The position numbers and the translations under genes were made by a program. A stretch of 64,000 nt of DNA from Glaucostegus cemiculus (Eukaryota). A model generated the notes under the pieces. That model ran no database searches, was not told the origin of the DNA, and saw nothing but the letters and a program-made list of their open reading frames with translations. How positions within the stretch are numbered: position 1 is the stretch's first letter; every line of letters starts with the position of its first letter. The DNA lies in assembly GCA_976551045.1 (NCBI GenBank), contig CDPCPM010000005.1, positions 20,832,001 to 20,896,000 on the forward strand, given 5' to 3'. Below, in pieces: positions 1 to 64,000 of the stretch.

Positions 1-28
1 GTTCCTCCAGCATCATAGTGTTTTTCAT
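1..28 (+). mobile_element. Penelope-like terminal repeat fragment, cut by the window edge
   Basis: gttcctccagcatcatagtgtttttcat matches the copy at 40373-40399. Confidence 0.6.
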
Positions 29-579
29 CATCATCTAATTTACCATGGCCTGTAATGCTAAATTAGAAGTCCTGGTAAGGGGGAATGAAGTCTCTTACCC
101 AAAAGGGTTTGGAAAATCTGGTTGTCTGCTCCTGAACTTATACAGCTTCGGCTTCTAGCAAGATGTAAAGACCTCTAGAATGATTGCCACACCCTGTTCT
201 AGTTACAGAGCTCCTTCACTTGAAATGGTAAAGGCAAGGCTTTGATCAAAACTCACAACTTTGAACTGATACTAGACATTAATGAAGCTGGGGATGCACT
301 GAATATTGTCAACACTAACTAGTCATTGAAATGATAATAATGAGATTTTTTTGTGCAGTCTGCAACAGGTCAAACAGGTGTGGGTTAACCATCTATCATA
401 ACCCAGTGCTGTCTAAGTTGTTCCCATGTTTCTTGTAGAAAGCAAGGCAGTAAAATGATCTTAGTTTTATAATACAGGATGTCCATGACTGTAATTGTTA
501 ATAATTTATTAAAATTAACACAAAAATTGGCTTAGTTTATAGCTATAGGTTTTAGCAGAGCTTCAAGTATAGCTCCTCA

Positions 580-745
580 GATGGCGTGGTCCACAGGGTT
601 GAATGCATGGAATCAGAGGACATTTCCATTATAAATTGGATCAGTCACAGGAAACAAAGAGTAGTTGTACACAGAGCAGTTCAGAATGAAAAATGTTGAT
701 TAGCAGGGTGCACTCAGAATCAGTGATAGGGCCATTATTATGTCT
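580..745 (+). mobile_element. Degenerate CR1 LINE reverse-transcriptase fragment
   Basis: Decayed remnants of HGIRG..W..HRKQRVVV..SGV.Q.SV.GPLL (catggaatcagagg, cacaggaaacaaagagtagttgta, tcagtgatagggccattatta). Confidence 0.6.
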
Positions 746-1394
746 TTAGTGCAACCATGAACAGGATTCAGGGACAGAAACCCTTCATATCCAGCAAGTG
801 TTTTAGGCGTTGTGCAGGTACCTGTCTTAGGTCAACATAAGAACAGTGCAAACTTACCAGATTCTTTAAGATTGGCTGCCAGGAAGATTCAGTTAAGGTA
901 TGAGTCAATTTGGCAGGCAGTCCACACTTGGCAAAGTAGCATTGGTCTTCCTGCAGGGTGCAAGAGACGCACATGCTGGGAACTGGCAGCAGAAGCATTC
1001 CCCTAAAACCAGTATAAATGAAGCATAAATTTGTTGATAATACAGAACTGGGGGGAGCATGAATAATATGGAATAAGCAGACTAAACTGAGGCTATCAAT
1101 AGAATTAACAAGCAGAAGTTGTAATTTAACAGTCGTAAGATGATGGGTCTGAGCAACTAGTAAGAATATTAGAAAAAATGGCAGGAAACAGCCACCTTGT
1201 CCCTCTCTCCTGAGTGTGAGTAGATTGTGACAGGGAAGAGAGGAATATTGGGCAGGCAGGGTTTCAGCTGCCTTGTGTACATCCAAAGAAAAGCGATAAT
1301 GGCTTTCCTGTACCTGTGTCCAAAGGTAGATGAGCATATTAAAATGTGTTGCAAATGACTGGAATACTTAATGAGATATATTTTCAGTCATTTA

Positions 1395-2045
1395 TCATCA
1401 ACACCATCAACATCCTGGGGATTACTACTGGCCAAAAATTTAACTGGTCCAGGCCCATGTAAACTAAAGCTGCAAGGGCAGATCAGATGCTGAGTTTCCT
1501 AAAGCGAGCAGCTCACCTTCTGACTCCCCGAAGCCTTTCCTCCATCTTACAAAGCACAAGGCAAGACTCTGATGGATTACCTTTCACTTGCTTGGATGTG
1601 CAGTTCCGACACCAGTCAAAGTGCTCAACACCAACTAGGACAAAGTAGCTAGCTTGAAAGGCGCCCCATCCACCACCAAAAACACTCCTCCTACCTCTAG
1701 TGTGCCATGGTGCTCTGAACTCCTGTACAAAATATAATGCAGCTACTGAATAGTGTTCCTTTGCTAGCAACCCCCAGTCCCTTGAGCTCTGCTACCTTGA
1801 AAGAGAAGGACAATAGATGTATAGGAACACCAGTAGCAGGCAGTTCCTTCCAGGCTACATATACTTTGGCTTGGAAGTGTTTTACTGTTCTTTATTGTTG
1901 TTGGGTCAAACTCCTAAAACTTCCTATCTAACAATGCAATGTTATCCTGTCCACAAGAAGGATAACATTGCAAAGAAGATAAGGGCAATTGAGGATGGAA
2001 ATTAACTTCTGCTCTCATCAGCAACATTCACATCTTGAGGTTGAA
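1395..2045 (+). mobile_element. CR1/L2-group LINE, 3' fragment (chondrichthyan family with agggcaattagggatggg tail)
   Basis: RT C-terminal remnants (TINILG.T...KFNW..; HLLTP.SLS.IYKAQ.R..M.Y..LAW) and a tail (aagggcaattgaggatgg...cacatcttg) shared with copies at 22495 and 38935. Confidence 0.8.
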
Positions 2046-5000
2046 AAAAAATCTAGTAAAAGTTATGCAATTGGAACTGAGGGCAATGAGATGCATTATG
2101 CATCTAGCGATGCTACAATGTGAGGTGTGAACTTCAATCCTATAAGTGTTTAATTCATCATGAACTACAGGCACTATAAACATGCAACACAATAAGACGT
2201 CCTTCTTCATCTCCTGCCCTCCTTGTGATATGGCAGGTGGTGGTTGACTCTGGCTACCTGACCTGCATGTATTGGGTTTGGGTTAGGGTGGGTTTCAGAA
2301 AAATTATAACTTCTCAGGCTCAGGTTACAAAGCCAACTTCACTGTTTATAAATAAATGCAGCAAGTTTCAGTAGTTTGCTGAGAGCTGTGGCATCTGACC
2401 TGATCCTGAAAGGAGTGTTGTGCTCAGGTTGGGTCAGGTGTCAAATACATTATGAGTCCTTGGGCTCTGGTGAGATTGGCTGTGGTGGGGAATATTTGGG
2501 GTGGGGCTTTAATTTTATCTCCCAGCAGATCTCGATGTGCCTGTTCTCTATTGTAGCAATTTCCTCCTTCCCCTGAAGTGAGTTCTCCAAGGAAGCTGGG
2601 AATATCCCCTGGATCATGCCAGAGATATTTTTAGTAATGGTGATTGCAAGCAATTGGCAGGGGTTGGGGATGGACCACTTGGGGAGGATGGAAATCTTGC
2701 TCCACAGCACCACACGTACATCTGTTCTAATTTATCAAAAGTACTTGAGAAATACTTGCCTTTTCTAACAACTAAGGAGAACTCTGAATTCCCAGCTTGC
2801 TCAACATTTTCATCTGCACCAGACAAAAGCATAACACAGGAACACATAGCTCACTGCACTTGTTCCACCATTTTTGGGAGCTACGGCAATTCTGTTTCTT
2901 TCATTCCTAATGCTTACCAACTCCGTACATACCTCAATATCCATCCTTCCCAAATAGGGACCTACCTGTCCTTTAACCCCTTCTGTTATTTCTACTGTCA
3001 TGGCCTTATGCAGCTGTTCATTCTACATCTTTGCAGCTCCCTGTACCAAGAAGAAAACAAAGTCTGGATTTGCTTTCAGCTATCTTAATTCTAATTTTAA
3101 GATTACGTTCAGTTGTTCTGAGTTCATGTCGGGCTACCCTCCCTATTCTATTCACTATAATTCCTTTTGCTCCATTTAAATGAAAGTAAAACTGTTCCAG
3201 TTTTTTGCTCTCATCTCTGCTGACAGACTCAGTATAAATGGAGCTGAAGGCGGCTGTTAAGGTTTTCAGTAGAACAAAGCCTTTGAAAAAAAAGAAACCA
3301 AGAGGTTAATGTTTTAAGACAATCGCATTCCTGAGCAACAATTCCTCTATTTACAGCTGCTCTGCTATTCAAAATGAAAATTAATCTTTCAGGCACTAGT
3401 ATTTTTAAATGGGTATTTGTCAGGATTATAGGATTTTGCAGTCCATCTGAATATAAACCAAAATTTATTTTTTCCTGCATACTATGTAATTACCAAGCCA
3501 CAATAACAAAAGTGACATGTTTGAGGAACAGATAAAAAGCTGTAAATTGGCCAGTAATGGTGATATTTCCTCATCTTCCAAAAAACCCATTTATCCATCC
3601 TCTCAGCAAATCAAGCCACTGTCATCCTATACTCATCTCCTGGCCAGAGGGAGCTTAACAATTTATATGTGTAAGTGAATAGAAGAATGCAGATGAGGTC
3701 TTACATCTAAAGCTTTGAACACAAGCAGCTGGTACTTTGCTTGCCTGAATTTCTAAATCATCCGTAATGGGGCCAGGACCTCGAAGCACTAAAAAGAAGG
3801 AGATGACATGCTGGACAAACTGTTAATTTTTCCTGAAGAAGCTGCTATATTGCACATCTGTCACTGCTGTGCAGACAATCACTCACACAGTGAAAAAAAA
3901 ATCTGTTTCTTCTGCCAGTGCAGTGGTTAACAAAGCAGCCCAGGAAACTAGAGAGTTCTACCTCAGAGAAAGTGCCTTGGTAAGTTGCATGCTGTTTCCT
4001 GCATGTTCCCAAATCCAGCTTTTAACTGAGTACATGTACGACAGCAATACTCCTGGGCTTAAGCCTTACAGGTCAGAACATCATTAAAAAGCAATAATCA
4101 CCCTTCATGGGAATTTTTAAATCTTCTGTCCACTGCCTTGAAGCAAAGCAATGCTGACTTACATTGCATGGCTTAGTTTCAGGTTTTTTTTTCTCCCCAT
4201 GAATTCACATCTGAGTGAGATGGAAGATTAATGAAATGGAGGCATTTGGTTTTGTCACGTGATGCCATCAAGACATAGGACCTTGTAATTCCTCTCGTTT
4301 TTATTATGTACGTATGATTAAACAAAGAATGCTGGTGCTGGATAATATGACCACAATGCTGGAAACCAAGTTGTGCCATCCTATAAACTCTGATATGTTA
4401 AGGCCATGCAGAGGGAAAGATTTAAATGTTGTAAACATTTTATTTATCTAATTTTTGTAAGACAGTTCTCAGCTATTATATGTGGTTGTTTGCAGCATAT
4501 TTTATGCTTATTGGTTAATTTAATTCTTCTGCATTGTATTTATTTTTAAATGTAAGTGAATAATTTATAAATTATATTATGTGTAGGACTTTTAATGTTC
4601 TGAAAGCTCTCAATGTGCTTCATAGCAAAGTAATTAGATGAAAAAAAAACTTAGGCAGGAATTCCCAGCTTCAAAATATGGTTTAATATCTATCATACTC
4701 TTCCAGTATCTAGTTCTTACGTACAACATGTGCCACTGGGAGAGAGCAGCCTTTGATTACAGTGGAGAAAGATCATTAGTAGCCTTTTGTCACCAAGTCA
4801 TGATGACATACTGCTTGCTGCTGCCTGAAATTAAATGGAAACCTTCTGTATGTTTTACATCCCATTTACCTTCCAAGGCTGCCGTTGATGGCAAGCTTAC
4901 CAGTTGAAGCTACCCTGTAAGTGCAAACAAAAGGATGTATGTGACTGTGGAGCACCAAAATCCTATACCCTGGAGGATTCGTTGCTTGCCTGCAGAGGCT

Positions 5001-5799
5001 GAATTACTGTCAGAAGGGAAAGTAAATGGCATTTCATTTTGTGATGTTCTATTGGAAGAGATTACATCATATAAACACCATACTCATTTTAATACTTTTA
5101 CCAAAGTATCATATATTTATTCTAATTTTAAAAAATGTTGGTGACAAGTAAAATCTTGGATTTATGAAATTCTTAAATTAAAAATTCCTCTTAAAGATAA
5201 TATTTATAGTTTTCTTCTGCATTTTGCCACTAGGAACAAGTGGTATGACATCATCATCTGTGGTATTCCATAGTGTTGTTAACTTAATGCCGCTGATGAT
5301 CCATCACTTTCTGCTTGTAAGAATAAATGTGTATCTTTTCTCCACAGTATTCCAAATACTGAAAATCTATCTGGATTTAATTTAACTGAATCCTGTTCTG
5401 ATTAATACAAAGGGGCTACCTTCTTCTTTGTTTACACACACATTGGCCTGTAGACTCATAGGCTGAAACCCAATATTTAGGATTCAAAAATTAAATCTGA
5501 TAAATATCAGATCAGGATCTTTATTAAGGATGGCCACTCACAGCTTTGCTTTCAATACTCATCTAGGATCTACTATACCAGTAGAAATCTTAAACTGTTA
5601 AAATCCAATTACAGAGACAAGAGAGTGTGGATGGCAATCAACATACTGGCATCCCTTGTTACCTAGAGACATGTAGGTGAGATGAAATGTGCTAGGTTCA
5701 TGTTTATTGGTAGCCTACTGATATGATACTCATGGATGAGACATCCCAGCATGATACCAGTATCAGAAAGCTAAGCTTTAAACCTTCAAGATTGCTTTA

Positions 5800-6030
5800 G
5801 GGACAATCTCATTATAGTCGCTCTTCAATAAAAACTTGTAAATGGATTGCAAGTATTTCATGTGCATAAGCAGAACTCCGTACACATTCATTAATTTTTC
5901 TCTCTGATTCATTGCATCTGCTCTAAAAAATCCATTTATGAAATCATCGTCCTGAGTCCTGATGGACAGATGTTTGGGTGAAATGTCAAATGCTTCTGTA
6001 AATTCAAGGCAACAGATTTGATACCAGCTC
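5800..6030 (-). mobile_element. Highly degenerate CR1 RT fragment
   Basis: ORF text CLEFTEAFDISPKHL resembles the RT motif YLDFSKAFDKVPH.RL. Confidence 0.4.
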
Positions 6031-9000
6031 ATGGGGGGTGTGGATGTAGGAAGGGCTGGCTTTCACATTTTTCCTTGCTTTTTCTCCCCATCATGCTCAA
6101 ATAAAGTTGAAATTTCTGACTGTTGTGAAGATGCCACTTCATCCCTGAGATAGAAGATCTCAGTCCACTCAAGGTAACAGACTGAAGGAGAAACAAAGCA
6201 TTACAGGTTATGCCACTACTATTTCTCACTGAAATATAAAAATGTACCTCATGTGCACTACAGACCAATCAGCATACAAAAGAAACAGGTATGTTCAGAT
6301 TTTGGGTATCATTCTTCATCATGATTGGCATGGCCCAGTCTGGAAGAACCCTTTTTTTCATAGAACTGACAAGGACAAGTGAAGATGCCCAAGAGAACAA
6401 AGAAAGGAGGGGAGAACAACAGGTAGAGGTCAAGAGTTCAAATCTACTAACTACTTTTGCAGAGAGGCAGCTAATGGATTTTATAGCCTATTAGCAGATT
6501 TTAAAATGCTGTACGCTATCTGAAGGTCATCTCAAATGGGGGTTAGATACAGAGACATTTGAAAGGCAGAGCCAAGAAAGACCATTTCTTTCTGCTTTCC
6601 CAGAGTTCTAGTTTCAACAAAATTGAATAATAGTGTTGCCTTTTTAAGGATACCGTTTGATAAAATGTTTCCAGAGAGAGTAATGGAGACTTATTTCACA
6701 CTTCAGATGTGTTCGTCATGTGTAAAATACAATAAACTGGGTCTCAGAACCTAACAAATCAAAAATCTAATGATCCAGATTATAACTAATCATCTGGCCT
6801 GAATGCCTTATTCTCCTTTTTAAAATCAATTCAATTTTTCCCCATGTATTACTGCCCAGAATAATATCTGTGGTTGCTCGTCTGACTGGCTTGACTTCAA
6901 TCATTGTATGAAATTGCAGAAGAGACATCCAATGCCCAGTTATTAGTGCTTTGGGTCTGACATTGGACCTTTGTGAGTACTCCAGGGCTCAATACAACCA
7001 GCTGGGAAAATGGGGTATAAGCTGCACAGAAAATACAGCACATTTCAGTTCGTCCTCATTTTTGGTGCTTCTCCACCACTTTCACACTGGATGAAAGAAT
7101 GCTCTATAAAAAGAAGTGACTGGATATTCATTCAAAAGCATTGCAATAAATTACCGCACAAATTTTGAATTCCTATCCAATGTCATTGCTACATAAATTA
7201 AACTAAAATATATACGTAAACGTGGCTGCTGTTTTAAGGTCAGTTTCTTTTCTGCTTTAGTTAATAGCGATGTGAATGTTAGCATCCTATCTTACTGCTA
7301 GTAAGATTGCAGTTAGGAACAGGGGAGCTGAAATAGCCTATTCAGCCCATCCTGTCTGTTCAAATGAGTGAAAGGAAAACAGGACTGGGAAATGAGCTAA
7401 TCTCGAGAGATTGAATGATTGAAACTCTAGCTAGCTAGGCTTGTCTTCCCATTTACTGATGTTTACAACAAGGTGAAAATTGGGGTTGGCTAAGTCAGGA
7501 CTGTTAAATATCCCATTTCTTGTTGCCTTAATCCTTCTTCACCAGGCCATGGCATAATCAGAAAAGGAGTTTTATCACAGCAAACTCAAGACTTCTCTCA
7601 ATTGCTGACTGTTTAATATATTGGCAACAAGGAAAATCAGATGAAAAGATAATAGAACTGATTTAAAAAGTGATGAAAATATCAGGACATTAATAATGAA
7701 AAGGATCCAAATGGATTCCAATCCCCTAAGAATGACAGGACTTGTGTACAAAGTTCTGACTTTTGTAGGAAAAAATGGTTCTGGTGATATACTGACTACC
7801 TAGCTTTCTTGTTGGCAACTGTGAACTATTTTGATAAACACACTCTAAGGAGATCTTGAAGATAAATTTCCTGGTATGAATTCTATTTGACTCTGACATA
7901 GCACCAGAAGAATGCTTGAGGAACTTTCCCATTGGGTGGAGGAGGAGGGTGATGTGGTGAGGGAGGATGACAGAAGGACTGAGGGGGTCCAGGGGTGGGA
8001 GAGGACAGGGATGGAATACTGTGACTCTGCACACCTTCAGATTATGCAAAATTGCAAACTCTCTATCTATTATGTTCCATCCAATGATTTTAATGGACTA
8101 GCTAAAGGTCATAGCTGCAAAGATATGCTTACTTGAAACCTTACAGTAATCATTGCCGATATCTATTTTTCTCCATTCATATTAAGCTTCTTGGTAGATG
8201 TGAGAGCGTTGGAAGAGTTGAGTCTCGAGACAATGCAGACTACTACTGTAATATGGACCTGGGTTCCTTTGAAGAGTGTGTGCCTCTGCATGAGGTGACT
8301 GAAAAAAGGTTTTAGTCCAATTGTCACCATCCTTAGTAGACAATACATTAAAGCTGACCAGATCTTATGGCCAGACTCAGTGCTGCATATAGCACTTGCA
8401 AGAATTGGGGATAGATGCAAGACAAGGAAGAAACTTCGATGAGAAAGACTACCTGACAGAATAATTTCTGGGATAGAGAGAATGCCATGAAATCTTGCCA
8501 AATAACATCACCTGGGTTAATACTCACCCACGCCAAGATCTCACATAAACTTACAGCTCTTTCATTCCATCTCATGTATATCCACAGCTCAGCAGCAGGT
8601 GGAAAAGCCCTGCATCCAGTCCTCTGCTGATTGGGAGCAAGATGAGGAAATTGTCCTCAGCAATTTACACATAGGAGGACTGGGGTTTGAAGATGCATTC
8701 TGGTGCCCACTGATCTCCTGATATACTTCGGCTTGTCGGATAAACTACAAAACACTATAATTGAAGTACTAGAAAAATGAAAACAAAAGTAACCCAGCAG
8801 AATAAAAACAAAAGTTTTCTAAGATAGGCAAATCTTTCTGATATGGCCAAGGTGTTCACAGGCATCAAGCACAGAGCGTTAATGCTAAAACATGGAATGG
8901 ATTCCAGAGGGTAGAGATTTGTGGTTTCAGTTAAAAAAAAAATCATTGGTCAGCCTTTACCATCTTTAGTAAACAATGCCTTTCTGCCATGTAATGTGCT

Positions 9001-9789
9001 TGTGACCTACCTATCATTTTGGATGCATCGTTGTCCATTCTATGCACCTGAAAGACAGATGCCGCACCATCAGAATTTTGGCTAATATGTTTTAGCACCG
9101 TTGCAGACATTACAGACCTTAGAAACAAAGAAAAATGAGCATGAAAGTGTGGCAAGAGTTGCAATGATAGTTGTTCCTTCTTTAATGTGGAATCAATAAG
9201 TTGATGAAAGGCTAAAGGAGAGGAGCTCACTGGATTGTTCTTCCATAAAGCCAGAATGGATTCAACAGGTCTGAGTGGTCTCCTTCTAGTTGTAATCATT
9301 TTGCAATGCATGATGTCAGACATTGTATGATGAATTTGTACGTAAAGTAGTTAAGGCTCAGTAAAGATTTCTGCAAAACAAAAGTTTTATTTTCTTCCAT
9401 TTGTAAAATAAAATTGCTTCAAAAATATTTATGACTTAATTTTTTTAAGGGACATAGTCTTTGTGATGTTACTTTCTGACAGAAACACATATTTCTAAGC
9501 AGGGTTATTGTAGTGATGAGATGTGCCAGTGCTAATCATATTTCATGGTCAACTATATGAAGCCATTGAGACCAGCCAAATGCACAGACAAAGGATTGAA
9601 CTTTGTACCTTCCTGCTGTGGAGCACTCAATTATACAATAACCACATCAACTGAGCTATGGCAGGGAATGCTTTTGCTTCATTTTAATTGTTATTTGACT
9701 GGAGATTTCATTCCATGACCCATACTTGATAGCACTGGCACACAGTCTCACTTTCTGCATTTGCCCAGAATCAATGTGGGTTTGATTTT

Positions 9790-9837
9790 GGAGACACAAG
9801 AGACTGTAGACGCTGGAACCTGGAGCAACAAACAGGA
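9790..9837 (-). mobile_element. Very short Penelope-like terminus insertion
   Basis: gacacaagagactgtagacgctggaacctggagcaacaaaca matches the element end at 41454. Flanked by tttgatttt at 9781-9789 and 9838-9846 (possible TSD). Confidence 0.7.
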
Positions 9838-10102
9838 TTTGATTTTCCTTTGAGATGCTCACCTCACACCCCTCCCTTCATATCAAAGGGAGACATATCT
9901 GGGCCTAGACCCTGCTTTGTGAGCCCAAACCTAAGACTGAGAATCAATAAATATTGGGGCCATGTTTCCATTAACATATTCGGATGAGTTGCCATTGCTA
10001 CCCACTTCTCTGCAGGCAAGCTGCCTCTAAGAAGACATCAGAGTTCAGTTCCTCCAACAGATTGTTTGTTGGATCAGAGTTGGATTGTCTGTCTCACAGC
10101 AG

Positions 10103-10137
10103 CTGTCTTCAGGTATCCCTGTCTTCAGGTATCCCTG
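10103..10137. repeat. Perfect 16-bp tandem duplication
   Basis: ctgtcttcaggtatcc x2 plus ctg. Confidence 0.9.
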
Positions 10138-10504
10138 AAAGAGAGGTTAGTATGGCCTGCTATGGAAAGGGTGTGTGGTTCTGTGGAGCTGGGGAGCGTT
10201 CCAGTTCCTTCTGACTCCAGAAACTCACCATTCATTATTGGTTACACAGATTGTGAAAGAATCCCACTGCCCTTCTGCCCTGTTACCCAACAAACATATG
10301 TATTATCAACAAAGCAGAAACCATGGCTATGTCTATATTCTTTGTGCCTACTTAACACTTGAAAAATAGGTGTAGCACTATTTAAATATTTTAATAAAGA
10401 TGATTATTTTTAAAACAATCAATAAAAATTAGAAGACTTAAAACATTTAAAAACATTTCATAAACAAGTAAAGAAATCTAATATTTATCTTGCAAGTGCT
10501 AGAA

Positions 10505-10605
10505 TCTAAGTTCTGATGCAAAGTTATTAACCTGAAACCTTAACTGTTTCACAACAGATGCTGCCTGACCTGTTATGTTTCTCCAGGATTTTCCTTTTTT
10601 TGTTC
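10505..10605 (+). mobile_element. Penelope-like terminal repeat relic with decayed hammerhead core
   Basis: agtt-ctgatgc-aaagttattaacct-gaaacctt-aact followed by cagatgctgcctgacctg. Confidence 0.7.
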
Positions 10606-11209
10606 ACTTTACAGTCATTCACCTCCACCCAAATCATTGAAAGAGAATTGATTATGCCTGGTCTAACATGGAACACATTCTTCAAAAATCAGAGCTATGC
10701 TGGCAAATCACTGGCGAACAGCTGGCAGCAAATTCAAGACATCCACTTCTGCAAAGGTGCGAAAATGCTAAACTTGCAGGCGCTTCCATGGGTTAATGCC
10801 AGCAAATCCATGTGAAACTGCCAGCATTTCTCTGCAAAATCATACTCAATGGATTTGAATATGGCATGTTCTTAGTGCACTGCTGAATGCTGTGAGCATC
10901 ATGTTAAATGGTCATAGCGCTTAACTGTGGTTTATTAATAATGCAGTAAAATTATTGTGCCTTGTTCATCATTAATCTACTCCTCTCCTGAAGTTTGGTG
11001 AAGTAGACTTTGGTCCTCTCTGGTATCTCACCATGATATAATTTAGTCATCTGTACGACTGATGGTATTTACTCAAAACTTGGGGGCTTCAATTGGGGTC
11101 AAATTTGACATGATTGAATAGCAGGGGTTGCTGGATAGTAATAAAAAGGGAACACTGGCCAATTTTCCTTTCATTATCCCAAGGTTTTGAGGACAAATAT
11201 AGCACCACT

Positions 11210-11375
11210 AATGTTATCCCACTGGAGAGGGACCACCAACTCTGCCTCTGAAGACTCTTCCAAATCCACTGGTGGAACAAACCAAACTAATATAAATGTC
11301 ATCTCCCAGGCCAGTGGGCTACATTATCTACATGTCTGACACTGGACTCCCGAAGCAGTCTTACATGGACCTCAT
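11210..11375 (+). mobile_element. RTE-clade LINE fragment
   Basis: Remnants of LERDHQLCL*RLFQIHW..TN.NVISQA and W..GYIIYMSDTGLPKQ..Y.DL, corresponding to the RTE C-terminal motif (RWAGHIVRMPD.RLPKQ.LY.EL). Confidence 0.75.
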
Positions 11376-14300
11376 CAACCAACTCACAATCAATAGACCT
11401 GGAGTGCTTTATGGAGTCTGCTATAAAGTAGTCCATGTCTCTGAAACATTATGGAGGGCAATGATTAGTCTGCTTAGATAAACATGAGCTATTTTTTGGA
11501 TTTGAGGTCTTGATCTTTGAAAACTCTTTTCCTCAATCAGTTGAAAGTTATTCTGGTGCATTGGAAGGGGTGGAGAATTGTATCGATGACTTCTGCTTTT
11601 ACTGAGAGGTGGCTCCTGAGATATGAAAATTGAGTCATGGACATTTATTATAGGTGCAGGTGTGGTGCGGTGGAGCAGGTGGATAGAAGCCTTTCATTTG
11701 CAGATCTTTTGTGCAAGGTCCATTCTCTCATATACTTGGTATCCCAGTATGCACATAAACAAGCATGGCTCTGAGTTGCAGCTCAATGACTGAGGTTGCA
11801 GCAACCTTGGTTCTGCAGTGGTGGCAATGGAGGTTGAATGGAGTCCCATTTGTCTGGTAGGTTAGCTCTACTCCAGTGGGAAAGTTGTTATAGGTGACAT
11901 GCAATATTATGGTGAGAAAATCTAACGTGACAATGAAGTGATTAAACTGTCCCATAACAAGTGGAAATGTAACTAGTATTTTCTTCATCTAGTGGAAACC
12001 TTGCCATTATCACTGCTTTAGGGCTCTAACACAGAGGTCAGAAATCAAGTTTCAGCAAAATTATATCTGGTCTCTTACATATTGATTAGAGCAGATTTTA
12101 CTGATAAATGGCTAATCAAGATCTGTGTTAAACTGATGTGATATCCTTAAAGATTACATGAGAGATGCTAACTTTAAAGCTTATAATGCATTTGAAATGC
12201 AGAATAACAAAACAGCCAAAAGAAACTTGAAGATACAGAACACTGTGGTTTAACGTGTAATCCCAAATGTGGACACGGATGTCTTCAGTGTTCCTTTTAA
12301 ACTGCATCCTTCCTATAGATAATTATGATTAGAAACTTTCAATTTAAATTCAACATCCTCTAACTGGTGCAATGACTGAAACAATCAACTTTGACAATTT
12401 CAAGCTTTCTCTGAGTGCCTCATAACTTAAAATGCTTTCTAACTTTTCTGAATAACATTAAACATTTCACATTTGTGTTGTAGTAACAGTGCCATGTCCA
12501 AAATCATTTAGTACACATTCACAATGCATTACCACATTACCTCACATATAAGCAAATTTGCAAACACTCCTGTTTTGTGTGTCATCTGACACAAGCCATC
12601 CTTCATGTTCAAGGTGATTGTGTCTAAAAATTAGAACGAGACTGGAGATCTTTGCTTATCTCACATTCACTATCTTAATATATCAGGTGGCAGTCAGGTA
12701 ATCAAATGTGGTTCTCTTCAAAAAGTTCATAAGCAAGAACACAGTTGTCTACTAACCTTAGTTACACTTTTCTGATGTTTTTAAATGTATTTATAAGTGC
12801 ACCTGACATATTTCAGCCAGATATGGATTCTGAACCTCATTAGATGGTGTCACCTTTTTGCCTTTATTTTAAGAAATTCTCAATCACACCATAAACACAT
12901 CTTCAGACTTGTGGAACAATTTCCTTATGAAGGATTGAACTTTAATAGCCCATATGATAAGCATGAACAAAGACCTCCCCTTCACCAGCTTCAAAGTTAT
13001 TTCATGTGAGCATTTACAACCTGTTTTTCACAGCCTCTGTACAAATTGCTTACTTTGAACATTTAATATTTGTAAAGCTAACTGGTACATTAAAACTTGG
13101 CCATGCCTGTACACACACATCATTGGTTAAGCACCTCTCCTGATCTACGCAGTTCACTGTTTCATGCTTAAGCTTTCTAGGAAGTATCATGATCAGCATT
13201 AATTTTCTGTATTGTATGAAATTACCGATGATTGCCTCGTTGGGTTGTGATACTCTGAGTTCAGGTAGCGGGTAATGAAATCCTTTTGAAATAAATTTGA
13301 AAAATGCTGATACACGACTTGTGAATATAGGTTGTTCCTGAATTAAAATGTAAAGAAATCCTTAAATTCTGAAGAAAACATTTCAGGCAAATGTAACAGT
13401 AGCACTGAGAGAGTTAGTGACTTATGTAGGGGTTTTGAAAAGTGCATGGACAGGCAAAGTAATTGTATTTATTTCTGTATTACTTCTGGGCCTAGCCAGT
13501 TGGGTATCAATTGATTCAGAAACATACTTGTCATATTTTGGCCACAATATAGGCCTGTGTATGCTGATTATTTAAGCAGATCCCCCTCTCTCTTTATAAC
13601 ATGTTCCCAGATCATTTGTGTCATGATGAGTCCCTTCACTGTAGTTCAAACACATACTCTTAGCGTTCTCATAGTCCTTACTAGTGGGAACAGTTGTCCA
13701 AAGTGATCACACTGCGTCTATCTTTAGAAGCATTAGCTTGTCCTGTTACAAAGTTCATTATTTGTTTTGGAAACAAATTATAAATGCAGCAAATTTTCTG
13801 GAATATATCTGGCAGGGAAAGCAGTGACTATATAACACAGCAGGCAGCTGGCAGATACACTTTTCAATGTTGCTTTCCCATTAAAGGAAGACGGCCCATG
13901 TAATGCATTTTTTTAGGTCCTGATTTATGTTGCATACATGATGAGAGATATCTAACCCTTAATTTTGGATTCTGTATCTAGACTTCAACTTGGATTTCAC
14001 ATGCGTTGTACTTGTGAATATTTTCCAAAGTAACCTAATGATTTTGAATAGTCAATACATTCACTTGTTTGAATGATTATTAAATTTGTTAGTATGCATC
14101 AGTTATATTTATTGGTTATATTTATCAACAAAATCCCCTTGCTCCAACGTAATCCCCTCTTCCAACCTTCTGCGTAATAGAAGCATAGCAAAGTACTGCT
14201 GCAGTTTATTAACCTGACATCCACACTGGCTTCCTTTACCGAGGATTGAGGCAAAGCTTGTGGAGTTCCCCACACTGCCCCATGCTACCTGGCAGAATTC

Positions 14301-15600
14301 TTTGAATTCCCAGCAGAGATATTCAGCTAATTTTTCACCTTCTGACTGATTGCTTCTGAAACCTATTGCAAAACTTTCCCATTGGACTATCAGGCTTCAT
14401 ATTACTAAGCTGACATTTTGAAGCAAAGTCCCTGGTATTAGTGTATGATTCTCCAACCACAATGCTGCTCCCTCACCAAGCCTAAATAAACACATGTAGA
14501 TCTACTATAAATATTAACTAAGGTAAGTTACATATCAATATGGTGTAGTACCTTTGAATTCAGAATTTTGGCCCAGTTATGAGGAATGTGTCTTTTTCAT
14601 TGTACAGAATGAAATCATTATAATAACACTTACAAAATCCCAGCTCCCTAAGGTGAAATAAGTCTGGCTCATACTAACTTGATTTCAAAGATTTTCGAAT
14701 AAATGCCTTAGTGCAAATCAAACAAGATAACAAATGTTGGCATAGAAATTTAATCACTCAGCACATGATTTTTAAATGATAACGGATTGAATTGTGGCAT
14801 AAAATCGATTGTGCATAATGAAACATTGGAATGCACTTTTATGTGCATGTTGAGCATTTACGCCCTAAGTACACAGAGCTGGCAGGATCAGCATCAATCG
14901 TCATGCAGTCAACACCTCTTCTGTGCAACTAATTCACATGCATGCAACTAAGGTACTAAGTAGGCCAGATGATCATCTACTTGAGGTCTTGTTGGGAAAA
15001 CAGTTGGAGCAGAAGCTAATCGTAGATCTTTGGAGCTACTGAAGATTTCAAAGCATTTTAGAGGTGAAACCTCTTTCTCTTGGTATAAAAGATGGGTGTT
15101 TTAGTTGTGGTACTAGTGACTCTCCAGAACCACATGAAGCAAAATGATTGAAGGCAAAGGTTTATTGGAAGATGAGGCTAAAGAAAGAGGGGGAGAATAG
15201 TTCTGGTCTGGAGATTCTACCTGGCAGAGTCATCTGGAGCTATGTTCCTAGCCTGCCCCCAGTCCATTCCCACATTCTTGTGCAAAGGCTAAGATTTTCA
15301 AGAAGGGTGAGGACTGAGATCTGTCATCTGCTGCAGGCAGAGCTTCTGTGCCTGAGTCACTTATTCTGAGAAATGAAGGTTACTGTTGCTCCTGAATTGT
15401 TCCATGCCTATTGAGTGTAATACATATCAAATGATTGGCAGCAACTGTCAGAGCTTCCTTCCTGTCAAAGGAGGCTCAGCTTGGACCACCTTAAGAGACA
15501 TTGTTATGTTTTGGTACTCCAACACTTGTGAGGAGGTTACTATGTCATATAACATCTTTACCATCTTCTGTGCCCTCGTTATCCTCAACAATGACAACAT

Positions 15601-16030
15601 AGTGGTTTAGTGTGTATCTAGCAACTAGTATCTCGAGGCCTGGTCCTGGTGTCATGAATTCAAACCCTATCTTGTTACTTGAAGAACGCAGGAAATTAAG
15701 TGGACTGGAATAAAAAGCCATTATCAGAAATGGTAACTGTGCAACTACTGGATTGTTGAAGTAAACCCATGTGGGTTTTTATAATATCCTTCAGGGAACA
15801 AAATCTGCCACCCTTATGTTTTAAATGAGTCTAGTGTTTAATGCTTAAGAGTCCTCTGAAATGGACCATTTTAAGGCTATGATTAAATAAATAAAAGAAA
15901 GTCACCACCTGGGGCTGCACCATAACTGCAATGTCAGAATTTCCTCACCACAATCAGTGCAGAGAGTCAGGAAGGTGGCTCATCAGTCCAACGGCAATTA
16001 AGGATAGTCAGTAAATTCTGACCTCTCTGT
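15601..16030 (+). mobile_element. tRNA-derived SINE with CR1/L2-LINE-derived tail
   Basis: A-box-like gtggtttagtg, B-box-like gaattcaaacc, body tccttcagggaacaaaatctgcc, tail ggcaattaaggatagtcagtaaa. Homologous to 54525-54886. Confidence 0.7.
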
Positions 16031-18237
16031 GTGCTAAATTGTATTCACCATTCTTGTTTCCAATTGCAAAACTTAATTAAACCTTTCTGAAAATCTTTAG
16101 CTGCATACCCTGAGTCTTCTGCATTCTCTATTTTAGCTTCGTCAACATTTGACAAGATTACGTTGGGTTTCATTATACAAAGATATTTATGTAAATTAGA
16201 AGCAACAGGTTAAAGCCCTGTGGAATTACATCATCTGAGGCTGATCTTAAGGCATGAGATTTCAAATAATACTATAAAGATATACAAAGGGGCCTGTTCA
16301 CATTGTCCCGGACAGTGAATTAATTTATTATGAGGCACAGAAATGCTTTAGTCACTGCTACCAATGCTTACTCATGGGATATTTGCCCTTTTAGGGGAGA
16401 AGAAGTTTGCCATCTCTTATGATATTTAAGGGAAGCCAACACTCATTAAGTGGGTGGTGCACTCAGGAGAGTAAATGGTTCTGATGTTGGAGGCCTGATT
16501 CCTGAGTCTGACGACTGAGGTCTGGAATGCCCCATAAAGGTAAAGGGTACATCTTGTTTTGACACCCTGGCATTTTGCTATTTTCCTTGAATGTGGTGTC
16601 TCAAGATGAAAGTGTTGCAGAATCCACCAGCAAACTTTGCATTCACATTCAACATTCTTTGCATCTGATCATAGGCTACTTAATATTGAACACTGAAAAT
16701 TGAATATCTGAATACTGGAATGCTTTTTTAATTATTTTTTCTATTCAAGATCATAATGCATGGTTAGTAGCATCTATCGTCCCTGAAACATTTGGGAGGC
16801 CTACATCACAAATGAGTCATCAACGTACTGAATATATATCAACACAGATGGATGAACTTAAAAATTGTCTCATGGAAGGTGATGATTTTCTAGAATGTAG
16901 ATGACACCTGAAAAAACAGTTGTGCCTCAACTAATTGAGTTAGCTGCAGTGGTTCTGCTGTGAATGCTTTCCGGATGTGAATGGATTTAAAGAAGTCAAA
17001 TTTAGGAGTGTGACCCCTTGTGCCTGCTTTGAAGACACATTAGCTATAGAGAGATTGCTTAAACCAGCCATCACATGCTTCATTATGTGAATAAGACGAC
17101 AAACGGCTGTTTTGTTACATAATCTACCAATAAATTTGCAACAGTAGCCCTATCAACTGTGTGCATGAAAACTTGTTTTACAAGCAACCTAACCAGAATT
17201 CGTGAAACTCAAAAGATAAATTTAAAAAAAATCCTAAATGAGTCCCAGGAGGGAAAAAAGCTCAGTTATTAAATTTATAGGCAGCTGTCAGTCTCTCCTG
17301 ATTGCATTTCACCACCATCCTCAACCCCACTCCAGATTTACTATAGGTCCTTGGCTTGAATCTCAGGCAATAGACCTTACTACTCTAACTTCTGGGCCTG
17401 TTGCTTGCTATTCTATACTCATGGGGTGACCAACATGTTGTTCACCCATCTGCCTCATTAGGCCTGTATAACATCAGTAGTATCTAGACAGCATTCCAAT
17501 ATCTCAGCCCACGTCACAAAGTCACCAACTTTCCAAAGCTGATGCTACTGTAAGTTCATATTCAGGATATCCTGAGATTATTGGTAAATGCTTTGATGAA
17601 AAGGTAAAGAAATGCACAGAAAAGCCTGAACTATAAACATATTTATTCACATTATAGATTGAGATGCACCAGAGAATATCCTTACGGCAGAGGAATTCAA
17701 TCAGAAGTAACCACAAGTAAACCTAGTTACAGATCATCTTATCCTTATTCCTGTACATGGTGTTACAAAGGAATTGTTGGAACAGTTGGTGGCTCATGAT
17801 TCCATGTGACTCTCAGTTATCCTGGGACAACAGTAAGAACTGCAGCAGTGCCAACATCAACAAAGCCATTGTAATTGAAGTAACAATTGGAAATGGCAAT
17901 ACAGACACCTAATCCTTCAGCACCTGCCTCCAAAACGTCTAACACCTACAATCTTCGTGCATTAATGATGTTAGAGGCAATTTTTAATTAATTAGGTGGA
18001 GGTCATATGTATATAGACCATTTAATTATTTCTGGTCCACTTATCAATTTCAATGCAGGCCAAGAATGGTGTTTTTAGTGCCTGTATATATTTCTACAAC
18101 ATCATTTTCTGGTCTTGCTGCTAACAATGCTTTCTGTGAAAAGTTATCTACAAAAAAATTACGGTGTACTTGCTAACTCTTCAGCCTCCTTTGCCTTTTT
18201 ATTGACCATTAGAAGTTTGAAAGCTGGTGTTATCTCC

Positions 18238-18510
18238 GAGGGTATGCATTTAAGGTGAGAGGGGGTAGGTTCAGAACAAATGAGGGGGGTACCTTTTTCA
18301 CTCAGAGAGTGGTGGATACCTGGAATATGTTGCCTGATAGGGTGGTGGGGGCAAGTTCATTGGGGGCTTTTAAGAGGGCCTTGGATGGGCACATGAATGA
18401 GAGGAAAATAGAGGGATATCGGCATTCTGTAGATAGGAGGGATTAGCTATGTTTGCACAACATTGTGGGCCGAAAGGCCTGTTCTGTGCTGTACTGTTCT
18501 ATGTCCTATG
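18238..18510 (+). mobile_element. CR1 (HER1-like) LINE 3' end
   Basis: ORF ...RGGRFRTNEGGTFFTQRVVDTWNMLPDRVVGASSLGAFKRALDGHM, followed by the tail tgggccgaaaggcctgttctgtgctgtactgttctatg. Confidence 0.92.
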
Positions 18511-19239
18511 TGTATCACTGTTTTAAATAAGATTTGGTACATATTGTTTGCTGTTGGATTTGTTTTAAAGACTGGTAAAGTTTTTTGTGATTGTAGTGTT
18601 TGTTGTATTGGGTGTACTGTTACAGTGTAATGTAGGAATGTCAGAGAAGAATAAAGAAGTATGCACTTGTTATTCAGCCCAAGAATATTTCAGAACCTGA
18701 TGAATCTATAAGGCACCTGCTGAAGCTAAAAAAAAGAGCCAGGGAGAAATGATCAGTGAAATAATTATTCAATGTCGCAAAATTACAAAAAGGGAACGTG
18801 GGCATGGAAGAGCAAAATTAGGGATTGTAGGTGGAAAATGTCTCACTTGGCCCAGGGGCTCCAGCAGCCTTAACACCCTTCAACATCAACGACATTTACT
18901 TTTCCAGATGCACAGAAGTGGATCACCTCACCATTATCAATATGAGTGAATGATTCTAGAAAATATTAATTTTTATACTATGCAAATTCACTTGTATAGA
19001 ATATCATGCTCTGACTCTTCTAGTAATGTTTGTTTTAAAATTGGTCAATAGGAGATGCAGTATAGTGAAACGAGCCACTCGTGACAGCTCCTTCCTTGGA
19101 GAGAATGCATTTAGCCATAATAGGCCACAGCTTCTGGCAACCTTCCAAGCAGAAAACTGACAAACCCCCTGACAAGCCATAGGTAAACTCAAAAGGCAAC
19201 ATCTCTTGGAGTTAAACACATGGCTTTGTCTTTGTCAAA

Positions 19240-19645
19240 TGTTTCACTTTGAGGTGAGTTTAAGTTCCACCCAGAAAATGAGCACACAATCTATGCTGAG
19301 ACTCAGTACAGAGGATGCTGCATTGCCCAGTGCAATGATCATTAGTTAAAATAAGGCCCCTACAGCCTCTTCCAGTAGTTCAGGTGAATGCCAGATTCCA
19401 TGTCATTGTTTGAAGAGGGAAAGGAATCCATTCCCTTCTCTGCCCAACATTGCTTCCTCAAATAACGACACCAAAAATAGATTAACTTGTTATGCACCTC
19501 TTTGCTATTCATGGTGTCTTGCTGTGTTTGCCATATTGACAACAATCAACTCAATTCAAAGTAAGTATATTAAACATATACAATCATAGTCTTTTAAGAG
19601 ATTTCAGAAAGATGTGATAAGCTGTTACTTGAATACAAAATTTTC
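19240..19645 (+). mobile_element. Deu-domain SINE (SacSINE1/AmnSINE1-like), near full length and old
   Basis: tgagcacacaatctatgctga..cagtacagaggatgctgcattg, then ttaaaataaggcccc..caggtgaatg..ttccatgtcattgtttgaagag, then cctcaaataacgacaccaaaaatagatt: the order of the DeuSINE core as recalled. Confidence 0.7.
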
Positions 19646-22494
19646 AGGCTTCTACGCAGAGGATGAACTGCCATATGGGATCAACTATTGATAATTTAAA
19701 AGTTTAATTTTGACTGTTCTTGAACTCTAAATAATCTGAAATTCATTCTTGACTTTTTGTTTCTATTAATCTAACACTTCAGTGGATTTCATTGATGTAG
19801 CTGAGATATTACTGCTGCTATTGATCATAGCGACAGACAGTGATGCTTAAACTGATAGTTCCAGGAGCAGCTTGTGCGTGATTGCTTTTAAAATGATCCA
19901 AAAATAATACATTTTTGTAATTACCTCAATTAGATTACTTTGTTATAAAAGTAATTTAATTCCCAGTATCATGCAATTATTAATAATCCTTCACCATCAG
20001 CCTGAAATCCATGGATACTTAATTTCAAATGAATGAGGTTGACCTAAGCACTGTTGCTTCTGTTTTAATGTTTACTACAGGTGCAATATAAAGAAATGCT
20101 GTAACTTTGGAATGGTACATATGTGAATCCTAACTTAAGATGCACCGCTGATAATATTAATAGAACATCAGAGTGATTTATCTCATCTGGAAATTTAAAA
20201 ATGGATGCAAAGACTCGGAGGAATGAGTTTCAAGTATAGAAAAGGCCAAGTGCTGCAATACTAGATCATACAAACAGAGAACTGGCATTTAGTGTTGCTG
20301 ACTGTGAAGAAAGGAAGCCAGGACAACTCAAAATGTCAGGTGCACAAAGTAATGCATCTGTGCTTGGTAGGAGGCTAACAGAAGGGGCCTTCATGGTCCA
20401 CTTGACAATTGCGTATCAACTGCAGCAAAAAAAAAAGCAGGAAAAGGAATGGGTATTTAAAATGAGACACAACTTCCAGCAGAACAGAAAGCACTTAAAG
20501 CCAACCCTTTGGTCTGATGAGTCATCAGCCTGTAAATATACAGTATGATTTACAAGGCTTACAACTTGATACGTTTGTGACATAGGATATTTCAGTCATC
20601 CAAGCACACTTTTAATGCTACTTGTTTGTCCAGTTAGAAGGGTGATAGGTGACAAGTAGGTGGTCTGCATCCAGTTGTGAAAAACATCGTCCATCTTGAA
20701 GAAGCAGATAATGTACTTATTAAATTGGCTGTCAGGCAGCCATTAATTCAGACTTACATTCTAAGACTGTCTGTCATTTTAACAGTAATAGCCACTAAAT
20801 TCTAGGAATTGACTCTGAATTCAAGCTGGCAGCATGTGCATTGTAATAAATGTATCTACTAATTGCTATAGTGTCTGAATGAGCAAACTGATTAATTAGG
20901 CATTTGTCACCTATTGCAGTATAGAACTCTGACTTCGGACACCATGCGAATGCTTTGCTTTAGATACTCCTTGTAAAACTGACCTAATTGCATGAATAAA
21001 GTTTTGCGGCATGGGGTGGGGTGTCAGGGGAAAGAATAATATAATACACATGAATGTTATTTAATAAAACAGAGAAAGAAAGATGTTAAAATCATATTCA
21101 TTAAAGTCCTGTTTATAACAAGCTTCATTGAAAGCAGGTGTTTAAACATAAAATTGGGTGTGAAGCAGCCTGTTTTGCAACAGGAGAGATGTCACTGGTA
21201 AGAAGGCTATGCTGCTGGTAAGTGCAAGCCTCATTTCCATGAAACAATTATTCAAATTAAACATGGCAATAATTTTCTTGTTCTTTAACTGTATATTCAC
21301 CCTGATGATCAGACTGTCCATGTAAAATGGGTGCTTTGACTGATCCACAGGCTCTGTGTACTTTGGTACCATTTCAGAGCTAGGTGGCTAATTGCATTCT
21401 TGCGATATTTCAGTACCAATGCATTTACTTCAAGGTGCTTCCAGAAATGGATTTTGCCATTTTTGGGGAAAACAGAAGGCCTTTCCACACTTTTACATTG
21501 TTAGTGCACTGGAATTTGGGTTGGGAATCCGGTTGGTCTTTCCCATTGTCTTGCATTGTGCAGAGAAATAGAACTTGTTGAATAGTTGTTCTGTGTAAGT
21601 GCATCGACATTGCAAAGGATGTGTGTACATCTATCAGTATCTCTGGACCCACATTCATCACCTCTGATAAACCATACCTGAGTGTGCTCTAACAGACTTG
21701 CATTTACTATTTGCTTTGCTGGAAAGGCTGTGACAGAGCTAAGCTATGCAGTTCCAGTCAGATGCGCAGGCTTCAACAGATGGGATAACCCTTCCATGGT
21801 TGTAAAGGTCATCACTACATTCAGCATCTACAATACTAAACTCTGCAGGCTGCTGCAGGGGAGAACTGTGAACTCAGCCAGTCCACAATCCATGGATATA
21901 TAAAGTGAGTGATGAAACACTAGGACTGACTTCCACAGTCCAGCTCCAAAGGAACACCTGAAAAGTGTAAGCAAATCATGTGCTCCTATTTTACTTTTGA
22001 ATAGTTTTGCAGTTGCTCTGTGATTTATCTAGTGTCTGTACCTGACTGTGCCTGAAGAGGGTGCAACAATATAAATTACATGCAAATGAATATCAGTGAT
22101 TTCCACTAATAGGTAGATCATCCCAATAAAATCTTGGCTCGATTGCTTGTTTTGCTAGCATTTAGATTCTAGCTGTGTTAAAGGGGCAGCCTGTTGAAAT
22201 CCTAGAAGGGTGGAAACTTTGGCATATTACTTTTCAATTCATTTTGTTGCATGTTGAAAGGCAGTAATAATACTCCTCATCCTGAATGGACTGAACTGAA
22301 CAAGTTTAGTTTAGCTGCAGCTCTCCAGCAGAAACAATTATTTAGTATTTTGGGGTATCTTTACATATGGCATGCTTGGAGCAGAGATGGATGAAGGGGC
22401 AGAGGCTAAGATGTAAGTCTTTAAAGCATTGACTGTTCAGGAATGTATCCACAGATCTTCACAAGTCTGGTCACAAGGTATTGTGAAATTTTTT

Positions 22495-23590
22495 TAAATT
22501 ATGGGATGTGGGCATGAGTTGCAAGATCAGCATTTGTGCCCATCCATGATGCTGAGCCACACTCTGGAGTGCTGCAGCCTTTATGGAGAAGGTACTCTCA
22601 CAGTGGTTTTAGGTACAGAGTGCTAGAATTTTGACCCCATGAAGAAGAACCGGGGATACATTTCCAAATCTGGGTTGTGTGTGTAACTTGGAGGGGAACT
22701 TGCCGTCTGATGTACATACCGCCTTTTGGTGGAAGTGCTGTTGAAAAGCCTTGGTAAATTAGTGTAGTGTATTTTGAGGTTATACACATAACCACGGTAA
22801 ATCTGTGATTTTTTTAAAATAGTATTTGTATTAGTTGATGGGATGCCAATCAGGCTGGCTGTTTTGTACTGGATGGTGACAAGCTCCTTGAGAGCTGGTG
22901 GGGTTGCACTTAATTAGGGAAGTGCTGAATATTCAATCACACTCATGACATATTTCTTGTAAATAGTTACCAAGCTTTGGCAGTCAAAGAGGTGAGTCAT
23001 TTACCATGGAATCCCTAGCTCTGACCTGTTCTTTTGATCACTGTATTTATGGGGCTGGCCATGTTAATTTCTTGGTCAACAGTGGCCTCTAGGATGTTGA
23101 TGGAGGTGTATCTCTTGTTGATGTTGGCCATGACTTGCTATGATACCTGTCTCTTAACAGCACAAGGCTGATTGTTGTTCAGGTCTTGCTATTGCTTGGA
23201 AAACAGTGTTTTTTTTATCTGACAAATGGTGAATGGAAACGAACATAGTGTATCAGTGAATTTTGGATTTTACATTGAAGATTCATCATAAAATGGTGGG
23301 TCCATGACGCTGTGTTGAGTAACTACAATATCCTCAGGCTGAGATAACTGACCTTGCTGTGAAAAAAAAATCTTTCTTTCTAGTATGACTGAGTTGATAG
23401 ATTTCCCCTCATCAGCATTTATTTTAATTTTAGTAATTCTCTTCTGTTCCACACTCATCAAATACTGCCTTGATATCAAGAGCTGTCACTCTTAACTCCT
23501 CTCCAGAATTGAGTTTATTTTGTCCATATTTGTACAAAGCCTGTAATGAGGACTGGAGTCAAGTCATCCTGACGGCAGTGAAACTGGGTA
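22495..23590 (-). mobile_element. CR1/L2-group LINE fragment (same family as 1395-2045)
   Basis: Begins with the reversed tail (atgggatgtgggcat...catttgtgcccatcc). RT remnants include reversed LDI..AF (aatactgccttgatatcaag). Confidence 0.8.
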
Positions 23591-24499
23591 TTTTGTATGT
23601 GGTGAATAGCCAGTGGTCCTGAGTTAGACCCTATAAACCTTTTCTTCATGTGGATGCTTTACTGTGACAATGAATCCAACTTACAAGGCAGCTCCAAGCT
23701 CTGTAAGTAGAACTGACTTGTATTGGAATAGTATTGTGGGTCTCACTATTGATGTTGATCATGGTAATTGACAAAAGCATAGATGGTTTGAGGAAACTTT
23801 CTTTGGGCAAGTATCAAACATTTTATTTTATATACTTTGAATAATCCCAAGTTATATACTGCAAAAATTCAAATTATTGCATGTCTAGATACCATGGAGA
23901 AAAGCCATCAAACCACTGGTCTACTAATCTGAGCCAATGGTCGTTTGATGTCAGTGTATGTACTAGCACTATGATAGCTGGCAATCAAAGGTAATATCCC
24001 CACACATGTTGAATGGAGAACTGAAAAGTACTTTGGTTTAAGGGGTATATCCAACCACTTGAATCAATATACATTTCTTTGCTTTCCTTGCTGAAGAATG
24101 TACCTCGCATGCTGGAACAGTAATAAGAAAGTATGTACCATGTGAAGTGCATATTTCTGGTTGGAACAGAGGCAGGGAAGAGGCTAAAATGGGTTATAAA
24201 ATCAGGATTTTTTTAAATGCCATGGGTTATGGGATCGAAGGGAAATGACAGAATAAAAACAATAGGATTTTCCATGTGATAGGCTATGGGTGACTAACAA
24301 AGCATGATGCGTGGTTTGAACGGCGACTATTAATTCTGTGAAGTTCGGGGCTTGAAGGGTGGAGACAGGCTATATTACTGAACATATGAAATTTGGCTCA
24401 GTGATTGCACAAAGTATCCACCAACTTGCTCAAAGTAATAAAGATCACTGTGGGAGGGAAATAGAATTTTATAAAGGATGGGAAGCTTGTTTGGTGGAA

Positions 24500-24620
24500 A
24501 ATGTCTAAAGATGTACGGGTAGGTTAATTTGGGGGTTTAAAATGGGCAGCGCGGACTTGTTGGGCTGAAAGGGCCTGTTACCACGCTGGAAATAAAACTT
24601 TAAAAAATTTAAAAAAAAAA
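24500..24620 (+). mobile_element. HE1-type (V-SINE) 3' fragment with A-rich tail
   Basis: aaagatgtacgggtaggttaatttggg...ttgttgggctgaaagggcctgttaccacgctg; the tail is homologous to the CR1 tail at 18463-18491. Confidence 0.75.
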
Positions 24621-25564
24621 GATATTAGTCTTACCAATGTTACCTGAAGAAAGTTCTGCCCAGATTGTGGCCCTGTGTATCATTTAGCACAACAGCAAAG
24701 GAAGATTCGAGTAAAACTGGGACAGGTGGAGTTGAGTCATGGATGAAAACATCCCTAAAAAAAGTGCTTATTGTCAAAGAATAGCAAGGGATCCCGATGA
24801 CTGTCCCACCTCTCTCAAAAAAAAATCCCTTGTCAATGGATTACAATTGAAAAGACTACTTGTTGAACTAACTGCTCGTAGTTACCTGCCACAGACCTTT
24901 CCCGTTGAATGCAGAATTGCATAGATTGATAATGCAAGTATCTTGAGTGCAGCTCACGAGACCAGTTGTGAAAGGCTGCAACAACTTAAATCTTGCTGAA
25001 CCTCCAGTATTTTCAGGTGTGGTTCACTGATGTCCCAGTTAAATCCACCCAAAGTCACAATTGGTGCCTGGATTCGTTGTGGTCACTTGGAATTGATGGT
25101 TGCTGTCAGTTTCATAATTGGGGGGGGGGGGGAGCAGGATCTCTTCAAATCAAATATCAAAACTTAAATCAGGCATTACTTCCTGAATACTCATTGGATG
25201 CAATGAAGCAGTTAAAGCGTAGTTAGTGTACTCTGTCACAGGGAAATGGGCTTGTATCATAGGAGGAGTTCCCTTTTGTCAAGTTTTTCCTCTGACAAAA
25301 TGAACATATAGATAAATATGACCAGATCCAGAAGCTGTTAAACTGATAGGACTGCATAGAATGGTGCCGGTTTCAACTGGTTTGAAGGTTACTTGTAGCC
25401 CAGATGGGAAATGGTGTCTTAATTGAAGCAATTGGATCCATTCTTTAGTAATATCTTTGAATATCTTTTGGTCCACTGGCAGTCAAATGACTCTGGGCAG
25501 ATCTTTTGCTAAATAAAGAATTAGCACAAGTACTCAATTGGCAGCAGTCCTCAAGGTGATTCCA

Positions 25565-25830
25565 GGGTGGTATGGGGGAGTGATTGGAAAAGTCGGGGAC
25601 TGGGTGAGCAGGGAGAAGCAATTCAGAAGTGACTGGGAGGGTGGAGAGGGGGCTTGGTATTAGGGGAAGTTGGAGCAAATAACTAAGTGAGCTGAGAAAG
25701 CAATGGGGGGGGGGAAGAGAGACAGCAATTGGGAGGGACAGCAATTGGGAGGTGAGGATAATCAGCAGTAAGGGGCGATTGGGAGTGGAAAATATTGAAG
25801 GGACCAGGGAAAAGTGATCCATGGAGAGAT
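25565..25830 (+). repeat. Purine/G-rich degenerate minisatellite
   Basis: Recurring (c/g)a(a/t)tggga(g/a) units, including a perfect 16-bp tandem gacagcaattgggagg at 25721-25736 and 25737-25752. Confidence 0.6.
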
Positions 25831-25944
25831 GGAAATCAAATTATCATCCTCCCTGATCTTTAAAGCCAATATTGGTTGCAGGGATTATCATCCTCTTGAG
25901 TAAATTGTTCAAAATTACCAGCATCTGCGGTTTTTAAAATTTAT

Positions 25945-26725
25945 AATCTGAAATAAAAATAGGAAATGCTGGAAACATTTAGCAGGTGAGGTGGTATCTG
26001 TGGAAAGAGAAACAGTTAACTTCTCAGGTTGAAGACCTTTTATCAAAAAAGGGAAAATGAAAGTAAGTTAGCTTTAATTTGTAGAGATGTTAGGGAAAGA
26101 AATGGAAAAGACAAGAAGAAATTTCTGGTAGGCTTATGTCAGAGTTGCCCAGCTGATCCAGATGTTTACTGAACCGTCTAGTTAAGTACTTAATGAGATC
26201 GGTTAGAGAGAGAGAGAGAAAAAAAAACGGGTCATGACAAAGCTGCGAAATGCAGCTTTTTGCAACACTTTCCAATGCAACTGCAGGAGACGCAACATCA
26301 ACACCTTCACCTCATCCTTACTTACCATCCAGGAATTCAAACAGTCCTTCATCTGATCTAGTGCACTGCATCCAGTGCTTACAATGTGCCCACCTCTACA
26401 TTGAAGAAACCAAACACTGATTGCGTGACCACTTTGCAGGGAAGGCCCTGAGCTTCCAGCTGACTGTTACTTTAATCTACCATTCTGTGGCCTTCTGTAC
26501 TGTTCTAACAAGGCCGAACGTGAACTTGAGCAATAGCACTTTGCCCTCCTTCTAGGCAAGTTGTAGATTTTGGGACTATCAAATTCAACAATTTCAGATT
26601 GCTCACTTTTTCTGGCCAGTTCTGTTGTAATGTTATCCACCTGTAATATTAACACTTTTTTTTCTCAGTTACTGCCTGATCTGCTAGACATTTCCAGCAT
26701 TCTCCCTTTGATTTCAGGTTTCAGC
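25945..26725. mobile_element. Penelope-like element relic: inverted terminal copy plus GIY-YIG endonuclease fragment
   Basis: 25945-26110 is a minus-orientation terminus. 26290-26600 (+) encodes decayed LVHCIQCLQCAHLYIEETKH*LRDHFA (GIY-YIG: VYCI.C..C...YIGET.R.L.DRF.EH), ending in ctgcctgatctgct...ccagcatt. Confidence 0.8.
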
Positions 26726-27882
26726 AACAGCTCTTACCAGCAATTACATCCTTAATATGGCCTTTTTTATTTTTTCTTTCTCTCTAACTGACCTTGTTCA
26801 TCTATTATATCAAAATTATTCTTTTAAAATGATAAATAATCTTTATTTCACTTTTAAAGAAAACTTTAAGGTATTTTAGCCTCTATCTTAATTTCCATTT
26901 TTCAATCATGGCATGGATGCTCAATAATGAGATCCCCAAGTATTGAAACCTGAAAGTAATCAAAGTTGGAAAAAATAAAATCCACACCTGAAATGGAAGA
27001 AAGCAGCCCACAAAGATCTTGCCACATCAGCAAGGGTGTCGTTGTTTTGCAACTGACTGCAAAATCCAGGCCACTAATGTTTTCTGAATACATGATAATC
27101 TAAATTTGTAACAGAACAACAAATAGATATTTAGTGCCCTACCTGATAATGTAGCTGAATGCCATTTTCAGTGGAAAACTTTTTTCTGCCTTCACCAATA
27201 TGGCCATACTGCTAATGAGGTGGTGTTCTAACAACTTTCTCAAAAGTCATATGAGGCAAAGCTTCTGCTTTGGGCACAATCAGACACTGTGTCTGGTACT
27301 CTGTATTTTCCTTTAAATATTCCTTGATGACCTGATGAGTTTGATATATTATAGTTGAAAATGGAATTAACATAAATGTCTATTTTTAAGTTGTCAATGA
27401 TCCCATTACACTCCATTAAATGTTAAATATCTGTAAATGTCCTTAAAAACCCATACAGAACTATTTACTGATTACAATTGTGCATGGTAGATGGGTTCTA
27501 AGTAAAACAATTAAACAGAAACTTTTAAAAGCCTTATGTTCAAGTAGCAGATTAGTTTTAAGAGCCTTTGAAGGCCCAAGAACAAATGCAATTAGTGCAA
27601 ATTTATGATGCTGATTATTTTTATCTGGAGCCACAGAGAGCTTGATGGACACAAGTGTGTATGTTTTTTCTAAGTGTGAAGAAAAATTTGCACTGGATGC
27701 AATTTGGATTTGTTTTCAATATTTTAGTGCAAATTTGACCAAAATTGTGTGGGGAAAAAAAAGAGTTCAAACACAGGCCAATATATTTTGAAATATACAA
27801 GGAAAATGCATAACACTAAAAGGTATTGAATATGAAGAAAACAAAGTGAAAATAATCACACAAATAGAGAGTGAGATGTTCC

Positions 27883-27888
27883 TTTATT
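27883..27888 (-). terminator. Candidate distal polyadenylation signal
   Basis: Minus-strand AATAAA followed by CA and a GU/U-rich tract (tatttgtgtgattattttcactttgttttcttc). Confidence 0.45.
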
Positions 27889-28109
27889 TATCAGTTTGCA
27901 GAATGTCAGATAAAAGCTCCTTCCATCTCACAGGGGATTTATGCAGAGTTAAATTGCTGGGCATTCTAACATCCAATTAATTCGAAGTACAGATGTATTC
28001 TCTCAAATAATTTTTGTATGGAAATTATACTGAAAATTAACATTGTTGCAAAAAATGAGGTGGAAATTTGATTGTTCAAACCTCCGATTGTAGCAGGTAG
28101 ATTTGATAT

Positions 28110-28115
28110 TTTATT
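28110..28115 (-). terminator. Candidate polyadenylation signal
   Basis: Minus-strand AATAAA preceded by two UGUA motifs (gtgtatttgtac), resembling CFIm sites. Confidence 0.4.
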
Positions 28116-30632
28116 GATGCACTAAAAGCAAGTACAAATACACACGGCATAAAAGATAACTTGGATAAATCCCATCATAATATTCAGTTGTAGTTTTTGT
28201 TGGAACCCTGAGCATTATGGCAGCATTTAAGCTTTTTAGAAAACAGTTGAAATCTCAATCTGATTTCAACCATTAGAAGTTACTTTCATAATGTTCCAAC
28301 TAAACAATAAATCCAAAGCTATGACAAGCCGTCTCTCCAGCACACTTGTTGCTAACAAAATAGGATTTCATTCTCGTGGTATTGTGGGAGATAAGCTATG
28401 TAATCTGACCAGTCGCTGCTTTAATACTTTAAAAAAAAACAACAAGGAAAAAAATAATTGCAAATTATATACTTTAATCAAGCTACACTAATTTTGGCAA
28501 ACTACCCAATCATCAGTTCCTACATACAAATCTAGTCCCTATCATAAATCCCAATAATAATAAATATAGTGCTGTTTGTAAATATTTTAAGCAGTTTTTG
28601 TCCATTCAGATCTAATGTACATAACAATGCTTCAATGATGCCGTTTCTGGACATTAGAATTGCTTGTATTTAATCCATTACTTCTCTCAGAAAGCAAGAT
28701 GATAGCTTTTGAAGCAATAAAAATATGCCTTTTCTCAGGGTAATTTAAAATGGAGGGCAGGTTTTCTTTATCTTTCGTATTGCTTTCTTCAGCTCTATGA
28801 CCTGGTAGTTCCTGATTGTTTTAAAATTTGTCATGAACCAGAGTTGTCCAATTAAGGTTTTTGACATAGATGGGACTGCACTGATCTCGTATTAGAATGT
28901 GGAATGTAAAGTAATACAAGTCACCATTCAAATGACAACTATTACATACTTTAACAAAGACGACAGTAGCCTTACCTTGCCTAGCCCATTAACGGAGTTT
29001 AATATATTTCACCAACTGGTAATTACTATTATAGAAGTAACAAATCAGCAACTGAAGAGTGTAATTTTGATACAAATTAAGAATTTTAGAAATGAAGTGA
29101 AATAAACCAGCCCAAGCTTAAAATACAGAGTAAGATAACAATTCTTAACCCCACCAGAGTAGCTTTCTGAACTTGTCAAACTAAACAGCGAATTCCACTT
29201 AAATTAACTGCTCTATTAAGCAAATCCTAATTCCCTTGTAATTTTCTATTTCAATACTCAGAAATAACTGATTGTATATTTTCTTAACATATCCATTTTA
29301 GTGAGATTATATCTTGATCTTACCTTTGTAATCATTTTACTGTAACATTATACCTTGTTTTGCCATTGCTGTCTTCACTTAACGCAAAATGCAAAAAATT
29401 ATAAAGGATTTTTTCATTGTTAATATGTGTATTACACACTGATTACAGAATATATAATACCTTATCAGAAACACATTCAAGCAAACACTAGGCCATATTG
29501 CCTGATATTCTGAGGTGTATATTGGTGACTGCAGCATCTGTATTACAGCAAAAATGATAAGTGGTACTACATGGCCTGTGAAAGAAATATTACTGAACAC
29601 CAGACACTTGCAACTGGGTTTTTGCATATAAAAAAAACCTCAATGCTTTTTTTTCATTTAATGCCATTTAGGATATTAAATAAGGTTATTTCTTACAAAC
29701 TGCAGTACAAATTAATGGATGGATAAGCCAAATCAAGTGCTTGCTTAGCGAGACAGGAGGCAATAGGTTGTATTTCTAAAATGCAGAAACTGAACTGCAT
29801 TAAGGTTTTAGAAAGGCAATCTGAGAACAAATCTTAAACCAGTTCAGTTTACTAAAACTCAGTACATTAACCTGATTAAAGCAGAAGTTGTAATCAGCTG
29901 TATTGCTGGCTTTCTTTTAACAGAATAAAGCATGAAAGTGCTTATTAGTACCACAATAATATTCACTGTTCATTTCAATATGGCTGAGCACTGAGACCTT
30001 ATTAAAGTATGTCACTGTAATATAGGGCTTACTTTTGATGTGTAAAAGATGTAGCAAGACAGAATATTACATTTAAAAAACAATCCTGAAATCTACACAC
30101 CAACTGGAATTTAAGGTATATTGTATTTAGAAAATAGTATATTTAATACTTCGGGATCTATTCAAGGACATTCTGTTTGTCATGCTAATGAAATCCTTTC
30201 ACTCCTGGACAATGTACATAATATTTTTGGACATTAAAGAAATAGAATGTTGAATTTAAAATAAATTTACTTCAACAAAAACAAACAATAGGCTTACAGA
30301 TAATATGCAACCACTGAAAATCATTTCTGAACTGCTTGCACCGAGTTGCTTCTTGCAGAACTGTTATCACATTTCTAAACATCTATTTCATCATCTTTTC
30401 AATTGAAGCACAGCAGTGGTAACACAATGACAAACTTACAAATCATTCAGAGATATTCATATTATGGGGATTGGAAGAGGCATTGCACTACCATATTTCA
30501 CAATAAATTCACATCTGTAGCCTCTACTTTCAGACACCACACTTTGGATAAAGTGGAATTATTGCCTGCAAAAACCTTTGAACTTGTGCATCAATGTACA
30601 ACGATTAAATTCATTTCTTAATATCTGGAAAA

Positions 30633-30638
30633 TTTATT
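30633..30638 (-). terminator. Candidate proximal polyadenylation signal
   Basis: Minus-strand AATAAA about 200 nt after the GPATCH2 stop. Confidence 0.3.
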
Positions 30639-30834
30639 ACAATTAATACAGTAAATCAACATTGACTCTGCTCAGAAGCAAACGTGCTGATTTCTAAACT
30701 CAATTAACAATCACATTATCAAGATGTTCGTTTGTCACCATATCTACTGATGTTTTGAGCTTTCTTGAGCAAGGGCTAGTGAAGTTGTTTCCATTGAACG
30801 GTGTGTTGTTTCTATTGAGCTGAATAATTGCCCA

Positions 30835-31083
<249 letters not shown>

Positions 31084-31342
31084 CTATAATTCTCAATTTA
31101 CCTGATTATATATTAAATCAATCTGCCTTGTCACATGATAACCTCTGGAATACCCCTCAGAGGTTCAAAGAATGATGGTTAGGTTTCCCAGTGTTTAAAA
31201 ACAGGCATTGAATCAGCCTTCCTTGGGAGTGGATGAATACTGTATTAATTATCATGCCACTAACTTCCCAATTTCAACTTATTTAATTGTACTCTTCTCA
31301 CAAGGGAAAGGACCACCATTTCTGCCAGAAGATGAAAGACTG

Positions 31343-31436
31343 GCATTTATAAAGCACAATTCACAACCTTGGGAAACCCAAAATGACATTCAGCCAATTA
31401 AATGCTTTTGATTTGAAATTCCTGTTGTAATATACG
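31343..31436 (-). mobile_element. DeuSINE 3' tail fragment
   Basis: Reverse complement reads attacaacag...caaaagcatttaattggctg...ttttggg...ggttgtgaa..gctttataaatgc. Confidence 0.6.
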
Positions 31437-31659
31437 TATCGAGCACTGAGGAAATGCTGAGAAGACTGGTGTTTATTATCACAGCGGAATCGAAGAGAAG
31501 AAAAATGTTAATTGAAAACCATGAGAAGATAATAAGAAATGTCTTTCATATTTACTAAAATTTTGCCCTTTACCAAGTTTTAAAGATTTGAGCTATGAAA
31601 TATTTAAAAATTGTAAAATTACCAATCACTATAAACTTATCTTCAACCTTTCCTCATAG

Positions 31660-32125
31660 CAGTGGACTCTAAAGCTGGAGAGCGTAGGTTTAAATAAGGG
31701 GTAAAAGATTTAGAGGGGAACTGAGCAAGAAGATGAGTCTTTTCACCTAGACGGTGGTTGAAATCTGGAACACACTGTCTAAATGGTGGAGACGGGTATA
31801 CTCACCACATTTAATAAGTATCCTGATTAGCACTTGAATCAGCAAGGCATAGAAAGTTACGGACAATGTACCAGTAAATGGGATTATACCGATAGTCTCT
31901 GTGCTTTACAATTCTATAAAATATAGATTATGTTTCCTTCTTGATACAAAAAAATAAATGGATAAATTAAAAGAAAATTCAAACAAGTAATTAGGAAAGG
32001 TAGTAGGAAAGGTTCAAAGGGACATGGGCCAAATGTGGGCAAATGGGACTAGTTTAGATGGGAAACTTGGTTGGCTTGAACCAGTTGGGCTGAAGGGCCT
32101 GTTTTCATGCCAAATGACTCTCTGG
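31660..32125 (+). mobile_element. Two CR1 3'-end fragments
   Basis: tttttcacctagacggtggttgaaatctggaacacactg (FFT.RVV..WN.L) and the tail gttgggctgaagggcctgttttcatgc. Confidence 0.8.
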
Positions 32126-32189
32126 TCCTAAGTAATTGATCCCCAGAGTAAAGGGGAAGTGTTAGGTCCATGACAGAATGAGGGGGATA

Positions 32190-32367
32190 ACAGAATGTTT
32201 CTTTGGCTCCTCCCTCCCATTTTTTTTTTTGCATCTTGAAGCTTGTTTTACTTCTATATCTTCTCAATTCTGATAAAGGTTATCACCCTGAATGCTGGCT
32301 GACCTGTTGAGTATTTTCAACATTTTCTATTTTATTTCAGGTTTTCAGCATCTGCAACTTCTGCTTT
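32190..32367 (+). mobile_element. Penelope-like terminal repeat relic
   Basis: caattctgataaaggttatcaccctgaa...gctgacctgttgagtattttcaacattttc...cagcatctgca. Confidence 0.65.
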
Positions 32368-33305
32368 AAGGAAAATAAGCACTTTCTCATGTATTCTATG
32401 GATTTGAAAATAAATTTCCAAACAATGCTGGCCTTTGAACACATTGCTGCATTAAACAATTGCTAAATATAGTGACATTAAAGAGAAATACTAATAGTTT
32501 GAAAAAACTATTTGAAAAGTAATGTTTCCATTAGATTCTAATTTATCTGAATGGCTCCTTATTTGATCAAAATTAAATTTGACCTGTGCATAAGACTGTC
32601 TGTTTAAAAACACAACCACTTAGTTATACTTTCAAGCCATACTTCATTTTTTTCTCCACCAGGCTAAACTGAATGGCAGATCATAGGTCTACAGCTGCCA
32701 GAAGCTACACATCTGCTTAATCACTCTCTGATGTTATAACAGCTTAACGCACGGATGAAACACAGTTATTATGCAATATCCTATCAGATGGAAAATTATT
32801 CTAATGGTTTTGTTTTTATCACTGTCACAGTTACTACTATGAAAACCCGTTTCAGGTAAACTAGTATTGCTAATACTGGCTCTGTTACAAGCAAAAAGGC
32901 CAATGCAATTCTTGGCAATGTTTCACAAAATTCTGCAATTATATGATGGAAATATGTTCTGTCAAGGTTTTTATATTAAATAAAAACAAACTGGCCTTTA
33001 ACCAAACTTCACCTTTAGGACAACTAGATATATTAAAATGCAAGTAAAAGGCTTGGATATCAAGTACAAATGACACATTGTATTGATTTTTACTGAGCAT
33101 TTCATCATGGATTTCCTCACAAGACAGAAGAGTAAATTCCCAGACAATCCATTTGAAACTAGAGGCGATTCAACAAGCACTCTAGTTTCTAGGCAGTGGG
33201 AGAAAATAAATGTCCATCTCAAGTCTAAAGTCCAGCAACTTGCAAAGCAAGTGATGTTAGAAACTTATTTACATGCACATAAATAAACAGGGAGCAAATT
33301 CACGA

Positions 33306-33993
33306 ATTGGAGGTGCAAAGGGACTTGGGAGTCCTAGTGCAGGATTCCCGAAGGGTTCACTTGCAGGTTGAGTCAGTAGTAAGGAAGGAAATACAATGTT
33401 AGCATTAATTTCAAGAGAACTAGAATATAAAAGCAAGGATGTAATGCTGAGGCTTTATAAGGCATTGGTCAGACCACATTTGGAGTATTATGAGCAGTTT
33501 TGGGCCTCATATCTAAGGAGCGATGTGCTGGTATTGGAGATGGTCCAGAGGAGGTTTATGAGAATGATCCTGGGAATTAAAGGGTTAATGTATTGAGGAC
33601 TGTTTGACGGCTGTGGGCCTGTACTCACTAGAGTTTAGAAAACTTTTGAAACCTACCGAATATTCAAAGGACTGGATAGAATGGATGTGGAGTGGATATT
33701 TCCAGTAGTGGGAGAGTCTAGGACCAGAGGGCACAGCCTCTGAATAGAAGGATCTCCCTTTAGAACAGATGGTGGTGAATCTATGGAATTCATTGTCACA
33801 GATGGTTGTGGAGGCCAAGTTATTGGGAATATTTAAAGTAGAGGTTGATAAGTTCTTGGTTAGTAAGGGCATCAAAGGTTATGGGGAGAAGGCAAGAGAA
33901 TGGTGTTGAGAAGGAAAAACAAATTGGCTATGATTGAAAAGCAGAGCAGACTCGATGGGCCGAATGTCCTAATTCTGCTTCTTTGTCTTATGG
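33306..33993 (+). mobile_element. CR1 LINE RT C-terminal region and 3' UTR
   Basis: ORF MLALISRELEYKSKDVMLRLYKALVRPHLEYYEQFWASYLRSDVLVLEMVQRRFMRMI; tail gactcgatgggccgaatgtcctaattctgc. Confidence 0.95.
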
Positions 33994-34164
33994 AATGGAT
34001 GAAAATGAAACAATACCAAGTATATGTATGAAGAACCTACGGTACTTCCTGCTTAATGGAGAATTGCTTGAGTGACTTTACACTAGTGGTTTTAAATATC
34101 AGTATTAATCAATCTTTTGCCATTGAACAGCATTAAATGCTGTTGTTGATGAATCACATTTCTG

Positions 34165-34475
34165 CTATCACCATTTCCATCTTTGTAACATTGCCAAATT
34201 CTGCCCCCACTAAAAACCATCTAGCGCTAAAACCCTCATACATGCCTTTGTTAGCCTTAGATTCAACTACTCCAACACACCCCAGCATTCTCCCTCATTC
34301 TACTCTCCTTGTAAAAACGTGAGGCCATACAAAACTTCTGCCCACTGATTGAACTTGCATTGTTCCATTTAACTGTCATCTCTGCACTTGCTGACCTACA
34401 CTGATTTGCTGCTACTCAATGCCAAGATTTTAAAATACTTAATTTTGTTTTCAAACTCCTTTTTAAGGCTTTTTC
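34165..34475 (+). mobile_element. L2 LINE RT C-terminal fragment
   Basis: Decayed HLCNIAK..., AKTLIHAFVSLRFNYSN, LADLH*...DFKILNFVFK, corresponding to L2 HLRNIA..TLIHAFVTSRLDYSN..LADLHWLP..FKIL. Confidence 0.8.
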
Positions 34476-35404
34476 AATATTTGTTAATGACTCTGACATT
34501 CAGATATTTAAAAATATTACAACTGATATACATAATAATTATACTTTTAAAAATTAAGGTGTTCATTAAACACTTAGAAATTGTGAAGAACATTAAACTA
34601 AAATAAAATGCTTAGGAATAAATGTACCTTCCTTATTTTATTAAAATGACTGGAGCCTCTGCACCTGTGTCAGCTCTGATCTGGCAAAGGACTAAGGAGG
34701 CAATTACCCAGTAATCAGGAACACGTGTGGATCTGATCTCATCCAACTGATTTAACACTTATGATGCAAGCAGGGGTGGAGCCATGGGGAGTGTATTTCA
34801 CATGGACTTGTGGAACAAGTAGATATCTTTGCTTTGCATGTGATGTGCTAATTAGCATGCTGTACCCCAAACATTAGGATGGTTGGAGGTAACAGAAAAG
34901 ATAGACTATGAAAATGGAGTGTAATTGGTCCTAAATCATGATCCATGAAGTCAGCAATATCATAGGAAAGACTATAATGGTGGTTTTGCTGCTTGAGTAG
35001 CTACATTCTTTCTTATGATGCAAGATCTTGTGAGTAACCATCTATTAATACACTTGATGGTTTGATCTGAGAAAACTAGAGGTATTAGATATTTGGCTGA
35101 AAACAGTGGTAAAGAAATATGCTTTATGAACCTGGGACAATTTTGGGGAAAGGACAGTCATTTAGGTGGATATGCTTCAAACACCTGAATTGCTAAATAT
35201 GTCCTTGGAGGGAAGGTAAATGGAATAAATAAGGGAGTATTTAAGAAATAAGAAGAATGAAAGAGGAAAAAAAAGTCTGCATACTCAAGGGGGCTTGTGG
35301 AGACGTGCTTCTTAAGGAAAATCAGAATGAGGTTATGTAGAAGGATTGAGAAGGAAAGAAAATGTGCAAATGGAAAGGATAAGTGCACTGAGGAATATAA
35401 ATGG

Positions 35405-35625
35405 ATCAGGATGCAGTATTTATATGCCAACATGCAGAGCATTTGAAATAAAGCTAGAGAGCTACAGACATTTATTAGAATGGAAGAATGCAACACCATA
35501 AATTTGATGGAATGTTGGCTTCAGTCAAAGCATGATTCAGAACTAAATATTCTTGGCTATAAAATTAGAGAGGCAAAGAAAAGTGGCATAATGGCCTTAT
35601 TAATTAAGGATTCAATTACAGACAT
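35405..35625 (+). mobile_element. CR1 APE-endonuclease fragment
   Basis: YLYANMQSI*NKAREL...ECWLQ...ELNILGY...KSG..ALLIK. Confidence 0.75.
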
Positions 35626-35644
35626 AGAAAATATAGGTATTTGG

Positions 35645-35820
35645 GTCTCATAAATGGCAATGAGATAAATGACCAGTAAGGCTTAGGTTGAGGGACAAAT
35701 AGTTGTCAGAATATAAGGAGAACTCTGCTGCTTTTTCTTTAATCGCGATGGGATCTAGTTGAGTGGGTAAGCAGAGCCTATATTTAATGACTCAGTTAAA
35801 AGACAATATTTTCAGCAGTC
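35645..35820 (-). mobile_element. DeuSINE core fragment
   Basis: Reverse complement reads gatcccatcgc...aaagaaaagcagcagagttctcc...tccctcaacc...ctggtcatttatctcattgc. Confidence 0.65.
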
Positions 35821-38589
35821 GGTGAGAGAGAATGTTAAGTTGAGGCAGACACCTGAGATGAAGAAGTCATGATGCCATTCATCTGTGCCATATAAACCCT
35901 GAATTTTATGTAAAATGTTTGTATTTCTTCCTAGATCTGTATTGTACACCAAACTCAACATATAACATATGATGAGGAATTTTTACTGAATAATAAAGTG
36001 AAAATTTGTGGATAGATGCAGAGTGATTCATTGCCAACACTCACTGAAGTAAGAACAATTATGATATGACACTGCTGGGGACTGGAAACTTTAAATTCAT
36101 TCCTAACAGGATAAGCTCTTATTGCTGAAGTAATGTATTTAGAACTTCAGTGCTGTAGTTGATGTTGTCCAAACCACTGGGATCTCTTATTTTATAGGGC
36201 TTCCTTGGAATTTCTGCCATAGCTCTTGCAATACTAAATTATGGTATCACTGGGGTATTGGCTATATTCTATTACAAGATAGGCTGAATGATTTAGAAAC
36301 CTAAGTTGCAGGATCAGAGTTTAAAATTTGGTCATATAAAATAATTCAAGCCCACAGACTGAAAATGGATTCAATACTGTCTAAGCTAAAGACAGTTTTT
36401 CAACTGCTAAAATAACATAAATGCAATTAATTATAATGACGGGAGGACAGATAACCACTACAAGGAAGGAAAACTATTCTCTTCAGTTGGCTGGATTGCC
36501 TGTAGTTTGAAGAAGATTTGTAAAAATGAATTGACATAATTTAACAATCTTCAGCGGGACCACATTGGGGATGGATGGAATGGTGATCTTTCCCAACCAA
36601 ATAGGGCATACAATATGTTTAGAAATTCATACTGCCGTAGCCAATGTTGTCTGGGTGTTTTGAGGAATAGAAGTTCCTTGGTGTTACCAAATCATTGTTT
36701 CTTGTGTTAAAGGGTGTTTTTACATGAGAAGAGTGAACAATGAAAGGAAGCGACTATATTTTCAGTGTAAGGTAACCAATCTCCACTTGAATCTCAGTTG
36801 TATTTTTAAAATGTGTCAATCCTGTGAGCACCTTGTAATGAGTGGCATCATCATCATTACAGGGACAATATCAAAAACACCAATTTGTACAGTTATTGCA
36901 CTATTGGTGTTTTTAGTGAAAAAAGACTGTAGGAATTGCTTCTGATGAATGGAATCAGACAAAAATCAACACTATTTTAAAGTAGTATAAATTAGAACTA
37001 GGATCCAAAATCTTGGTTTAAAAAATTAAGCACAAGTTCATTGGGTACAACAGAATTTGCTGTTTTAGTTTCAATATGCAATATCATCAGCAAAAGTTTA
37101 TTTCATAAGTATATATAGACAAAGAAAGAATCCAGAATAAACTTTCAGATACCAAATGAAATGGAGGATTTAAAGTAAATGCAAGTTCCTTTGTTCTGAT
37201 GTATTCCTTTGTCCTATGTGATGTAGGAGCAGTTATTACAAAAAGGTTGTTTTGTACAGATATTGGCTCTGCTTTTATTTTAAAACTTCTGTTTCACATT
37301 AAATGTACATATTTCACATTGAAACTATTTCTTAATACAGTAATGAATTCCCTTCCACTTGGTGATGATGAAATCACCACTGGTAATTTACAAACAGCAT
37401 TTTCTGTGCTGAAGGTTTAAAGAAACAATTATTATTCTTGTTGATTTCTTCATGAAACAACCTTCACCATGTAAATTCTTCAAAATTCATTCTGAAAGAA
37501 TCTCAAAGTAGGCAATCTTGGAGTGGAAGATCTTCCACTTTTGGCTTTGCATTTGATTTACAACTGTCACAAAACAGCCTTCTTTTCCCTGAAACCTGCC
37601 AAGGAACACGGTGGACAGTATACTTTGCATAATTGGCTCAAGAGATGAAAATCTTGTATCAGTCTCTGTGGCCACTAATCTATCCAACTGACTGCAGGCC
37701 TAATTGGCAGTTTGTTTAGTAATTTGGATCCTAAAGTGCTTGTATTGATGTCAGATAAGAAGCCATACTGTGGGGATACAAGATGTTTCACTGCCTGAAG
37801 CCAGGGGTAATGTTTGGTATATGTTATGACCTTTATGGACATAATAGATATTTTCTTTATCTCCTGTTAATAAAATAAACATTATGCACATTCTGGAGCA
37901 TTTTACTAAATTCTGTTTTATGCAACTTAATTGTTACTAGTTTAGTACCACAAAACTCTAAAACTGGGAGCTAAGAAAACTGTCATCTATTTCTTTTATA
38001 TCGACAGACTCCAATGTATAAACCAATTTGGGGCATTTTGATTTTTAATCTAGATTTAAGATGAAAAATTCACTGTTCATTTAATGTTAAAAGGACAAAT
38101 ATTTCTGTTTCAGTAGATTTTGTACCCTTGGTCATTTTCACCTGGAATAGTTTTGCTAGTCAAACAAATGACCAACACAAATAGCATAAAATCTTTTAAG
38201 CATTCATTAAGGCTATGGACATAAAGAGAGCTATTCATTACTTAACTAGCAATTGCAAACAAAGACACTGACTTTGATTCAGAGCTGAGAATTGCTGTAA
38301 ATTCAGGAATCAATACTTGGGTATATCAATATTAATTTTGTTGTTCAATACAAAGAGGGAAGTGTATTGAATATCAGCAGTGTAATAAATAGCATAAATC
38401 AAGTGTCTGTGTCATTTTGCAACTGGCTAAAAATTAACCCAGTTCTGCTGGTATCATGGCTTTTTGTATGTAAAGAAAAATTGGGCTTTTTGTCTGTTCT
38501 CACTATTTAATGCAAATCTGCAAATTATTTCTGATGTGCTACACAGGACTGATGATTGGTTACCAAAGCCTAATTTCCTTTGTCCCCTT

Positions 38590-38800
38590 CATTGGTAGGC
38601 TGCCTTATCTAGGATATGACCTCTGGAATAACTCCCCACTACCCTCTGTCCTCTAAGGCAGTCCTGAAAACCTATCTCTAGCACCAAATTTTGTTCACCT
38701 CTGCAAATATCACCCTATATGGCTTGCTGTTAATTTTGTTCTTCTTTTGAAGTAGCTTAAAATGTTTTACTATGTTAGTGGTAATAAACAAAGGTAGCCA
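38590..38800 (+). mobile_element. L2 LINE 3' end
   Basis: ctctggaataactcccc...cctgaaaacctatctct..accaaattttgttcacc...aatgttttactatgtta (LWN.LP...LKT.LF plus L2 tail). Confidence 0.65.
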
Positions 38801-39344
38801 TTGCTTCTGGGAGCAGAAATACTTATTTTTTCATTGAAGCAATGTGTGAAAATTGTACAAGTTTCTACATTCAACTGAGAAAATTGTGTTTGGGTAACAG
38901 AATAATGGCTTTAACCAGATTTGAACTATATTTATTCATTTTCTAGGATTTGGGCATCACTGCAAAATCATAATTTATTGTCCATCCCTAATTGCTCTTG
39001 AGAATCTGGTGGTGAGCCATCTTGAACTACTACAGTTCTGCTGGTGATGGTACTCATTGTTGGGAGGGATTTCCAGGATTTAGATTCAGTGGCAATTAAG
39101 GAAATACGCTATATTACCAAGTCAGAAACCTGTTGGTGGTGGTGTTCATATGCTCCTGCTGCCCTTGTTCTTGGTGGTAGAGGTTGAGAGTTTGGGAGCT
39201 GCTACTAGAGTAACTTAAGCAAGAAATTGTAGTCTATTTGTACATGGTACACATTGCTCCCATTGTGTGCCATTGATGGATGAAGTTAACATTTAGGTTG
39301 GTGGATGGGCTGCTTAATCTTGAATGGTCATGGTGATGACAAGA

Positions 39345-39946
39345 TAGAAACACCATGTCTATTGCCAACCATCATGCCTATTGAAACTAATCCCACTTGT
39401 CTGTATTAATTCAATATTCCTGTGTCTTGCTCACTCAAATACCTGTCCAGATGTCTCTTAATCGTTGTTACTCTGCCTGCTTCCTTCACCACCTCTCAGT
39501 TCATTCCAGGTACTCTTGTACTCAATGGCTCGGCTGATTGAAGGTAAGCCTTCCATCTGCCAGCTCTACCACCCTATCTACCCTTGTTGTCATTTTCATG
39601 GAACAACGTACTTGCATCCCTAGGTTTCGCCATTCAACAACACTTCCCAGGGCTCTGCCATTCATTGTGTATGTTCTGCTCTGGTTTAACTTTCCAAAAT
39701 AATCACTTTGCTCTTGTTTGAGTTAAATTTCATCTGCCATTCCTTTGCCCATTTTTCCAGTTGATCAATATTCTATTGTACCCTTGGGCAACATTTACTG
39801 TCCACTATTACCACTAATTATGATGTAATCTACAACTTGCTAATCTTGCCATCTACATTCTCATCCAAATCATTAATATATGGCAATCAACAGAGTACCC
39901 TGTGGCACACCACTTGTCACAGACTTCCAATCTGAAAAACAATTTT
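39345..39946 (-). mobile_element. CR1 LINE fragment nested in an older LINE
   Basis: Reversed CR1 tail (gaaactaatcccacttgtctg) and RT remnants (ttaaatttcatctgccattcc; catccaaatcattaatata; ccctgtggcacaccacttgtcac = VTSGVPQG). Confidence 0.85.
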
Positions 39947-40303
39947 ACTAGGGCTCTATGATGCCACTCAGTCAAATGCTGCGTTTGATGCTAAGTAGAA
40001 TCATTCTCACCTTGCCTCTGGAATTCAGCTAATTGATCTGTATTTGACTCAAAACTTTCATGATATCTGGAGCAGAGTATCTTGGCAAATTGGCCATCAG
40101 TGAGTAGGTTATTTGTGAGTAAATGCTATTTGACATTCCTGACAATGATGGGTAGTAATTAATTGAATTGGATTTGTCCTGATCTTTGTCAACAGCATAT
40201 ACGTGGGCAAATTTCCATCTTGTTTGATATATGCCAATGCTGCTACTATATTGGAAATGTAGCTAGTTCTGGAGCGCAGGTTTTCAAAACAATAGCAGAG
40301 TGT

Positions 40304-40433
40304 CCTGAAGAAGGGTCCCGACTTGAAAGGTTGACTGCCTGCTTTCATCCACGGATGTTGCCTGGCCTGCTGAGTTCAACCAGCATCAGTGTTTTTCATC
40401 TAGATTCCAGCATCTGCAGTCCTTTGCTTCTCA
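40304..40433 (+). mobile_element. 130-bp solo Penelope-terminal element with hammerhead-like 5' end and 10-bp TSD
   Basis: Flanked by agcagagtgt at 40294-40303 and 40434-40443. Starts cctgaagaagggtcccgacttgaaaggttgac and ends ccagcatctgcagtcctttgcttctca. Confidence 0.85.
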
Positions 40434-41304
40434 AGCAGAGTGTTTTTCTGTTCCCATATCTTTTGTTGTATCCAGTGCTCTGAGCTATTCTTGATATCAA
40501 ATTGGGCTGAAGGCTGGCCCCTGTGCTGGTGGGGATCTCATAGAAGCCAAGATAAACTGTCCATTCAGCACTTCTGGCTATTTGTGAATGCTTTAGCCTC
40601 ACATGCTGGACTCCACCATCACTGAGGATGGGAACAGTTTTAGATCATCCTTCTCCCATAATCTATTTAATTACCTACACATTCATGACTCGATTGGTAA
40701 GATGGCAGGGCTGTGATCTGATTCATTCTCTGATTCTACAGAAGGATATCAGCCTTGGTTTACTGCTTCAGAATGGGCTGTAAGCTCTGAAAGTACTTTG
40801 TGGCCATGGCCCTTGTTTATTAAGTACTACAGATTGGAAAAGGCTTCAATTTCCTCCCATCCTACAACTGTCTTCCATAGACACATGCCTACACACCCAA
40901 CCACAGCTCCCAGCTGTAAACCTGCTCATGCTCTGAGCTCCTGACAATGCCCTGCCCCAGCGCCTCTTTTTCGAGCAACAATCTAACACCACACTCTCAG
41001 TTCTGAGGACATCCCCGCCATGATCCAGTTCCGGCTTCCCTGCTGTCAGTCCGGGCCATGCTCTGAAATGCCACTCCTGGTCTTGGGAGCAAACTGCCCC
41101 TGCCCCCACCACATCCTGCTGGTCCTGGTTGTGGCCTTGACCACATTCAGTGCCTTGCATCCAGTTTCTGCCATGTTCTGGCTTGTAACTTCCAGTCCCG
41201 GCAAGTTCCTGGCTATGCTCTGACACACCCTACCCACCCTCCCTGCCAAATCTGTCTTTTTACTTCCAAAGTTCCCATCAACTCTCTCCAGACTTTACCA
41301 CACA

Positions 41305-41660
41305 CTTATAGTTGAGAGCAAATTACTGTGGACAACTAAGCTACAGATCCACACATCTTTGGGATGTGTTGCCTGCTTGGGAACTGGAGCAGCAGGGGGA
41401 AACCCACACACTCACAAGGAGAACGTGACAATTCCACACTGACAGCATTGGTGACACAAGAGAATGCAGATGCTGGAATATGGAGCAAAAACCAAACTGA
41501 TGCAGGGTCAGGCAGCATCTGTAGAGGGAAATGGATAGTTGACATTTTGGGTAGAGACCCTTCATCCAGTCTGGAGATTCCACACTGACAGTATCGGTGG
41601 TCAGGACTGAACATGGGTCACTGGAGCTGTGAGGCGGTAACTCTAATAACTGTGCTTCCT
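41305..41660 (-). mobile_element. HE1-type V-SINE interrupted by a 123-bp Penelope-terminal insertion
   Basis: Reverse complement: gcctcacagctccagtgacccatgttcagtcctgacc (tRNA head) ... ttctccttgtgagtgtgtgggtttccccc...cacatcccaaagatgtgt (V-domain). Insert at 41454-41576. Confidence 0.85.
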
Positions 41661-42979
41661 GCACTGGAGCCAAACTTCTGTCGCTTGTGCCAATTTCATT
41701 CACCTCCTTATTCTCTATCTTCCCTAGCAACTGGCTCTCTTGGAAACATTTTATTACAACTGGAATATTTCAACACACTTGAATTCCATCTTAACTAACA
41801 AATACTGTGTTACTTTTTAGTGCTGTTTACTGAAGTGAAAATACACCTGCTACTCCATTCTTAGAAAACATTAGTTGGACAAGTCTGCATCAACATCTGC
41901 TTATGCTATCCCGGATTCTTATCTGCACACATACCAATAGAAATAGGTATACAGGGGAGGGCAGTTAACAGGCTAGAGCAGTCAATGAGTGAAGTACCAA
42001 GCAGTAATGAGAATGAAGACCTGGGATTGCAAGAGGGATAGTGCTTCTCCTCTTCGGAGAATAAAGCAATGGCCACATAGACCACAGAGATTCATGATCT
42101 CACATGCAATGAATGAGCATAGTTTCAGGAGGCATAGTTGAGAGAGTTGGAAGGAGTTCAGCTCTCTCATCTGCAATGCATTGAAATAAATTTCCCATGA
42201 CCTGCAGAATATTCTGAAGAGTGAAAGCCTGTGAAATATATTTAGCATCAACACACCAGAAACAGCTCCTGAGGATACTCTGGGCTGCTGTTACTTCTGC
42301 TTTTAATGTTAGGAATGGAGAAGAGTAGGATAGGGAGCTTGAACAATGTACAGACCTTTCAAGATATAGTTGGGACATTTATTCTGTAATGAGACTGACC
42401 AATTGCACTTCTGAGCCTATCCAGAACCAAAAGGACTGCAGAATTGAGCAAAGGTGCTGTGGGTGTCTCAGGAGATGGCACTCTCTGCTTCCTTTAAACT
42501 TCCTCCTGTGCCCATACATGAAGCAGCTCAGCCTGGCATCCATCCTCTATTACTATCTGTCGATCCTACCAGTTTACTTTATTCCACACAAAACATACCA
42601 AGGTCAAACTACAAGTTTCGAGCAGTCCACCAGTACATTTGTGAATTATCAGAGTAAGCCTGGCAACTTTAGAAGCAAAAGAACTACCACAGATCCTACA
42701 CCTCTGTAGCCCAAAAAGGAGATTTCTTTTTCCAACTTCAGTGTTTTGAGTTGCAGTAATCAGATCAGTAAATTTGCTGAAAGGGTCATGAAAATGTATG
42801 CACTGCCTCCTGTTTCTCGGAACCATGCTACACCCAGGCCATCTATAAGTCTTGTGAAACGAGCAGTAAATATGCAAGAACACAGGAAAAATTAGTCAAT
42901 CACTGCAGCAGTGGACGTGGTTGAATTAGTTGTAGGACCTTGGAGACCATAAGAATTGACTAAGCTGATACTCACGATG

Positions 42980-43330
42980 AGGGATTTACCCATGAGAAAA
43001 GGGGGCTCTTTTCATTGGAGCGAAGAAAGTAATGAGGAAATCTATTAGAGATGTCAAAATTATGAAGTATTTTGGGAAGGTGAAAAGGGAAAGAATATTT
43101 CCTCTGGCTGGAAAGTCAGTGACAAGGGGTCATCAATTTAAAACAAAGAGTGGAGAGCGGGTCATCTGAGAGAGAAAAAGGAGACAGCTTGTAGAAATTT
43201 TGTTACTCAGAGTTGTTGCAACATGGTGTGTTTTACTATTGAGAGCTTTTGACTCAGACCACTGTATCACTTATGCATTTAATTATTTGAAGCAGAGGAA
43301 GAGAGAGGCTGTTTAAAGAGAAGGGCAATG
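42980..43330 (+). mobile_element. Degenerate CR1 3' fragment
   Basis: gggctcttttcattggagcgaagaa...aatctattagag..tcaaaattatgaag...acaaggggtcatcaatttaaa (GLFSLE.R..RG.LIE..KIM..TRGH..K). Confidence 0.65.
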
Positions 43331-43782
43331 AGAGAAGCTTTGGATTGTTCTAGCTAAAAGCAAGAAAACAAATTGGATGGATTTTCTGTAAGTTATAAAT
43401 GTTAATAGTTATATGATTTTTATCTTGGGAACAAGCTTCTACAGTTGTGGTACAGCACTACCAAAATATCAACACTCTCCATGGAAACCCTGCAAGTGTG
43501 GGAACAGTCACTTAGATGCGATAGGTTAGTGATTAGATGACATATAAAATACTTCAAACATGCAATTCAAGATCTACAGTCTGAATTTCTTGATCAAATA
43601 GTATTCTGGTACATTTGGATCACAGGTACCAATCTTTGTCAATTGTTAGCAGTGCTGTTTTTGTATACCCAATGTAATTTTTGTTATATATCAGATGCCA
43701 TGTGTGTAATCAGACTATAAATATTTGGATAGGAGATCAACTGTAAAAGCAACACAGAATAACTTACTGTAATCAACTTTTA

Positions 43783-44299
43783 TTTTGGTCACATTTGGAG
43801 CACCGTGTGCACTTTTGGTCATTGTACCAAAGGGAGAATGTGGAGGCTTTAGAGAAGGGGCTGAAGACGTTTACTAGGATGTTGCCTGGATTGGAGTGTA
43901 ACAGACTTTGATTGTTTCCTTTGGAACGTTGAAGGCTGAGGGGTGGCCTGATAGAAGTGAATTCAAGGGTAGATAGTCAGAGTCTTTTAACCAGGACGGA
44001 AACGTTAAATAGTAGAGGACATGGGTTTCAGATGTGAATGGGAAAGTTTACAGGAGGTTTATTGCATTTGTTTTACTTTGCACCAAGTAGTAGGTACCTG
44101 GAATGTACTGCCAGGAGAGGTGGTAGAAGTAAATATGAGAGCAGTGTTTAAGAGGCATGTAGACAGACACATGAACAGGCAGGGAATAGAAGGATATGGA
44201 CTATCTGCAGGCAGATGGGATTAGTTTGGATTGGCATATTGGTTGGCACAGACATGGTGGCCAAAGGGCTTATTCTTGTGTTGTACTGTTCTATGTTCT
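43783..44299 (+). mobile_element. CR1 LINE 3' fragment
   Basis: HLEHRVHFWS..., ORF VVGTWNVLPGEVVEVNMRAVFKRHVDRHMNRQGIEGYG, tail tgtactgttctatgttct. Confidence 0.9.
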
Positions 44300-45789
44300 G
44301 GGTGATTAATATGAAGCATATGCTTTTTATTCTGTGGTTATATGACTCCATGACATGTTATACATTTCCTTTGACTTCAATGTGTCGACAGTGTGATTTT
44401 AAATGTGTGTGTTTTACATGCTCACCCAGTCAGTTAGTTCCACTTATTCTGTTCGTACATGGCATAAGTTGGTTACACTATACATTATGCAGAATAAGAT
44501 AATGGTTCAATAAACAAATACGGATGTAATATGAGCAAGTAAGGCAGAGAATGCTTCAGAAGATGCTTTGAGCCACATTATTATTTACATATGGAAGCAG
44601 AATTATTAATATGCAGCTCATGCATTTAATTAGATAAGCACTTGATGCAGAAGGCTTCATCATATTCCTACAGCTATATCCCTTTGTTCTTTGCCCATTC
44701 CTTGCTACACTACTGATTCATTGTTGGTTTTATCCTTTTATCTAATTAGATCTTTGTATAACAAAGTTGTGAAATATATACCACACAAGTATTCCTGGAG
44801 GATGATGAAAGGAATCTATATATTAAAGTGCCTTTTGAGTTGTTAAAACAATTTAACATTATCAGCAGTATGATTAAAACCAATTATGTTGATTGCGTAG
44901 GACTGAATACCTGTATTTTCAGGTCTGTCCATGTGTGCCACTAACTTGGATGGAAAAGAATAGCCTTTGATCTCCCAAAGAGCTATCCTTCCAGCTTATG
45001 TCGGATAAAACGGGCATTGGTTGATCTATGCAAAATGAATACATTGTCACTTACTTGATAACTGAGCTCTATCCTTTGGTGCTGGTAGTAAGTTGCAAGC
45101 TATACATTGGTACAAAAGAATTCCTTTTATTTAATTTCAGTGTGGGCCTTTGGATATCCCTTTTACAGTGTTCACAGTGTACAACAGTTAACTGCTGTGC
45201 ATTCAGAAATGCATTCAGGAAAAGTGTGCTTATGGATAAAAATAATTACTGGGGCTTCCTTGTATCAGTGACATGCTTAACTATAGTTCAGAAAATTTGC
45301 AGGTAGAGAAAGAGGACATGCGAGACCACAAGGGGTATTATAGAGCAGACAATAAAAAGATGATTTTAAAAATGATTCTCTCAATATGCTGAAAGTAACA
45401 AAATCAGTTTTAAGACTGACTCTACTTGTCCACTGTACGCCAAATTCTTCAACAGAGCTTTACAGATGGAGTTTTAAGTTTGGCTGGATTATGCTTGTGT
45501 TCACTGATTACACTGTTTCTGTGAATGCACTTATCTTTGCAGTCTCGTGAGTTCATGGCTGTTCCACAAGGCAGAGAAGGCTGTGAGCATTGACTAGACT
45601 TCAGATGATGGATTCTGACATGGCACCCCACCCCCAACACCTGCCATGGTCTTTGGACAGCTCACTGTTGTCAAAGGCCTTTGGATATTTAAAGAGTTCA
45701 ACGGGATTTAAATACATTATTAAAGCAATCTGAATTTTTTGTAAAAATAACTTTACATGCTGAAAATTAAAACATAAGATTAATAACAT

Positions 45790-46705
45790 TAGAACATAGA
45801 ATATAAAACAGCATTAGAACAGACTCTTCAGCCCATGATATGTGCCAAAGCCTTTAACAAATTACACTAAATCTCGTCTACCTGAACATGATCTATACCC
45901 CTCCATTCCCTGCATATTCATGTGCCTATCTAAATGCCACTTTCGTATCTGCTTTCACCACTACCCTGGGTAGCCCATTCTAGGCACCTGCCCCTCTATG
46001 TAAATAAAAAAAAAATGCCCCACATATCTTTTAAACTTTCATCCTTTCAAAGCTATGCCCTCTAGTATTTGACATTTCTATCCCAAGAAACAGATTTTGA
46101 CTGTCTACCCTATCTGTGTGTCTCATAATTTTACAAACTTCTATTGGGTCTACCCTCATCCTCCTACTTTCCAGAGAAAACAATTCAAGTAGCCCAACCT
46201 CTCCTCATAGCTCATACCCTCTAATCCAGGCAACATCCTGGTGAACCTCTTGTGTACCCTTTCTAAAGCCTCCACGTCCTCCTCGCAATGGGGCAACCAG
46301 AATTGCACACAATACTCCAAGTGTGTCCAAAGCAAAGTTTTGTATAACTGCAACACTACTTCCTGACTCTTGCACTCAATGCCCTCACCAGTGAAGGCAA
46401 ACATAGCATCCACTGCCTTTACCACCCTATCTACTTGTGTTGCCAGTTTCAGGGAATTATGGGCTTGGACCTCAAGATCCCTCTGTATATCAGTGCTGTT
46501 AAGGGTCCTGCTGCTAACTGTATACTTTCCCTTTACATTTGACTCTCTAAGTACAACACCTCACATGTGCCCATATTAAAATCTGTCATTTCTCTGTCCA
46601 TATCTGTAACTGATCTAAAATTCTGCTGTATCCTTTGACAACTTAACTGTCCAGAACTCTGTCAATCTTTGTGTTGTCTGTGACCTTACTAACCCACCCA
46701 ACCAC
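45790..46705 (-). mobile_element. CR1 LINE RT C-terminal region and tail
   Basis: ORF 46156-46425: ..GIECKSQEVVLQLYKTLLWTHLEYCVQFWLPH..EDVEALERVHKRFTRMLPGLEGMSYEERL. Confidence 0.95.
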
Positions 46706-46774
46706 ATGAAAATAAAATATACCTGCACTTTCAGTCAAGGTTTGTGACCCTATTCACTCTACAAATGTCAGTCA

Positions 46775-47167
<393 letters not shown>

Positions 47168-49194
47168 TTATTAGCTGGGACAAAACACTGCTGCCTGTCT
47201 CCATATAAACACAAAACCTGCATGATCTAACCCTGAATCAAAACACCCACAATGAAGATGTAGCTGCATAATAAAGCTACCAATCTTGTTTATATCAAAA
47301 CATAATTATGCTTTTGGACAACTGCTCAGCAGCCAAACTGCATCATAAATTGTTACCAGAATGAATAATATAAAAGGAATGCTTTTTAATTTTCAAAACT
47401 GGCAATCTTTCTAGCTCCACATAAAATCAGGCAGCACTGCTTTGACAGGCAAATGCTGGAGATTAATTATCTATAGGGATTACAATACAGTTGCTGAGAT
47501 TTCAATTGGCCACTAATACTTCACTGTCAGCATCGCATTCATTAAGGCACAAACGGGCAAAAACTGAAATGAATCTTTTAGATAGACCTCCAATTGAACC
47601 TGAAGACCCCATGAGCACCCAAGGTACAGGCTTAGCTGAGAGCTTTGCTTCAGTAATTTTGCAAAGAATTGATTATCTGTTATACTGCATTGAGATATCT
47701 ACACTATTGATCACAGAGATTAAGGTACTCAGGCATCTTTTATTTTCTCATAGAAAGACATGCTATACTTGCAACAAATAGCACTAAGTAAGGACTAGTT
47801 TGTTATTGTTGTCACTCTTCATGTAGAACATACCAGTTACTTTTTAATTTAAAATCAATGACAGTCTGAAAGGCAGCCTTGTTCCATCAGCATAAATGAA
47901 CCATTTGTCTTTCTAAGGAGTACCATTTTGATCACCGACCAAGGTGAGAGTGAACCATATATATTTTAATAACAAGAAATGTTTCAAAATCGCATGCATC
48001 AAGAGTTATTTGCTGATTAAAAGGGAGCTAGAAACAAGGCAATTCAAATGAGAAAAGTGCAGCATGTGTGAATGTGACTTTTGTTCACAAATAAATGTCA
48101 GTATATATTTTTTTAAATGGCTGGAGTGATGTGCACCATTTTACATATCCATGCATATTTTTTATATACATCGAATAATATTTACCTTTAATCACCATCA
48201 GTAAAATGTATGGAAATTTCATTTACTACAAAGTTAACAAAAAACTGCTTAATACTTTTTCCCAATAATTTATTTGTCTTTAATTTAGTATTTAACAAGC
48301 CCTCATCATTTGAGCATATATAATTACAACATTTTACTATGTCAATATTTAAAATATCACAACACCTCTGGTTTAAAATGTTTCACTTAATATACAAATC
48401 AAAGAGGGAAACTATGTGTTTATTAATACATCTATATGCATCAATGGAAGATGTGAGATTTTCAGGATATCATTTATATTAGCTGACATTCAAATTCACA
48501 CAATACTGATCTATAGGTATGCTGAACAAGTATGTTGTGGTAAAGGAAGGTGTTTTTATGGATGACTGAAAGGCTACATATGTCATGTCTTTGGAGTTTA
48601 ATATGTACACTTGCATAACATTTTATAATTATGAAAAGGGAGCATTGTATTAAGTCATATGATCATAATCAGTCTCAAAATATTAAGTCGGGTCCTTGCA
48701 CTTGACAAAGCCCATGGGAAGGTCTGAAAATCTGCCTTTTTAAAATTGGTCTTCTGATGCTTGTCCCCTTTTTATTGTGTATATCCGCCTGTCAATCTTT
48801 GTCAAAGCTCACAGTCTCAATATTTATCATTCAGCGTATCGCAACTCCAACAATTGGAAACGCTATGCATGGAGATGTAGGAAGGTCTGCTTAGGGCTGT
48901 CAATGGAGTGGAGGGGAGTATAATTAACTACCAGTAGACTATTTAAAGTAAGCCTCCTTTCCTCATAATGGAAGGTGAGCAAAAAGTTATTGGAAGGAGC
49001 TATTTTATTCAGAGGATTATTGAACTCTTGGCTCAACATGCCTTTGTTGGCTCAAGAGCACAGCTATCCAACTAACCCTGCTTTCTCCACAGCCCTGCAG
49101 TTTTTTCCCCTTCAAATACTTACTCAATTTCCTTTTGGAAATCACAACTGGCTCTGCTTCAACTATCCTTTCAGATGGTATATTTCTATGCGAG

Positions 49195-49960
49195 TATTCA
49201 GTAGCCTGAACTAATGATCCAGTGAGATGAGTTCAAATCCCATCATGGCATGTGGAGATGTAAATAGAGGAAATAAATTCTGAATTTAAAACAGAACTTG
49301 TGGTGGTAGTAGTGACCATGACAACTTCCAAATTGTTGTATAATGCTAGCTAGATCATTTATGTCCTGGGAAAGAAAAAACAAATTGCTGAGGGAACTCA
49401 GCAGGTCAGGCAACATCTGTGGAGGCAGAAGGATAGTCAATGTTTTGGGTCAAGACCCTGCCCCAGGATTGAGCATGTAGAGGATAGATGGCCAGTATAA
49501 AGAGGTGTGTGAGAGGCAGGAGATGAGTAGAACCAGGTGAGGAGGGGGATGATGGACAGGTGCAGCCAGATAGGGGAAGGGGAGGGTGGAGGTAGGGACA
49601 AATGCTGGAAGATAATAAGTGGAGGCAACAAAGGGCTACAGATTCTGTAAAATGATAAGGAAGGTGCAAACAGACAAGGGAGGGATGATGGGCAGTGGGA
49701 GAGGGGATTGGTGACCTAGTGGGTTAAGTGTGTGGGTTATAGGCAGAGGAGAAACAAACTGGGTAATGGGGGGATGGGGAGGTTTGGAATGAGGAGGAGG
49801 TGAGATAACCTGAGTGGATCAGTATGAACTAGAAAGAAACACAGTATCTGTAGTCTCCTGTGATTTCATCATCTATCCTTGCCTAGTTTGACCCACATTC
49901 AATGTTGTGGTTGATTCCTAACTGCTCTTTGCTTCAGGGACAATTTAGACTGGCCGATAA
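49195..49960 (+). mobile_element. tRNA-derived SINE split by a minus-strand Penelope-like terminus (49372-49850)
   Basis: SINE head gagttcaaatcccatcatggca...agtgaccatgacaact, resuming after 49860 (gacccacattcaatgttgtggttgattcctaactgc). The insert has ggaactcagcaggtcaggcaacatctgtggagg followed by a purine-rich tract. Confidence 0.8.
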
Positions 49961-51624
49961 TTTGGTGCATTTGGCTTGGGAACAAATAGATAAAAATTGG
50001 CAACAATTGTTGCTTCTGATTCCTTGTATAATCACCTTAAAGTTGTGCTTTCTGGTGATAAACAACTCTGCCAGTTTCCCCTTTTTAGTTCCTCAAAATT
50101 GTGCACAACACTGAGCAACTTCTGCGAGAAATTGTTTGGTCTCTCACATAATTAGGTCCCTCATCTCTGTATCATTCTGGTAAATCCCTTCTGCATTTAC
50201 TTGATACTCTTCTGGAAGAACTGATCACAAATCTAGAGGGCTGGGGACTAATGTTTAGAAAACACTAATCTCCTTGCAAAAGGTGCCACTTTCTTTTTGT
50301 CAGGTTTCTCACTTGCTTGCCACCTTCTACATAACTCCTAATGATCTTTGTTCCTCTTAAAATCCTACCACTTATTTTATATTACCTTTCCCTTATTAAT
50401 CCTACCCAAAAGCATCATCTCACACTTCCTGCATCAAACTTCATTTGCTATGTATGCAAAGATGATTAGGATACTTCACAGTGTCATTCATGAATAGCTT
50501 AAATCCCCTTTAATTCAGGTGATTTCTGGGATTTGGATAGAGTAAGTTGTAAACAGCATTGCTAGTAATGAGCATTGCATCAGTAGCAACTTTTGGAGTT
50601 CCATGTTTAAACTACCCTTGTGAAAACATCGCAAGATTGCCATCAGCTTTATGGAGTAACAGGAGCAACTGCTGATAGCTTTGCTGTCTTTACTAAGACA
50701 AACAATTCAGAAAATTACATCCAGTGTACCACCAAAGTATCTGCTTAACTCAAGTTCTGAGAGGAGCAAATTCCAGAAAGTGTCATGCTAAGCTATAGGC
50801 TAAACACTTATTTGAAGCAATTAAAATTCCTGGAAATATTTTGCTTCATTGGTAGATCCAACACTAATTAGTGGAGACAATCAAAGACTGATAATTTGAT
50901 GATTTCATTTACTGGCCATGGCAATGTTAAATGTTCACTTTCAAAATACTGTTTCACAATGAAATAAGAATTCTTAGCACCACATGAAAATTATGTGACG
51001 TATCAAAAATAGTTATTGGCTTGATGTACTTGTGCAAATAAGATATTAAGGGTTGGCATTAATTGACTGCATCATATTTGCAGCATTTTCTCTTTTAAGC
51101 AGTAATAGAATTCATATTATTAAAGAAATAATAATTTCATAATTTGAAAGCTTCAAGAGATGAAGCTAGTGACATTTTTCAAAGTAAAAATAACTGACAT
51201 TTCATACAATCTAATGACACCTTTGGAATACTTGCAGCTCCAGTGGCCACCTGGGTTATTTTTGGCTTACAAATCTAACACTGTAGCAAATCTAAATATT
51301 GAATACTACTTAATTAAAGCAATAACTCAAAGTAGTTTTTCTTCAAATAATTATGACATCAGTTATGGCCACATTTACTTTGTTCAAATGTCGTACAAGG
51401 AACTTGCATTTACAATTTCACCCTTCATGAGACTGGCTGTAGTGCACTCTGGGACATGCCAATGTTTTCTTTACAAAAAATAACAGTGCACAATGTCTTT
51501 CAATTGTTAAGTTCATACCAGATATTCATGGTAGTTTCCTGTTTGGCACTTTTGTTTTGTAGAGGAAGTCCCTCACAAATGATTTCAGAGCACAACTTCA
51601 TTAGTAGATTAATGTGAACAGATG

Positions 51625-53038
51625 AGTGGCACTGATTGTTGGCAAACAGAGGAATGAGGTTTGGCTCTGAGATGGGCACACTTTTGCAGTTACCGTGACA
51701 TCCTTGTTGGATTTTGGGTCTGTTCAGTTGGCGTATTAATGACAGGAGGATTGGCAGTCGGAAAGACTCCCAGGACTGTTACATGGATGCGCCTGCCAGG
51801 GCAAAGGAGAAATGTATTACTTGGAAGAGAGCTGCGGACACAGCGCAGCGCATCACGGACACCAGCCTCCCTTCCTTGGACTTTGTCTTTACCTCTCGTT
51901 GTCTTAGTGAAGCAGCCAGCATAATCAAAGACCCCACCCACCCAGAACATTCTCTCTTCTCTCCTCTTCCATCAGGTAGAAGATACAGGTGCTTGAGGGC
52001 ATGTACCACCAGACTAAAGGACAGCTTCTACCCCACTGATAAGGCTATTGAATGGTTTCCTTATACAAATGAGGGGGACTATGACCTCACGATCTACTTG
52101 TTGAGACCTTGCACCTTATTGCACTGCACTTTCTCTGTATCTGTGACACTTTACTCTGTACTGGTAGTTTTTACCTGTACTACATCAATGCACTTTGTAC
52201 TAACTCAATGTAACTGCATTGTGTAATGAACCGACTTGTATGATCAGTTTGTAAGACAAGCTTTTCACTGTACCTCGATAGAAGTGACAATGATATACCA
52301 ATACCAACCTGCCTCCATAACAAAGTCAACAGATCAAGATGACGCATTAAGGTTATGCTGCAACACACAACTCTTGTGATTGATGAGGGAAGACCATGCA
52401 ACAATATTTGGTCTGTTCACATCTCAAGGATGATCTGATCACGTCAATGGAAAAATCTGACTGGACACGAGTTCAGAGTAGGAGTAGGTCACTCGCTCCC
52501 TCAAACTATTGTCATTTAATAAGATAACAGCTGATCTGATAGTAACCTCCTCTCCACATTCCTGCCTACCTGTTTTTCCCATTGCTGACCAAAAATGTAT
52601 TTACCTTTGTCATAAAAACATTCAACAATTCTGCTTCCATTTCCCTTTAAGGAAGAGAGTTCTAAAGACTCATGACTTTTTGAGAAAACAAAAACTTTAG
52701 CTCATCTCAGTGCCTCTTACTTCTCAAAGAATCACAAGAGTTGTGTGTTGCAGCATAACCTCAGTGTATCATCTTGATCTGTTGACTTTGTTATGGAGGC
52801 AGTTGAGGACCTTTTCAAGTAGTGTATTTTCCCTATGCCCTGGCTGGCATCTGGTGGGATAGTCCATGTAACAGTCCCAGGGGTCTTTTCAACTGCCAGT
52901 CCTCCAATCATTATTCATCCTTTAAATATATACCAACTGGACAGAGCAAAATCCAAAAAGGATGTCACGGTAACCGTAAAACTGTGCCCATCTCAGATCC
53001 AACTTTCATTTTTCTATCTGCCAACAATCAGTGGCACT
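51625..53038. repeat. ~300-bp inverted duplication: left arm 51625-51828 plus 52309-52381, right arm 52730-53038
   Basis: The reverse complement of 52730-53038 aligns to the left arm once the Rex1 insert is removed; the proximal 73 bp match at 69/73. Confidence 0.92.
51826..52308 (+). mobile_element. Rex1/Babar-clade non-LTR retrotransposon 3' fragment
   Basis: ORF segment RAADTAQRITDTSLPSLDFVFTSRCLSEAASIIKDPTHPEHSLFSPLPSGRRYRCLRACTTRLKDSFYP; tail ttttcactgtacc...gtgacaat..(ccaata)n. Confidence 0.9.
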
Positions 53039-53930
53039 TTAGCTCATCTCAGTGGCTCTTACTTCTCACAGGAGGATAAGACAACCAATCCATTCCAGTA
53101 TTGGTCCATTAAGGCATGGAAGGATATGGACCTTGGATGCAGGCACATGAGATTAATGTAGATGGGCAGAGGTCAGCATGGACGTGGTGGGTTGAATGGT
53201 TGTTTCTTGCTGTTCAACCTTATGACTGTAGTAGCTGCTTCCAATGCATTAGCACCCTTCCTTAGATAAGGAGACCAATACTGTACAAGGTATTCCAAAT
53301 GCAATTTCACCAATTCCCTACATAGATAAAATGTAACCTCCCTACTTATTATTTTGTTTGCTTCTGAATAAACTATAGCATTTTGTTTGCTTTAATAATT
53401 GTTTACTGTTCCTGCATTCTATCATTTGCAAATCATGCAGTCAGACACCCCGATCCTTCTGCATCTTAGAGCTTTGCATTCTCTCACTATTTAAACAATA
53501 TGCATTTTAATTTCCCTGCCAAAATGGACAATTTCACATTTACCACTTCATACTTTATATGTCTGATTTTTTTTTTGTGACTTTTTACTTGACCTATCTA
53601 TATTTCTTTATAGTCTCTTAATACCATCATCACACTTGGTTTCCTACCTCCTTTTTCATTAGCAAATTTAGCAACAATATCTTCAGTGCCTTCATCCAAA
53701 TCAGTTATACAAATTGGAAAAACATGGAGACACCAGCACTGATCCTTGTGGCACACCACAGGCTGAAAAGGACACTTTTACTGTCTATTCTTTGATTCCT
53801 TGTTGCCAACTAGCTTTTTTTCTTTCCTACATCTTTTGATGTAGCACCTTATCAAATGTTTTGTGGAAATCTAAGTACAGTATATCTACTGGTTTCCCTT
53901 TATCCACAACATGTTTTACTTCAAAGACTG
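52470..53930 (-). mobile_element. Fragmented CR1 LINE hosting the inverted insertion and a plus-strand CR1 tail (53110-53230)
   Basis: Reversed tail gtaggagtaggtcactc at the left. RT motif VDKGKPVDILYLDFHKTFDKVLH in ORF 53827-54021; gatccttgtggcacacca = GVPQGS reversed. Confidence 0.85.
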
Positions 53931-53944
53931 ATATCAGAAGCAGC

Positions 53945-54110
53945 AGCCAATGATGTACAGCTTGAAATATTGTCCCTGTTGTATTGCTGCAATAAACAGA
54001 AATGGCAGCAAATTTAACCACAACCTAATCTCACAAACAGCAATGAAATAATGATCAGATAATCCTTTTTGTTTTGTAATGCTGGTGAGTAGTAAACATT
54101 GGTTGAAACA
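53945..54110 (-). mobile_element. DeuSINE fragment
   Basis: Reverse complement reads ccaatgtttact..cagcattacaaaacaaaaaggattatctgatcattatttcattgctgtttgtgaga..aaatttgctgcc. Confidence 0.7.
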
Positions 54111-54524
54111 CAAGAAATCCATTCAAACAATTCCAAAACAATTGGGATATGCTGCTGGGGATGGGCTTACCCAGAGTAAAACAATTATGACTATATCTCT
54201 GCGTATGTGGGTGGCTGTGAGGAAATCTGTCTCCTTGTTTTTTGACAGGATTTTTGATCCCCCAGCTCGCCTTTTTCCTGCACAAAACAGTTCCAAAAAT
54301 GTGTCTACTGTGAGGTTTTCAACTTCATTGCTCTGAAAAACTCTGGAAAAAGTTCTTACTTATTCATAAGAAAACCAGGTTTAACAAACCATGAAATCTT
54401 GAAACCATGCTGTTTAAAGGTCCAAAAGTCAAAGCACATTTTTGCCCTTGTCGGCACCGGAACCTTAAAAACAACATTGTGCATGTCTGGAGTGCTTTGC
54501 TCACTGGGGTCAGGATCACAGGGT

Positions 54525-54886
54525 ATGGTGGTGTCCAGTGGTTAAATTAGTAGCAATCCAGAGGGCTGGGCTAACGATTAGAGACCAGAGTTCAAATCCC
54601 ACCATGCTATCAGTGGGAGTTTAAATCTGATCCATGATCTGGAATTAAAAAGCCAATCATTCAATAGTGATGATGATCTCAATGCTACTGTACCTTTGTA
54701 AGTATGTGATTCATTGACATCCTGCTTGGGAAAGACACATGCCACTCTTACCTGGTCTAGCTTTTATATCCAACAATGTGGTTGACTCTTAGAAGGCCTA
54801 GAAGCCACTCACCTCTAGGATACTGGGTATGAACAATATATCTGGCCTTGCCAGCAATGTCCAGATCCCAAAAATGAATTAATAAA
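54525..54886 (+). mobile_element. tRNA-derived SINE, full length, with LINE-derived tail
   Basis: A box tggtgtccagtgg, B box gagttcaaatcc, body ctggaattaaaaagc..cttacctggtct..caatgtggttgactctta, tail ctggccttgccagcaatgtccagatcccaaaaatgaat. Confidence 0.85.
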
Positions 54887-55569
54887 AGGAGTTACTTTTG
54901 CCTTTGTAGGCTCGGGATCATGCCAGAAGCTGCTGCTCCTGATGTCTGCCACACCTCCCTCTTTGCTGCTCAATACAGGAATAAGGTCACCATACTGTAG
55001 AAGAGAAGATCTCGTCTATTCTTTTCTTCAGCTCACCAGAGTAAGCATAGGCCTCATTGTTAACTCCTCCAAAATGCAGGCATTTGTGCTCATGCCTTTA
55101 CTGAAATCTTTCTGGCAACCTCCTGGCAGCTGTAGGACCCTGTGAGCCCATGGCCTCCTACAGTCACTTCTCCATTAGCTGTCAAGACTTATTGATCCCT
55201 TGGGAACACACTTACAATCTCTTCCATCATTGAAGCAACCATTCATTAAGTAGCAACTCCCTTTTGTAGCTAGAAGAGTGCTGTTTTCTTTGTCTATGCC
55301 CATGTAAGTGCTCGGTACAAAGATTGCACCTACTGTGCTATTAGGCTGAAAACTGCTAGAACTTGAAATACAACAACAAGGTATGTCACACTGAAACATA
55401 AGTTTCAGAATGGAATTACACAGGAAAACCCAGCAGGGCTGTTCTGCAATCCTCTTAAATGACGATCTCGCTCTTCATGCAACTTTCACAAATAGCATTT
55501 GGGTAATCCATAACATGTAATAGCCTTCACTTTCATCCTTACAAGAACATGATGGTCCTGAGATCTTGG

Positions 55570-55740
55570 AGAGACAAGAGATTCTGTAGATGCTGGAATT
55601 TGGAGCAACACACACACAATGCTGGAGGAACTCAGCAGGTCAGGCAGCATCTATGGAGGGTTTTGACTCGAAATGTCAACTATTTCCTTCTATAGATGCT
55701 GCCTGACCTGCTGAGTTCCTTCAGCATTTTGTGTGTGTTG
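55570..55740. mobile_element. Inverted (fold-back) pair of Penelope-like termini
   Basis: 55618-55654 is the reverse complement of 55692-55728 with 1 mismatch in 37 bp; the arms extend over about 54 bp. Confidence 0.9.
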
Positions 55741-56009
55741 TCTTGAGTTCTTGTTATTTCTCCTTTTGAACTGGTCCATCCTAATCTTTCTCCATAACCA
55801 CTTTGAAATATATGAAGCTATGGTCAATTTCTTCAAAACGCTCCCTCACTGACATCCTGGCGTGTCTTCTTCATGACTGCATCAATGTGTTGGGCCTAGG
55901 ATGAGATACTGACGCTCAGGAAGGAGCCTAGTAGGCTCCTCAAATGAGGACATATGGGCAGAGATGAAGGACAATAAAGGTGTTGTCTCTTTGCTGGGGG
56001 TGTATTATA

Positions 56010-56235
56010 GACTTCCTAACTCCTTGATTAGGAGTGCAATGCCACCTCCTTTTACATTCTCCTTTGTCTTGGCTGAAAATTCTGTACCCCAGAACACTGA
56101 GTTGATAGTCCTGCCTGTCTTTTAGTCTCTCAGTGATAACAATATCATAGCCATGCATGTTAATTAAAACTTGAGTTCTTCTACCTTACCAGTTAAATTC
56201 CTTGCATTAAAACAGATAAAATTTAGTTCTGTATT
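56010..56235 (-). mobile_element. CR1 APE-endonuclease fragment
   Basis: ORF GYDIVITERLKDRQDYQLSVLGYRIFSQDK..., preceded by FNARNLTGKVEEL-like codons and followed by GGIALLIKE. Confidence 0.8.
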
Positions 56236-59200
56236 CCCTTCATGTGCATTTACCATCATGCTCTGCCTACTGGACTTAGTAATGTTTTCTCCTCGGTGGA
56301 GAAACAGAAGCAATAATACCTGCTACCATCCAATGATTGAAATGTACAGTAATTTCAGAAAATGTTTAAATGCAATCTCTGGATGATTCAATTAAGATAA
56401 ACTTTTGCCTAAACCAGAAGCTGCTGCCAGATTTACTCTGGAAAACATCCTTGATCTCTTTCTAATAGTGTCTTGGTATCTCTTTTCCATCTGAGAAGAG
56501 AAACTGTGTTATCCAAATGTTGCTCTGGAATTTTGAACAGGAGTACATGCTGAAGGCTTGACGCGAGGCTGGAATCACTGTGCTCCGGCTCAGAAACAAG
56601 AATGCTACCATTGGTCAGTGTCAACCCTAGTTCAATGGTGAACAGCGGTAATGGTGCATAAGTTAGGGTCCACTTGTGGTAAACTGCTGGGTCTCAGTGA
56701 GTGGCGGGTCAATTCTCTTACATACAGAGGAATGGGAAATCGGAGAAACTGGTAAAGTCACATAACTATTACACAATTCTGTGATTAGCCTTCAAGCAGG
56801 ATTAGTACAGACACAGGAGCATTTGGCTGTCTCGGGCTAGCTTAAGTCAAGAATGGTAAGTGGCAGAAAAGTATCTCCAAAGGATAAAGAGGAAAATAAT
56901 TTATAAAATTGGGTAAACTAAACTTAAATGAATAAAGTGTCCAGGATGATTGTGAAAGTGAATATGGAGTTTGAAAACTCTGCTACAATGGGAGTTGACG
57001 TTTAGACATTATGGATGGAATGCATGCTCTAATTGATTAAGTGCATCTGAAACAGTGTACTGTTTGAATTTTATTCCAAAAATGCACACAATTGGCCAAA
57101 AGCCACTTCCACAATAAGATTTTACATCATTTCAGTGTTCCAATGCAATCCACTTCTCTTAAGGAAATTATTTTGGACCTGGGCATTTTGTTATCCTTAA
57201 GCAGAATGGCCCTAGCTGCTATTTTTTCTTTAACCAACATTTTCATTATAGACTAGTCTTTTATGTTGGGTTCATTCTCGGATAAAATATTAGATATTAG
57301 ATTATACACAGAGTCCAGTCCCAGCTGGCTTCTACCACAATAAATCTGGATACAATCTATAATTTAAAAGAACATGGACCAGAAATCGCACTTTGTTATG
57401 CTTGTTTTATATCCTTAAAACAGGTGAAATAAAGATCAATTTTAGGTACTGATTCTGGGCCAGGTTATTATTTAGGCTTCATTAGCAGGTGCCTTGTTTT
57501 GCATTCTCCCTGGGAAATTAGCCTCTAAAGAGCAGAGCACAAGCCAGGCCTATGTTGCTCTGACTACTGTGTGGTTGCTGTGGTACGAGCCTGTGGCCAT
57601 CACTGAAAACTAAAAACTAAAACATACTGGGGTGCTATGTTGCGTTAATGGTTCCTCCAGTCACTACAGCAGTCTCTCCCATTCCTTCAGCAACTGCTTT
57701 GGATTACTGCCGGTGAGAACGGCGCATGAAATTCATCTTTTTAAATGGCCAACTGCTAGTGCAAGTGTGACAGATATCAGCAGCTTGTCCAGATAATGTA
57801 AATAATGCAAGTTTGGGGCTTCCTGGGTCAGGTGTCTGCAGTCTGTGCTGCTGTTTTATACACCAAGAAATGCACCATAGCTAATTCCTTGGCCAAAGTG
57901 CAAAGATCCCAGAAAATTCTCTGAAAGAATGAATGAAAACCAAACTAATGCCCTTTGGCTGAAACCATGTTGCAAACAATATTTATAGTTTAAAACTTGA
58001 ATTAGGAATGGGAGCTTGCTGTTCAGGGACAGTGAATCCAGTACTGCTGTGTAACTTCAAAGCCTTGTAGCATGATAAAGGGGCAGGCATCCAAAAATTT
58101 CCAATGGAGCAAATTTTATGCCAAGGATGTTTGGAACAACGTCTGGAAGCACTCATCCAGAATTGTTTAATCGGATGTTATCAAATTCTGTATAGTTTCA
58201 AGTCTATGAGTAAACTGTTAATTTATATTTCCAAATAGAAAACGACTGCTACCAACAAATCTTGTTATTTTCACTTTTGTTTCATTGGTGGATGAATCCA
58301 AGGTTCTAGAACAATAATTTGCAAATTTGATGTCTTGTAAAATTCAAATAGGACAAACCAACAAATAAAAGCTGTAACAGGATTGGGACTTGTGTGCCCA
58401 ATTTCTAGTGCTTGGGCAGGTAGGTCATTCCAGGTTTAGACCTCCAAAGAGTTCACTTTGACAGGCAGTAAACAATCTGGTGGAAGAAGTAAGGTAGAGA
58501 AGACAGCCCTGTTCAGCAGTGAATATTATAACCTCTCAGGTACAACACCTCTCCAGTATGCATGCCAATTTCATTCTATTGTGTAGGCCAGGAAAAGATT
58601 CACTGTGTTTACTGAGTCAATCAAGGTCTGAGTACTTTGCACCTTACAGTATTGACACCACTAATACCAGAATGGCCCCTCACACAATCTTACTGTGAAT
58701 GCCAATAAAGCAGCAGGTGTTCAATATAACCTTAAATTTCACTTTATGTATTCAACCTGAAAAAAATTCTTGAAATTCATATTACTGGACCTGCTATGGT
58801 TTATAAGAAAACATGGGAAAAACTATGAGTCCTCAAAAGGGTACCATCATGGATAATTCTTTAAATCTCACATTAAATCTCCATTATATCTTAGTCGTAT
58901 CCCAATTTTGGAAGGAAGCACTACTTTGTTTGCTAACAGTATATACTGAAGTTCTTTACGATGCTATAGCATCTTGTGAAAGCTGTATGTGATGATCACT
59001 TAATGGAATACCACTGAAATACTTATTTGTCAATGCATGCTAGACATCAAGCCAAGCCTCAGTACACTGACCAGCTTGTCAGAATGGGTCAGGATGTTCA
59101 CAATTTCTCTCCACAGAATGTATTCACATACACCCATAAAAGAGTTTCATGGATTATTGCTGAAAATCATCCTTATGCACCAGGCAAAAATAATCCATAA

Positions 59201-62200
59201 ATGCTTATAGGCATAAGTGCTTATTTATGAAAACTGAAAGCTCTCTTCAATCATTAAAAAAAATCATATTCATTGGGCCAGTGAGCAGAGCTTTGTGTCC
59301 CATGTATATGAGTATGTGCATACAGAACTCTGCCTTCCACACAAGAGCAGCATATGTGGCTGTTAGACCTACTGTATCCCACATAGTTAAAAAAAATTTT
59401 ATTTCAATAAGACAACACAATTGTTGCGTTTAGCATCTTGTGACTGTGAGTAACTGATTTACTGAGGAACTACAAATATCCAATATTAGTAAATGTGTAT
59501 ATTGCAGTGTTGCAGCAAATATTTGTCTTCAGTGAATGATGTTATCCTATTCTCTTTTTCAACAAAGACCCAATAGTTGTCACCAAAAATAATAATCTTT
59601 GCAGAGTAGTTAATGTGCTATCTGAAAGACAAGCAATGACCATGTCTCTGCTGGGAGATAAAACAGAATTGGTAGTCATATGACTGGTCTATTACCTTCA
59701 GAACTGAGATGAACAACTCAATAAATCTGTCAAGAAATATTGATCATGATGTTTCACACCTACCAGAGAGTTTTTAATTGCTTCTGGTTTTAAATATTCT
59801 GCTATCACCCAATTCCCATCCACACCAATGCAGTCCCAATGTGGCAAAGTTATTTTGAAAATTTAGAAATCTGGCAGTATTAACATGAGCTCATAAATGC
59901 TTGCCACATAGTTCAAACAGTTAAATTGCATTACCACCTGTAATCTTGCAGTTTTGTCTGGGAATGTACTCTTCATTCTGCACAGTCCAGCTATGCTGAT
60001 GAGGTTGATTTACTCTGAACCAAATGGACGGTGTCGGGCCGATGTTATGACAACATGAGAGTAATCATCAGTACTTCTATCAGGTATGAAGACTACACCT
60101 CAGTATTGCACAGCAATCCAAACTTTATTTAGACTATCACTATCAAAGCTTAAGATTGCTTTTTCTGACAGCGAAGCTCTCTTTTGTTAACCTGGACCTC
60201 AGATACCAAGCAACAGCAAGGATTGCATTTATAAAACATCTGCCGTGGTTACAGTTGCCTGCTCACACGAAGAAGTCCACCAACTGTAACTGCAGTACTA
60301 TCCAGCTGCATGATACTGTTAATGTTGCTGCTTATCCAACTAGCAACCCAGCCCACTTACCAAAAAAAAACTGCTTTTGCTTTTCCTGATTAGCGGCCAG
60401 ACCATAACCCTAACAGTGCAGGATCCAATATTTTCTCCTATTACAGACAGTAGAAACCTTTTCTATACAGGATCACTTTTTTAAAAATAATTTGCCAGTT
60501 GTTCAGTGGTCAATGTTTTTTGAGCCATGACCAAGAAGAAAAGTATGGATAAGACTGAGAAGATGCTCTTGCATTAGCATTGGCTATGTACCCTTCCATA
60601 TAACCTTTGCTCTTGAGCAACCTACATTATAATTAAATATATAATAGATACCATATTAGATAAAGAAGAGTAATAGTTTTGTAGAAAGATAATAACATAA
60701 AAAAAATCAATATGAATTTCTTTAGTTATTCATATTCTGACTCAATAATGCTTCATAGTGTTCCAGGAAGCTTATGAAATGTTTGGTATTTTTTAAAGTG
60801 GACACAAGACCAAGTTGTCATTCATAAATCCAAACAAAAGATGAAATTCTCAACAACAAAAAAGCAGTCAGAAAAATTCAATTTTGCATATTTGCAAAAC
60901 TTGCTCAAAGAAGTATGGTTTCTCACCCTGCTTTAAGTTTCCTCACATCACCTCGGACTCTCCTGGCCAGTCCTCTCATTGGTTGGTAATTTGTCTGAAC
61001 ACATTTCATTATCCACTTAGTTGGTACAAGAAGTGTTACAACACGTAATCTGTCATCATACCTAGACTTACAGAGGTATAAAGAGTAAACTGGCTGCATA
61101 ACTACAGTAAGACAGTTGTGTAACTGTGAAATGAAAACTAGCACCAGAACGTGCACTACATGGCATGGGAATTGAAAGCCATCATAGGTCTTGAATATCC
61201 ATGCCTCATGCTCCTTCAAATCAGAATCAGTCAGTTTACTGCACATTCATAGATTGGCAGGCCATTGATGTCTCGGAGATTTGTGAGAAGAGATGAGCAA
61301 AAGTTGGAAAGGGCGATGAGGAGCAGGAGAACCAGATGATCATTGTTAAACAGCACTATGAGCTGCTAGAGTGTGTAATACAGTAAACTATTAAGAAGAA
61401 CCTCTCTCTATCAAATACAGCCTTGATCCCAATACCAATTGACCCAGTGCTCAGGCCTATCACATTAATGTCCCCAAACCATACAACATGTGCATTCCGT
61501 TTACATTAATGATTATGCAGATCGACAATACCATAAAGTATTTTACTTCATTGGGAACTGACTCCACCACTTATTTTGTTAACTCGCACATAACTCACTT
61601 TTGTGTAGGCTCTAATGTCTGTCTTGTGTGGTTCTTTGCTGATTTGAATGCTCTCCCCATGTGGTTTCTCAATGGCTACACATTGAGATGTGGAAGTCTG
61701 CTGAACATCCATAGAGGGATTTTGATATGAGCATGGTGCCTAGTGAAGGAGTGGGTGCATACTGCTGGGGCTTTGTCTGGCCAGGGTAGTATGGTCAAAT
61801 GGGCTGTATGATAGCAATGGCATCACTAATTCAGAAACTGCTGGGTGAGCAGGCATGCTGTGACTCTGAGAGAAGGCAGTCTATGCCTCTTCAAAGGAAC
61901 CTTCAGGGAAATGTGCCTTAGCACTGATACAACTTTGTGCAAAAGGAGAGCATATGAAGCTTCAGTCTAGACACTCCTTCATGCTTTATTGGCCAGAGGG
62001 TTAGTGGACCACAGGGCTAAGATGCCAGAAGTATGAGTCCTTATTGAAGAAGTAGTTGAACCCAGAGCCCTGAAGTGCTCACTGCATGTTTAATTTAATA
62101 GTCTCATTGCCATATACTAAGAAACACATGTTGGAGCTGGATTCCTCCTTACTTACTGATTTTGTGGCATGGTCTCTGTTGAAGGGCTATGTAGGTTGCC

Positions 62201-64000
62201 TTTTCATATTCTCCCTGCTTTACAGTCAGGCCATTAAGATGAAGGGCAGCTGGTGAAATCTTCTTACCACCTGACAGAAGACCTCTCTCCTGCTGACCTC
62301 TTTGCCGAAAACTTAAAAGCAAGGTTTGAAAATCACATTGTGCTTGCAGCTTCTCTTGTGCCTGCCATTTTCTATAATCCTGTGATAGGTGCCTGGAGCC
62401 AAGGTGCATTTAAAATAAATCTGCCACATTGCTGCTAATATACATCAGAAGCAATGCTGGTAGTTTTCCTACTTTGTTTTAGGTAATGAAGTTATACCTT
62501 GGACTCTTCTTTCCTCCCTTGTGATCATGTATATGCTTCAAACTCAACCTAAGTCCTGTTAAAAAAACACACTGAAAGGAATTTATACCTCATACTTTAG
62601 GGTGAGAGCAGAGAACACAGTTTCTACAATAAGGCTGTTTAGCAATTAAGAACCTGCATATTACAGAGCCATTTCTGTGACACATCCAGTGTCTGTGGAA
62701 AATGTGCCTCATTGAAATTTTAATTTTATGCACTTAAAAAAATTAATCTGATTCTGTTTGCTGCAACTCTCAGAATATCTTATTTCAATTCCTCATTGAT
62801 TTTTCTTTCATCATCAGCTCACCAATCTCTCCTGGGGCATCACTGTGCCGTCAACATCCTCAGAATGGACTCTTGTATGCTTCACCCCAGCCTCTGAACT
62901 AGCCTGAACAAGCCTACATTAATCAGTCTTTGGCCCTTCCACTGTAATTCCACTGCATTCCTTTTCCTCTTTTACTCCATCTCAGCTGTTGACTGTCCAC
63001 TTATCAGTGCAGGCCCACATGTTCAACTACCCTACTCTCTCTTTTGCCCTCCTGTCAGGCAACTCTTCACCATGCCCCCATGGCAAAAAACATTTTCACT
63101 AAATTCTAATTTACAATCACACCCTGCCTATTAGTAAAAAAGATGTAAAAATTACATTTTTTAGGTAGGTTTAAGGTAGATTTGAAAAGTCCTCTCCCCC
63201 ATTACTGCTTGGCTGCTCCCTTATAGTTTACATTAAGAGAGTTATGTGTCCACATTCAAAACATGTTGTCATGTTGTAATTACTCCTTGTTTTCAGTATC
63301 TTAACTGTAGGGAGGGTGCAATTACATTGTGACAGGTTCATGTTGGCTGCTCCTATTATGATGCACACACAGGAATTAAATAATGGATCAGGCTGAACCA
63401 AGGATGCAAATTTCTGAGCATTTCAGAAGTCCAATATATAGTATGCATATACTTGTTGATGTCACAGTGTTTAGACTCATTATAAGCAATGCAGTGAATG
63501 ATATCCTATGGCCCAAGTGTGCTTCATGCAGATCTCCTAAGGTAAATGGATTGAAAGAAAGATTTGCCTGACAAGGCAAAAATTTTAGGGGAGGGATTTC
63601 TGGGCCATCAGAGGCCGCCAGTAGCTTCCAAATGCTAAAGTGCTCCAGCATCTACCTCCAGCTTGTTCTTGTCGCCTCTGTCCACAACAGGTCTTATCTG
63701 TTAAACAGCTATGCTCAACAACCAGATGATTTTACTCCAGAATGGGTGGATGAGTTGCACCTAAATTTGCTGAGAGAGGCTGGATCTGGAAGTATTTTGA
63801 AATTCCTGACAGCCTCATGGGGTACTGGTATCATGCTTGTTGACCCTCTTGAAAGTCTCTTCCAATATGTCACAACCTTGTCCACAATTGGACAACCTCA
63901 AAGCTCATTTGTCCCTTCGTATGAAAAAGCAAAATGGAACCAAAAGAGAGAGAGAATTGGGTAATAGATTGAAGAAAATGTAAGAAAATGGTTGTGGAAT

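What the first reader, a model, noticed from the sequence alone, without database searches (positions are those of the whole stretch)
40294..40443. Short (~125 bp) mobile Penelope-terminal units headed by a minimal hammerhead ribozyme
Seen: seven copies align (10509-10545 +, 26012-26046 -, 32265-32292 +, 40302-40335 +, 41535-41575 -, 49431-49471 -, 55656-55683 +). The best-preserved subfamily gives the consensus CAGTC-CTGATGA-A-GGGTC(YY)GACCC-GAAAC-GTC-GACTR. This has the hammerhead core (CUGANGA...GAAA...UH), a stem II with an extra A after A9, a CAGUC/GACUG stem I, and a minimal ACGU-palindromic stem III. A second subfamily shows a compensatory stem I (AGTT/AACT at 10509-10545). Many differences are CpG decay (CCCGAAACGTCGAC to CCCAAAATGTCAAC). 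Known: minimal type-I hammerheads occur in Penelope-like element terminal repeats and are thought to work as dimers. Inference: copies at 40304-40433 and 41454-41576 inserted alone, start right at the ribozyme and carry TSDs, so they behave like a non-autonomous ribozyme-bearing retroelement mobilised by the GIY-YIG Penelope family (relic at 26290-26600). No copy in this window has an intact core.
Basis: partly seen in the sequence, partly recalled or inferred. Interest (0 to 1): 0.7.

Follow-up and report, generated by a model that had tools for sequence, protein, structure and literature searches.

The report
Penelope stubs starting at ribozyme edge
These short repeats are cut-off ends of ordinary full-size Penelope jumping genes in what is likely a ray genome, not a new mobile element; about one in five begins at the front edge of a predicted self-cutting RNA motif rather than at its predicted cut site, likely because that is where the element's transcript starts.

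Summary
The repeats, the hammerhead motif and both target-site duplications are real. The units are not a separate non-autonomous element: the same sequence runs upstream into a 3' UTR and an RT + GIY-YIG ORF and downstream into the ORF start, in both large subfamilies tested (A, and C, to which 40304 belongs). It is the known Penelope pseudo-LTR: minimal hammerhead, first codons, optional ~40-bp tail. Of 144 copies picked by a downstream anchor, 88 extend further upstream, 25 start inside, and 31 start at -7..+1 of the core (6-fold excess, p=5e-12). There is no excess at the predicted cut, so the templates were likely uncleaved. An extra G precedes 330 of 645 copies starting at A(-4) of an initiator-like motif, moderate evidence for a capped start. 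In 29 of 33 head-to-head inserts one arm is short and one tailed, and fold-back of one cDNA fails in 18 of 29, pointing to two coordinated primings. The scan reported these Penelope stubs before elsewhere in this genome; the end statistics are what is added. Known class, modest mechanistic interest.

The parts
40294..40303 (+). Left target-site duplication (10 bp); its last two bases also match positions -3,-2 of the element (microhomology)
40304..40433 (+). 5'-truncated subfamily C Penelope copy: hammerhead, start of ORF and tail (numbering: +1 = 40305)
40302..40337 (+). Minimal hammerhead motif; core letters intact, 15.2-16.2 pair and two stem II pairs damaged; predicted cut between 40332 and 40333
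   Evidence: sequence
40434..40443 (+). Right target-site duplication
41454..41576 (-). 5'-truncated copy (mixed cluster D) starting at about -7, tailed, inserted into an older repeat
41431..41445 (+). 15-bp TSD, copy 1 (copy 2 at 41577-41591); 41446-41453 is filler
41577..41591 (+). 15-bp TSD, copy 2
10509..10618 (+). Subfamily B copy starting at about -4; stem I AGTT/AACT
25933..26047 (-). Subfamily B end, inverted, upstream of the relic; likely the inverted 5' arm of that insertion
   Evidence: (I13); link to the relic inferred from layout
26213..26539 (+). Decayed GIY-YIG C-terminal coding relic with stops and frameshifts
26622..26727 (+).
32265..32357 (+). Subfamily B-like copy with an internal deletion across the cut site
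49370..49610 (-). Copy that extends about 140 bp upstream of the hammerhead into 3' UTR
55568..55740 (.). Head-to-head palindrome: tailed inverted arm plus short direct arm starting near +8, between 12-bp repeats (10 of 12 alike) at 55556-55567 and 55741-55752
   Evidence: (I5, D4)
9788..9834 (-). Tail-only fragment
   Evidence: D4

Best explanation
The units are 5'-truncated copies of full-size endonuclease-bearing Penelope families, likely made by the element's own reverse transcriptase from uncleaved, ORF-containing RNA, and the excess that begins at the ribozyme's front edge likely marks run-off at a capped transcription start. Steps. Shown: the unit is the last 95 or 135 bp of the element and also its first bases (hammerhead, then ORF start); 3' ends fall at two sites about 40 nt apart; 5' ends are scattered with one pile-up at -7..+1 and none at the cut; head-to-head inserts pair one short with one tailed arm. 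Inferred from the anole element (PMC11167929): GIY-YIG nicks both strands, RT starts internally at +93 or +132 on an RNA that runs on into the ORF. Inferred here: when RT starts in the first pLTR of a transcript that begins at A(-4) it can only copy about 100-135 nt, giving the short unit; starts in a downstream tandem pLTR give the longer truncated copies; each target end is primed separately, one at each start site, giving the palindromes. The stubs lack the downstream ORF stretch and would be dead ends. Confidence: truncated-Penelope identity about 0.9, capped-start explanation about 0.5, two coordinated primings about 0.6.
For: Unit lies 321-375 bp after the GIY-YIG stop in 17 of 30 protein-picked loci by a strict motif, and in all 8 printed; subfamily C likewise joined to RT and GIY-YIG. 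Unit continues into the ORF N-terminus in L162, L178, L577, L587. Only 48 genome hits cross tail into ORF against thousands of unit ends (vs 17, 39, 40); 9 of 30 of these are partial tandems joined near +183..+201, so templates reached beyond the tail. 3' ends: 53 short, 91 tailed of 144, 48 at +132. 5' ends: 31 of 144 at -7..+1, 6-fold, p=5e-12; 8 of 70 at -3..-1 in C. No peak at +29: 4 of 144 at +25..+32 in A; flat over +24..+34 in 84 usable of 100 listed C copies, p=0.76. G before A(-4) in 330 of 645 against 0.28 background; 22 of 33 in C; both -4 starts in an independent set. Extra G marks capped full-length L1 inserts (PMC11702581, passage). Upstream of peak copies is neither shared nor an element exon, 0 of 20 solo copies. 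Palindromes: 29 of 33 short+tailed (p=5e-6); short arm reaches further 5' in 18 of 29.
Against: Control junctions are also G-rich: 43 of 100 before -3 ends and 42 of 100 before +8 ends (27 of 69 after dropping 31 rows that looked like mutated longer copies); -4 versus pooled controls p=0.025, versus +8 alone p=0.076. Ends at -3 (783) outnumber ends at -4 (645). The pile-up sits at -5..-3 in A and -3..-2 in C although the upstream letters are the same (hand tallies; p=0.0015), tracking stem I length (5 vs 3 bp), which a fixed start site does not explain. No G-bearing solo copy had a TSD that would prove the G untemplated, and 3 of 15 G cases viewed were templated by the inverted arm. No full-length copy starting at -4 and no intact ORF was found. 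In D. virilis transcription starts 46 bp plus a 75-bp intron upstream of this point (PMC2377424, PMC4209133). The anchored C set showed 8 of 70 ends at +25..+32 before the larger search flattened it.
Confidence: 0.6

Rival explanations
1. Same truncated-Penelope origin, but the 5' pile-up is set by RNA structure or a bound protein: RT stops, or an exonuclease-trimmed RNA ends, at the 5' strand of hammerhead stem I, and the two cDNAs can anneal through stem I complementarity.
For: Edge at -5 in A (5-bp stem I) and -3 in C (3-bp stem I) with identical upstream letters; about 9 of 100 listed A copies join an inverted arm ending at the 5' edge to +29 through stem I letters (by eye); the anole hammerhead is protein-assisted (PMC11167929).
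Against: Does not predict the extra G before A(-4); stem I would already be unwound when RT reaches its 5' strand (inference); stems are weak, z -1.7 (A) and 0.1 (C).
Confidence: 0.25
2. The polypyrimidine tract plus CAG just 5' of the core is the element's intron acceptor; ends pile up there because spliced RNA is copied or splicing factors block RT.
For: Acceptor-like tract in A, B and C; in D. virilis the intron end maps to the 5' end of helix I (PMC4209133, read).
Against: No shared upstream exon in 20 solo peak copies; the tested spliced junction is absent (2 one-mismatch hits); G at -5 is not what exon ends usually give (established consensus MAG, recalled); A ends are few at -2 (8 of 99). 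A factor-block version is not excluded.
Confidence: 0.1
3. One reading: a separate non-autonomous 125-bp element, released by ribozyme cleavage and moved in trans by Penelope proteins.
For: Solo inserts with TSDs (13 of 88 solo copies, control 0.5%); 5' pile-up at the ribozyme; PLE-derived non-autonomous retrozymes exist in vertebrates (bioRxiv 2026.07.22.740005).
Against: Continuous length series into 3' UTR and ORF; no ends at the cut; longer copies carry TSDs at a similar rate (8 of 43 far-class solo copies); no tandem arrays of the bare unit seen among sampled loci (not searched genome-wide); templates extend past the tail.
Confidence: 0.05

Closest known systems
EN+ Penelope-like elements, Penelope/Poseidon type, e.g. 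Adineta Pen2a (PMC3846280) and scheme in PMC8557442 Fig. 2
   Same: pLTR holding the first codons, optional 30-40 bp tail on one end, inverted 5'-truncated copy, partial tandems, TSDs of 7-17 bp, microhomology at 5' junctions.
   Different: Very high copy number here; 5' pile-up and arm asymmetry are quantified. Those papers state the one-ended tail qualitatively and propose self-priming, which 18 of 29 palindromes here do not fit.
Poseidon of Anolis carolinensis (PAc; PMC11167929)
   Same: Hammerhead at the pLTR-ORF junction, two RT start sites defining the tail, both strands extended, cleavage not needed, no RNA ends at the cut.
   Different: PAc ORF starts at stem II; here the in-frame ATG is about 20 nt past the cut (read from copies with defects). 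PAc data show no strand difference in start site; genomic palindromes here pair unlike sites.
[quoted passage not shown]
   Same: No helix III loop, palindromic 15.2-16.2, extra base between 9 and 10.1, G10.1-C11.1, mostly single dispersed motifs from truncated PLEs.
   Different: Shorter helix II (4-5 bp) and only 3-bp helix I in subfamily C; activity untested here.
Non-LTR (animal) retrozymes (bioRxiv 10.64898/2026.07.22.740005; PMC7229834 listing only)
   Same: Small, PLE-derived, hammerhead-bearing, dispersed monomers.
   Different: Retrozymes are tandem repeats with a ribozyme in each unit; these units grade into coding Penelope copies and do not start at the cut.

Membership tests
EN+ Penelope-like element | Single ORF with RT followed by C-terminal GIY-YIG, in cis with the repeat | tested here: met
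   Pfam RVT_1 and GIY-YIG hits are below curated cut-offs; ORFs seen only in decayed copies
EN+ Penelope-like element | pLTR includes ORF start; partial tandems | tested here: met
EN+ Penelope-like element | Optional 30-40 bp tail | tested here: met
   53 short and 91 tailed of 144
EN+ Penelope-like element | Inverted 5'-truncated copy at the 5' end | tested here: met
   9 of 20 long loci; 45 of 133 anchored arms
EN+ Penelope-like element | Clade (Poseidon vs Neptune/Nematis) by RT phylogeny | not tested
   No tree built; 'Poseidon-type' rests on domain order and layout
Minimal PLE hammerhead | CUGANGA, GAAA, UH core with stems I and II | tested here: met
   208 (A) and 756 (C) exact copies; majority letters of clusters A1, A2, C; intact in 23 of 179, 18 of 124, 18 of 76, 0 of 66 (B), 0 of 52 (D)
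Minimal PLE hammerhead | Extra base between 9 and 10.1, G10.1-C11.1, palindromic 15.2-16.2 | tested here: met
   against PMC4209133
Minimal PLE hammerhead | Stem covariation | tested here: inconclusive
   C-G to U-A at -1/+29 in B (34 rows TA), U-A to U.G in A2, but A.C mismatch at -4/+32 in C; A-versus-C changes fall at N7, loop II, H17 and that outer pair
Minimal PLE hammerhead | Self-cleavage, as dimer or protein-assisted | not testable with these tools
   Double-hammerhead fold -19.3 vs dimer optimum -34.9 kcal/mol; no Rfam hammerhead hit in window or 6 loci
Non-autonomous retrozyme / SINE-like element | Discrete element with fixed 5' end, independent of coding copies | tested here: not met
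   88 of 144 and 45 of 70 extend upstream
Non-autonomous retrozyme / SINE-like element | 5' end made by ribozyme cleavage | tested here: not met
Non-autonomous retrozyme / SINE-like element | Tandem arrays with a ribozyme per unit | tested here: inconclusive
   None noticed in sampled loci apart from partial tandems through the ORF start; no genome-wide tandem search
Non-autonomous retrozyme / SINE-like element | Abundant linear or circular unit-length RNA | not testable with these tools
   Fragmented RNA-seq of a related organism only

The most novel reading that the evidence does not exclude
In these vertebrate Penelope families the capped transcript starts on the first base pair of its own hammerhead, so internal priming in the first pLTR yields a fixed run-off cDNA, a strong-stop-like by-product that litters the genome; and a dimeric protein primes both target ends on one RNA, one at each of the two start sites, which explains the long-known inverted, one-tailed Penelope insertions without fold-back.
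Probability: 0.35. Interest if true: 0.55.

Novelty: new member of a known kind. Interest (0 to 1): 0.3.

Why it matters
As an element it is ordinary: Penelope ends with minimal hammerheads are published and were noted many times in this genome by the scan. The value is that thousands of fossil junctions act as a read-out of a transposition cycle that the literature still calls undefined. They argue that ribozyme cleavage does not make the transposed 5' end in vivo, offer a candidate start site, and give a sharp prediction (unlike start sites on the two target ends) that the existing anole in vitro system can test directly.

Tried and rejected
Rfam: no hammerhead match in the window or six loci; not diagnostic for motifs without stem III. 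Cleavage-generated 5' ends: a hint in 70 C copies vanished in the larger listing. Spliced copies via one candidate donor at the ORF stop: absent; other donors not tested. Shared first exon: absent. Fold-back of one cDNA for palindromes: fails in 18 of 29. A control for extra G at an internal AG near +78 gave only 5 hits and was unusable. First subfamily sorting by motifs mixed A into B and was replaced by clustering; B columns beyond +30 are misaligned and D is a mixed cluster. Sequencing runs: no RNA holder listed. Raw RNA reads of a related organism cover the unit on both strands with no pile-up of ends at -4 or +29; fragmented libraries cannot show ends, so this decides nothing. No intact ORF and no full-length copy starting at -4 were found among the loci fetched; not searched exhaustively. 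Literature: searches found no paper on these chondrichthyan motifs or on capped 5' ends of Penelope stubs; Repbase, Lunse et al. 2017 (not held) and the supplements of PMC4209133, PMC11167929 and the 2026 preprint were not seen and may bear on novelty.

Full report
Observation. The seven stretches are as described and are linked by an unseeded repeat search. A profile of the seven finds nine window hits at E<1e-8, two outside the seed set, and nothing better than E=0.1 on the reversed window. Both TSDs and the GIY-YIG relic are confirmed. The window lies in a 2.85-Gb genome; the nearest proteins are from rays, so the host is likely a cartilaginous fish. Numbering below: +1 is the C of the CTGANGA core (40305 for the focal copy); the predicted cut follows +28.

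What the unit is. The quoted motif occurs exactly 208 times (control 0). Many such copies run upstream into a pyrimidine-rich tract. Starting from protein instead, a GIY-YIG C-terminal fragment gave 37,304 first-look candidates and an RT fragment 9,729; a strict hammerhead motif lies 321-375 bp after the ORF stop in 17 of 30 loci and the unit is visible in all 8 printed. In L162 and L178 the unit runs straight on into the ORF N-terminus. The focal copy belongs to another subfamily, C (5,056 exact hits of a 30-mer; 756 exact intact hammerheads), which is likewise joined in cis to 3' UTR, GIY-YIG and RT and to the ORF start. The unit is therefore the pseudo-LTR: ribozyme, first codons and tail, as described for rotifer Pen2a (PMC3846280, passages) and anole Poseidon (PMC11167929, parts 1-2 of 4 read).

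The ribozyme. Clustering 532 copies from loci not chosen by hammerhead patterns gave A1, A2, C, B, a mixed D and a small deletion class. A1, A2 and C keep the core, the extra A, G10.1-C11.1 and the ACGU palindrome, all listed as typical of PLE minimal hammerheads in PMC4209133 (parts 1-2 of 4 read). A and C differ at N7, loop II, H17 and one outer stem I pair. Between subfamilies there is one compensatory change (B), one wobble (A2) and one broken pair (C), so covariation is suggestive only. Intact cores: 23 of 179, 18 of 124, 18 of 76, 0 of 66, 0 of 52. Rfam gives no hammerhead hit. The double-hammerhead fold is far above the dimer optimum. Activity is untested; published motifs of this type cleave poorly and the anole one needs protein.

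Ends. I took 144 subfamily A copies by an exact anchor at +40..+81 (first-listed matches, fetched in 41-44), which does not select on the 5' end. 3' ends are bimodal, 53 short and 91 tailed, 48 at +132, matching the two RT start sites of the anole element. 5' ends: 88 at -8 or beyond (28 reaching the ORF), 25 inside, 31 at -7..+1, a 6-fold excess (p=5e-12); 4 at +25..+32. In 70 C copies, 45 extend upstream, 8 end at -3..-1 and 8 at +25..+32. That last hint was tested on 100 of 208 listed genome matches: after dropping 16 internal deletions the 84 ends are flat over +24..+34; A looks equally flat by eye. So transposed RNA was likely uncleaved, in line with PMC11167929. TSDs of 7-17 bp were found for 16 of 45 palindromic arms and 13 of 88 solo copies, control 0.5%; 11 copies running past -600 were left out. 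RNA reads of a related organism show inversion joints at -6..+1 too.

Why the pile-up. Splicing: an acceptor-like tract ends at -3 and the D. virilis intron ends at helix I, but 0 of 20 solo peak copies share an upstream exon and one candidate spliced junction is absent. Start site: -6..+1 reads as an initiator consensus (recalled), and 330 of 645 copies whose match stops at A(-4) have G before it (background 0.28), the mark of capped full-length L1 inserts (PMC11702581, passage). Controls weaken this: 43 of 100 before -3 ends and 42 of 100 (27 of 69 cleaned) before +8 ends are G; p=0.025 pooled, and no TSD proved a G untemplated. Structure: hand tallies put the edge at -5..-3 in A (99 of 906 viewed, one duplicate skipped) and -3..-2 in C (100 of 635), p=0.0015, following stem I length. 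I rank capped start first, stem I second.

Palindromes and tandems. In 33 head-to-head inserts 29 pair a short with a tailed arm; independent choice gives at most half (p=5e-6). The one-ended tail is known qualitatively (PMC8557442, passages). Fold-back of a single cDNA needs the tailed arm to reach further upstream; it does in 11 and does not in 18, so the arms were primed separately, likely one at each start site of one RNA. Only 48 genome matches cross from tail into ORF; 9 of 30 viewed are partial tandems joined near +183..+201, showing that templates extended beyond the stub. The anole protein needs the first 172 nt of the ORF, so stubs would not move again (inference).

Comparison and verdict. 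Membership in EN+ Penelope elements is met on every feature tested; the clade was not tested by a tree. Membership in non-autonomous retrozymes (preprint 2026.07.22.740005, part 1 of 5 and passages) fails on fixed 5' end and on cleavage-made end. Other papers seen as passages: PMC2377424, PMC6765202. Searches found nothing on these motifs in sharks or rays or on capped Penelope stubs; Repbase and supplements were not seen. Earlier notes of this scan reached the same 'truncated Penelope' reading elsewhere in this genome; none holding all my end-mapping words was found. Verdict: real, a new member of a known kind, with junction statistics that make two mechanistic points testable. Interest 0.3.

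Noticed in passing
cluster D (window 49431-49471 -, L200, L280, many rows): A subfamily with C in place of the conserved A9 (CTGATGC-AGGGTC), 6 of 7 scored rows; either a dead lineage that still spread or a core variant.
   Followed up: partly
subfamily A 3' UTR, e.g. L104:1950-2000: The antisense strand carries perfect 5' splice-site matches (reverse complement of ACTCACCT), and a donor-like GTAA sits at the ORF stop; a ray gene model (P0003) includes the element's C-terminal ORF. Possible source of exonisation.
   Followed up: no
L001-L005, L026-L028: Intact-core copies embedded in a multi-kb duplicated block; L026 and L028 lie next to a receptor-like (GPCR-type by eye) ORF, so some intact copies spread by segmental duplication.
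   Followed up: no
L513-L538: Partial tandems join ORF position about +183..+201 to the next unit near -5 through a short pyrimidine microhomology, a recurrent template-jump site.
   Followed up: partly
window 41360-41660: The 41454-41576 copy interrupts an older, abundant repeat whose halves rejoin across the TSD (31 hits among loci).
   Followed up: partly
window 51625-53081: Nested inverted repeats of 51-92 bp at 84-95% (I1, I2, I7), an unrelated fold-back structure of about 1.4 kb.
   Followed up: no
G000:C49:2353614: A subfamily C copy with the whole hammerhead removed between two CCTG microhomologies.
   Followed up: no
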